Assembly: GCA_036172245.1 (NCBI GenBank)
Contig: JAYWIR010000016.1
Coordinates: 372,001-436,000, forward strand
Length of the DNA stretch: 64,000 bases
Source of the DNA: Raillietiella orientalis
Taxonomy: Eukaryota
Direction: 5' to 3'
Notes under the pieces: generated by a model
What the model saw: only the letters and a program-made list of their open reading frames with translations
Database searches by the model: none
Told to the model about the DNA's origin: nothing
Position numbers and translations under genes: made by a program
In this document: positions 1-64,000 of the stretch, in pieces
Layout: every line of letters begins with the position of its first letter
How positions within the stretch are numbered: the stretch's first letter is position 1

Positions 1-790
1 GACTCCGTTCCTCTTTACGGCTACCGAAGACTACGCTACCAGCTTCGGCAGATGGTTGCCTTGGCACAAGACCGGACCTCCTGCCCGCTGCCGAACCGTA
101 ATTCCTGGAAACAGGAAGCAGTTAGGCGTGGGAAAGAGTCAGCGGCAGGAGCCTGGAAGGAACGCAATGTCTGCAACATTCTAACTACGATCGCTACTCG
201 CTGAAGGAGGTTATGGGCTACTCGAGGAAGACCCTGTGGGACCAGAAAGCTCCTCTTGCTATGACCCTGTCATCCCTACGAAATAGTCAGGACAGCCACC
301 ATTCCGGAAGATGGAAAACCGCGAGATCGCAGGAAAAAAGAAGACACTGGGATGCTGGACGGCGCGTCAGCTGGCTGAGCTTCCGCCCCCACCTCCTTCC
401 CCAAAGGAATTCGTTCGGAGGATCTCCTTAGAATCCTATGAAAAGAAGTGGAGATCCTCTCGTACTGCTCCATGCTTCCCCCGAAGTGGCAGCACTCACG
501 GTTGTGACTGCCGTGCAGCGCAAGCTTTTACCATTGGACCAGGGGAACCGTGACCCCAGACTGTAAAGGTGCGCCGAAAGGGAAACCTTGCTGCATCTGC
601 TTTTGGAGTGTGTTTCCCTCTGGTGTGTCTGGGGACTTCTGACTACGTCCCTGAACTTTCTCGAAGACCACCCGAGGACATTATTCAGACATCGCTTCAT
701 GCTGTCGCCTGCCGCGGTGATCGCAGTTTTGTGCTGCGTCCGCGGAATCATGGCGGCTAAAAGTCCCGACGACACTTGCACTCTCTAGGT
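1..790 (+). mobile_element. Decayed 3' part of ORF2 of an APE-type non-LTR retrotransposon (Tx1/L1-like), interrupted by a SINE fragment at ~205-440
   Basis: ORF 588..788 (HLLLEC...AVIAVLCCVRGI) resembles HLLFEC...AVVAIICCVRA of ORF 32393..33055, the C-terminal CCHC region of LINE ORF2; stops and frameshifts present. Confidence 0.65.
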
Positions 791-1649
791 CAAAATCCGA
801 TGGAGAAATCCAAACTTGTCCACTAAATGGATGGAGACACAAATATGGTTAAGGAGTCCCCTATGTAAAGCTGTGGAACCCTCGGTGTTGTCCCCTCCAC
901 TCATCTTACTGAAGAATGCATTCAATTGTGAGGAACTGGCCACGATCCCTTCATGCAGCCGCAGGCGCGATCGACGTCTGTGCCATCTGCTGCGTATAAC
1001 TGTGTTACTACTGACTGTCCCTGAGTGGATCTGCCGCCCGCTCAACTGCTAAAGGAATCACCGAACAAGTGGATCCTCCTCCAAAGAACATTCCTTCAGA
1101 AATAGTGCTATCTCCATGACCCTTTCCCCTTTCCCAAGAGAGGACGCTCTTGCGCTAGAGTGAGACGGCATGGGATGTCCTCTCCCCTCCCCTATTCCTT
1201 GTTTCTTGGTTCTTCTGTTGACTTCTGTGTGTGCTGTTGTGCCTGATGCCGCAAGCGCTCCCGTTATTCAAAAAATTTAACTTGCGGCTGCAGGAATGCA
1301 TTCTTCGTATCCAGGAATCGACGCCCTCCGAACGGATGGAGCTGTAGGCACGGTTGACAGTCGAGAGGTCACCCTTCATGCGAGGGCTGACTCCATGTGC
1401 TCATTCTGCTGAAAGAAGAGACGCACTCCGAGGGCATAGGCTGCATCCTTCCACACATCTGCCACGGCCAACACATCTGCCACCCACTTCGCTAAACTGA
1501 AACCGAATGCACTTCATGCAGCTCCGAATGCTTAACGGCAGGAGTCCCCAGAGAGACCGACTCTCCTTCTCTCGTTTCTCCCTTCTTCCCTCCCCTTCCC
1601 CTCCTCCTCTTCCTCTTTGCCCACCCTTCCTCCTCCTTCCCTTCCACCT

Positions 1650-3480
1650 CCACCGTCTTGGAGCGGCTCCGAGTTGCAGAGTATCGCCTCTGAGAGGGAT
1701 CTCTGCGGCGAGCGGGGTCAAGGGGGAAGGTCGCCGCCGGTGAGCAACGACAGCCCTGTTCCTCCCTCAAGCGATGCCAACCCTCGGGCATCCTCCGCGC
1801 CGGCTGTGGAACCGGCCGGTTCAAATCCCCCTAGCAACGGTAATACCCACTGCTTCGCAAAACCCACTCTCAGTGACATCCTGGACGAGGCTGCTTGCCT
1901 CCCTAGTGCTCAGCGCGATACCATCCCAGACTTCATGCGGCCCTCCTTCGTTCCGAAGGATGAAGAAGACATGTGGATTCCTGCAGCGTGTGTGTGGGGG
2001 AAAGAGCCTACCGTCCCACGGGGCTTACCGGACCTATAGCTCGCTTGGTGTGAAACTCCTCGGGTGGCGAACAAAGCCACATCCAGAGTGCTCGCTGCTA
2101 TTCCGCAGAGGTGGATCGAGTCTCCCGAAATTCCCCGAGAAGATAGGAAGCCTGTGGGTTTCGTGGTCGACGCCCCTACCTGATCTCTTCGGTGCCAGTC
2201 GAGACTGCTATCTTGCTGTCGCTTCACTGAGGTCTCTCTCGGCTCGGAGAATTTCAGCATACCTTAGCGTCCAGGATCCCCGAGGAATGGACCCGCTGTA
2301 GAAAAGCGGAAAGGAACCCTTCCTCGTGTTTTCGAGGGAACACTCCAGAGGCTACAGCAGGAATGCGAACTCCTTTTGGAGGCACTTCAACCACCCAATG
2401 GTGCCTCTCAAAACATGTTTAGTACAGCGTTGACCACCCCGGGCCCGGTTACCAGTTGCCTCCTTTCTGGGGATCTTCTGCCACGGCGATGAACGAGGAA
2501 GGGCATGGCTGTGATGATTGTCATCTCGGGGATCGTTCTCAGTTGCCTCGCTCCTGCCTGGAGAGCGTTGAGATCGTCAGAATCGGAGGGAAGAAGGCCA
2601 AGTGCAGGTACAGCTCAGGACGACTGTGCGCTGGTGGAAGCGAGGAGGAAGTGCTCCACACCATCCTTGACCGGCGCTCGGTTCCCAGAATGCCCTTGGC
2701 CGCTTCCAGGACGAACGGTCTCCCCCCACCTATTCCATTCCACTCCATTCCACTCTCCTATCCTTCTCGTCAAGGGCGTCTTTCTTCCAGGGAAAATCGC
2801 ACTTCGTCTTGAGTGAGCGTCCCCGGCAAATCCAGGACGAGAAGGTCTCTCCCGCCGGACTGCTCGTTCACGTAGAAAGATGCCCAGCATCTGCCTGCTG
2901 CGTCATGATCTGATGTCACCGACATGGAGGAGAGGAGACGGCATCTTTCACCTGCCTTGGAGACAGGGGAGGCGCAGAGGAAGGTTCCCAGGAGCATGCA
3001 GGTCCGTTCTGCCGGTCCGACGGCAAGGACCTCGAGAGCATGGAGGTCCGGCGGATTTGCCTGCACGAGCTCCCTCGAAAGGGGATCAGGAATAGGTCGC
3101 TTTCTTTCTCTGGGGGACTGCGCTCCGGCACCGGGTGTGGTGCACAGGGAGCAGCATTATCACACATCCTGTGACGATTGCTGGGATCTGGAGCGGTGCG
3201 CTTCTTTTTCATTTAGAACGGCATATTCGAAAACATGATGGCGCGTCCGTGGGCCTTCTACACTGTCGTGGGCCGAACTGGAGGACTCGAGGTTTCAAGC
3301 AGGTCTTCGATGGGCATCAGGTCTGGGAGACGCTGACGTGACTCGAGGCGGAGGTCTTCACTATCTGTGACGCAGCTGCGAGCCTCCGAATTGGCGTGGA
3401 TTCCCCCTCCACCCCTCGGGGGAGGTTTCGCTCGAACATGCGGATGCAAGCGGCAGTGGCGGAGCTCCTCAGCATTCTCA
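1650..3480 (+). mobile_element. Highly decayed LINE fragment (probable ORF1 end and APE endonuclease region), with a SINE fragment at ~2275-2415
   Basis: Only degenerate APE-like motifs (e.g. KGMAVMIV resembling GVAILI); 2275-2415 resembles the SINE body. Confidence 0.35.
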
Positions 3481-5379
3481 CGAAGCGGAGGGACAGACTG
3501 CGATAGAAGAGGGACCTCCCGGGAGGCTCCCGGCACGTGGAGCAATCAGCAGGGCAGCAGAGAGTCCCTTCTTTTCCGGTCGTCGTCAGCGTGGGGTCGG
3601 AGGTGATGCCGAAGCGCGCAAGGTGCGAGGTCTCTGGATTCCTCCCACGGTGCTTTGAAACCACCGGACTGTTCCCACGGTGTTTACACTGTGCCGCCCG
3701 CGCGAGGAGACCGCACTGCATGGTTAGGGGGGAGGGGGACGCACGATTGGACGCACCATGCCATCGTTTACGACGCTGTAGCACGGCGACGCTCAAGCGG
3801 ACACAGTTGAGTGTGGACACAAGGTGGACGGCATTCGCGGGTGCCGCCGCACCACGTCGACGCTTTGTGCACACCACGACCTGCTGTCGCCACACGCATG
3901 AACGCCATGCCATGTTGATGCGGACGTGCACACCGCACCGCACCATGGTGACGCATGGCATCCGTCAGTCAATCCCGAGACACCAGGAGCGCATTTCTAG
4001 CTCTTCCCCCCTCCCCTCCCTGCTCGGAGAACAGTAGATTCCCAAGCAGCCCCGGCGCACGCGTAGCGCAGTGGCTACGGGCTCTGTACGCGTGGGTGCG
4101 CGCGCGTCCCGCAGCATCTTGAGCAAACACGAGTCTCCAGAGGCAACGTGATGCGAGGAGAATGTCTCGAAGGAGGAGGGAGGTCAGTGTATGCCTCTGC
4201 GCTTCCGCTAGCCTCAAGGGTCGCACGGGGTCCAGAGAACCCCACGTAACTGGACCGACGCTGCGAGGACGGTGGTCATAGAGACAACCTTGCAGGAGCG
4301 CGCGCGCGCGCGCCGGCCTTCGATGGACTCTCTCTGAGATGCGAGGCCGCCGATCCAACTCCCCGCCTCGAGGCGGTTTTTTGCTGGCATGGCCGGCAAG
4401 GAAAGAATCCCTGTCCCCCATCTCCCTGAAGTCTGCCGTAGACGCTCCGTCTCTCTCCGGACAATCCTTGGAGACGGAGAACCGTGAGTTCCCTCTCTCG
4501 TCGTCTGCGACCAGCCCGCGAGTGCCAGAGGGCGGCAGACGAGGAGCTCCGATCGCGGGACAAAAAAGGGGATGAAAAGCCACTACTCCCGCCGTCCCGA
4601 CTCCTCGGGGTCAGGCCGATGGAGGATGCCCTCCCCCCTCCCACTCGCAAGGCGGTGAGAGACGAGCGCCTTCCTCCTCCCCCTTCCTGCCAGGAGAAGG
4701 TAGCAACCGGGAAAGGAGGGGGGGAGAAATTCTGGGTCCTCCCTCTGAGGAAGGGGAGGTGCTAAGGCCAACATCCAGGTGCTCCCGTGAGCGACACATC
4801 CGGGGAGGTGGAAAAGGGGGCGGCCAGTCGGAAACCTCTTCCCAAAGGCGCAGAGGCAGTAGGGAGCACTCGCCTCCAGAAGGAGTTCCGCCGGGCTTCT
4901 CAGGCGTCACGTGGTCTAGCCCCGTTCGTTCTTCCCCGGCCCGCGGGGGAGGAGGAAGGGCAATCACCACTGGAGAAGAGGAGTAAGAAGGGAGAGGAAG
5001 AAGGGACGAAGGAAGCGACCTCTTTTTCCTCTCTCTTGTGCTTCCTCCTCGCCTCGAGGTCAGCACCCTGATTGTCGGGCACTCGAGCTCGCCCTGTACT
5101 CTGGGTCAGCTCACGGGCAGAAGAGCCCCGGCTCGGCTCCTCCCTTCCCTCCCGCCACGAGTAGGCAGTGCGGGGAGCGAAGGAGACGCGCGCGCCGCTA
5201 CCGCTGCTGACTCCTGTCTAGGAGGAAAAAGCGCGAGGGCATTTCGCGGGGGCAGGGAAGGCAAAAGGGGGGGGCGGGGATCGGGGGCACGCGCGCGCTG
5301 CCGAGCACAAGAGGTGGCTATGCTTCCCGGCGCCAATAAACTCGCGCGCCCCCCGGTCCGCGAGCGCATGCGTGGCCGG

Positions 5380-5582
5380 GGACGCCTCATAAGGCGGTGC
5401 CTGCCGTGCTCGGCGCGCAGTCAGACGCGGGGTGAGCGCTGGCGTGTGGTGTGGTCGCGTCTGTCCAGCCGAGGGAGGCGCGCGCGTGCAGGGCGGGAGC
5501 GCGCGTATGCCAGAGAAGGGAACGAACAAAACGAAACAAAAGGTGAAAAGAGCGAGAGAAAAGTGAAACACGGAAGCAGCGG
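5380..5582 (+). promoter_or_regulatory. Candidate core promoter and non-coding first exon of the GPCR gene
   Basis: CpG-rich island; CATAAG at 5388 lies 31 nt upstream of an Inr-like GCAGTC (A at 5419); donor CGG|GTAAGG at 5582/5583; acceptor cttctgtgcttccag ends at 6130, upstream of the ATG at 6184. Confidence 0.4.
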
Positions 5583-6183
5583 GTAAGGAGATCTTGGGAG
5601 GAGCAGGCGAGCTCGCCGATGCCCTCTTCTCCCATCGCCTACGTCTTTTCGTTGCTTGTCTTCGAGAAGATGCTCTCCGAAAACAGACTGTCACGGGCAC
5701 AAGCTCAGCCTTCGTCCCCCTCCCTCTTCTCCTGAGAAGCTGGAGACGAACGGAGGGAGAGGAGGAACTGTTCTCGCGCCCCTTCCCTCCCATCGGGGGC
5801 TCCATCGGAGCGTCTGGCTGCAAGTCGGACGCTCCCGGGCATTCCCCAAGCCCTTTCTCTTCCCGTGCCTTCCCTTCCCCCCTCCTCCGTCCATCTCTGG
5901 CGCAAGTAGTGCCGTGGAACCGAAGGGTGTGACCCGCCGCTTCCCTCCCCCTTCCCGTAGGGCACATCGTGGTCGTGGAGCGCCCTGCCCCCCTCCACTG
6001 CCATCATTTCGAGCGGCAAAAGGCCCTGCATCCCTCCTTCATGACTGTCGCCTGTCCCCCCCCCTCGTCCCTCCTCCTCACTTCCTTGGGCGCTCGTGAT
6101 GCGTGACCGCCGCCCCTTCTGTGCTTCCAGGTGACCTTGGAACGGAGGCCCCCGCCCGAGTAGCGCGCGCGGGCACACGAGAC

Positions 6184-6375
6184 ATGCTCGAGGACGACGC
6201 CGACACCGGAGACCACCCCGCGTCGCAGTGGGGCGAAGACCCCTCCACGGACGACCTGTTCCTCCAGTACCCGACCCTGCTCCTGCGGTTCGCCGGGATC
6301 AGCTGCCTGACGTTCGTCTTCCTGGGCGTCCCAGGCAATCTGGTCACCATACTTTCCTTGCTGAAAACCAAAAAG
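6184..6375 (+). CDS. GPCR coding exon 1 (N-terminus, TM1)
   Basis: ATG at 6184; MLEDD...FAGISCLTFVFLGVPGNLVTILSLLKTKK; donor AAG|GTAAGC, phase 0. Confidence 0.88.
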
Positions 6376-9300
6376 GTAAGCTCTTCGTGAGGTGCTCTTC
6401 GAGGAGGAGGAAAAGCCCCACGCCATCCGAGGAGAGCGGCTCGCCACCGACCGTGGAGTCTGAGAAGGGATAGCGCTCCTCGATATCCCCTGAAGGGAAG
6501 GGTAGGAGGCGAGCGCCTGGGGGTTCAAGGATAGGGAAGGGGGTCAGCGTGAGAGGTGGGGAGGACAAAGTAGGGAGGACGGAGAGGAACTGGCCGTGGG
6601 TGTCGTTTCTCCCAGAGTCTCTCACGAAGGGAGGGGGAGAAAGAGGAGGGGGAATAGAAAAGGAGGAGGAGGAGGAAAAAAGGGAGTACAGACGTCACGT
6701 TGAATGCGGAATGGGAGAGGAGCGGAAAGAGGGAGAGGTAGAAGAAATAGGAAGGAGATGGGGATGATCCAAGCCTCCTTGGATCCTCCTCCTTCCTTCC
6801 ATGAGTCTGCCATCTCCAGGGACGAGAGCCTACCGCGCTCTCGCACCGGGTCAAGGAAGACGCGAGTCTTCCCGGAGGACACCCGCGATGGGAGGGAGGG
6901 AGAGCCTCCGAGGACCCCTCCGGAGAGGTGATACATCCTCGGGGGGGGGGGGGGGGGGGGGCGAGATCCCGCACCAGATCGGCGGCAGCTTTCTTGCTCC
7001 TTCTCCTGGTGCTGCCGTCTTCGCTTTCCGAGATGGCTCAGTTCTCGTTCGGCGGTCTCTTCAGCCGCAGGAGACGCGCGGAAGCGGCTGCTGATGGAGA
7101 AAGGAGCTGATCCTCGCCGGCGGTCCTTCCGGAAGAGAAACTTGCAGCCACGGGAGTGTAGGTCGAAGGTTAGGGACCCTGGCCTTCGCCACCCGGTCCG
7201 CCGCTCAGTTCCTCGCCCCAGCTCCCCGCGGGCGCTTTGCCTCGAGAGCGCCTGATCTTCTGGTGCCAGCGTCGCCCTTTCGGAAGCCCGCGGTGGTCCT
7301 CCAGGCTCGCCCAACTTCGTCCGCTCGTCTTTCGCTGCGCGTGCTCTCTCCCTTTGCCAGAAGGCATCTCTCACCGAGCGAAGGGGAAGTGGGGGCGGGT
7401 GCAGTTCGTGAACGCACGCAGGACCCCGAGCGCTCGCGAACCGAGTGGCAGGCGGTTCCTGCTGGCTGCTTAGCGCTATCCCGGGGACTCTGGTTCGGGA
7501 GCTCATGTTTCCCACCGCCTGGAGACGACGCGCCTTGTCCGCCGCGGCCGCTGCCCAAACCTGCATTTCAAAATGAAATCCTTTTAAAAATGCTTCCATC
7601 GGTTAGGCGAGAAGGAATTCGCTTTGTTCCAGGGGACCTGGGCTCTCAGCCCGGGATGCTGTTTTGGAAATGCAAATTCCCGTGAAATGATTTATTGCGG
7701 ATCGCAGTTTGCATTTTCCGCTCCCCCTCTGATTTTTTTGGCGCACGGTCCAAGCGCGCGCCTCTGCACGCCGGCGAGGCGCCGCGCGCTTGACCCCGTG
7801 TTTCTCAGCAATGGTGGCCACTCACGCCTTGCGCGCCGGCGTGGGTGCCAACGCTCAATGCGTGCCGATTGCGTTCGCGGTTCTTTCTTTTTTTTTCCTT
7901 TTCCACTTGGAGCGCTTGCCGGGCAATCTCGCACCATCTGAAAGGGCGTTTCTCTGCTACCATTCGTACACGTTAAGAATTGACGGCGATTTGATGGTTT
8001 TTTATTTTCCTGTAATGGCAGAGCCCCTTCGAATGATTGTGTCTATCCATCCCGTCTGCTTTTAGTGCGCTCCATTTCGCTCTGATGCGTTGCTAGGCTC
8101 CAAGGAAATACGATTAAAGCAACAAAACATTGATTTCGCCCTAGTAGTGTACGTTGTCTATTAAGAAAAACAATTGCAAAAAAAGGAGCGTCGTGCATGC
8201 CTGGAATGAGCCAAGGCGTGACGACGCATGGAAGTCGATGTCCATTTCCTTCCTCCGTGCTCAGAGCACGCTGTCGCTTCGAGTCTGAGCTTTATCGAGC
8301 CGGAATCAAAACCTCCCTTCCTAACGAATCAAGGTCATTTCTGTGACCTTGCATGGTACTCAGCAAGTACCGAATGAATTCTGGCCGTGCAATAAAGAGT
8401 TTTTCGCACGTTTTTAAAGCGCTCTGAGTGGTTTCTTGAGAGACGTTCTGATTCGTGCGAACCTTGGCCAGGATGCTGAAGGTGAGGACACACCGGCCAG
8501 CAGTGACCAGCTGGCTGCCCTCGACGTACGGAGGAATGCAACATGCAGAGAATGGGGTCACCGGCCTTCGTTGGTTCCGAGTGACGATCGTGCTGATCCA
8601 AGCACTTCGCGGCTGAGCGGCAGCCGGGATGGGACGATCGCTGCAGCGACCGTCCCATCCCGGTCCTGTCGAGCGTCCTCTAAGGGGAAAGCGAGGGATA
8701 AGGCAAAGCAAACCGAGGAACAGCAAGGAGGAGGAGGAGGGACGCCGGATTTCGCGGATCTTCGCGTTTGAGAAGCTTCTGGCGAAGCCCTATCGATCGT
8801 GTGTCTCCGCGAGGCTTCTGGCACGGAACTAAGTGACCTGGTGCGCCCCATGCTGCTCGCGGAACACTGGCCCCGCAAGCAAGGGTGTCCCTTCCTCCTC
8901 CTCCTCCATCGCAAAACTCGCTTTTCCCGCCGCGCGAAGATCAGACCTGCTTCAGGTAGACCCAAGCACATTCTCCCGGTGTTTCACCCGGATAGGCGAC
9001 CCCGGGGTCATCCCTTCGCTCACTGGGGCCGTCGACTAGCGTCTTCCTCTGCGCGCCGGACCGCCTCGCTTTGAGTGCCACCGATCCCTCGGAAAATCTG
9101 CGGCTGCCGAAGAAGGGCAGCCGAGGCGGACTGGGCGGAGCGGTCCCCACGCAGGTGCCTTAGCAACGGTCGATCGACCTCCACCCCTGGGGAAGAGGCG
9201 GAAAGCCATGGGTACGTCCCATCCCGCGTCCCGCCTCTTCTCTGCAGCGCCCTTACGCGCGCCGCCGCCGCTCTGGAAAACCTTCCGGCGAGAACGGAGG

Positions 9301-12300
9301 CGGACAGAGGCGCGCGCGCACGGCGAGGTCACGCCCGCGGACACCCGGACGTGAAGGAGCTCCTTTTCGTGCTTCTCAAACCCACGAAAAGTCCTCCCTC
9401 CGCAGATCAACCTTTTCCGGCGGGTCAAGGCAGGGGAGACCTTGGAAACAAGGAGCGAGAACCGTTCTGCCGGTCACGTGGCAACGGAGAACGCGCGCGC
9501 GCGCAAGGACGGAGTGCTGCACCGAAACCTCCCTGGGAGTGCTTTAGCCGCATCCCTTCCCTCTTTCATCTTGCCCAAGCTCCCGACTGAGCCTCCCTCT
9601 CCCGGCTGGGGGAGCCACGCGCGCGCGATCTTGGCACCCGCCAATGACCCTGCAGGAAGGTCGCAAGGTTGCCGACCGGCAGAAATGATGCTTCCTTCTC
9701 CGGAACAGAGATCTGGGAACTTTCAGGTCGCGAGCGCATGTCTCCCCCCCCCCCCCCGCCCTCATCCCCAGAGCTTTCGACCGCCCGCTGTGGTGGACGG
9801 TCGTAGGTCTCGCCGGGAGCACTGGACGATAGGTGGGGAGGCGGTATCCCTGGAGACGTGGGGCACTCCAAGGATACCATTCTCGTGAGGGGAGAGGGAG
9901 GAGAGGGGTAAGCAGACGAAGGAGCAGGGTAGGCGGCACGCGTGCGTCGATGCGTCTCCACCTAAACAACCCTACCTGGGGAAGGGGGAGGAGGAAGGAG
10001 AGGGTGTGGTTCATCTTTTTTTCATCTGCGAGCGCGTCGCTTCCCACGGCTAACGAACGGCGGGCCCATTGTTTCCGGACTGCCTCCCTCTCCCGCGCTC
10101 CCCCCTCTCGGAGAGGGAGTCGAAATCGAAGGGACGCCTCCCTGAGGCGCCGGAGAGAAGGGTCAGCACTGACCAGGAGGACCGGAGTGGGAGGTGTGAG
10201 GCACTCGGGAAGGCAAGGAGGGGAGGAGAGCGGCGGGGAAGGGGAAAAGGGGGATCGGAGGGGAAGGGAGCGACCCTCGATGCCCCGGCTGGCGGTTGCC
10301 AAGGGCGGCAGCGACGAGACTGAGGCGCTCCCAGCTTGCAGACCTTTCCTCTCTTTCACCGAGATGCTCCTCCCGCAGGCGAACGGGAGGACAGAGGTCG
10401 AGGGGAAAAACATCTACCGTATCCGCCCCTTACCAAGGCGCAGCGGCGCCCCTTGAGCGGGTCACTTCCCGTGCGGGGTTATATCTGGAGGTGGGGCACG
10501 ACGAACGGGGTGGGATGGTGTGTGTATGTGTGGAGGGGGAGGAAGGAAGGAATTCATGATCGATGAGTGGGTGCGAAGAGGAGTCGACGGGTTTCGACAA
10601 TCCTCGGGAGTCGTGCGAATGCCCACCCCTTGCTTCAGGGTCCACTTGGAGGTGGGTCCAGGCAAACTGCTCGCCGGACTTGCGGACGTCGGAAGGATGG
10701 CACGGTCTCGCGGGTCTGCTGCGAGCTGGGGCCACAGAGGTCTCCGGTTCCGGGAGGAAAGGGGATGGGAGAGATAGATCCCTTCTCCCCCGTGTGGCAA
10801 TCTCTTCGCTCCCGCGTGGCCGCTCCAACTCTGTTCCTCCCGGCTGCGGCACAAACCTCGTCCTTGCAGGTTGGGCGACCCTCTCTCAGACCTTCTCTCG
10901 GAGTGGGCACTTGCTGTCGGAGCCGTGGGCGTGGCTGACACTCTACTGCCTTGATTCCTCCGCGGTCTTGCGTCCTCTCGAGAGGGACCTTTCCGAGGTG
11001 GCGCACGGGCCACACCACCCGTTCCACCGTCCTCGCGCGCTACGGGTAGGCGAAGCGGTGGGGAGTTACTGTCTCCCTCCCACTCCCAGCAGGAAGGGTT
11101 CATCTCACCCAGAGGGGGTCGAAAGTCTTCGTTCTGCTAAAGCTGCCCAGTGGCGGGAGGATAGCGCCTTCAGGGAAATGCAGCTGAGGGCGCTCGATGG
11201 ACCGGTTTGTGTCCTGTCCGCCTCAGTGCCCTAGGTCTTCTCTCCGCAAAAACTGAGGTCAGGAGAGTGAAAACTGGGGGAAACAGCGTACTGAGGAGGT
11301 CGCGCAAATCTTCCTGGATCCTCCTCTTCGGTTCTGGTTGTAGTGTCCGGCGGCATTGGAATGAGGTGAGGGGGTGACTCTCTCACAGTTGCATCTCTCC
11401 GCCTTCCTTCGCAGCGGGGCACCAGAGGCATTCGTGCCCTCAGACTAGCATCCTCGTGGTGCCTACCCAGACTGCCTGCGGGAGTGTCTTCATCCAGTGG
11501 TGGAGGAGGAGGGGGGTTGAATCCTTCATGAATCGCTCCGGAGAATTCCGGAGGTGGCGCATCCCGACTCCAGGTGGCAAGCCGCCGCGCCGCTACCCCT
11601 TTCCGGCTCCCCGAATCGCCTCCGCTTCGGCGACAGCGTCCCAGTAAAAGTTTCTTTCCTCCCGCGAGGCGAGGGCTCCCGGGTATGCCTTTACTTTCTC
11701 TTGGATGGTTCTCGATCTTTCGGAGGTTCGTCACCCCGCGTGCCGAAGCGAGAGGAGGGGAAAGACCACGTTCCCCAAGGGAAGGGGGGAGGGGGAAGCT
11801 CTCGATCCTCAACCACAGATGCAGCTTTTTTTTCAGCTGAGGAACGCAACCACGGCCTTCATCATCAACCTGAGCGCCAGCGACCTTCTCTCCTGCTGCT
11901 TCAACTTACCTCTCGCGTCATCCCAGTTCCTGCAGAGGAAGTGGGTGCATGGCGACCTACTCTGTTTCATCTTCCCCATCATGCGGTATGGACTTCTGGC
12001 TGTCAGCGTGTTCAGCGTCTCGGCCATTACCATCAACCGTTACGTGAAGATCCGCTACCCCCAGAGCTACGACAGGTACGGATCGAGGTCTTCCCCCCGT
12101 GGGAGGGCTGGCGTCCGCGATATCGCCGCAGCGCCGCCTGCCTAAGGAACCACGCCCACGCACGCGCGCGCGCCCACGCATGCACGCGCTCGCGAGATCG
12201 GAGGGCTAAAATAGCACAGCAGTCCTGGACCACTTCCGACAAGTCACAGAGCGTCTGTTTGCGCCCCCGATCTCGGAGCGATCGAGCGATAACAGGAGCT

Positions 12301-15300
12301 GCAGTGGGGACTCCATGTGCTCTTGAAGAAGGAGGAGGGGTTTTGGCACGGACTTCTCTCCTTCCCCTCCTCCATCGTCGTTGCCTTCCCACGAACCTTT
12401 CTTTATTTTCTATTGCTGCTGCCGCTTTGTTTTCTTCTCTACGTAGGTCTTCTATTGGCGTTGGCTAGCGGTCCGTGCAGCTCCTTGAGAAGGTGCTGCT
12501 GTCAGTCGACGCCTCGCTTTTCTCACTACCCCCTCCTCCCCTTCCCTCCTGCGTCACCGCGCGAATCCGAGATCCCTGTTGCTGCTTTGTGAGGCTGACT
12601 CGGGTCTGGCGGCGCCAGCGTCATTGCGGTAGTCGGTGTGGTCGTCGCGGTCTCTCCATCGCACCTACAAACATTCCCCCTTCCCCTTCTTCCCTTCCCT
12701 CCTCTCCGACCATCTGCTTCCCGTGTGGCGTGACCTCGGCCACTCCTCCTGCTCGGACACAGACGGCCCCGTTCTTCATGCTCTTCCAGGAGAGTCCGAT
12801 CCACTCTCTCTTCCGGGAAAAGCTTACGGATCCGCAATCGGCTAGAGGGCCTTCCGTGTCCTCGACCGAGGCTACGGACCAAGGAGATGGGGGGCGCCGC
12901 ACTTCACATGAGTGAGAATTCGTGAGCCTTAGGACGCCGCCCATGGGTCAGCAAAGACGAAAAGGAAAAGCAGGGGAAAAAGAGGGGAACCGGCACTCCT
13001 TAATTTCTGGAAGGATCCCGGATGGTCAACTTCCAATCTCAGCCGGTCAACGGGGGCATCCAGGAGTTTCCAGATTCCACCAGCGAATATCTAGAAAAAC
13101 CGGCAGGTTTTGATGCCCTGCGATTGGATGCTGGGGAAGAGGAAATTCTTCGGAATCTGGAGTGGATACTTGACCCGGTTCCAGGGGTGCTGGCACCTCA
13201 CAAAGGAGAGGGTTCTTCCTTCGCTTCCTTGAGCTTCTCATCTCCCTCTTTGACCCATGGCCAGCGAACGAGGCTTTTCCTGGGGAGTTCCCGTGGGCTC
13301 GGCGAGAGGCGGCGTTTGACCCGCGTCCACTGCCGAGGTTCGAACCCGCCTTCTTACCCTCGGCACCGGCGGTTTCTCAGCCGGCCGCACTGAGTCCACT
13401 TTGTCGGTTGACTTTCGGGGTCGAAGGTGCATCGCCTGTTCCTGTTTCGACTACTCGGATCCGCGCTCGGTCTTTCGGAGGGTGTCCCAGTGCCGGTGCG
13501 CTCTTCTGCCCTTGAGGAACATCGGGGTTCTTGGAATCCCAGGATCACAAGAAAGAGGACGATGGCCACAAGAATCGGCTGCTGGGTCCGTCTGGGAGCG
13601 TAAGGGAGGACTCGCGGAGCCTCTTTTCTTTAGAGCGCCCTCTGGAACGCTGCCGCTGTGCCCTTTCGAGCGGGCAGCACTGAGCAAGTGCGATGACGAG
13701 GTCCCCTTTTCTCGGGGCGAGGTGAGGTCGCATGGGCGGCTGCGCGCCGGAAGCCCTTTCGTAGCCGGTCGGTACCTCCACCTACCCCTCCCCTCTCGTC
13801 CAAGCGTTGCCTTTCGATGCAGGAGGTCAGGGTGTCGTGCCTGCTGTCATGGAGATGGAAAAGCAGAGCTCAACGAGTGAAGACCCTTCGACCTGCATCC
13901 CAGGCGTTCGACGGCAAGGCCTTTAAGGGACGGCCAAGGCTTCCGGCCTGCTTTTCTCCCTCCCTTGCCCTTCTTTCTTTCACTCTTGTTCCGCTTGCGA
14001 AACGGCGAAGCCGAGCCTGACGTCACGCGGACGGCTCAGCTCTTGGCTTCCGACCGGAGCGCAGACTCCAGAAGTGCTGGAGGGGGGGGGTGAAAAGGGG
14101 GTCGCGGGTGGGAGCAGTCATAGTCTCTGCTGCTTCAGTCCTCCTTTCCGGAGCTGTTGGGCATCCGACTTATGTGGGCGCAGAGAAGGCTTTCCCGGAA
14201 TCCCGCGCGGTAGCTGCGGTCGTCACGGCGCGCAAGGGTGGGTGTGGCTCGAACGGATCGATCCTGATTTCGTGACTGCCTGTTCGATGCGAACCGCCCG
14301 CCGGCTCCGGAGACTCCAGCCTCCTGACCGCGGGTGTTCTTAGGGAGGAGTCGCTCCGCTGGGCAGACGGGCGGGGAGTGCTCCCGACGACCCCTTTCGT
14401 CTCGTGCCGGCCGCCGAGAGCCCGGAACGACTCGGCCGACCTGCTGGCTCTGCAGATCACCGATCGATTTCTTCGGGCCTCTCCGAAAGTGCTTTCCTGG
14501 ACTCTGGATGTCTCAGGGGTTGGAGCGAAAATCTTCCAGCACGCGCATCGTTTCCAGGGAAAAGAGAGAGGGAAAGAGGAAAATGGGGAAAGGGAGGGGG
14601 GGGGGGGGAAATCGAACTGAATGCCTGGAAAGAGGGATCGCCCCGGCCATCCAGTCTCGAGGTCGTGGACTCTGCTCCTCGGGTCTGCAGGGCGTCATTA
14701 TCTGGCGTCATAACGGAGTGGGTAAACCGTTCCCGGGTTCAGGAAAGACACCAAAGGGGTTGTTCCTCTGTCGGTTCGGATGATTGGGATCCGACGCTCC
14801 TGCGTCTCCCGTCTCCTGTTTAAACAACCGTCACCCGTTTCCCCCTCCCTCTGCGAGGACCGCTCCTCACGGCAATGTTTTTCTGAGACGTCTTTCGCGG
14901 ACGCGGAGACGTGCAGCCCCGGCGAAGCTTCTTGCCCCGAAAAGCACTCTCCTGCCGGCATAAATTTCTCCTTCCCCCCTCCCTTCCATTTTTCTCTCCC
15001 CACTCCTTCACTCCCGAAGAAGACGTGCTGAAACGCGGCACCAGCATCGCGCGGGATGCCCGAGGGTTGGCTCCAAAAAGTTCCGTCTTTCTCTTCTTTT
15101 TCCTTCTCGCGATCGAACGCCGTGAGCTGCCGACCCTTTTATTACAGGTAACCGTGGGGTGCGAGATCAAACAGCCCTCCAGCCCGCCGTGAGGACGTTA
15201 CCGAGACGTGGAATTCCCGTCTCCGCTGATGAGAGATCCCGGAGACGTATTTCCTTCTGCCGGAAGGAACGGAAAGATTCCAGGATTCGTTTGGGAGTTG

Positions 15301-18300
15301 TTCTGGGATCGATCCGTGAATTGATAGCCGCAGATTTGTCTCGTTTTCATCGAGCTGATGCCGATCTTCCTGCTCAGCCGAAGTGCCCCGACCATTAGGT
15401 TTCGTTAGGGGGTTGCGTCAGCTGCAAATCAGGGCATCTTGAGTTCACATCGATCTCTCCTCCTCCTCCTCCTCCTCCGCGGCGGCAGGTTTTTCTCCCG
15501 GACGGGATTCTCGTTTCCACCTGCTTTTCCTCCTCCGAGGTTTTCCTCGGACCGCAGGTTCGATCCTCTCGGATGTTGTCTTTGGAGCGCACGGGTGCCC
15601 ACCGCGCCGGAAGCTCCGGTTCCCGCCATTTCTCTCTCGTGCTTCCCCCATCCGACCGGGAGAGCAAAAACTCCAAGGGAGCGCTGCCGGCCCGCTTGCG
15701 TTTTCCTCTTTTTGCAGGCAGGCAACCTCAAAATGGCAGTTTAATTGCACAGTCAAATTGCGTTCGCTCCAGCCGCGCGCCAAATCAATCTTTAAACGAC
15801 ACGTCAGAATAGTAAGTTCATCCCCATCCTCCTCAACATATTTTCGGAGCAAAAGGACAAGCAATGCGAAATTTATGTGAGAACTTGTTCGGCATTGGCC
15901 GCTGTGCTGGGAACCCTGATTACCGAGGCGCTAGCTTTCGTTCGCATGACGTCACTTCGTGTAATTGGGAACGCAATTAAAATTTTCATTGCTCCCCTTG
16001 CTCTTCAGTCTCGCTGCTTTTCCGTAACGCGTGCGTGCGCGCGCGTGTGTACGTGCGAGTTGTGCGCTGCTGCCCGCGCTCGAGGAGGAGTATGGGGGGG
16101 GAGGGGAAGCTTGGAATAAAAGCATGTAAGCTGTTATCAAGATTTATGAACGCATTAGAGCCAAACACGACTTGATTTATCTCTGCCTCGCGCGCACGGA
16201 ATAAATGTGTATGTTTACTAACAGCGGTTTGCACCAAAGTGAAATCTCTGTGATTTATTCGCATTTCAGTTCGCGGGAGTTATATTTAGGTCCTCCAGAG
16301 GAGAAGAAGCAGCACGCAGCAGCAAGTGTGCTTCGCTCCGCGTAGTGTTGGCTTCGTTGGCTATTTGTGAACACCCCTTAACAGCGGTGTTCATGGGGAC
16401 CCACGGTCCGGCCTACGCACACGCTTCGTTAGTCATCCTGCCCACTGGCTGCCCCGTCTTCGCCGTTCGAACCCCCCCCCTCTCCTCCCCCAAGTACCTG
16501 ATCCTTCTCTCTCTCTCTCTCTTTGATTTTCGATTCTCTCTCTTTGCTTGAAACCCCGCCATGTTGTCGACGACGTAACGAGATTATGACTTTTGAGACC
16601 CTTCCCTCCCCTTTCAACACCCCCATGTGCGTGAGGCACCTTTTTCTTTTGCACGATTGCTTGAACGAAGGATGTTCATGGCGTGGGAAAATGCATCAGG
16701 AAGAGGGTGGGCACCCGGGAGCTGTGGTTGCGAGCAATTGGGTACGCCGAAGGAGTGGGGTCACCAACGGTGTGGGCAGTTCGGGCCCGCGCGGCGACGT
16801 TTTGTCCTTCGTTCCCCAGCAGCATCCAAAGGGGGGGTCGCGAAACGGGTCTTCTTCGTAGGTGATCGATCAAAGGTGCGCACACATGGGATCGATCACG
16901 GATGCTCATCCGCGGGGTCTCCTCGCGGAAACGGCATCTCGGAGGGATCTCGGTGGATCAGGCAAGCTGCAGGAGGCGAACGAATCATCTCCGCGGCGTC
17001 ACAGGCTCGGAGCGGCGGGGGGGGGGGGGGGGGGTCGAAAATGGGATTCCAGACCGCGAGTGAGAATTGTTACCGTCATAATAAGGAACGGTAAATTCTC
17101 GGAGGCTTTTGAGATCAGACTGTGCTTTACGGTTCAGAACATGGTGCGTGCGTCTTGCTTCCTGTTTTCCGGATGCAAGGGAAGATTAAGGGAAGATGAT
17201 TCGGAATGTGGATGGGGCGAGAAATCATGACGAGAGCAGACGGCTTCGCTAGCTGCCATCTGTTGAGAAAGCATGGGGAGGAGGCTCCGACCTTCGTCGG
17301 GCTCCTCACGACAAGGAAAGTGAAACTGGCGGGGGAGATCATTTCCGCGCGCACCTGCACGCGTGCGCCTTTGCAGACGCGCACATGCACGTGTACGTAC
17401 GTAACGTATGTGTATACAAACGTGCATGCGTGTAAAACATGTACGCAAGCACTTGTCACGATGGCGCCCGAGGAAGGAGTGTCGACGAACGGAAGGCAAC
17501 TTCCCTGATCTCCTCCGGGGAAGGAATCTGCGGGCAGGAAGCTGCTGCCGGGAACCGCGTGCCTCCAGGCGTTCTGGAAAGATTCCTCCATGAAGCGCGC
17601 CGTCCTCCAGGAGACTCCTTTCCGGGTCGCTGCCGGAAGCCTGGAGTTGGGGCAAGTCAAGACGAAAGCTTAGCGTCCCCGTCGTACCTGCTCGGCTGGG
17701 GTGGGTGCTCTGTCCCAGCCGCCGAATTGCAGTTCCCGCCGAACTCCTGTTGAGGCAGCCTCCCCCTTCCGTCCTGCGCTTGCTGCCTTCTGCCTACTAC
17801 CTAGAGGCATCAGGGAGGAAGCAGGGCCGCGTCCGACGGCATCCCTTCCTCAGGGGAGAGAGCAGAAAGGTCCTTCCTCTTCGATGGGGGAGGAGGCTCT
17901 CCGGGGTGACCAACGCATGGCATCCCGGTAGAGAAGGATTTATCCCGTCTTGCCTCTTGCGGGTGGGGATGCTCCTCGTAGACGCACGTCCCGGAGGCTT
18001 CCACGTGCTTGGTCTCCTTGGAGATCCCGCGGGCGCTTGACCCCACTCGTTCCTCCGCGCGCGAAGGACGGTGCTCGTTGCGTTTGCGCAGCCTGTCGGC
18101 GCCCTGCTGCCGCCGCGGGCTCGCGTTGCACCTTCCTGAAGGCCAGGGCTCCCTGCATCCCCTCTCCTCTCCACGCGCCGTCTGCTCCTTCCGACCCGTC
18201 CGTTGCTTTCTCCCCTTCGAGGCCAGGAGCAGCTCGAGGGCGCGGTCGGGCTCACCCCTTTTCTGGCGCGTGACCGGACAGGTCCCTCCCGTGTGCGAGC

Positions 18301-20594
18301 GCGCCCCCGCTGACGCTCCCGCCCGCATGAACTTGTTGGGAGCTGCCGTGCCCTCTCCCATTCCGCGTCCCATCGCCCGGATGCCTGGAACGCCCTCTGC
18401 CTCGGTCGGCGGCACGTTCCATCTCAGGAAAATCCGGAAGCTTCGATCCGCCGCCGACGAGCGGGAAGTCCTGGGACCGCGGGGAGCAGAAGCCGTGTGA
18501 ATCAAGAAGGGATGCTCCTTGAGAGAGGACTCTGAGGAGTACCACTTTGAGGGAAAGTCTTCGAGGGGAAAGGGGAAGGGGGAGGGGACGCCTGTTCTTC
18601 TGCGTCGCCATCGTCTGGCGCCCACAGGCCTGCGGGAAGTTCCTCACGTTCCAGGAACCGGAGCTGGCGAAGTGCGTAGACCCCTCCCCCTTCCCAGGAA
18701 GATCCGAGGGCGTATCCATGGACTGCGGGTTGTCCAAACCTTGGTAGCGGCCTCTGGAGCTCCGGACGAGGAGGGAAAGGCGCACCGCTCTTCTGCAGGG
18801 CTGCGCGGCGCTCGCCGACGGGCGCACCCTCGCGGCTCAGCTTGAAAAGCGAGGGGGATGGCGATCACCCATCGGCAGGCCATCTTTTGAGGATTCATCC
18901 AAGCTGACGGATGCCAGGGTCAGCGGGCCTCCTCCAGGATGGATGCCCTGCGCAGTTTCCTTTGTGGATGCGCGCGCTCAAGGCCCAGCAGTGGATGCAG
19001 TGGCTCCCTTGCATTCGAGGCAACGAACCGCCGCCGCTGGCGCCTGGGCTCACAGGAGCCAACGCAACTTGTTCCTCCTGAAAGATCCCCCCGAGTTACC
19101 CTCCTTTCTTTCGTTCTACCTTCCTCTCTTCGACAGAGCGGACGGCGGAAAGGGCATCGGACGGCGACCTTGGACATTGCTGCTCCGCCACCCTTATCTC
19201 TCAGAGAGGCACGAGGGTGCTGTCCCACCACGACGAAGTGGGATGGGGAGCAAAGTGGGTCCAGCTCGTCGTGATCTCCCGGCAGGTGGCTGCCCTCTTT
19301 CCCTCGTCGCTCCCTTCCCTGCTCCATCGTTCTCTCCGTCCGCTTCCATCCAAAGGGCTTCGCGTTCTGCAGGCGGGCCGCATGGCGCGTCCGGCTGGTC
19401 GCCCCTCCGGGAAGGCGCGGGCGATCCTTTCGGGTGTCCTTCCTCCTGGGGGACGTGTCTTTGCAGGATCTACTCTGTCCCCTACCTGCTGGTCATGCTT
19501 CTGTTCATCTGGGTCGGTGCCTTCGGCCTACTGCTGCCCACCCTCCTCGGAGTGTGGGGAACGTTCGGTATGAACAGAACCATCAGCAGTTGCAGCATCA
19601 TCCCGGTGAATAACGAATCTCCCAAAGAGTTCTTATTCGTGTTCGGCTTCCTGCTCCCCTGCGTCATCATCACCGTCTGCTACGCACGCATCTTCTGCAT
19701 CGTGCACCGGGCACACTCGCGGGCGGCCGAGTACGGCAAGGGGCCGCCGGCGACCGGCGCGGCGGACTCCAAGTCCGTCTCCGCGGTCATCCTGATGTCG
19801 GAGACCAACGCCACGGCAACGACGGCAGCCAGCGTGACTCTGACCGAGGAGGCCGCGGACTCATTCTGCCTGGACGTTCCCTTCCCGGACGGCGGGAACC
19901 CTCCTCCTCCTCCCGTCGTCCCCCCTCCCCCTCCCTCTCGCCGGAAGCCGGCCGCCACCGCCGCCTGCTCCCCGGTCCTGAAGAAGTGCGGGGACGCACT
20001 CCGCGGGAGCAGGAAGTTCTCTCTGCCGGACTACCTGCTCAAGAGGTCCCCGTGCGGCGGGCGGAGAGCGAGCAGCTGCTCGCCGCCGGAGCCGTCGTCG
20101 AAAGGTAACGACAAGGGGGAGCGCGCGCGCCGATCTCCACGGCCACCGTCCTCCCCGCAGCGCCGAGCCACGCGTCCTCCTCCGGCGAGCTGGGCGGCAG
20201 CAGGCTGTGGACGAGGCGGTCCCGCGCGGCGACCGCAGCCGCGGCCGCCGCAGCAGCCGCCGCAGCCGCGTGCGCGGCGGCCGCCGGCAGGTGCGACGAC
20301 GACCGCGACCCCGGCGCCGCCGCGGCGGCGGCGGCGGCCAAGCTCTCCGCCCAGGACAAGCGCCTGCTCAAGATGATCCTCGTCATCTTCTGCAGCTTCC
20401 TCCTTTGCCACCTGCCCATCACGCTGGTGAAGGTGTTCAGCACTGAGAGCGAGTTCCCGCTCCTCACTGTGCTCGGCTACGTGCTGATCTACCTGACGAC
20501 GTGCGTCAACCCGTTCATTTACGTCGTCATGTCCACCGAGTACAGACAGGCCTACCAGAACTTCTTCACGTGCGCAAAGTCCCCACCATCGTAG
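6184..20594 (+). CDS. moody-like: Class A GPCR, moody/Tre1/CG4313 (GPR84-like) family; spliced CDS join(6184..6375,11837..12075,19467..20104,20161..20594), 500 aa
   Basis: Seven hydrophobic segments with rhodopsin-family motifs: TM1 GVPGNLVT, TM2 NLSASDLL, TM3 ITINRY (NRY variant typical of this family), TM4 W, TM5 CYARIF, TM6 DKRLLKMILVIF...CHLP, TM7 NPFIY; all introns GT-AG with compatible phases 0, 2, 1. Exact orthology (moody vs CG4313 vs Tre1) not determined. Confidence 0.92.
6940..6961. repeat. Poly-G run (~22 nt); similar runs near 14595, 17017 and 22586
   Basis: Directly visible homopolymer. Confidence 0.9.
8290..8720 (-). mobile_element. Decayed LINE ORF1 fragment in GPCR intron 1
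   Basis: Weak nucleotide similarity to ~57960-58035 (aaagagtttt...gc.t.t..aa) at the 5' end of the LINE relic. Confidence 0.3.
10600..11240 (-). mobile_element. Decayed LINE ORF1 fragment in GPCR intron 1
   Basis: ctgcggcacaaacctcgtcct at ~10843 resembles ctgcaacgacaagacctcttgtcct at ~39068 and the reverse complement of ~60050. Confidence 0.35.
11837..12075 (+). CDS. GPCR coding exon 2 (TM2-TM3, NRY)
   Basis: Acceptor ttttttttcag|CTG; LRNATTAFIINLSASDLL...ITINRYVKIRYPQSYD; donor AG|GTACGG, phase 2. Confidence 0.93.
13000..13083 (-). mobile_element. Internal fragment of the long tRNA-headed SINE
   Basis: ttctggaaggatcccggatggtcaacttccaatc...gattccaccag matches the SINE body at ~27570-27645 and ~36170-36220. 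Confidence 0.7.
13084..13182 (+). mobile_element. ~98-bp fragment of the Utopia/NeSL-type RT region
   Basis: Reverse complement of ~43568-43667 with one substitution and one 1-nt indel; both encode EYLEKPAGFDALRLDAGEEEILRNLEWILDP. Confidence 0.92.
13280..13400 (-). mobile_element. tRNA-derived head of a second SINE-like family
   Basis: The minus strand reads ...gactcagtgcgg...ggcgggttcgaacctcgg (B-box GTTCGAA); the downstream body differs from the main SINE. Confidence 0.45.
19467..20104 (+). CDS. GPCR coding exon 3 (TM4, TM5, first part of a long ICL3)
   Basis: Acceptor tctttgcag|G completes the AGG codon; IYSVPYLL...CSII...SPKEFLFVFGFLLPCVIITVCYARIF; donor AAG|GTAACG, phase 1. Confidence 0.9.
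20161..20594 (+). CDS. GPCR coding exon 4 (end of ICL3 with poly-Ala, TM6, TM7, short C-tail)
   Basis: Acceptor cctccccgcag at 20160; the frame runs into KLSAQDKRLLKMILVIF...NPFIYVVMSTEYRQAY; stop TAG at 20592-20594. Confidence 0.9.
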
Positions 20595-20651
20595 GAACTT
20601 CGCGGGAGACCCGAGACGTGCTGCTGTCCCTAGGCGCCAGAGAGAGAAAAT

Positions 20652-20657
20652 AATAAA
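20652..20657 (+). terminator. Possible polyadenylation signal of the GPCR gene
   Basis: AATAAA about 60 nt after the stop codon; it lies in an A-rich tract and may be fortuitous. Confidence 0.3.
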
Positions 20658-23227
20658 AAAAAACAAACAAACCCTTCCTCCTCCCCCGCCCCTTTCCTCC
20701 TCCTCCTCCCCCGTTCCTCCCCTCTTACTCTCCCCGTGCAACGGGAACTGGAGAGGTAGCACGCGACGAATAACGAAAAGGTAAGCAACAGCCTGAGCGA
20801 GGGGGGGAAGAGGGGAGCTATCCCGGGGTCTGCTCCGTACGCGCGCCGGCGGGGTCACTCCTTCCCCCTGCAGGCCGTAGGCAGCCGCCTTGCCCGAGCG
20901 CCTTCGCATCGCCTGGGAGACGGCACGGCGGTCGCGAGCAGCCCTCGCAGGCCCTCACTCGTAGCTGTGAAGCGGAGGCAAGCGAACCTCACGGGGAGCT
21001 CGCCCGCCTTGTCCCAGGAGCTCAGTCCGCCCTTTGCCCCTCCGAGGCACGCTCAGGGCGTGTCTGAGAGCTCGTTCCCCTGCGGCGCGGCAGCCCGGAC
21101 CGGCTTCCTTGCGGGCTTTCCGGAATTGGGGAATGGGAGTAGAGGACCGGGTCACGTCCTCTGGGACGGTTCTCGATCCAGACGGCCGTCGCCTACCTCT
21201 TTCCTCCGAAGGGAAGGTCTCATGGGAGCTCCCCCCCTCCCCCCCGAGAAAGGAGAAGGGAAGGCTGCCGAGATCTTGTAGGGTGTTCCCGACGACTGCC
21301 CTTTGGCGCATTCCGGGAGCTCCTTTTGTCGCTGAGGAGCCCGGATGGTAGTGCAGGGTGGACCCCACCGGCACACCTCATTTTCGCTTTTCGTCACCCC
21401 TTTTTCTGGGGCTTTTGAGCTTTCGCGGGCGGATGATGCTGGAGCTGCCCTCCTCCAGGTGATGCCCTCTGATGGTCTCTCTCTCTCCCTCTCTGACGCG
21501 GCGCGTCGGTCTTCGTCCATCCGGATGCTGAGGGAGTGAGGAAGGGACTCTCCGCCCTTCGCGCGGAACCAGAAGTCGCAGGCGCGCCATGGGACGGAGG
21601 CCTGCGGTTCCTGCTGCCTCGAGGAAGGTGGTCCGGGGGTTGCCCGCTGCCGTGTCCGATTCAGTCCCCTCCCACCCTCACGTCACCCGTCCGTGCTCCT
21701 GCACTGGTCTATCGGGCTGCTGCGCAAAGGGCCTGCCCTTCGTCCCACACCTCGCGGGCGCAAGGGATACGTGCCGTTGAGATCTGGTCGGTTGTCGAAG
21801 GCCACCATCTCCTCCAGAAAGGGTTCTCCAATTTCCTCCTCTGGCGGACCTCTGCGCGGGCCCCCCGACGCCGGAAGTGCGCTCCGTAGTATTCTGCAAG
21901 GAGGAGGTGGGGGGGAGGCGTCTCCCATTCGCGTCGCGTGCGGGTATTCTTCGGTGTCGTAGCTAGACAACGCTTCCTTCCCTCTTCTCTTGCCTCCACC
22001 CCCGCTTTTTCGTCCACGGGAACGGAAAGAAGGACTTGGGAAGCGAGCTCTCGAGTCCTCGCCGATGGGTGCGCTGGAAAGGCGTGAGCGGCATCCCGTG
22101 GCGATGGAGAGAACCTCTCACGATGTCTTCGATCCTCACAAGAGGAGGGTGAGCCGCGCCATTCCTGTGAGCTCGGGGCTTTCTAATCGCGTGGAGCTTC
22201 CGGAGGCGGGGGAGCTGCACGGACTTTTCGCTCTTGCCGGCGGCCATCTGGGAGCGTTCCTTCGGCAAGCAAGGTCCTCCCTTTCTCTCCGCATCTCTGC
22301 CTGCTCGAGATGACCGCACGAGACCAGGCTGTGGCTCCTGGATCCGTCTGCAGCCGGAGTGGATCCTCATCCTCCGATTCTGATGCTCCGGTGCTTATTT
22401 TCGGGATAGCGGAAGGCGTCACCAACAGAGGATGCTTCTTCCAGACGAACGTCATCTCCCAGTGCAGTCCAAGAGATAGGAATCTCCCTTCCTCCGTTTC
22501 TGGAAGACCGGAGGGAAACCCCGACTTCCGTCCACCGTAAATCAGGCGCCTCGGATGCTGCAAAGCACTTCAGTGAGGGAAAGGTGGGGGGGGGGGGGGA
22601 GGAATCCCGATTCTGCACCCGATCCGGACGGAGAGCTGCCCCAAGCTCCTCGCAGGGGTTTCAGGAGTGACGGAACGAGGAGTTCGGGTGTTCCCGCGCG
22701 TCCATCGGGAACGGGAGTTTTTTGGTTTCGGACTGCGCCCGTCTTTGCGTCTCCTTTCCCCTCTTTCGCTGCGTCACGTCCCGTCTTTTTCCAGGATTTC
22801 GTGGCGGCGGGATGGCCGCTCGCTCGGCAGCAGCGGACGCCGGGCGCCGCCGCCGCCTCGCGCGGGATGGACAGAACCACCGACGAGGTGCGAGAGAGTA
22901 TTCACGGATGCGAAGAGAGAGAGGCCTCGCGGTTCCCTCAAGTAGCGCCATCGAAGAAGAGAAAACTTTTTCGGGTTTTCACGAACAATCTGGGTTCTTG
23001 CCAATAAAGCTGCTCCTGGCGACTCGCCTTGACGGCCATACCGAACGCCCGTGCTCCGCGCGTTGTTTTCGGGATCGCTCCGGCGCCAGCACCCTCGTCG
23101 CAGATGCCTCAGGGCGTCTTGGAACACTTCTCCAGCACGCGTTCGCGACATGGCTTCCTTCCAGGGATCGCGCTCATCCCTTCTGGAAACGCGCGGGAGG
23201 TCCTCCCGGCCGCCGTCTGTCCTTGTC

Positions 23228-23910
23228 GGAGACCGCGTGGCTGCAGAGGTCTCGGCGCGTGGCATCACCAGGCGTCGAAGGTTCGGATACTCGAGAAGAA
23301 CCGACGTCGAGAATGGGTGGTGAGTCGTGGCTTCGAGTTCCTCCCTCGAGATGACGCTGGTTGGACTCCATTCGGGTGCGGCACTGGTGGCGGTTCAAAC
23401 CGGATGCCCCTGATGAGTGGGCGGGGATTAAGAGTCGACCCACAGGTCGCACCCCAGGGTGCTTCCAGAAAACAGAATCAAGGAGTGCAGCGTTCCCCTC
23501 CGATTGTTCAAAAGAGCAGCCCCCCCTTTTCAAGGGGGGATCCTCCGTCTCGTACCATGGAGAGGCACCATCAATCCATGATGGATTGATGGTGCCTCTC
23601 CAGAGAGTTCAGAGAAGCGTGCCGCTCCCTTCGGGAGCGTCCTGAGAAATTTCGGAAGCGTCCCTTCGGGGTCCCTTCTTCAGAGAAAAAAACGGTAGCG
23701 GACCCCTTTCAAGGGTCCCTCCGGAGAAAATAAGGAAGTAGATTTCTTCCGGGGTTTTCTTCAGAGACAAATAGGGTGGAGATGTTCCCTTTGGAGATCC
23801 CTTCCCAGGCGTAAGAGGAACAGACTTCGGGTCCATAGGGTAGCTCCTTTCCCAGGGTACCCTTCATCTTGAAGAATCCCACTCACCCTCCGGTGGCGTG
23901 GAAAAATGTC
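23228..23910 (+). mobile_element. Long tRNA-headed SINE, copy A
   Basis: A-box-like tggctgcagagg, degenerate B-box ggttcggat, family core gatgacgctggttgg...ttcgggtgcggcactggtgg, and 3' motif caccctccggtggcgtgg. Confidence 0.75.
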
Positions 23911-24399
23911 TCTTTCGTCTGGAAGGCGTCCCCCTTCCCTCGCCATCCTCCACGCAGGGCAGCGAGCTGAGGCGCTCGGCTGGTCGGTCGTCGAAGGCCC
24001 GCCATCTCCGGAAAGAGTTCTCGAATCCCCCCTCCGGCGGACTTCTGCGCGCGGTTCTCGACGCCAGACGCTCGCGCGCTCTGTAGTAGCATTCTGTGGA
24101 TGGGGTGGGGGGGTAAGGTGGAGGTATTTGAACGAGGAGCCATTCTACTGGGAAGAGGTGGGGTGGTCCGTCGGGCTGCTGCTGCGCGACCTTCCGCCAC
24201 TCGCGGAGGAGTCCCTCGGACCGTTGGGATCCGCAGGAACGAAAGGGACTCGGGACGCATATGCGCGCGCCGGAAAGGTGGGAAGCTCGTGCGAGCCTTC
24301 GCATATGGTCACGGTGGTCCAGCCGCATCTCTTACTGGTGCCCTTAATATCAAAGGGCCGACAAGCTGCCGGCCGCTCTTCTTCCTCCCCCTCTCCTCC

Positions 24400-25700
24400 A
24401 TGAAAGAGCAAAGCCCACTTCCCTGCAGTTGCCTCGGAGACGAGGAAAACTTGCTTTAACCGCTCGTCCATCTACATGAAAAAGCATTGCCCATCGCCCT
24501 GTGTGGTGTCAGTGGGCGTGAGGAGTCACTGCGCGTCGCTCCCGAATGCTGGGCGGCTTCGGGCTGCTGTGTTCGCGGTTGCTTGGCAGCTGGTCGTCAT
24601 CGCGCGCTCGCGGACTCGCGGCCGCCCTCGGATTGCGTGACGCTCGTGGGTGCTCTCGTGGAGCACACGAAGGAGGGCGCTGCGTTCATGGACGCTCCCC
24701 TACCGGGCGATGCCGTCTCCGGGGCCGCGTTGGCAAGTCATCGCCACCTGTCGACGGTCATCTTCCCTGAGAGCGCAGGGAAGGTTCCGGGTTTCGTCGG
24801 GATGGTTCCCAAGGGACGGCTGTCGCCGCCTCCGAGCTCGACACTCTTCGATGGAGGAATGCGCTCTCCCTCTCGAGGGTCTCCCTTTCTTCCTAAGCAG
24901 AGAGAGGGGAAGCGCCTGGAGGCACTGCGGCGTGGATCTCCGCATCTTGCCACGCCGCCAGCTCCCTGTCTTTGGGGACCGGGCGTGCTGAAGAAGATCG
25001 TGGGGAGTGGCTCCGGGAAGAGCCCACGTCCGCCTTCCCCTCGCTCCGCCGCGCGAACTTCCCGCCAGGAGTGAGCGCGGCAGTCGGGTGGCGGCTCCGC
25101 AACTCCGTCTGCCTCTCCCGCTTCGAACCTCCTGCGTGCATCTCGCTCTTCCAGTCCCTCCTCGGCGTCCCCAGAGACCCTCGTCGTGCCCTCTGTCCCG
25201 CGCAGGCAGCCGTCGAAGCCTGAGTCAGCTCGGGGCACCTTTCTTTGGCAGGTTTCCCCTCCGCGCACGGTGATGGACGGGTCGGACTGTCCGCCGAGAC
25301 TCTACGTAGGTCGTGTACCCGTCCGCTTCCTCTCTGTCTTCGCCCTTCGCTCTGCGCGGCAAAAGGGGCAGGGCGAAGGCAGTGGAGTAGTTGACCTCAC
25401 TTCCCCCTGTAATAGAGCAGCTTGCTGAATAGCGCTCGGTCACCTCGCCATCCGGGCACGCGCCCTTCCCCCGCTCTTTCCCGGATAGACCTGCGGGATG
25501 CTCCGGAGGATGTGACTTGTCCGCAGCCTCTTGAGTTATGCCGCCGCGGGTGTTGGTGGAGGACCGCCGACCTCACCAGGACACTGCTCCTCCTCGAAGG
25601 AAGCTCGGGGGGTCTTCTGCACATGAAAAGCCCTCGCGTGGACTCACGGGAGAAGGCGTGGAGCTGAGCGCGCCGTCGCACTTGTGAAGGGCCATCTCGC
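24400..25700 (-). mobile_element. Decayed LINE 5' fragment (ORF1 and start of APE)
   Basis: ESTRGLF resembles NERGIW/NQGTW in other ORF1 relics; TIFFST...GGVA resembles the APE N-terminus. Confidence 0.35.
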
Positions 25701-25809
25701 CAGTTTGACGGTCTTGGTGACTGTCCAGTCTAATCCAGGTGTCTCCCTTAAGGGAAATGGATGATGGGAATCCTTTCGGGTTCTTCTGTGTCTCTGCTTT
25801 CCTTTCCAG

Positions 25810-27812
25810 TTTGTTTGTTTTTTTTCTTTTAGGTTTCTTTTATTTTTGGTTCGCCCACTGCTGAAGAACCGTGCGTCTCTTTAGAGGAAGGGGGGAGGAG
25901 GATCATGAAGCTCTTTGACATAGTCCACGCCACCTGTGGGTCTGTGTAACTCTTCAATTTATGAGTAGTCCCGGAGGAACCACCCTGTGGATCCAAGAAG
26001 ACTTCGGAGGAAATAGTTCCTTCCTCTTAAGCTTGGTAGTTTTATCACCCGGTCACGCCGGGGCGTTTATTATAAAAAATAATAAACATACGTGTGTAGG
26101 GCCATCGGCCCTACATCGTCCGAAAATGTTCGAAACCTACCGAGTAACCGGCAAGCAGGCCGGCTGGGTTCGCATCGGCAGCGGAGGGGAAGGGGGCAAA
26201 CAAAAATAAAACTAAAACAAAACAAAACTCTGGGGGCACGGGAAGGGATCGCTGTCCTCTGGAGGATGCTGGCAAGTTTTATCCGAGTATGCTCCAGGTG
26301 GAATCATTTTGCTGCCGTCCACATGAAGCGCAGGACGAAGCGGATTGCGTTCCTATTGCGCCATCCTCCTCTCGCGTAGTTCCAGGCCTCTGGCAGAATC
26401 TCGCGGGCAAAGAGCAGCAAAGAGCTGCTGGGGATGCAGCAGGCGAAAGGGCATCGCGCACGAAGAGGCGCTTTATCACGTCCTTGAGATTGTCCATCGG
26501 TGCCACAAGGGCCGTTGCCTAACGCCACCATAGGGGCCGGAGGGCAACACAAGCTACGGGCAGGTGCGGAAGGATTTCCTTTCCCCGCATTTGCAACAGT
26601 TGGGGTTCACAGCCCACCGGGTCCGGTGAGACCGGAGGGCGTCGCACAGGAGACCCCAGCGCAACAGCAGAAGTGCCGACTCCTACCACTTCATGGAGAG
26701 GGTCCGGTTGTTCTACAGCGCTAAGGACCACTCGAGGTCCTGTGGGATTTCCAGCAGCTCACCCCAGCCCAATAGCTCTTTCGATGGGACTCTAGGGGTC
26801 GCAGCGTCCGTGAGTTGGCCCGTGGTCCAACCACCTAATTCCTTCGCTCTTCCACCAATCTCACCTCGGACCTCCCTTCTGGTCGGCTGTCACTGCCCAG
26901 ATGCTCCCTGAGGGAGAGCAGTGCCGCTGCCAGGGAGGCCCTTTCTGCCCAAGCACGAGAGACGGGCTGCACGATGACGTCCTGCAGCGAGCGGTTGTTG
27001 TAGAAGGAGTGCAGCAGTCGCTGCCGCATCTCCGGGATCGCTTCGCCCTTCTGCGTCCATGTGAGAACGGTTTCCTGAAACCAGGCGATACTGTTCGTCG
27101 GCCGGCAGGAGATCCAAGTGTTGGTCATGGTCAGCTTGGCCACCCGCCGGAGTCCCAGTTCGCAGCTTGACACGTTGCGCCTGCACTGCCGTACCAGGAA
27201 CGGAGGCAGTCTTGCGTAGCCTGTGGCCCACTTGACCAGATATCGTGCGGGCTCGCACCAGTTCGTGCTCCAAAGCTTCGCCACTAGGGCCGGCGTCCTC
27301 CACTGAAGCAGCAGCTCCAGTGGAGGAAGATTGTTAGGGGAACCCCGAAGGGAACTCCTGGAGGGGTCCGCTCCATTTTTCTTCTTCGGAGGGAACCCGC
27401 AAGGGAGCCGCTCCCTGTTTCTTCCTCTGAAGGGAACACCGAAGGGCAGATTTCGCTTTCTCTGGAGGGCTGCTTCCCGAAAGGAGCGGCGCACTTCTTA
27501 GCACTCTGGAGAGCAACTCGCCGATGGGGGATGGGGATGTCAACGGATCCATTTGCACAACCAAAGGGGAATCCCGGAAGGTTGAATTTCGTTCCCAGCC
27601 GGTCAGCAGGGACATCCTGGGGTATCCGGCTGATTCCACCAGTGCTGTCGCACCCGAATAGACCAACTAGCTTCATCTTCAAGGAGAGGGACTGAAACCC
27701 CACGACACCCCGATTTCTCTGGTGTCCATCCTTCCTTCCCCGGGCAGGATTCGAACCCGCGATGCTCGGTGTGCCACGCACGGAGAGCGCATGGCCGCCA
27801 ACGCGGTCCTCC
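25810..27812 (-). mobile_element. Long tRNA-headed SINE, copy B (head ~27812, A-rich tail ~25810-25850), split by a LINE insertion at 26040-27326
   Basis: T-arm gcgggttcgaatcctgc at ~27744-27760; the two halves rejoin to match the uninterrupted copy at ~35805-35840. Confidence 0.8.
26040..27326 (-). mobile_element. 5'-truncated Tx1/L1-like LINE with degenerate 11-bp target-site duplication
   Basis: 3' end aataaacgccccggcgtgaccgggtgataaa; ORF2 remnant TNTWISCRPTN; TSD aagcttggtag (26029-26039) / aagattgttag (27327-27337). Confidence 0.8.
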
Positions 27813-29439
27813 AAGAACCTGCGCAGTTTCTGCATCTCTGCGTCTGTCCTCTGAGGGATCGCTGGTCCTGAATTCTCAAGAGTTGGGAGAAGACAAAGCG
27901 TCCTCTTGTGCTGGTTCGCTGTCCCGGAAACCAGGACGCTTCCGGGACAAGGAGCCTCCCCAGGATTCGGAAGGTACCTTCTAAAGACTCATCCCATGAC
28001 CGCCATTCACCAACTTCCTTCGATCACAAGCTCTCAACATGAGGACTCCGGAGGACGTAGGGGAGAAGGAGGAGAGCTTCTCTCTTGCTGCGAAATTTCC
28101 TAAACTGGATCCGTCCAGCACGCGTTCCCGGTCGAGTATGCAAACTTTTCTTCATGAGAGTCGACGTTCCACGGGCTCTAGTCTCAGAAACTCCCTCTCA
28201 GAGGAACTCATGGACTCAAGGGAAGCTCGACGGCTCTCGACTACGTCCTCGTGCGCATCCGGAGAGACCGGACACGGAGTGCTGGATGAGACACCTCGGC
28301 TGTCGGAAGAGAACGAGGGAGACAACTCGGACGAGAAAGAGAGGGAAGGAGGCCTTGGCAAGGGCTCTCTTGCTAAAGGACGGAGAAGCACTGCTGCAAG
28401 GGCACCAGCAAGTGAGTGTGCCAAAGAAACGGGAGGAAAAGGACGAAGCTGGGGGCAGAGAAGGGATGCCAAGGGATCTGCCACGGAGGTGGAGCAGAAG
28501 GGATAGATGCCAAAGAAACCGAAAGACTCAAGCAGGAAGCTCCTTCTCCTCTTATCAAACTAGGGGGAGAAGGATCGACTCGTAGGGAAGTGAGGGGAGC
28601 AGGGATAGGCATTTGCAGGAAGAGAAACGCCACCTGATTTTGTTTGGCACCTCGGGGAGCGATACTCAGGAGTCCGTCGGGCTGGCCAGCAGGCACTCAG
28701 GGCAACTTGCATCCACTCTTCCACAAGATCTCCTCCCCCTCCTAGACCCCGGGACGGGAACACGAAGGCCAAGAGTATGCGCAACGGCTTCTGAGGGCTC
28801 CGAGTGGCGTTCTGATGGGGAAGGAAGTGAAGTGGTTTGGAGAGCTCCGGGAATCGTTCCCTGCCCGCTGTTCCGACTGGGCGGAGCAAAGGAGGAGGAG
28901 GAAAAAGAGAAGAAGGAAGGGAGTAAAGGAGCAGAGGGAGGAAGAGGAGTAGTAGTAGAAGGAAGAAGAGAAACAGGCTGAGGAACGGAAATTGAATATG
29001 CAGCAAAAGCATGCTGAATCCAGCAAACAGGAACTCGTTGCTTTTCCTCCTTTTCGCTCACTATAGTTAACTCTGCGCATCATTCCAGAGCAGCAAATAG
29101 TGCTCTAAGGAAATGGGGGATGGAACGCCAGCTAAGATCATCCCCCTTTTTCACGACCAGGGGTAGAGGACGGCTGCTTCGATCGATGGGCCTTTCCAGA
29201 GAAGGGAATTTGGAGTAAGCAGCCGCTGAACGCTCCTGGCAGGAGAGGAGAAATGATTTTTTCCATTCGTTTTTCCAAGGCCTTTATTATAAAAAAAAAA
29301 ATGACAAATATACATCTATGTGGTAGAGCACTTGATTCTACCACGTACTTGAAAAAAAAAGGCTACGCGGGAAGAAGGAGACCTTCCTGCACCTGCCTCT
29401 AGACTGTGCTGCCCTCCGACCCCCTTGGGATCGCCTAGA

Positions 29440-30320
29440 GATCACCCTCGTAATCTAGACGGACGTCCCCAGGGACATTTTCAGACCCACGCCTCTTCGC
29501 GTGTGCCGCACGATTTTTAGGTACGCAGACCGACGAGGACTGCTTCGGCAGCGTGGGGAAGGGGAAAACAAAAACAAAAATTAATAAACACACGAAACAG
29601 GGGAGGGGAAATTTTACAAGGTCTATCCTTCCTTCAGGGATCCTAGGGGGGATAGAGAAAGGGATCATTGCTCGCTGCAAGGCGTCCTTTACATCCTGGT
29701 CAGGCTTCTGACAAGTTTTGTCGCGTCTCCCCCAGGTGGGACCGTCTGGAGGCGATCCTCAGGAAGATCCACACACAGTGGATGGCATCTCTGCCATTTT
29801 GACCTCTTCTCATGGCATCCCAGACCGCCGTCATGATCCCTCGAGGATAGAAGGAATCTGCGAGGAAAGCGGCCGGTTGCGGCAGTGCGGCATTTGCGAA
29901 GAGGCGGCACTGAGCGTCCACGCTCTCCTCCCGTGTCCAGTGGTAAAAGGCGTGCCTTGCACAGGATTCCCTCATGCAACATCAGCAGCGGCAACTCCTG
30001 TCACTTTGAGGTGGGCAGATACCGCTGTTCAATCATGCTGGGGGGCGCTCCACGTACTCCGGTGGAATTGCGAGCAGTTCGCCCTAGTGCAGAAGTCTTT
30101 GGGGTGGGACACTCGAGGAAGCATGGGACAGGAGAAGTTTCGTGGAGGATTTCGCCTTCAGCACCAGGAGTTGCTCGGGATAGTGTGGTTCTTCAGAGCC
30201 AAGCTTCCTCTTTGTGGAGCTCCTGCCACGCTTGTATCCCGGAGGGAAGGAGCCGCGGTGTGCGGACGCTGTTCTGGGACTCAGGACTCCACGCTTGGCC
30301 TCCCCCGCTCCTCCTGATCT
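29440..30320 (-). mobile_element. 5'-truncated LINE of the same family
   Basis: The 3' UTR tract (ggggaaggggaaaacaaaaac... on +) and ORF2 C-terminal remnant resemble the 26040 and 32193 copies. Confidence 0.65.
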
Positions 30321-32192
30321 TTCAGCACGAAGCAAAAGAAGTGTCCCGCGCGGCTGTCCCCCCTCCCCTCCTCCCCATGCTGCTTCCCCGAGGAAAAGCC
30401 CAGATGCGGTGCTACCAGCACGAGGAAGGGAACGGGAAGCACACCGCCCTTCCGACCCCTGGCCCTGCCCTGCCCTCTCGGGTGTCCGGCAGGGAGGAGG
30501 GACTGACTGGCGCCTCCACTGAGCGCCGCAATTCGGGGAATTAAAATCCATGAGGCAAAAGGAGGGTTCCTGCCCCACCCCCCGCGCCCACCTGCCTCAT
30601 GAGGGAAGCGCGCTCAAGAAGCACCCTCGCTCCCGCCCTTTGGAGGCGGACTTCTCCACCCTCCTCCCAAGACATGCCGGGAGAAGAGAGTCATCCTCTC
30701 CCAGCGAGCTCCTTCCGGACTCGGGAGACCGGGGTGGATGCTTTCGCGCCTCCCGGAAGAGGCAGCTCTCTCCCTAAGCCGGGAGCGAGAGCGGACCTTC
30801 TCTAAGCGAGAGGATTTTCTCTATCCTGCTGCCGACTTCCGGAGAGTTGGGGAGCTCTCGAGGAGGCGTCCCGGCTCGGCTGGCGAGGATCGATCGACCA
30901 CATGCTTTTTCCGATCCTCGTGGATCCATTATGCAGACCCTTCCCCTGCGCGGTCCATGCACGTGATGGGTCGCTGGTGTCCCAGGAGACAGAAGGGAAC
31001 TGCGCCGTCCCTCGCAGCTTCTCCAGAGTCGCCCTGATAAAACCAGAGGACTAGGCGCGCTTTCCACCTCTCGTGTTCCTACGCGCTTTCTTGTCCCTCC
31101 CCTCCTCCCCTCCCCCGACGCCCCGACCGAATCACGTGATCCCTCTTTGCCCGCTCATTCGCTCATAGGTCACGAGCGGCGCGTCCTGAGGGAACGTCTC
31201 TACCATGGTCCTCGCAAGCTTCCCCTGAGCGGCCCCTCTCTCGGGAGGCGACCTCCTCACGGGAGGGAAGAAGGCGCAGCTGCTCAAGAGCGGTGTTCCC
31301 ACGGCAGCAGGAAGACTTCACAGCGGCATCACCTCGCTAGTTCGGGAGCAACCTGTGGGAACCTCCGCGGCGACTCAGCTCGCTCTTCCGGGATCTTCCA
31401 GCTCGCCTGGTCCTTTGCCGCACCCTTGCGGAATCCGCCTCGGCTCGAACGTCGCTTTGGGGTGGCGTCCGGACCGCGGGACCGTCTGGCCCCCATCGCA
31501 GAGCTCATACCGATCTCTCGGTCCCCGCGCAAGCGCGCTCGCGCACGCAAAAGAAAGAAATAAATAAAATGAAAATAAAAGTGAAAGGAAGAGAGACGGA
31601 TGCTGAGCGGATCGTAGCGAGAAGTTTCGTGCATCTGCCGAGGGCAAAAGTTCGACGTGACGGGGAGATACTCATCGTGTAGACTGCTGTCGCCTCTCAT
31701 CAACGGCTTCATTTCTCAGAAGATAATACCTTAAGCTCCAGATTTATTCCGCCTGTATACTGACGTCAAGGAATGCAGCCGCCTCCTTTGTCTGGTTCTT
31801 CGTCCGTTCCCGTTCTTCCTTCCCTGGAGATCGGATCTTTCGTTCGAAACGTGGAGCGTAATCGCTAGTGACGTCAGCTGGGAGTGACTCGCTGCTGGCA
31901 CCTCAGCGACCTCCCAGTTTTCGACCCCCAGTCCGGAGATCTCGGTTACGACCAAGAGGCATCCCTGGAGAAGCTCTCACGAGGGCTTCTCCAGGGATGA
32001 GGAAAGACCTTCTTTCTTCCCAACCTGTCCCCAGAAAAGGCTCTGGGATCCGTGAACCTTCCAGTGCCTCCTCCTCCTCCTCTTGCACGTCCCGTCAGCG
32101 TCCCACGTGCGACCACCGCCGCAACGCTTCCGTCGATGGCATGCAGACGCGGGATGGAGGGCGTCTCCTCCGTTCCTGGAAACTGAGGGTCG

Positions 32193-35100
32193 TTTGTCAC
32201 CCGGTTGCGCCGGGACGTTTATTTTAAATCCTCTGGGAACTGTGTTCCCAGGAAAGGGGAACAGAAGATGGGGAGGAGGGTTCCCGGCACTCAGGCCGAG
32301 CACACTGAGAGTTCGGAACGGGTGGGAGGGGACAATAAATAAATAAATAGGGTGGGAGGGCGGGGATACGGGTATGCAGTCCGTTCCTAATCTCAGAACT
32401 GGCGGTGAATGCCGGCAATCTCCGTCCTCACTTCTCCGTCCTCCGTCCTCACCTCCGGCAATCTCCTCGCTTCAAGTTGTGGCCACCCGGCAGCCAGTTG
32501 CAGATTGCAGGCTGCACTGTCGGGGACCGATGTTGGGACCGCTCGCATCTGCAATACGTGGCGGGCCCTGACAGTGGCGCGGACGCAGCAAATGATTGCG
32601 ACGACCGCTATAAGAGAAAGACCGCCACGCGTGAAGAAGCGGCGCATCCAATCCACTGTGGGGTGCAGGAGCGCTGAAGACAGCCGCCGCCACAGCTCCT
32701 GGAGGGCACCGCATTCAAATAGCAAATGCGGAAGCGATTCAACCGTTCCGCATGTTGCACAGTTCAGGGACACAACTCCCCCGGAAACCAGGTGCGCGCG
32801 CTGGTTGCAGCACAGACCCCAATGCACCAGCAGAAAAGCGTCCTGTTTCCACCGAAGTGGGAAGAGAGTCGCGTCCAAGCACGGAGAAGGTGTTCCCTTC
32901 TCCGTGCTTGGACGCGGGAGGGGCATTCCGAGGACTCGCTCCACCGGAGAAGCCCCTTGACACGAAGGCGAGGGGTGGCAGCGTCTGGCAGCTCGCAAGT
33001 TCTCAGGCCGCCCAGAAGTCAAGTTTCGCCTGCGATAGCGCAAGCGACCTCCCACCTCGCCGGTAGGTCACTGTCGTCTCGCACCATCAGGGCAGACAAT
33101 GCTTCGGCGAGTGGCGTAGCGGCTAGGCGTGTCCACTGGTCCTGGTCTTCCAGCACCTCCCCCACTGGACAGTATGAGGAAGGGTTCACGCAACGGAGTT
33201 CCAAACGGGACACATCCTGTTGCGCTGCCCAGGACGATAAGGCTTCCTGCCTCCAGGCGTTGAGGTTCGTTGGCCGGCAGGAGATCCACGAATGCGTTCC
33301 CAGAAGCAAGAGGAGCTGCTTTAGAGGGAAGCCGAATCCTCTCAAGACGCGCTGCGTGCGCAGGTGGAACGAACGCAGTCCGTCGCCACCCGTGCAGTGC
33401 CGCAGCAGCAGCCGCGCTGGAGCACACCAGGGAGTGATCCAAAGCTGGGCGCATGCGGAACTGCACTAGCAGTCCGATCCGCTCCAGAGTCAGATGCCCA
33501 TCCCGGCATCCCGCCGAGGAACCGCCAAGTCCTTGAGGCGGATCCTGGACCTCGCCGACCCCCACAAGGCGTTTCGCAACAGACGTTGCGCCCGGCGCTG
33601 AGCCGAGTAGGGAGGGGGACAAACAAAAAAGAGGGAAGAGAGGCTCGTCGAGTCGGCGGGAGGCCACGGAACGAAACGCCCCCGAAGGGGCCGATGTTCC
33701 TCCGGAGATTCGGCGTTCTGAAAACAGACACCGTCCGGCGCGGGCTGAGTCGGGGATAAAGGGCCCGGAAGAAATCCGCCCTTCCTCGGAGCTTCCCCTC
33801 CCCTCCGCTCCGGCTGCTTCTTCCCTGCCGGCATGAGAATCCGGCGCCTGGTTGCGGGCGGCCAATACCTGCAGTCATCCCTCGGGTGCTGACCCGCGCT
33901 CTCCGGGCAGGAAGATGGTGCGAACCTCGGGCTGGAGCGCGGAGGACCGGGGACCGCTCGGCCACTCTCCCAGGCGTCCTTCTCCTTCCCCGCTGCCACC
34001 TGCAGGAAACCCTACGGGCCCTCTCCTGCGCCGGCTTCGGAAAGTCCGCTGCTTCCGTGTGGTCCGCGGAAGGCAGCCACGCAGCGGGGCTGACGGAATC
34101 TCCCGCCCTCGCTCTCTAAGCGACTCCCTCTTTCTCGAGCGTCCCTCAACCCGGAAAGGCAACCTCCCCGCTTCCTGAACGCGCACCTGGCGCGCCGCGC
34201 TCTGGACGCAGCCGAACGCCCGGCTGCCAGGGCCGCTCGCAGAAGGGGGGCGCGGTTTCGGGAGCGGGAGTCACGGGAAAGCAGACTCAACCTTTCTCCC
34301 TGCGAGTTCACAGCTTCCTTCAGATGCCCCTCCGTATCCATGGAGGCGAAGCGGCAAATTTTTTCCGGACTTTTCGAATCCGGGAAGAGCCAGGACGATC
34401 TCCCCTGGAATGAGCCCTTGAGAGGAGCGCGGCTGGTCTCCATCCTGGAAGAATATCCCTGGATCTCCCGAAAACTGCAACACCTGGCAGGGGAGGCAAT
34501 GGACATCTGGATCTGAAGGGTCATTGCCAATGCGAAACTATTCCCTCTCGTGTACTGCCTTGGCAAGGTCTCCCTGCAGGAAAAGGTCACGCAAGATAGG
34601 AGAACCTATCCCTGGCCATCTTTACTCCCTTAGCTCTGTCCTCTCTTGGGAGAAAAACGATGGTAGGCAGCCTGAGGGGTGGGGTTTCTTGTGCTTCACA
34701 TTGCAGAGACCAACCTCCAAGGTCAGCATGCTATTTGGATGCGGACGCGCAACTAGTGTCTTATAGTGTCCTCACCCACGGACTGCGCAGCTGGAAAGAG
34801 ACCTCAGGACTTTAACATAAAAGCTGTGAAGATGCATTACGCAAACGGTTTCGTGCCCTCCCTCCTTCCCTCGGTTGACAGCACACAAAGGTGTTCCTTT
34901 TGCACTAGGTAGTCTCAGGTAGTCGTCCATCACACAAGCTCCTCATGCATTGAGTTCTGGCACATCCCTGTAGGAGGAGGGCGAGAACGAAAGCGCATCC
35001 TCGAAGTGTGCCGGACGTCGGCAAACGGAATCGACTGTTGTAGGCTGTCACGAGAGTCGTCCGGGATGCGGGAATTTGGCTGCGATAATCCGCCACCCGA

Positions 35101-38100
35101 CTGAAGATTCCAGGAGTCTTTTCAGTGAATTCTTCATTTAGGAAGAACTCGCTGCTGCTACAGCAACTGCAACCACAGGTTAGCATGCGCGAGATGGTGA
35201 AGCCATGTCTGGCAGAGGAGCAGAACACGCAACAGAGTGAAGCCATCTCCGTCTCAGAATCCATGCTTCAGGAGCAAAGAGGAAGTCCTAACTGAATGAG
35301 CCAGTAAGGGAGAACTTCACCTGCACTCTGATGCAGCAGTTGGAGCGTCACAACCGATGATCCTCACTCTTCCTTCTACAACTTGTCTTTTTCACTTGCA
35401 GCTTGCAAATGTGGGACACACCCACGGACGACTTGTGCATAGACATTTCCCTCACGACTGCATCATTGAGAGCGCGGTCCCCATCCTTGTACGTTCCATT
35501 TTGAACGTTTATTCTCACTGGAAGGTCAGTGACCAGGAAAGAGTGAGCGAGCAGCTTAATCGCTGGGTTTCAGAAAGAGACTTCGAGGGAGAGCGGTGTT
35601 CGAGACAACCTCATGCGACGGTTGGTTTCTTCCTTGCTGTGCTCTTGCAGTTCTTCAGCTGGAGGTTCGAAGTTCCTGGAGGACACTGCTCCCTGCATGA
35701 CTGAGATGGAGCATCGGAACCTTGACGCCGCTTTGAGCAAGACCGCAGTCGCCTCCTCTCTCGTTCTCTTTTTCTTGCCCACCTCCTCTTAGAAGTCGTT
35801 TCCGCCTCTTACGCTTGGCAGGGAACCCCGAAGGGAACCTATTCCTCCTCCCTCCCTCCAGGGGAACTCCCGGAAGGGAGTCGCTCCTCCTCGCTTTTTC
35901 TCCGAAAGAAACTCGTAACGGATCCGCTCTTGGAATTTCTTCTCCGGAGGGAACCAGCAAGGGAACCTCTGAAGAGAATTCCGAAGGGGCGCTTCCGAAT
36001 TTCGCTGAAGGGTCGCTCACGGAAAGGATCAGTGCGCTTCTGACACTCTGAAGAGGCAACTCCCCGAAGAGGATATCAACCAGCTCCATGGCACTCGATA
36101 GAGGGTCCCTCCTTAGGGAAGGAACGGCTCCATTTTCACAACCGGAGGGGAACCATGAGGGCTCCTAGATTCCTGGAAGGACCCCGGAGGGTCAAATTGC
36201 AATCTAGCTGCTTCCACCGGTGCCGCACCCGAAGCCTACAGGCCAGACGGCGTCCTCCTGCATGAGGGCCTCGAAACCCATTTCTTGGCGTTGATCCTCC
36301 ACGTAGGGATCTCCCCACGTGGACGTGCCAAGTGTTGGGCTCTCCCAGAAAAAGACTTCAGCCGGATTCTCAATGGGGTCGTCAAAAGTCATGTGCGGCG
36401 TGCTGTTTTGTTCCGCCGCTCTCGCCTACGGTGGTCCTCCCGTTGATGCATGGCGCGTGCTGAAGTTCTGGTTCAGGACTGGGAAAACCGATAGCTCCTC
36501 TACTTCCGCTTCCTCTCGGCTGCGGAGGAGATGAGGCCGCTTTGGAAATGGCAGCGCCGTGTTGCTGGCGCCCAGAAAAACGAAGGGCTTATCGTCGAAA
36601 GGAAAAAAGACAAGCAACGTCCGAAATCAGCCTTCCCCCTGTAATTCCGGGTAGTCCGACGGCAGCTGCCGCTAAGCCAGAGCGCGTGCCACGAGCTCCC
36701 CTTTGGAGAAGGTCGGGAGAAGGAAGAAAGAAAATTCCCACGTGCTGGAGAATCTTGGGGAGGAAGTAGTCACAGGTGGTCTCCCGAAGCCTTCCTCATC
36801 TTGTGAAGGTACCTGCGAGCTCCTCTTCAAGTTTTCCATGGCAGGGCCATCTGGTCTTCCTCCTCAAAAAGTATGGATTCTTCTTCTCTGAGAAGGAAAC
36901 AAATGCGAAGAGTAGGTGCTTGTGTGGTGCAGTCCACTCCGCTTCTGGCGGGCTTTTTGGATCGGTGGACCACACTCCCATGAAGACCGATACACTTGAT
37001 GGCTCTCATCCGGCAATCTTTCAAAGATTTGCGATGAGTTTGGTTTCTCTCGATTCCTGCCCTATTTTGGCACGCCTCCGTCATCCTTTTCGTCCGATTC
37101 CCTCCTTACCTGCTGATGAATTCCTAAGAATCTTCGCCTGCCTTCGACGATGGAGAGTGCTTCGTCTCTGGCTGGAGTCGCTTCGAATCGCGACATGGGT
37201 TGTCTGTTGACAGTAGCATGTCAGTCTCTCCGGAGCTGTTTCTTGTCAACAGACAGCTTCCGGGATGGAGAGCGGGGAAACCAGCTGCGAAGAAGTTGCC
37301 GTCAGCGCTTCCGCTGACTGCTCGCAGAGTGCACATGCCACGTGGACTGTTCCGAACGTTCAGACTCCTGCTGTGGCTCTCGCGAGGATCAGGCTGCACC
37401 GCACCAGCCGAAGCTGCAAGAAGAGAGATGCACAGGGAAGCACAAGAATGAACGTGCGAAAACATCGAACTTTCTTCTTCCTTCCGAGGTTCATCGCAGG
37501 AAGCATCCGACGGCTTTGCCATCCCGTCCTTCTTCGGCGCCGTTTGGTGCCGTGACTGTGCCACGGAGCTAGAAGAGAGCTGCCGTCGCCGAGGCAGGAG
37601 GAGGTGCACGCTTCGCACGAAGAGGGCAGAGGCGTCATGCAGGCGTGCAGCCCCTCCCCACACGGGGGTGCGCGACAAACATGTGAGGGTCCAAGGGACA
37701 GCATCCAGTGCGCAGAAGCCACGTGCATTTTGGAGCAAACCATTCATATCAGGAGGCAACCAGAGCGCAGCCGTGGTCTCTGGATTTCGGACTTCCCCGG
37801 CTGTACCCCGCGAGTGCAGCCATGAGACGCGGTGCAGGGGTAAAGCAAGTGCCCGGGAATCATCACAAAGTAGTGCCAAAGGGACGTAGGTGAACAAATT
37901 CCGAGCATCCGTCGTTGCGAATAGCTTGGCTTGCTATGACATTCCAACCACGGCAGCTTCATCTTGAAGAAGGGAGAAAAAGAATCTCCTAACGAATAGA
38001 GAGCGCCCCGAAAGTTAGCAAAGATCTGAGCTTCCCTCGAATGCAATCACTGGTTACTCTTGTTCTGGAAGTCTCAGAACAGTGGAGCTTTTGATAAGGA

Positions 38101-39700
38101 GGAAAGAGATGAAATACATAGTCGTAAATATGATTAGCAGCTGCAATGCTGGCATCACGGCATTTCCTCCGAGGAAGACGAGGGGAGAAAAAAAAATCAA
38201 TTCGTAATTGCCAGTGCTTTTCGTTTCGAAGAGCACGTTGTTAGGGACAAAACCATTAGTCCGTTTCATCGTCTCGAAGGAAGTGACTGCTCGTACACCG
38301 CCAAAACTGCGAATGTTTGCAGACGGAAAAGGCGTTCCGGAAGCACCTTGGATCCGGGACCGCAAGGCCAAGCAGCGGCATCCAGTTCGCTGTCCGTGGT
38401 CGGACGCACCACTCCGTCTGGGAAGTCGCGATGCCTGGAGGAAGTTCGTTGAACAGCTCGGTGGGACCACACATGCACAGCTGCGCTCGGCTACCAAAGA
38501 AGACGCTCCAGAGGAAACTTAGATAGGGTGCTGACAACAGTTTGCACGCCCTTGTAGAACAGTCCTTCTCTTCTCTGGCTTCATCCCTGGGTTCCAGGAA
38601 GAGGCGTTGGGGAAGAGCGTAGAAAGGACCTCTTTTTGTTCGAGACAACCTCGTGCAATGGTCCTGGGATCACCCGCCTCGTTCTGCCAGAAAGAGCCGC
38701 AATCCAAGGGGAGCAGCAGACTCGACTCGAACTCCACTCCTGCTCCCCTTTGCAGTGGTCATCTCGAACGCCGGAGATCCCGCACATGCGAGGTCGCAGC
38801 CAAGGATGAACGGTTTCCGAGGGCAACATGCCCAGGCAGGCTCAGTGTCGAGGGATCCCTGGGAGTCTTGCGACAAGACCTCACCGAACCGTTACCGGGG
38901 CCATTTGGGGAAAGGGGGGAGGTACGCAGCGTTCATCGCAACGATCCTTCGCCCCGTTCGAAGCCACGCCTTTCTGAGATCCGAACGGCAGAATCGACAG
39001 CGGACCGCGGTCCATGCTCCTGCACTCCACCGCCACTGCCCACACGTCTTCAGAAGTTTGAGTGATCTCTGCAACGACAAGACCTCTTGTCCTCTGAGGG
39101 CCAGGAAACAGCTGCTGAACAGAGAGGCAGTGGGCTGTCCGCAGAGGTTTCCATCGGATTGGGAAATCCAGGATGCAGGTTTGCCTAAGGAAGCCTGGAA
39201 AAGCTGTAGCCTCGACCTCGGTTCAGTGGGGCATCGAAAAAGGAAGTGCCACACACGGTGAGGGAGACCTGTCTCTGTAGATCAGAAGACTCGGAGCGCG
39301 TATCTGTGAAACCCATGGCACACGATTCTACCGCCTTAGCACACGGAGATGGAACCTTGTGCGAAGATGGAACTCTTTTCCTGACTGCAAACTTGCGCAG
39401 ACTCGCAAAGGAACGCCCTTGCCAGGTACCTTGATTTCTGTTCATCCTTCTTCGCCCATGCGGGTTTGCACCCTCCTCTAAGAGCGCATCCGTGGTGTGA
39501 ATTTTCTGCAGAGATGAAACCAAGCGCAGCTTCGGCAGCTGTCAGCACGTTTGGACCTCGACCACCGCTTTTGGCAGGAGGTGCAGAAGAACTTTTCTTT
39601 CAAGAGTGTCTACAGGCACGCAGACCAGAGGATTCTCTCATCGGTCTCCATGCAAGAGGCTCGAAGTCAACCATGATGACCCATCTTTCAGTCTGAAAAG
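32193..39700 (-). mobile_element. Near full-length decayed APE-type LINE (ORF1, APE, RT, CCHC, 3' UTR), containing SINE copy C
   Basis: Ordered remnants on the minus strand: knuckle-like LPGHVA (~38830), PPDMN resembling GDFN (~37750), SGTLRGCAF resembling GVRQGCPL (~35000), FSYLA resembling YLG (~34600), CATCGTVESLPHLLFEC (~32740), family 3' stem-loop at 32193. Confidence 0.7.
35755..36320 (-). mobile_element. Long SINE, copy C (head missing; internal-deletion variant)
   Basis: Body matches copies F and G; its shortened 3' end matches copy E. Confidence 0.8.
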
Positions 39701-42090
39701 TCAGCTCACCTTCCGGGAGGATTCTGATGCACACCTATGATTCTATAAGACGTGTTTGGGTAGCGATACTCTCCTCCCATCCTCAACTGCTTAGAGATCA
39801 AAACTGATGTTTGGATGCTGGAGATTCCAATGTTCTTCTCTCTGCTTCAGGCAACTGTATTTCTTATCATGTTCTTGACTGAAAATCGAGAATCTCTTCA
39901 CTGACAGCAGCGGAACAGCCACTACATTCTAAGACTGTTCATGTCATAGCTTTTCATTCTCCAGGGAGACGATAAGCAATTGGATGACTCAGTCAAGTGC
40001 CTAGGCATTCCTGTTTGTTCTTGTTTTTCCTGACAAAGATCTGGGCCTGCGCTCATTGCATTGTCTTATAAGGATGCAGATTGCCCTGCACAGGAATACG
40101 GGGAATGGGAAGAGTATACCTTCTGGAATAGCACCGTGTACATCAAGGGAGAACGGAACGGATTATTCCGAATCACGTGACTACCGTCGTTTTATTTCTG
40201 CGACTATGCAAATGGCACCAATGCTTTCCTAACAGACTGACCCAGGGGTGGGTTGCTGCCCCGCCCGTACATGAATCGCGCCCTTCACTACTGTGAGGAC
40301 CTACAAATTCACGGTCTTGAGCCGCCTCTTTTGTTAGGAGCGACCTTCCGATAGATTAACCTACAGCAGGCCACCTACCTGGCTGTTGGATTCGTTCCCG
40401 AATCCCTCTGCTGCCGACTCCCCTTCCCGAGGGCAATCTTCGCCTCCATGACTGTCGAAAAAACGTTCAGCTTCCCCTTTATGGGTGCTTCGGGAAGCTT
40501 GGAAGGGAGGATCTCCTGTTTAATGCCACAGAGGCGACACTCCATAGAAAAAGCCTTGCTGGGTGCACCGAGGGTGTTTGGAGAATCCGCGCTTCCTTCT
40601 TCGCGGAGGATGACTTCTTAGCCTCGCGTTCCGAGAGGAAGGATTCCTTCTTAGAAAGGCAGGAAGAGCAAGTCATCCAAGACTTTTTTCTCTCTGGAGG
40701 AAAGTAACAGTTCGAGAATTTCTTGGAAGCCAAAGTGCGCCTCCTCGTTCCCGTGTTCCCTAAGCTCCGGGAAATCGACTGAATGCAAATCCTCAGACGT
40801 TCAAGGGGTCCCTAACTGAGGTGCGACTCCAAAGTACAGCCTCCATGAGGTCGGTTCCATGATGCTCCGGACTTTCTTAGAAGGGAGCGGCTGGATAGAA
40901 AGTAGAGCACCCTTACTCTTCTAAGGAACGGCTAACTCTTCAAGAACCCCGAGCAGAAATAGGAATAAAGGATATCGCCTAAAGCAAGACACTCTTCCGT
41001 GCTTTCAAAAGGTCAGCAAACTGCGACCCGGTAGTTGACCATGAGGGAGCGCTCGTTGATTGTTCCTGAGAGTACGAAAGTGTTTCTGGGCAGTTGGCAC
41101 TTCTGAGCAGATGAGCTCTTGTGGAGATCGATGCTCAGGAGCGTTTTGGAGACTTTGAATCCAAAGAATTAGATTTTGTAGCTGACCCGTTTGAGGAAAG
41201 GTGAGACATGACTAATGATAGGTGTTCGCCGATCAGGAATGGATACGCAATGGAGGGGGATTGTCTGCAGACAAAGAACCTCGTCAACTTTTTCCTTTGC
41301 AGGGGATGCATTAGGAAAACAAAAAGAAAACGGGTAGTCAAGATGATGAAAAAAATGGCTCACAATCACTAGAGATGCCATCCGCCATTTAAGCAGTACC
41401 CTTGAGGAAAATATCCCACAAGAAGCACTGCAGAGCTTTAGTAGACGTGAAATCAAATAGTCGACTCTGCAGGATTCGCAGCATTTTTTTTCCTGGTAGA
41501 GATGGATGCTGAAACGCTGCGTTGGGAGGCGCAGCAATATTCGGATCAACTCAATCAACAATCACGACGCTCTGCTGAAGTCGTATCTCCACGGAGACTC
41601 CTTCAGGAATGAGAGCGCATTCGTGATGTCCTGCTTCGAAAGTTCACACGATTCGAGTCTCCAGCTGCCCTTCTTGGATCCCGCATTCCTAAGGGTCAAG
41701 AGCTGGAAGAGTGGAAGGTAGGGAAAGTAGGCAGCACTCGCCAAACGCGACTACCATCCCTCTCTTTGCTGCTCCTCAGTCTGGATGCAAACTTTTGCAC
41801 TTTGATACCTCCAGATTTACAGATTCCCTCCATTGGAGGGAGCTCATCTACACAGTTTGCGAGAAGTCGACTCCAGCTTTGACGAAGCATTGTGTCTATG
41901 ACGTTGCTAATAGCAGCGTGGGGTGAATGCTTCCCAGGTGCAGGTTCTGGAAACGGATGTTTGATGAGCGTTCTGCTGACGCATCCCCCAGAACATCCTT
42001 CAGAGAGCCTGGTGATTAAGGCTGTCGAGTGTCCTCACCCGTTGGAAACGAGGGTGCAGAAGATGTAGCAATGGGGGATGAGGAGCATCG
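39700..42090 (-). mobile_element. Older decayed APE-type LINE, 3' portion (APE C-terminal part and RT)
   Basis: AGVDF resembling GGDFN (~41870), KKGSWRLES resembling GYWKLN (~41660), LHSVDF resembling LSLDF (~40780), QQG (~40555). Confidence 0.5.
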
Positions 42091-45000
42091 ACTTTGCAGC
42101 TCCAACAAGGCTGTCTTCGTGTTCAGGGGGCCGTGGAAGACACACAGGAAAAGACACGAGTTGAAGTTGCTTCCGCGTTTTCAGGGAGTTGGATCAGTGG
42201 TGGTGGTGGTGGTGGGGTCATGGGGTCATGGGTGGATCTGGTTGGGCAAGTAGGGTCGTTTGTTTACCACAGGGGCGAGCGGACATGGGGCTTTGGTGGT
42301 AGGCTGATGCTGCCTTGTGCAGATGTCCCTGGATGTATGAGTCACAGCTGCGATCATTCTGGCTGTGAGAGGTTTTGCGTGTAGCTCAGGAATGCCAAGC
42401 CTAGCCAGACCTAGTCATCATTCTTTGGGTCCCAAGCTCCAAGCTTATTGATGATGAGCGCATCTACGTGGATCGTTCTGCTGGAGCTGCGAACGTATTG
42501 AGCAATCTGGGAGCACTTTTTCTTCGCTGGCAATTTTGAACGAGTGTCGGCGGTTCTCGAAGGGGTTGACGACATCAATTATGTCTGCTTGAGAATCGTC
42601 ATAGGCAATGACATCGGGTCGGAGGGGGGAGTTCGCATCGCCCACTTGTCGATCAACCTGCAGTCTAGGCCGGTAAGGGCACGAGGCTTCAGCTAATTCC
42701 CTCAGAACCCAGTTGCGTTGCTAGGGGCAATGGCAGTGCCAAGGTGATATTAGCAGTTGGCGAGCAGGTGACAAAAAGATTTCTTCGGTCAGGTTCGATT
42801 TTCTCCTGCATTTTTCAAAGAATCCGGGACGCTTCATGTTCTCTTTCAGTGGCAGCAGGTTCGATCGTGCACGGTGGATAAAGCTTCAATATGGGAAGCG
42901 GAGAATCTCAAACCTTTGTAGGAAACTGCTGGAGGCTGGTTGCAACGAGGTACAATCCATGATCCTGCCCTGGTCTGGTTTGGCGACCAGGATGTAGGTT
43001 CTCCTCATTCGTTGTGTCGGCCGAATTGTCCTGGCCACTTGGCGTCTCCTTCAAGAGATGATCCGTTTACCTGGGACTGAGAGGCCCATAGGATCATCCC
43101 GAACGGACCAAGTCAGCGGGAGTCTCTTGGGGAATTGTCGTACTGCAGACCAGAAGCTCCTCGGATCGCCGAAGCATGCGCCAAACGGAGGCCCACAGTC
43201 CCCGTTCAGGTATCGGGCAAGGATGATGTTTGTCGGGAGACAACGGGATTCACTCCCTGCACTAAGGGAGCTGCGCGCGAGTTAGAGCACTCCAGGGCCA
43301 GGGGAGAACAAAAGCTTGAACGCGCAGTCGACACACATGAAGGAGCTCTCTTCTTGAAGGAGGGAACAGTCCATGCCTTTAAGGAAGAGTACTGTATAGA
43401 GGTGCCCCACGAAAGCAGCTCGGGGTATGGGAAGCACTTCGGATTTTAGTGCTTTTTTAACGACTTTGTCTAGCCGCTTCCAGAAGCCAAGCGGCTTCAG
43501 GTGTAGCCAGAGAGAGTGAGTGAGGGAAGGAAGGAAGAAGACCTCAAGGTTGTCCAATGTCTGCCAAGGAACCGGGGTCAAGTATCCATTCCAGATTCCG
43601 AAGAATTTCCTCTTCCCCAGCATCCAATCGCAGGGCATCAAAACCTGCCGGTTTTTCTAGATATTCGTATACTTCGCTGTCTCGAAGTGCCGGGATGGCC
43701 GTTTTGTTAACGAATAACAGCGTAGGCATCGTGCTGGTGGGGGAGAGGTGGGATACGTGGAAGGAGCCGCACTTATTGGGATCGGAAGGCCGCATCTCCT
43801 GGACGACGTCGTCATGCAGTCAACCGCAGCCTGCAGGTGGGCTGGGAACGGGGCAAGGTCAATGTCGTCAGCATAGGCCAGGTAAAAGGTGTTCAGCCTG
43901 CGTAGTATTGGTTTCAGCGCAAGGTTGAATAGGAGACCACTCAGTGAGCACTCCGGGAGCACCCTTGTCGGACCACATGCAGCGATCTGGACCGAACTCG
44001 ATGTGGTATGCTTCGTCCGGAAGCATGTAGACGAGCCAGCGTAAAGATCGTTAATTCCACAAAAGTCATCTCCTGTTCCTAAGTGTTTTAGAGTTTGCAG
44101 GAGGTATTCATGTGGGATAGAGGAGGATGCATCCTTGAAATCGCTCCCACCTCATCAATGTACGAGAAACATTTCAAGTCAATCCAAGAGATGCAGACGT
44201 TGCACTTGCGTCTTCTGCCGTCTTCTGTGTGGTTCGCGAGGCCCAAGTTATGTTCAGGCACGCCGTCGAAAGGGAGGAACCCTTTCTGCCTGGGGTTGAT
44301 GATGCCGTTGGGGAGGATCCTTAAGCATCTCTCCAGACACTTGGTGAACATTGTCCATCGTCTTACTGATCGCGATCAGTCGGAACTCCGCTAATTCACT
44401 CCCACCGGCGAGGTTATGTTTTGAGATGAGAACTGAATAGCCGTCCTTCCGGTCAGCAGGGAGTTTCCTGTGGGACAGGCGGATGCTAAAGAATTTTGCT
44501 AGGAGAACACACTGAGGATCCTCCCGGAGCAGGTGGTTGCAAGTTGTCCCATTGGAACCAGGAGAGATGTTTTCGCACGCAGTCAGGGACTCGGGCGTCA
44601 CCAGGGAAGAGAAGGGCTAGCGGTCCATGGGGTTGTGTGTGCTGTGTGTGTGAGGAGGGCGAAAAGGGAGGCAGCTCTAAGCCGGCGTCGAACTCAATGG
44701 TGCATGGAGGAGGAAGAAGTGTTGAGCTGTGGCACCCAAGTTCACGCCGCATTGCTTATCGCGAGCACCAAGCACTTCCGTCTTCGCCCTTCTGCGATTT
44801 ACCCGATGCATATTTTGTAATCTGACGCGATTGCACGCTGGAAGAGCCCTATTAGTTCCGTTGGTGGATCTATTGGGATGTCTTGGTCGAATATGATCTT
44901 GTATCCTGATGCGGAATTCATTAAGGAGCAGCAGAGTTTGTTCCCACGAGTCGATTCCTGGGAAAGTACATTCAAGCCTGCTTAGCGCCCTCAAGATGTC

Positions 45001-46893
45001 GTCGTGTGGGAAGGCCTCATGGAAATACGCGGGATGGAATCCGTAGGCGAGCTGCTGGGACTTTGGAGAGCTACATTCCTGTTTGATGGGTGAGTAAGGA
45101 GCGAAGAGACTTGAGGGTAAGCCCTCTTCCTGTCTGAGGGAAACTTCAGGTAGCCAGTGGATGAAGGGGAGGTGCAGGGAAGCAGCGTGCCAATTGGAGG
45201 AGTGTCTTCGTTCGTTGATAAGGCCTGGAACGTGTTAATGCTGTTGGGACGCCTATTCCGATCTGAGCCACGAGCGGGGGTCTCGTTTTATTTTTCCCGC
45301 TAGCCCCGGGGATGTTAACGCTAGTGTTCATCTTCCGCTTTGTGCGGACCACCTGTTAACCATTCTCATTTTGACACTAAGCGGAAGACGCATTCAGCGT
45401 GGCGGCACGGGTCTGCTGTAAACGACTGGCTATCCTTTGGTGCCCTCGCAAGTGGTTCTGTAGTCCCTTTATATTGGGGAACGCCATCTTGCAATGGCTC
45501 AGGGAGCAGTGGAGCCACGAGGAGTTTGAACGGAGAGGTATCGGCAGTTTGCGTGTTCATTTATGTAGATGGGTGAGCTGCGGCGTTTGCAGTCCACGTG
45601 CACGACAGATAAGGAATGTGTGTCTCCTTATGTGTGTCTGGTGTGCACGCAGTAAGTGCCGCTCTTTTGTGAATGCAAGGATCGGATGGAGTACGAGGAA
45701 TCAGTCTCCCATTTGCAATCACTGAAGGTGCACTTCATGTGCCTGTGCTTTTCATTTGAGCGAGACGAAATTTGGCATTTGTTACAAAACGCCCGTATAG
45801 CCGAAACCACTACGCCAAGTGCCTCCTGATGTTTTTTTGCGCGTTCCTCCGCATTTGGAGCCACCGAGGAGCCGGAACAGCCAGAGATGGGGGAAAAAAG
45901 TGGTTTCGACGCATCAAGATCGTGCCACAATTGCAAGTCACCGTCGAGGAAGCAAAGGATATAGGCGCTGGACGTGGAATCCGACATTACGCCGCCTGTA
46001 TCAACAACTGCAGAAGATGTGTTTGATGTTTGTGCCACCCCAGCTAACCACAGCGAGCGTGGATTCAGCGCCAGCTGATGAGATGACCACACCAAGAATC
46101 GCAGGCAGCAAGTACTTGCAGCTAGTACTTGTTGGAGACACGTATGGCGGAGCCACTTGCAATACTTTCTACTTCTGCGGGGTACTACCAACCGCTGCGC
46201 CAGCGGTGCAAACCCCAAACAGGGGAGCCAGTCACCAGAACGAGCCTATGGCATTACAGTCCTTGCCGATCCGCGTGGCGTAAACAACCACAGCACTGCT
46301 AACCACCGTTTGTGGAGCAGTCCTGGGGTCTCGCCTCCTGCAGAAATTCCAACCGGCAGCGTGACCAGCACACACATTCAGTAGGGGCTGCTCGCCTTCA
46401 AGAGAGCTCACCTTTCATCTGAGCCGGGCACATAGTTAGATGTGGGGTACTTTCGAAAGGAAATTTCGGGAACCGATGGGGGGGTAAAAGCAAACTGAAG
46501 CTCATTTAACCGTCAAAGCAGAACTCGTAAAGTAAATCACTGCAGCGGAGGCCGTTAATCAAGGGGGATCAAGTTTTTTGGGTAGAATAATAGCTTTAAC
46601 CAAACCAAGCTCTAGCGACAAATGAGAGATAGAAAGTTTGCAAAAGCAAAGCTTGTTCCAGGTCAACACTCTTCAGAATTCCATGCACAAGGGCTACGTA
46701 CGAGGAACAAGGACACTTTACAACGCTACCTTGACCTGGGGATGGGGCAGCGACCGTACAAGCGACCGAAGGAGAACCAACGACCTGTCCTAGCACGACG
46801 CAGGGGCAGAACCACGGCGTACTGCAGGGGAATGGCGATCGGCGACTTCAAGCACGACATCCTCAGGTTGGAGATAAGTACGACCACCTTGAT
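42090..46893 (-). mobile_element. Decayed R2-superfamily non-LTR retrotransposon of Utopia/NeSL type (zinc-finger region, RT, restriction-like endonuclease)
   Basis: Colinear frameshifted motifs: PISGCS..FCNKC; LQNMHRVNRRRA; RLIAIS; FTKCL...INPRQKGFLPFDGVPEHN...CISWIDL; CSLSGLLFNL...LAYADD; YEYLEKP; PWQTLDNLEVFFLPSL; LRPDVI...IIDVVNPFENR (PD..D endonuclease); LGAWDPKND; SRDI. The 3' boundary is approximate. Confidence 0.88.
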
Positions 46894-46925
46894 ACTTTGA
46901 TCTTAGCCGAAAGGTCGAGATGCAT
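46894..46925 (-). ncRNA. U2: 5' fragment (~nt 1-33) of U2 snRNA fused to the 5' end of the retroelement; not a complete gene
   Basis: Minus strand ATGCATCTCGACCTTTCGGCTAAGATCAAAGT versus the U2 5' end ATCGCTTCTCGGCCTTTTGGCTAAGATCAAAGT as I recall it; GGCTAAGATCAAAGT is exact. Confidence 0.85.
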
Positions 46926-48450
46926 GGGAGCGTGTCTTCCAGGTATGCAGCCTTCAGCTAAGGTGACTCCGTGGATCATCGAGACCAAAAGCCCGCTACT
47001 ATGTTCCTCGAAGGTTGTTCCGTCCTTGCCGAATCTTCCATGGGCACCGGCTGCTCTCTGAAGGCAACTAGTAACATAGGAGGGCAAGGAGGAGGAGGTG
47101 CTAAACCCGAGATTTCCCTTCGGTACAGACTTCCGACAGACTGCACGACAAATTCTTCCTCTGGAGAAAAGCTGCAGTTGGGTGTTCTCTGGCAGTGTGC
47201 GCATATGCCAGCCCCAGGGCCATTGGCAAACTGCTGCAAGGAGAAAGAGATGAAATGGAGAGCTCCTCCAAGCCAGAGTTGATGGCTCTCAAGGAAGCCG
47301 GTCGTCAGCCGCGAGCATCAGCAGATGGTAAAACTCGAGTAGGTAATTCGGAGACGCCGGGGACGCGAACTGGACGCTGACGCATACATATTGCCATGCT
47401 CCCGTACTTGCCAGCTGACCCACAGAAGTGGCCACTGTCGCAGAGATTTCTCAACTCAGACGGGAACTCCATTCAACAGATGTGTCGAGATGAGCGCGTT
47501 TCTCGAAGCGCCTGTCTGCTCTGTCCGTCAACAGAATTCCATTTTGGAGACTTTCGAGAAAGATTCTTGTGCTCCTGGCATCAGCCTGTCATTGCACGGC
47601 TTTTTGTCTTGGAAGTTCCGGGATTGGATGTTCAACTCGAAGATGGCGTGCTCCGCGTCACATCTGTTTTCGACTCCCTCGCACCGAATCTTCGTCTTAA
47701 GGGTCTCCGAAGCTCTCCAAGGAACTTTCTTTAATGCTTTGCCTGTTTGTCTGTCGAGGCTACAGGTATTTCTTGAGTGCCAGTTCACTAAATGTAGCCC
47801 AGGTCAAGAGGCCACCGTGACACGTTGTCAGGTAGTGTCCTCCTGTCGGCCCGGCGATAGACTTGAGGCTGGAGCTCTACTGAGAGAGACAGTAATAAGG
47901 GAAGCCATGAGCCCCTTTGATTACTCAAGGGATATACATTGAAAGCATAGGATGGGCAATGAATACTGAATGCGGCCCTCAAGTCCTTGACAAGCTGAAG
48001 AAAGCAGTCAGGTGTCTCATTGCCCGTAGCTACCTACCCGTAGGAATGAAACGAAAATCACATTATGCGTGGTGAAGGAACGCGATGCAAGCGGTATAAA
48101 GCAAAAACTGTTACAAGAGGACTTTCAGAAACCTCACGGAAGGAAAATGGAGCCATTGTGATGCAAAGGAAACAAAACTCAAACTGCCTATGACCTTAAC
48201 TCAGGAGGAAAGTGGACACTTCAGAGCATGCTTGTCGAAGTTCTGGTGAAAAGCTCATTTCTAGAGAAGGCAGTCCTCTGTACCTTTATCTGCGGAAGAG
48301 TAGCAGACCTCGGTGTTGCCTTGGTTAGCGACAGTTGTGAGCAAGTCGCTGCGCAGTAGTTCTCTGATAGGAAGTTCCTCCCTGTTCCAGGGTCACGCCG
48401 CTGCAGGAATAGCATTTCATCGGCCGCCCGCATGCAAAGACATGTCCTGA
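46926..48450 (-). mobile_element. 5' portion (ORF1 and APE N-terminus) of the LINE interrupted by the Utopia-like element
   Basis: HFCGSAG knuckle-like remnant (~47420); AYLEDT resembling FLQET immediately before the U2 junction. Confidence 0.5.
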
Positions 48451-48630
48451 TGGTGCTGATTTCTGATTTCCTTCGGCTCTTCCAGAAGCCTCATCGGCGC
48501 CATCCCCGTTTTCCTTTGCTTTTCACCGAGATCCGCAGCCAAGGTCGGTATGAAGAGCTCGTGTTGGGGTCTGCGAACGTTTCAGGAAGTGGACGCCTGG
48601 AAACAAAACACAGCCACGGCAGCTCAGAAG

Positions 48631-49756
48631 TTTTCCAGTTTTCCACCAAGTCACGACGGGGAGTTTATCTCATAAAAAAGAAACCAGTTGGGAACTGCGT
48701 TTCGAGGACAAAAGAATTTCAAGAGGAGGGTCCACCGACACGCAGGACGGGATAACAGAAAGTCCGGAACGGGGAAGGGGATTGGTGGACAGCCAAAGAA
48801 AATAAATGCCGTGAGATGGGGCAGGGATCTTTGAGTTCGCTCCGTGTGCACAGGGATTAATACAAAAACACTATGAAAGTTTCGGGGAGAACGAGGATGC
48901 GGAATGAGAAGAAACAAACAAACAAAGGGAGGCAGGGGACAAGGGTCGCCGGTGTCCGCCATTCCTACCTCTCCTCAAACTGGTGCTAGGTGCCGGCGAT
49001 CTCCTCCATAACTTCTTGTACCAGGTGAGGCCACCCTGCAGCCATCTTCATGTAGACGGCTGCTATCCCGGTGACCTCCCTTCGCTGCTTGGTCGTCTCG
49101 AGCATATGGAGGGCCGTCACGATGGCACGAATGCAACCCGTGGTTGTGATCACCGCGACAGTCGAGAACCCTCCCTGAGCGAAGAGCTGGCGCAGCACAT
49201 CTCGGGCGGTGTCCTCCTGATGAAGGAGTGCTGCTACCACAGTTCCTGGAGGGCACCGCAGTCCAAAAGCAGGTGCGGGATCGATTCCGCCGACCCTCAC
49301 CTGACACAGTTCGGGGATGCACCCACTGCGGAAACTCGGTGGACCCGTTCGTTGGACTGCAATCCCAGTGGAGGAAGAGCAGCACGGCCTGTTTCCAGGA
49401 GAGGGTGAACACTGAAGTGTCCAAACAATGGAGAAGGGCCACAAGTTCTTCGGAGGCAACTCTCAAAAGTTCGCTCCACCGAGGAGTCCCATCGCCAAAG
49501 CACGCAGAGTGGTAGCATCCACCAGCCCGCGCGCCTTCCAGTCGCCAAGGATTTCGTCTTTCCCGCGATTGTGCAGGAAAAGTCCCATCTCGCCAGTCGG
49601 CCACTGTCGTCTCTTGACATGAGGGCAGACAGCGCTGCAACAAGCAATGCAGCGGCCAGGGTCGACCACTTCACCACACCCTGCATCACCACTTCCAGAG
49701 ATCGTGGCAGCAGATGTCGCAGGGGACAGAGAACTTCCGGGCACATCCCTTGAAAT
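48631..49756 (-). mobile_element. 5'-truncated LINE with possible 9-bp TSD
   Basis: 3' end gataaactccccgtcgtgacttggtggaaaa; ORF2 remnant AVITTTGCIRA...AAGWPHL; gctcagaag at 48622-48630 and 49757-49765. Confidence 0.72.
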
Positions 49757-49837
49757 GCTCAGAAGCTGATTGGCTCGAGCAGTGCGGTCGAGTGGAAAGA
49801 GGCGTTCAAAACAACTGCAACCGATGAAATTGATGTG

Positions 49838-50143
49838 ATTTGTTTTTCTTTTTTTGGTTCTCCGAGTATGGAAGTACCGTTAAGTACCATCTAGGGGCTC
49901 ACGAAGGTCTTTGACACCGCCCACGCCACCCGAGGGTGCGGATAACTCTTCAAGTTATAAGGAATACCCTAGGGGGTGACCACCCTATGAATCCAGATAG
50001 ACTCCAGAAGAAGGAGTCTGCTCCTCTCACTCCCGGGAGGAAACCTCTAAGGGAACTCTCTCCCTGGTCGTCTCCGAAGGGAATTTCTTCCTTGTTCTCT
50101 CCGGAGAGACCCCCGGTGAGACCACTCTTTGTTTCTTCTCCGA
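49838..50143 (-). mobile_element. Long SINE, copy D (3' part with A-rich tail)
   Basis: ccacgccacccgagggtgc...ctcttcaagttata...caccctatgaatccag shared with copies B, F and G. Confidence 0.75.
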
Positions 50144-50670
50144 TTTCTACCCAGACATTCCGGGGCGTTTATTAAGATTTAAAATGAACTCCTATATTGT
50201 GATGGCACACGTGGTGCTACCACATCCATATTTGTCCACGGATCTGTCGGGTCGCCTGTATGCAGACCGGCGGGGTCGAGCTCGACGGCGGAAGGGGATG
50301 GGAGGAAACAAAAAGAAAAATAGAGAGTAAATAAAAATACATAAAAATCTTCGGGAGGGTCGGGAAGGGACCACTGCTCACTGGAGGCAGTCTGCATCCT
50401 TTCCAGGATGTCTAGGTCTCTCCAAACAGGTCCAAGGTGGGGTCACCTGGCGGCCATTCGCAGGAAGCGAACTGCAAGCTGGACGGCGTCCCTCCCATCC
50501 CGTCCCCTGTCGGCTTCGCTCCAGGCCGCCCCAATCCATCCATTGGAGTCTCGTCCGCGGCGAAGGGAGGCCACCAGCACGGCAGCCGCCTAAATGAGGA
50601 CGTCTACGAGATGTCCTCACCTGCCAGAAGAAGTCATCAGAGAGGTCGCCACCATGCATAGCCGCTTTTA
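50144..50670 (-). mobile_element. Short 5'-truncated LINE abutting SINE copy D
   Basis: 3' end aataaacgccccggaatgtctgggtagaaa and a 3' UTR like that of the other copies. Confidence 0.68.
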
Positions 50671-51604
50671 GGAAGGAGGGAACGATTGAAAGCAAAGTCC
50701 CCCTGTCCCTATCCTTCCGCCTTTTTTTCATTTATTTACTATCCTCTTCCTCCGTTACCTACTTCCTTAGAAGCCGTGCTGGCGATCATCTCCAATGGAT
50801 TTCTTTTTTCTTCTTCTGGCATCTATTGTATTTAGGGGACGCTGCTTCCCTGATTTGTGGTTTGTGTCTTTTTTTTTTTTTTTTAATAAACATCCCGTCT
50901 TGAGCGGGTGCAAAACTTTTGGCCTGGAGTCTAAGCGGGAAGTGTGGAGACACCGCAGGAAGGCATGCGAGCGCTCTTCGTAAGCTCACCAGGGAAGGCT
51001 CTTAGGTTCTGGAAATAAAATCTTACGGTTGCCTTGGGAGCCGTTTCCTCCCATGTCAGCCTCCTGGTCTCATCAGATATCGTTCCAGTAGTCGATCCTG
51101 ATCCTTGTGAACCAAAAACACTCCGTGGCCTCATTTATCGAACCTCAGTCTGGTGCTCACGTAACTCTTGTGCTTACAGCAAGAAAGATGAGATTCCAGG
51201 AAAAAAAAACACTTCACTCTATCACGGACTTCTATGGGACTTCCGAACAGCGATTGCGCAGATCAGAATTCCTTCCGGACTACATAAATTACTCCATCTG
51301 CCTCCCGGCTAGGAGAGCTTTCTTCTTTCATGACGGAGCGGAAGTTTCAGAGAAATGTCACGGGATGCCGGCCTGCGCCCCGTGCAAGGAGGCAGATCAA
51401 TCCCGGGTGCCTTGACACCTCCCGATCGATCTGGGGTTAGAGTTTCCCTTCCCCACCCGTAGGGTCCTCGGACCAACGAACGACCGAGAAGCGAGTCATT
51501 CTGAAACCGAAGTCAAATCTGCTATCAAGAATGTGCGTACGGCTGGCATATGAGGGCATGGGGTCACGACGGCCACAAGCTGGCCAGCACGTTCACAGAA
51601 GCCT

Positions 51605-52812
51605 GTGTTGGCGGCTTCGTGGCTGCGGTCCCCGCTCCTGGCACCAAGCATTGCGGGTTCGAGTCCCGCTCGAGGAAGGAAAACTCCGGGAAATGGGTTT
51701 CGAGTCTCCCCTCCCGCAGGATGACGCTGGTTGGCCTCGGTTGGCCTATTCGGGTGTGGCACTGGTTGACAGCTGGTCATGCCGGGGAGTTTATTTATAA
51801 AAATAAACATTCACGTCTGTGGCAGGACGTTTGATCCTGCCACGTTACTTATAGCTTATACGAGGAGGAACCTGCCGGGAACTGGCGCACAGACCAGCTG
51901 GGTTCGTCTTAGCAGCACGAGGGAAGGGGAGACAAACAAAAAGAAAAAAATAAAACAAAAAATATACAGTCAAAAAAATGGGAAGGAATTCGGGAAGAGA
52001 TCACTGTGCGTTGTTTTTTTTCCTTCTGCATCCTTGTAAGGATGCCGGCAAGTTTTCTGTTTTAAGGTTCTCAGATGGGACCATCTCGATGCTATCCTCA
52101 TGAAAGGGACCGCAAAGTAGATGGCTTCCCTGCCGTTCTGGCCTCCTCTGGCGCTGCTGCTCCATGCAGCCACGGTCCCGCCGCGTGGGCAGCGCAGTGC
52201 TGCCAGGGATTCGACCGGCGCGAGGGTGCCGCACAGGAAGAGGCGGTTTCAAACGTCTCTGGTGCTGCCGCTGGATGTTCCAAGGGTCGCGGCAAAGCGT
52301 CCCCACAGTCCACTAGGAGGCGCAGGAGGGATTTCCGCTCCCCACAGCTTGCATAGCTCCCTAGGAGCACCAGTGCAGACTGGTGCGGCACTGGTGAAAG
52401 CCGGAAAACCCCAGGATGACCTCATTGACTGGCCTCCGGGATTGGAAGTTGACCCTGCGAGGTCCTTCCTGGAATCAAGGAGGCTGTCCCCTTTCGGGCT
52501 CAAAAACGGAGTCATTTATACCTCCCTCGGTGGTGCCCCTCTGGAGTGTAAGAAGCTCCTTCGGGGAACCGCCTTTCAGAAAGACGCGTTCCTTCGCGGT
52601 TCTTTTAAGAAAAGGAAAGAAGGGGTTGCTGGTTCCCTCCGGAGAAGAAATTGCAAGAGCAGATCCTTTCCGGGTTTCTTTCGGAGAAGAAGCGAGGAAT
52701 GTTCCCTTCCGGAAGCTCCTCTGGAGAGAATGAGGAAGAGGTCCCTTCGGAGTCCCCTCCCAAGCGTAACAGACGAAAACGACTCTTCGGAGTAGGCGGG
52801 AAAGAAAAAGAG
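51605..52812 (+). mobile_element. Long SINE, copy E, split by a LINE insertion at 51767-52381
   Basis: T-arm gcgggttcgagtcccgc at ~51653; the core resumes at 52382. Confidence 0.8.
51767..52381 (-). mobile_element. 5'-truncated LINE with 14-bp TSD
   Basis: 3' end aataaactccccggcatgaccagctgtca; TSD ggtgtggcactggt (51753-51766) / ggtgcggcactggt (52382-52395). Confidence 0.8.
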
Positions 52813-52814
52813 CA

Positions 52815-53531
52815 CGTGAGAGAAACTGCCCCGGAACCCAGGCTCTTGAGCCGGTTGCACCACCAATCCTCAGTGCAGAAACAGCAGGAGTCCCGTTTCA
52901 GACGGAACAGGAAACACGCAGAGAAGGATCCGCGAATCCTTCGGTGGGCTGTGGATTCAACTGCTGCAGGTGCGGGGAACGGGAATACCTCCCGCACCTG
53001 CTCGTTGATTGTGTTGCCCTCCGGTCCCTGTGATTGCGTTACACAACTGCCCTTGGTGCACAGACGGGCAATCCTACGGTCGTGATGAAGAGCCTCTTCG
53101 TGCGCGATGCCCTTTCGCCTGGCGCATCCCCAGCAGCCCCTTTCTGCCTACTTGTGGAATTGTGGCGACCCGGAGCTACGCGAGAGGAGGACGGCACGAT
53201 AGAGACGCCATCTGCTTCGCCCTGGGCTTCCTGCGGATGCCAACAAGATGGCCCCACATGGGGCATACTCAGATGGAACTTACCGACATCCTGGAATGGA
53301 TGCAGAGGACGTCCTCCAGAGTACAGCGATCCCTTCCCGTGCCCCCCAGAGTTTTGTTTTATTTTTGTTTTTGTTTGCCCCCTCCCCCTCCGCTGCCTAA
53401 GCAAACCTTGCCGACCTGCATTCCGGCTACTCGGCAGGTTCCGAACATTTTTGGACGTTGTAGGCCGATGACCCTACACACATAGGTTTATTATTTTCAT
53501 GATAAACATCCTAGTGTTACCAGGTGTTAAA
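52815..53531 (+). mobile_element. 5'-truncated LINE, close relative of the 26040 copy, opposite orientation
   Basis: LFVRDALSPGASPAA versus LFVRDALSPAASPAA; 3' UTR alignable with 26065-26270; ends gataaacatcctagtgttaccaggtgttaaa. Confidence 0.82.
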
Positions 53532-53559
53532 CCAAGAAGATCGCTGCACCGAAGGATCC

Positions 53560-56500
53560 CTTCGTCCTGGAACGGCGAGTGGCGCTGTCCACCAGCTGCG
53601 ATCGTCCTGCAGCAGTCGAGGAGTTCCTCGACTCCTACGATGGTGGAGACAAAATCCCCGCTCCTCCGACTGGCCGTTGTCGCTGTTTGCCACGAGGGCA
53701 GGTGGTGCCGTGGCAAGGAGTGAGACTGGCTTTCTAGGACCACTGTAGGAGATCTCCCGGCGGCTTGCATGGGAGTTCTCGCAGCGGGAGAAGTTCCTCT
53801 AGGCAGGACGAGAAGGCGGCATCACTCATCGAGCTCGTCCACCCGGCCGATGTCTACCCACCCTCAGGCGGTGCAACGGTTCCATCTTTGCGGACCGGCC
53901 GCCTATCAAGGATGTGTTCCGTGCGCTCTTCAGCGCGAAAGCTGCAGACTGGCGTGCGTTTCGAACCCTCGCGCCTGCTGGAGGAAGTCGAACTGTCCCC
54001 TGCAAACAGGAATGGGGCGCCGGCTCATAAACTTTCGAGATCCTCCTATTTTTCTGGCTCAGTTTATCTCGACTGCCAATCTCCTTAAACTCCGACTGGG
54101 AGACTTCCTACCGGATCACTCATTCGCATGCCAGCTGACACTAGGAAAAGCAGCGCTCCTGAGGAAAGGATGACTGTTCCTTTCCTCTCCTGGGAACAGC
54201 CTTTCAGCGACTTCTTCCCTGCTTGAGATTAGGATAATCTCTTGCTAATTTATCATTCCGATGGATGCGCAGCCGGTAGTTTCCAGCTGAAGCGCTTCCC
54301 GTTCGGAAATCTCTAGTGCTGTCTCCATACAGGATCGAGATGTGGAAGAGAGGTCTCCTGGAACTCGGGCAATCTAATGCGGGGGGTGGAACACTTCTCC
54401 GGCGCGCTACCCCGATGCAGGGTCGCTCGAAAGCGCTTTCGGGAGGTTCTTTCGAGCACTTCACCTCGTATCTTCGGGATGCCTCAGCGTACCAGAGCAA
54501 ATTCACGGTTTTTCCCCAGTGGATGCGGACCGAGTGCATCTTCTGTGGCCGCCTCTTGCTTATTTCCGCGCGAGCGTTTTCAGGACTTCCAATTTTCGAA
54601 ACGCTGAGCACGTTCCTGATCTATCTGGCTGGATGGGAAACCGTGGCCCGAGGTGTTGGGAAACCTTGCAGGGTTCCCGCTCAGAACGTCTTCTTTTTCT
54701 TGCAAGCATTGAGGATGTCCCGAGCTTCGGAACAAATTTCGGTCCGGAATCCTCCTCGAGAACCCGTTCGCTCCCCTTTGATTCCTTCACGGCAGCTCTC
54801 CAGTGCTTGCCAATTCTTCACGTCGGTGCATTCAGACTTCAGCTCCAGCATCCAGCGTTGATTCTTGGACGGGGCTCCGGGATCCATGAATGCATGAAAT
54901 TCAAGGCCCCAGTTGCTTGAGTGCTTCGCAGCTTGGGCAGCTTGCAGCGATTCTGGTGAGCGAAATGTTTGTCGGCAGAGGGTCTCCCAGGCCTTGCCGG
55001 AGCACAGAAGAGCCAATCCCCCCCAAACCGAAGAGCCGGGGCGATGTTTCCCTTCACTTAGAATGCACTGCCGGTCGAAGAGCCGGCGAACGGCAGCATT
55101 TCACCGAACACTTCGGACACGCTTCTTGTGGTTCGCACCAGCAGCATCACGGAACCCTCCGCGCCTGGCGATTCCAGCGATCGCCCCAGGCGTGGCGCGC
55201 GCAGAAGCGCACTTACCCTCGGCTGCTTTGCGGTCTTCCTTCCATCGGCTTTTCCGCCGTGACTGCTGGAGGTTCCTGTGAAGGAAATCCTCCTCGTCCG
55301 AAGAAAATTCGACCGCGCGAAGAGGCTTCTGGAGGGAAGCAGCGGTTTCTTTCTTATCTCCGCTGCATGTTCCCCTGAGATCTTCACTTTGGAAAAAGGG
55401 AGCAATGGCGCTCCGTTTGGGAAACAGCCATGGTATAGGAATCGAAGTGGCTCAAGTACTCTTCCGGGGCCACTTGTTTCACAAATCAAAATCCTAGATC
55501 AATATTCTGATCAGCAGAGAATTCATGGCGCGACGGTCAAGTCCTTCCTGCTCTCGCATCGGTGGAAGATGAACAGCGGCTTGGAACTTCATCCCGACGA
55601 GGAAGAGAATGTATTTTCGAAGACGCCAGTCCTCTGGAGGTCTCAGGCCTTCAGAAGATGTTCGATCCGTAGAGTGCCGAAGAGGCAGCGTGCCGTTCTA
55701 CTTGCGAGTGTAGGTGAGGCTGGCTGGCTTTCTTCGCCTGCCTCTAGACAAATATAGGGAACGAACCCTGGACCCGTTCCCAGAAACACTCATGTTCCTT
55801 GAACCGAGAAACCAGGTCTTTCGTCCTTCGGTTTCCACGAAAATTCCCTTCCCGCTTCCCGGAAAAGTCAACATCGATTCTCCGAGTTGCTCCCCGAGAT
55901 GCATCTGGCAGAGCAAAGACCTGCTGTGGTAAGAAGCTTCCCAGCGCGGTTTAAATTTAATGCTGATTGATGGTGCAGGAGAACACGCTTGCTTTGTGGT
56001 TACTCCAGCCAGGATGAGTGTGGCACGCGGTCTCCCTCCAAAAAAGCAAACTGGCCAGAAGAGTTTTGGGAATCGAGACGGACGAAGGTTGCTACCTGTT
56101 CCTGGGAGAGGGGGCCCAACACGAAAGCACCTCTGCTTGCTTTCCGATCAGGGAAAATTCGGAGCCAATTTCATCGGATGCAGGAGACCAGCTGGAACGG
56201 GAACTCTGCGAGAAGCGCAGGAAGACACAGAGAGGTTCTTGGAATCGTTCTCTTCCAGAACCGAACAGACACCCCCTTCGAGTGAAACATGTGAGAGGGA
56301 GCTGTGTTTCCACGCGGAAGCTGCAATCGCCGCATCGGAGTGGACCAATACACTGAGTTCTTCCTTCACTCATCCCGTGGTGATTTTGGAAGTCTGGAGT
56401 GCTCCCGACGCTGTTTCAGAGACCAAGGGAGCATTTTGCCTTTTCTTGTACAGCACGGTGTATCTAAACGCTCCCTGTTCGCATTCAGCTTGAAGACTCA

Positions 56501-58050
56501 GACGTGATCGTGCGGTGCGGATCAATCAATGTACCTCAGATGTACGAGCACCTCAGATCGGTCCAATAGAGGTGAGCCGATCACACGTGCAGGAGGCGTG
56601 TCCGAGACAGTAGGAGCGCGTAAAAAGGGAAAGCGACGTGCCCAAACATCCCAGCATTTCAGAGATGCGCGCTGGAGGCAGCGAACACCCCATTGTCCGT
56701 ACGGAAAGCACCGTCAAGAATCACACATCTCCATCACAAAGACAAGTTTGAAAGAGAAGACGACTTGCAAAAGTGGTGCACACCTTCCTCTATCTTTGAG
56801 CGTGTTTCCCTGCTTCCACATGATCGCAGCGAGAAGGATGTGAACCAGCCACCGGGGCGTCCTCCCCTCGTGTCTCAGAGGCGAGCAGAACACAGTGTAG
56901 CAGATCTGCATTCTTACCCACGAAAGCGACCTCTTGCATATGGCATTTCGTCTTTGCTGGGAGCGCTGTTTCCTCCGTGTTGCCAGCGAGCAGCTCGGAT
57001 GATTCCTGCAGGCGATTCGTTGTTAGCCGGACAGACCATGCACCCGTGTTTTCAGATGCCCTCTGGGAGAGGGATGAACAGGAGGAAACTTGCCCTACCA
57101 TGCCGGCATTGAAGGTGGAGGGACTGGCTGGCTCTCCCACGAGGAGCAGTTTCTTGCGTTGGTCACTGTTGGTCACTGGTTCCGCAATAGGATGCCTTCG
57201 CCTACAGGGACACGGACCGGTGAAGTCAGCCGCTTTGCTCACATCTGCGCGTACAAAACCAGCAAAGGTTTCCCATCGATCCACTTGGACGCTTTCATCA
57301 CGTGGATCACGATGGACTCCACGTAGGTCTTTTCTGGCTTCATCCCCATTCCTTGAAGCACTTCTTTTCAGCGTCTGCCATTTTGCACTTCTCCTTCCTT
57401 CCATCTTTTCGTTCCTTTGTGAAGATTCCGCTGTCGCCTCCGATTTTTTGCACAGCGGTGGCCCTGTCGTTCGTCCATCGCTGGGAGATGAGTGCGAGCT
57501 GGGCAGATGTTTGCAGCAGGCAACGTTCTCGATTCATGTCGCTGTGCTATTCATCACATATCAGGAAGGATGCAGATCTTCAGAGCATGCGTGCACGAGT
57601 CAACAAGACATCGCCCGATTCCACCCTGTGGCCAGCACTGCAGAAACAACCATCCAAGCTGATTCGCTCTGACAAAAGGGCAAGGCCAACAGAACACACA
57701 CCTACGACCTCAGAGTCACCGTTTGGCCCCGTTGCAAGAGGGTTTGCCGTGACAACACCGTGCGAGGCGCACTGCAAGCTGCTCGCTTTGGTAGATTCCG
57801 AGGACCGCACGACGCTCTCTCCCTAAAGATGCTGCGCAGTATCCAGGGCAACCTCACGTTTTCTCAAGCATCGTCTCGCTGCAGCCCTCAGCTCGAGGAC
57901 TCGAACGCTGACCACGACCGCTGGAGAAACGGTGGAAGTTGACGTCCGCCTCCGGCTCAGAATTGTGGCGCAGCGCGGCACGCTGTTCACAAAAACGGCC
58001 TTAAAAGAGTTTTGGAAGCTTCTCAAAGGGTGCAGCAGCGATTCACTATG
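53560..58050 (-). mobile_element. Long, highly decayed APE-type LINE (ORF1, APE, RT)
   Basis: Ordered remnants: KCFK and LCWFC knuckle-like motifs (~57350, ~57260), HMQEV resembling LQET (~56935), LLDR (~56565), WGD resembling QGD (~55185), SADK resembling YADD (~54975). Confidence 0.5.
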
Positions 58051-58849
58051 ATTTTCATCATCCGATCGACAGGCCGAGAGGCTTCTCGCTCAGCTCGAAG
58101 AGTGGGATGCTAAAACAGCTAAAACAAAAAAAAGAGTGGGATGCGGGATGCAGACAAAGTGTCGCGTCCCCGACGCTCTTTGCAGCTTCCTCCATAGTCA
58201 TTCCTGTTCGTCACGTGGGAGGATTACTGGCAGCGACCTGTTCCATGTCTGCTGTGGATCTGCCGCCGTTCCCCAGTGTTCGTGCCACCCCCGTGGCGCC
58301 TTTCCGGTTTCTCGAGGAGTCCTTCGCTTTCCGGTGCGACCCATTAAGAAGGTCCAAGGGTGCGCGCTCAGTCCTCTGGGGGTGGAGAGTCAAAAATTCA
58401 GGAGCTCTCTCTCCTCCTCTCTTTGCTTCCAGCGCGTCTCTCGAACGGGAAGGAGATGCTGCCGCGCACGTCGACAACTCGCTCTTCTCTCTGCAACGCC
58501 GGGAGTCGGGAGGAGGCTGGGAGTCGTCCGCGGGACGGGTCGGTGGCTGGTTGGGCGCCGGCGCCCCGCGGAGTCCTGCCGAAGCTCTCCCGGACTCGGT
58601 CTGCGGGTCCACCGTGGCGCTTGGCCGTTACCGCGACGTAGCTTGTCGGCGCTGTGGTCGAGGAAGCTCGCCCGCCACCTGCACGTCTCCAGCGCGTGCG
58701 GCCAGCGCCTCCTCCTGGTCAGTGCTGGTATGCGCAAGACCTTCGCAACGAGCGAACGTTCTCGCGTGAACGGAAAGCGGCTGGGGCTGGCGGGGTGCTG
58801 CCCCACGCAGGAAGCGGCCTCCTTCTTGGACAAGGTGCCTTTCTTTTAG

Positions 58850-60570
58850 GGAATGCCGTGTCTCCCTGCGTTGCACGGGAGCGGTCAACAGCGACCACGA
58901 ACTGCGTCCGTGATCATCGTGCACACTGCTCCTCCTGAACGCTCGCCAGCTATTCCGGCTGTGCTGCTTGTTGTCACACACCATCCTCCTCTTCAATGTC
59001 TTATGCCTTTGTGTGGGAGGCCTTTAATAGTCGCCGTTCTTCGAGTTCCGGATTGCCAGGAGTCTAGGAGTCTGCTACACTCGCCGCGAAAACGAGCACT
59101 CCCAGGCCTGGGGAAGTTGTGCCTGACGAGGCAGGTGGAAGGCTTGTCCAGGTCAATCGACAACGAGCGAGGCATCTGGATGGCTATCTGCCGTACCGCC
59201 TTCCTCGCGCACGTGCGGTGGCCTTCGGGACATGAGGACCCCCCGAGACCTTTGCTTGGAGGTCTTTACCTTCGATTATGACAAGGTTCGCTACGTGCTA
59301 AACAACCGCTCGCCTCCTCAGGGGTCTCGCGAAGCTCTCCCGCATCACCCGAGGGTGCATGTGGACTCTTCAAGTTATAGGGGCTACCCCAGAAGGATCA
59401 CCCTACGGATACAGGAAGAGCCACCGGAGGAAGGAGTTCTTTCCTCTTACGCTTGGTAGGAAATCCCTAAGGAAACCTCTTCCTTATTCTCTCCGGAGGG
59501 ACTTTCTGAGGGAGATGCCCTCTATTTCTTCCACGGAGGGACCACCTGGTAAGGAACCGCTTCTCGTTTCCTCCTCTGATGAGAACCCGGAAAGATGCTT
59601 CCCGATTCCTCTGAGGGGCGCTCCCCGAAGGGAGCAGCGCGCTTCTTGATATTCTGGAGAGGCAATACCCTCTTCGGGGGTTGCCCCCGAAGAGGGTATC
59701 AACCAGCTCCATGGATGGCTCCATTTTCACAACCAGAGGGGAACTCCGAAGGGCTTCTTGATTTCTGGAAGAACCCTGGAGAGTTGACATCGAATCCCGG
59801 AGGCCAGCCAACAGGGGCATCCGGTTTCCGGCTTCCTCCAGTGATGCACCCTAATGGACCAGTCAGCGTCGCTCTGCGCGGGAGGCTCGAAACCCACGAA
59901 AGCACCCATTTCTCGGCGTCGATATCCTTCCTTCTCCGGGTGGGCGGGATTCGAACTCGCAACGCTTGGTTCCAGGCACAGCAGCCGCTGCCATGCGGCC
60001 GCCGACGCGGGCTTTTTTCTGTTCAGCAACTGTTTCCTGCGGTCCTCAGAGGACGAGACCTTGTCGTCGCAGGGATTCTAGCAAGGAAGAAGCTCTTGTA
60101 GGGAGTTGCGGAAATGATGACATGACGATGACGTGAAGCGCAAATACGCCTCCAGCGCCCCCGCTCTCTCCGGTGCAGCGAGGCCATTGCCCTCTCTTGC
60201 GAGCAGCCAGCCTTATCGAGGGAGCGCCACGCCCTACCGTTTCTCACTCGCCGAAGACTCCCCGACCGCATGCTGCTACCCGGACCAGCAGCGTCCTTGC
60301 GAGAGGAAGAGCAGGTCGCACATGCGGAAGGGACGCGAGGGAGCGCGACACCCCGGCGGCGGCCGATTCCTCATCTCCGCGCGAGGTGGCGTATCCCAAG
60401 GAGTCCTGCGCATTCTGCGGCAGCGCGCGGGATGCACTGCGCGCGCAGCACCGCGCGCTGCAGAAGGCGAGTCGCGTTCCGATGTACAACATGGACGAGA
60501 CGTATACCATACTATCTCCAGCTGCAACGAGCGGTTCCCCGCCGGTCGGGAAGGCAACCGCGTTCCCCGT
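58850..60570 (+). mobile_element. LINE ORF1 relic interrupted by SINE copy F
   Basis: 60015-60075 is the reverse-complement homologue of 39065-39125 (LFSNCFL vs LFSSCFL); CAFCGS knuckle-like remnant at ~60408. Confidence 0.6.
59315..60002 (-). mobile_element. Long tRNA-headed SINE, copy F
   Basis: Minus strand ggccgcatggcagcgg...gcgagttcgaatcccgc; body alignable with copies C and G. Confidence 0.82.
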
Positions 60571-63042
60571 GGATGAACTGTTAAAAAGAGCGGGGAGAAT
60601 TCCCTTCTTTCTCCTCCCTCCCCCCTCCTGGTGTGCGTTCGAAGATAACTGCAGCCACCCTTGCCTTCTTCTTTAGCATTCTCACGAATTCCCCTGCGCG
60701 CCTGAAGCTGTCCTGTCTTCGAAGCTGCTCTCTCTCGGGATGCTGGCCGGAAGAGAAGGGCAGATGCGGAAGACCGGGATTCCCTTGTTTCACAGCCGCA
60801 TCTCGGGGCCACCCTCTCACGCTCTCTTAGCGGAAACCTGCGCTTTTCTTCTTCGGTGAGGGGGGAGGGGGGAACACCATCGAGAATGGGCTGCGGGGAT
60901 TTTTTTTTCTCCTTCCCATGGTCCGCTTTTCGCGTCAGGGAGACATCGGGACTTGCTTTCGCCCTCCCCGGAGAGAGCGACGCTCTCGGCTGTGATCCGA
61001 GCGAAGCTGCCACAACGCCCACGGGAGGGCAGCCGCCATGATGCTCGGCGGACCGGAAACGGTCGGCCGCGTCGCGCAAGGTCCGGGGATCGGAGCCCCG
61101 CGACCCCTCCGCCCCAGCATCGCCCGGATTCTCCTGGATTTATGCGTCGGTTTCCCTCTGACGGCTGTCGGATGTTCCAAACAATTAAGGGATCTCCCGT
61201 TTCCCTGAAGAGAGAGAGAGAGAGAGAGAAAAAAAAGGAAAGGAAAGGATTTCCGTTTTCTGCTGGGGTCTGGGATCCAACGGAGATGAAGTTTCTCCTC
61301 CCCGCAGAGGAAGATGAGTTTTTGAAACTTTAAGGCAAAGACCGAGAGATGAGGGAGAAGGAGCGAGAGGGGAGCGAGGAACGCGCGCTCTCTGGGTAAG
61401 GTGCATTGGGAACGCCCTGTTCCGAGCATCAAGGGCAGCCCCATAAGAGGAAGAGGAGGAAGGAAGGGGGAAGGGAAGGGAACTTTGCCGCAGACCCCTC
61501 GCGGAGAATCGAGGACGCTTTTTCGGGATAAGAGGAGCCGAGGGGCAGCAGCTCCCCTTCCAACTGCCATCCATCCCTTCGGCAACGAAAGCCCCTGGAG
61601 GCCAGCGAGCGCTCCGACCCTCTGCGAGAGCTCACCCGCTTGCAGCGGAGCTCAGAGAATTTCGGAGGCCTGTTCGCTCCGATGCGCTGTCATCAAAGAA
61701 GGACTTCTCCCGCATGCCTTTCGGACTTCCGAGCTGGAGGTCCGCTGCCACTCAGGGACCAAGGGAGGAGGAAGAGGAGGCGGGAAGCCTTCCGGCAGCA
61801 GCCCTCCCCTTGAAGTCTTTTGGTTTCGGGCGCTACCATCACTCTAGACTGCTTTCGAGAGCGCGGCGTCAGAAAACGTGGGTTCGACCCGAGGCGCAAG
61901 AAGGGGCCACTCATTCGCAAGAGGTCGAGCTCACCCGGACATAACCGCCCGAAGGGAGCAAAAGGAGCGGCGCCTTCTCGGGAGATCCGACCGCTGCTTC
62001 CTGGCGGGGCGGGCGACGTCAGAAAACGAGAGGGGGCCTTTCCCGGACTAGCTCAACGCGAGACGACGTGTCTCCGCGCCTGGTCCTCTCTCCTCTGGAA
62101 GGAGGGGTTTCGTGGCGAAGCCCTGCAGAAGTCCAGACGATGGTCAGAGCGCGCGTCCCGTTCCGCTCAGGGAGGCGCGCCCGCTGCCTCCTCGGAAACT
62201 CCCGCGTGAGGTCAGGTCGAATCGACGGGAGCCGCGCGGTGTGAGGAGGCGTCGGGGGTCCGAACCAAGCACCCCGATTTCCTCAGAACCCGATTTTTCT
62301 TCGTCGGAGCGACCGTGGCGCCTCAAGAGGGAGAGCCGGCGTTTCTACCCGTGGGCGGCGGATCCGATTTTCGTCCAGGGAAGTCGTTCGTGAACGGCTT
62401 CCGCGACCACCGCTAGGGAGTCTTCCGCTGCGTGTGTGTGTGGGGGGGGGGCACGGTCGGCTGTGCCGAGGAGGACACGTAACCCACGAATTTCCTTAGG
62501 CGCGAAGGTTTATTAGAAGTCTCGAGAGGCGCTCTCTGCGCAGCTTCCACTAGATGGCGCACTGGAACGGCGCTTCGACCAAGCGCGCCGCCTCCTGCCT
62601 TCCGCCTGCGAGGAAGAGCGAAAATGAGTCCAGGCGTTTCCTAGGATGGGTGGGTGGGGTGCCCCCTTTTGTTTACGGGCGTCACGCGTTTTCTTCCCAA
62701 ACGAGGCGTCAGAACGGGATCCTCGGGTGCCATGGCGACCCTTATGGACGCGCCAACTCAGGCAGGCGGCAGATTCTGCAAAGCACCACCCGTTTGTTCG
62801 ATGCCAGCGGCCCTGCCAGACCGACGTTCGAGGAATCTGCCTCCTGGCATCCGAGGGAGGCAGAGAGCGTTGCCTTCCCTGAAAGCGCCCAGAGAAAATT
62901 CGACATTCAGATGCTTTCTTCCGGTGACCCCGGTAAAGTCGTCCTCGCACCCTAACTTCGTGCTAAAAAGAAGCCAGCAAGCTAGACGAGCGCAGACCAT
63001 TCAAAAGCACCACCACGGCGGCATCCCAGAAGGCCCAAGGAA

Positions 63043-63762
63043 CAATTTTCATTTTTTCTTGAGGGGGGTTTGCCAAGTGTCGAAGAACCACCCACTTTCT
63101 TGTGGAAGGCCCACGAAGCCCTTCAGTACTCTCCACGCCGCCCGAGGGTGCATGCGGCTCTTCAATTCAGGAAAGTGACTCCGGGGAGGGGACCACCCTA
63201 TGAATCCAGGAAGGGTTCTAGAGGAAGGAGCCCACTCCTCTCACGCTTGGGAGGGAACCATGAAGGGAACTACCCCTTCATTCTCTGGAAGCGGTCTTTC
63301 CTCATTTCTTTACCAAAGGGAACCCGGAAAGGATCCGTCCCTGAATTTCTTCTCCAGAGGGCGCCCGCAAGGGGATCCCTCTTTGTTTTTGCTCCTCCGA
63401 AGAGAACCACGGAGGGACGCTCCCCGGTTTCTCCAAAGAGCGCTACCCAAAGGGAGCAACGCGCTTCTTGACACTCTAGAGAGGCAATCCCCGAGCCCTT
63501 TGTGGCTCCTTGACTCCTGGAAGGACCGCAGAGGGTCAGCTTCCAATTCCGGCCAGTCTGGTTTCCAGCTTCCGCCAGCGCCGCACCCAAAGCCTACAGG
63601 ACAACCAGCGTCATCCTGTGGGAGATGGAGGCGGGTGGGGAGTAAACTTGAAACCCACGACGTACCCCCATGTCTCGGAGCCGATCCTTTCCCGGGCGGG
63701 ATTCGAATCCGCGACGCCAGGTGCCTCCACGCGCAGAGACCGCCGCAGCCAGGCGGCCTCCA
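63043..63762 (-). mobile_element. Long tRNA-headed SINE, copy G (near complete, A-rich tail)
   Basis: Minus strand ggaggccgcctggctgcggcgg...gcggattcgaatcccgc; family core; tail ggttcttc...ggcaaacc...aagaaaaaatgaaaa. Confidence 0.82.
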
Positions 63763-64000
63763 ACGGGGTCTTTTCCCGGCTTGCCCTTTCGGCGTGGGTG
63801 CAGCCAATCACAATGAGGTGGAGCATCCGGTCCCTCATCCTCGCTGCCCGGTGTCTCCTCCGCCTCGTCCTCCGCTTCAAAGCCGGGTGCATCACCCATG
63901 GATGAGTACCTGGGTGCGTCCACGTGGAGATTCCACCAAGGGAAGAATTCAGTAGATCCTGCAGCGACCCCTGGAGCGCCTTTGGGCGAGACGGAAAGGA

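Follow-up and report, generated by a model that had tools for sequence, protein, structure and literature searches.

How does a retrotransposon come to carry the first nucleotides of U2 snRNA at its 5' side, in a locus where the rest of U2 is missing? The question is raised by a minus-strand non-LTR retrotransposon of ~4.8 kb, located at roughly 42.1-46.9 kb of the 64 kb of DNA analysed here (the window). An earlier, sequence-only reading had described it as a Utopia-type element that was copied from a U2 read-through transcript and inserted outside a U2 gene, within another LINE. As set out below, the U2 head hints at copying from the transcript of a U2 gene, and a single copy cannot show that the element landed off target.

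The domains of the element were confirmed by database searches. Pfam placed a reverse transcriptase domain (RVT_1, E 1.3e-7) at 43657-44151 on the minus strand, and the restriction-like endonuclease motif RPDVIAYDD..IIDV..FEN (RPD..IIDV..FEN..EEK) matched residues 1064-1115 of the close relative P0004 by BLASTP (E 3e-8). Searching a representative library with the reverse transcriptase (RT) retrieved 91 distant relatives (best E 7.7e-11, 40% identity), which together covered 45159-42244 by tblastn; a word-index protein search with the RT piece returned no matches. One such alignment, P0004 residues 308-1115 against 44952-42478 (27% identity, E 5e-55, tblastn), places 808 residues on 2475 nt, and the ORF runs to its C-terminus without large gaps. 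On the basis of RVT_1, tblastn and the library matches, the RT region, comprising an N-terminal extension, fingers and palm with a YADD box, and thumb, extends over 43444..45159 (minus strand) and is interrupted by stops and a frame slip. It is followed at 42478..42830 (minus strand) by the remnant of a CCHC-like zinc knuckle, decayed and with its second Cys replaced in the frame translation, and by the C-terminal PD-(D/E)xK endonuclease.

The frame had been described as broken by frameshift. A local slip is indeed present near 44150-44380, but the damage consists mainly of 17 in-frame stops of all three kinds between 45051 and 42090. Self-comparison of the window with blastn found no second copy of the element; it did align an isolated fragment of 98-100 bp at 13084..13182 (plus strand) that is 98% identical to 43568-43667 in the opposite orientation. 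These features are best explained by a dead, near full-length (~4.8 kb) and old copy of a retrotransposon with a restriction-like endonuclease (RLE), residing in an arthropod genome.

Upstream of the RT, assignments depend on size and position. Relatives carry 308-569 residues ahead of their RT homology (tblastn), and because its size fits this range we read 45160..46245 (minus strand) as the presumed N-terminal coding region; the ORF listing includes an open stretch of 205 codons at 45628-46245. Pfam domains were absent from the N-terminal region, which had no profile similarity to the N-termini of the relatives, and no Ulp1 protease was found there or in the nearest relatives. By eye, Cys/His-rich remnants in 45160..46245 resemble decayed zinc fingers. 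The presumed 5' untranslated region, 46246..46893 (minus strand), is placed by position, without homology, between the long open N-terminal frame and the U2 piece. The ~1.7 kb separating the U2 piece from the first homology-supported residue (~45159) is thus presumed, from position and size, to belong to the element.

The U2 piece itself, ~32 nt at 46894..46925 (minus strand), was identified by three criteria. The Rfam model RF00004 aligned its nucleotides 1 to ~33 with 46926-46894 on the minus strand, at a weak score of 14.4 bits, where the gathering threshold is 46 (E 1.3 over 401 nt); the match was not among the results at E<=5 when 5.2 kb was searched. The 24-mer TCTCGGCCTTTTGGCTAAGATCAA matched 46897-46920 with 2 mismatches, and none of 100 shuffles of the window contained it even at up to 3 mismatches. 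An exact 12-mer, GGCTAAGATCAA, occurs once in the window. With ~4 differences and one extra A, the piece corresponds to U2 nt 1 to ~32/33: its start coincides with U2 nt 1 to within 3 nt, and its end leaves a gap of 5-8 nt before the cut site published for Utopia, nt 38|39 (PMC4640811). At this length and score it is not a functional U2 gene. Within the element, a candidate extension of the match into U2 nt 39-52 (GTACTTATC-like) agreed at 8/14 positions by hand count, was absent from the matches with <=3 mismatches, and was dropped. Neither an HDV-like nor any other ribozyme was matched at the 5' end (Rfam E<=5), and the fold of 46680-46930 was unremarkable (z-score -2.1).

The U2 piece lies on the strand of the element and 1.9 kb ahead of the point where RT homology starts, the place at which the 308-569 leading residues of the relatives lead one to expect a full-length 5' end. 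We infer that piece and element are contiguous. Alternatively, the piece could have arisen separately, as a fragment or retropseudogene of U2 with a heavy 3' truncation, and by chance lie upstream of an unrelated and possibly 5'-truncated RLE element; the intervening sequence without homology support, a minimum of 650 nt and a maximum of 1.7 kb, would allow this. Such a coincidence seems quite improbable to us, given the shared strand, the position at the expected 5' end, and the fact that the element belongs to the RLE group, which includes the U2-specific lineage. The piece also has no A-tail in its sequence and no flanking direct repeats, the longest word shared by its flanks being 5 nt, a length equalled in 499 of 500 shuffles.

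The placement of the RT bears on the Utopia identity that had been proposed. In two trees, both built without named Utopia, R4, R5, HERO or CRE references and both with the element on a long branch (2.58 and 1.62), its RT fell outside the 28S-flanked R2 anchors (SH-aLRT 95 and 88) and adjoined Ulp1-bearing NeSL-like clades. A clade uniting the element with the R2 anchors was rejected (AU p 0.024; 27-row set, LG+G4). The Ulp1-bearing proteins P0019, P0057 and P0073 form, in both trees, the clades adjoining the arthropod clade of the element, and P0004 scored 133 bits against R2Bm, compared with 423 bits for a true R2 locus (L007). The best explanation is that the element derives from the NeSL/Utopia side of the RLE radiation. 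The Utopia assignment is supported in part, by an RLE-type element associated with a U2 5' end and by an RT outside the R2 anchors and beside NeSL-like clades; the U2 3' flank is absent.

Relatives of the element offered no convincing further connection to U2. Starting from 584 pattern matches in metagenomes, with 374 relatives, we kept 80 loci; five of these gave weak U2-motif matches, none of them convincing. Six contigs from metagenome-assembled genomes (MAGs) contained no U2 motif, so that none of the 86 related loci had a convincing one. Scanning 20 of the 80 metagenome loci with Rfam yielded two 28S flanks and no U2, and no U2-flanked relatives were found among viral contigs. These 86 loci therefore give no independent support for an association of the clade with U2, which counts against a read-through origin.

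At the other end of the element, the end of the ORF and the 3' untranslated region are assigned to 42090..42477 (minus strand) from tblastn end points and sequence, with homology reaching ~42244-42322. A terminus at 42090 had been proposed; nothing in the window fixes the 3' boundary there, and no target-site duplication was found, only chance 7-mers. A (CCA)7 run lies at ~42205-42225 and GC skew rises from ~41900, and the true 3' end could be anywhere from ~42205 down to ~41950. The reported absence of a U2 remainder was upheld. Rfam searches at E<=10 found no U2 in 41800-42400 or 35000-42500, that is, no remainder within 7 kb downstream, and the 14-mer TCTGTTCTTATCAG, allowing up to 3 mismatches, matched five places in the window, none of them near the 3' end of the element. 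No U2-like target remnant was found on the 3' side, and across the 64 kb no snRNA, tRNA, rRNA or other Rfam family reached its gathering score.

The missing remainder would also follow from an ordinary on-target insertion at U2 nt 38|39, if a later deletion or rearrangement had taken away both U2 nt 39-190 and the extreme 3' terminus of the element; the upstream sequence would then be the old promoter region of a U2 gene. The polarity and end point of the U2 piece suit such a 5' junction, no feature defines where the element ends on its 3' side, the flanks were not found to be continuous, and old insertions in arthropods suffer DNA loss. We nevertheless regard this history as unlikely. The 4.8-kb body has no large deletion relative to its relatives, and because the ORF reaches the C-terminus without large gaps, the loss would have to be confined to the 3' junction. 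There is, moreover, no target-like motif on the 3' side, no U2 remainder within 7 kb downstream, and no other snRNA gene in the 64 kb.

The flanks had been read as consecutive parts of the APE domain of a single LINE. This continuity was the only positive evidence offered for an off-target site, and every test of it was negative. None of 74 flank ORFs contained an Exo_endo_phos (APE) domain (Pfam E<=1), and phmmer against the PDB (E<=10) gave no APE match either. A custom APE HMM applied to 2526 six-frame tiles peaked at 2.6 bits, at a site elsewhere in the window, and reached no more than -0.6 bits over 6840 simulated joins; controls scored 48-132 bits and lost their signal after 20-30% substitutions, so a LINE decayed by more than ~20% would escape this model. 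A word-index protein search with the right-flank ORF returned nothing, an Atlas search with one flank ORF gave no usable match, and self-comparison of the window found no uninterrupted paralogue of the flanks. APE-like motifs picked out by eye on both strands were dropped as unreliable after the negative HMM, Pfam and PDB tests. The custom HMM gave no APE signal anywhere in the window, the element included. With the APE claim for the flanks unsupported, the missing 3' part of U2 is the one observation that points to an off-target site.

Taken together, the best fit to these data is a U2-Utopia read-through transcript inserted off target, a reading that is unproven and to which we give slightly less than an even chance. 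A source copy would have occupied the usual Utopia site within a U2 snRNA gene. Transcription from the U2 start site would then have produced an RNA beginning with U2 nt 1 to ~33-38, and target-primed reverse transcription would have proceeded to the very 5' end of this RNA, with integration elsewhere than in a U2 gene. In a U2 target the leader could not be told apart from the gene, and it might even assist 5' joining through homology, the role postulated for the 28S leader of R2 transcripts; in a foreign site it would stay behind as a cap. The start of the RNA at a U2 promoter and the off-target position of the insertion are thus both deduced from the cap and its surroundings. The RT and RLE domains, the same-strand U2 piece and the lack of a U2 3' part all speak for a read-through origin. 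So do the end of the piece next to the Utopia cut site, the documented insertions of Utopia outside U2, the 28S leaders of R2 RNAs, and the position of the RT outside the R2 anchors and beside Ulp1-bearing clades. Against it stand the existence of one old copy, with neither end fixed by an empty site, another copy or a target-site duplication; the failed continuity of the flanks; the stretch 46893-45160 without homology support; and the Rfam score far below gathering. In addition, efficient synthesis of long transcripts is not a known property of snRNA-type promoters, which counts against this origin.

The U2 head could instead have been acquired by template switching, since reverse transcriptases of R2 type and of L1 are known to jump between templates and the piece does reach U2 nt 1. 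The snRNA chimeras known so far contain a complete snRNA that was entered at its 3' end. In the present case the U2 sequence is limited to nt 1 to ~33 and stops beside the Utopia target site, which a co-transcript predicts and a jump would produce only by chance. We therefore consider template switching very unlikely.

If read-through transcription applied to Utopia-type elements generally, they would be U2-promoter transcripts that start at U2 nt 1, with a leader that guides 5' joining, and ectopic copies would be its fossils; we advance this generalization tentatively and with considerable doubt. Were it true, a U2 leader of 30-38 nt would form part of the transposition intermediate, similar to the role proposed for the 28S leader of R2, and short U2-like motifs at crocodilian off-target junctions could be the carried leader and not a target preference. 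If dispersed copies were found to retain a U2 leader, their sequences would directly attest co-transcription from the start site, and would support a homology-assisted 5' joining step common to R2, which now serves as a tool for genome engineering (PMC13580325). Transcription, promoters and leaders are not discussed in the main text of the Utopia paper ('promoter' and 'ribozyme' occur 0 times; PMC4640811), and the papers on Utopia consulted here were not seen to address how snRNA-gene-specific retrotransposons are transcribed. One decayed copy is a lead and not a result. It is also an insufficient basis for the relaxed target specificity that had been suggested for this lineage; weak U2 specificity and insertions outside U2 have already been published for reptile and some ant Utopia families (PMC4640811).

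Among known systems, R2 shares the domain order of the element, and R2 RNAs begin with as many as 36 nt of retained 28S sequence (PMC3774820). The element differs from R2 in its target, in the absence of rRNA from the window, in the exclusion of its RT from the 28S-flanked anchors (AU p 0.024, as above) and in having no HDV-like ribozyme (Rfam E<=5). NeSL-1-type elements of nematodes, which are specific for spliced-leader genes and have an N-terminal Ulp1 protease, are represented next to the clade of the element by Ulp1-bearing proteins, whereas the element has no Ulp1 protease and its host is an arthropod. The likeness to Utopia extends to a single ORF with a central RT, a C-terminal zinc knuckle and PD-(D/E)xK endonuclease, an association with U2 whose junction adjoins nt 38|39, an arthropod host, and the insertion of some Utopia families outside U2 genes. 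Utopia proteins carry zinc fingers at the N-terminus and lack a Myb domain of the R2 type (PMC13580325), and the hosts tabulated for Utopia do not include primates (PMC4640811 Table 1). Utopia cuts the bottom strand at U2 nt 38|39, and its arthropod families have no target-site duplication and variable 5' junctions (PMC4640811). U2 sequence at the 3' flank, the usual hallmark, is found in 44 of 65 Utopia families, and the 5' part of U2 precedes the 5' end in 11 of the 65 (PMC4640811). Our element has no U2 3' flank (nt 39 onward) and carries U2 only at its 5' side, nt 1 to ~33 at 46894-46925 (minus strand) and probably contiguous, in a seemingly non-U2 locus. Finally, heavily 3'-truncated snRNA retropseudogenes and snRNA/LINE chimeras resemble this case in placing a short 5' piece of an snRNA at an ectopic site. 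They differ in that the piece described here has neither flanking direct repeats nor an A-tail, and in that its neighbour is an element from the group whose target is that very position in U2.

The sequence-only reading described a minus-strand element with reverse transcriptase (RT) and restriction-like endonuclease (RLE) motifs, and homology searches bore this out. Among 19 ORFs submitted to Pfam, the sole relevant match was RVT_1 at window:43657-44151:- (E 1.3e-7, 31.9 bits). An HMMER search with this 164-residue piece against 1.84 billion representative proteins returned 91 proteins at E<=0.001, of which two passed E<=1e-10; the closest reached E 7.7e-11 with 40% identity. Matches of these 91 proteins (tblastn) span 45159-42244; residues 308-1115 of one relative, P0004, align on 44952-42478 (27% identity, 853 columns, E 5e-55), and a second, P0005, matches in three pieces. 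The ORF lies mostly in one frame, interrupted by 17 stops (TAG, TGA, TAA) between 45051 and 42090 and by a local frame slip near 44150-44380. In frame translation, its C-terminus retains a CCHC knuckle, now decayed, and a PD-(D/E)xK signature, RPDVIAYDD..IIDV..FEN..EEK (E 3e-8 against P0004 residues 1064-1115). Judged from the RT domain, the coverage by relatives, the interruptions and these C-terminal remnants, the element is an RLE-type non-LTR retrotransposon that is near full-length, old and dead.

The element boundaries were less sharply defined. The 1.7 kb from the U2 snRNA piece at the 5' end to the first homology-supported residue showed no similarity to the N-termini of relatives, and its length is compatible with the 308-569 residues preceding RT homology in those proteins. 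The 3' end, initially placed at 42090, is not fixed; composition suggests no more than a position somewhere around 41900-42200. Part of the RT-thumb coding sequence (43568-43667) recurs 30 kb away in opposite orientation at 13084-13182 (98-100 bp, 98% identity), and similarity stops at the ends of the repeated piece. Given how heavily decayed the element itself is, such identity suggests that 13084-13182 arose by recent local copying (a templated repair patch or gene conversion) and not by another insertion.

A 401-nt Rfam search aligned U2 (RF00004) positions 1 to ~33 on 46926-46894 of the minus strand, a weak match of 14.4 bits (E 1.3) where the gathering score is 46. The piece was absent from E<=5 matches in a 5.2-kb search, and no Rfam family reached its gathering score anywhere in the window. 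A 24-mer from the Rfam consensus, TCTCGGCCTTTTGGCTAAGATCAA, matches 46897-46920 with two mismatches, and in 100 shuffles of the 64 kb that preserved dinucleotides no match with three or fewer occurred. Therefore, despite the weak Rfam score, the U2 identity of the piece is not chance. Similarity begins at position 46925, which corresponds to U2 nt 1 to within 3 nt, according to how one indel is placed, and stops after GATCAAAGT, at position 46894. As the Utopia bottom-strand site is published as lying between U2 nt 38 and 39, the piece ends 5-8 nt short of it; arthropod Utopia families have variable 5' junctions and no target-site duplication (PMC4640811).

The U2 remainder was, as claimed, missing at the other end. 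Rfam at E<=10 found no U2 3' part in 41800-42400 or 35000-42500, and the 14-mer TCTGTTCTTATCAG, allowing three mismatches, matched five times in the window (4.2 expected) and never near the element's 3' end. A 12-mer match at 42157, with three mismatches, can be put down to chance (0.2 expected per 600 nt), and the 64 kb held no snRNA, tRNA or rRNA genes at gathering score.

We tentatively favor a U2 read-through transcript integrated off target as the best fit, since the piece spans nt 1 to a few nucleotides before the target site, as a co-transcript predicts. A source copy within a U2 gene would have been transcribed from the U2 start site; its RNA would have retained the U2 leader, been reverse transcribed in full, and yielded cDNA that integrated at a site lacking U2. 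An ordinary on-target insertion whose 3' junction was later lost is less probable; it requires a deletion confined to that junction, whereas the 4.8-kb body has no large gaps. That the U2 piece is an independent truncated fragment, adjacent by chance, is unlikely, as no repeats flank it, and a template jump onto U2 snRNA appears more doubtful still.

The read-through account has lost one of its original supports. The positive case for an off-target site had been that both flanks join into the APE domain of a single LINE, and every test of this was negative. Pfam (E<=1 or E<=0.1) detected no APE or LINE domain in 74 flank ORFs from both strands, and phmmer against PDB chains (E<=10) gave nothing relevant. 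Searches with flank ORFs gave no protein match in a word index and no usable one in Atlas, and no tblastn match in the flanks came from 924 ORFs of related loci. We also took 28 LINE ORFs from metagenomes, 19 of them with Exo_endo_phos, and built a profile from 17 APE domains of those 19. Its top score was 2.6 bits across 2526 six-frame window tiles, near 2 kb and outside the flanks, and -0.6 bits across 6840 translations of the joined flanks (380 x 3 junction choices). With held-out APE domains the profile gave 48-132 bits and still detected them at 10% substitution, the signal fading at 20-30%, so a very old LINE could escape the profile; nothing supports one. There was no target-site duplication around the element and no paralogue of the flanks within the window.

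Elsewhere in the window, a 542-codon open frame at 18748-20373 (+) encodes an exon of a rhodopsin-family receptor (7tm_1, E 4e-11). Of its eight matches, two are unnamed and the six with names all belong to arthropods (shrimp, krill, insects). The top-scoring ones, 'moody'-type GPCRs from these groups, share 51-63% identity across 16-20% of the frame. These matches identify the host as an arthropod, despite a G+C content of 50-66%. The window has 280 stop-to-stop frames of at least 110 codons in 64 kb, and the CpG observed/expected ratio near the element is ~0.5-1.0. This G+C-rich genome is apparently little depleted in CpG, and long ORFs here are therefore weak gene evidence.

The element has named relatives in ticks, a barnacle, a springtail, a crayfish and nematodes; one more is labelled R2DM, under an accession that we take to be from a spider. 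Eighty metagenome loci were fetched from 374 relatives and 20 of them run through Rfam, which placed 28S rRNA beside L007 (1-175) and L019 (3810-4692). These contigs, and also L004, contain genuine R2 elements with flanking 28S rRNA; against R2Bm, L007 reaches 423 bits and P0004 133. The 28S model positions at two R2 junctions are unequal (5' flank end 2327, 3' flank start 1889), and hence two different 28S sites may be in use by these elements. Non-LTR reverse transcriptases of eukaryote type are also encoded by six contigs, L081-L086, filed under bacterial MAGs (Planctomycetaceae, Opitutae, Flavobacteriales and an unclassified bin); these bins are probably contaminated with eukaryotic DNA.

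In a quick IQ-TREE of 65 rows, each covering at least 330 residues of P0004 340-860, the window row (read through breaks with X) formed a long basal branch (2.58) of a 38-row arthropod clade (SH-aLRT 95), separate from the R2 anchors L004, L007, L019 and P0062 (SH-aLRT 95). A 27-row subset, selected after the first tree was seen, agreed on this placement; a constraint grouping the window with the R2 anchors cost 27.3 log-likelihood units (p-AU 0.024). Neighboring clades include proteins with an Ulp1 protease (P0019, P0057 and P0073, 3 of 20 scanned), a NeSL hallmark (PMC4640811). As the trees lacked named Utopia sequences, along with R4, R5, HERO and CRE, and none of 86 fetched related loci had a convincing U2 motif, the putative Utopia membership is based on the association with U2 and on a placement next to NeSL-like clades, outside the R2 anchors.

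Published work already describes Utopia and its occurrence in arthropods; it also reports 11 families with U2 on the 5' side, and specificity that is weak in reptiles and in some ants (PMC4640811). The main text of that paper does not mention promoters or ribozymes, and its supplementary junction figures may already include U2 leaders on ectopic copies. The Utopia passages of PMC7650587 and PMC13580325 do not address expression mode, and a text search of the latter returned no co-transcription wording. A single fossil copy, the U2-capped element offers a plausible lead. For its suggested read-through origin, R2, whose RNA bears a target-derived 28S leader (PMC3774820), provides a precedent.
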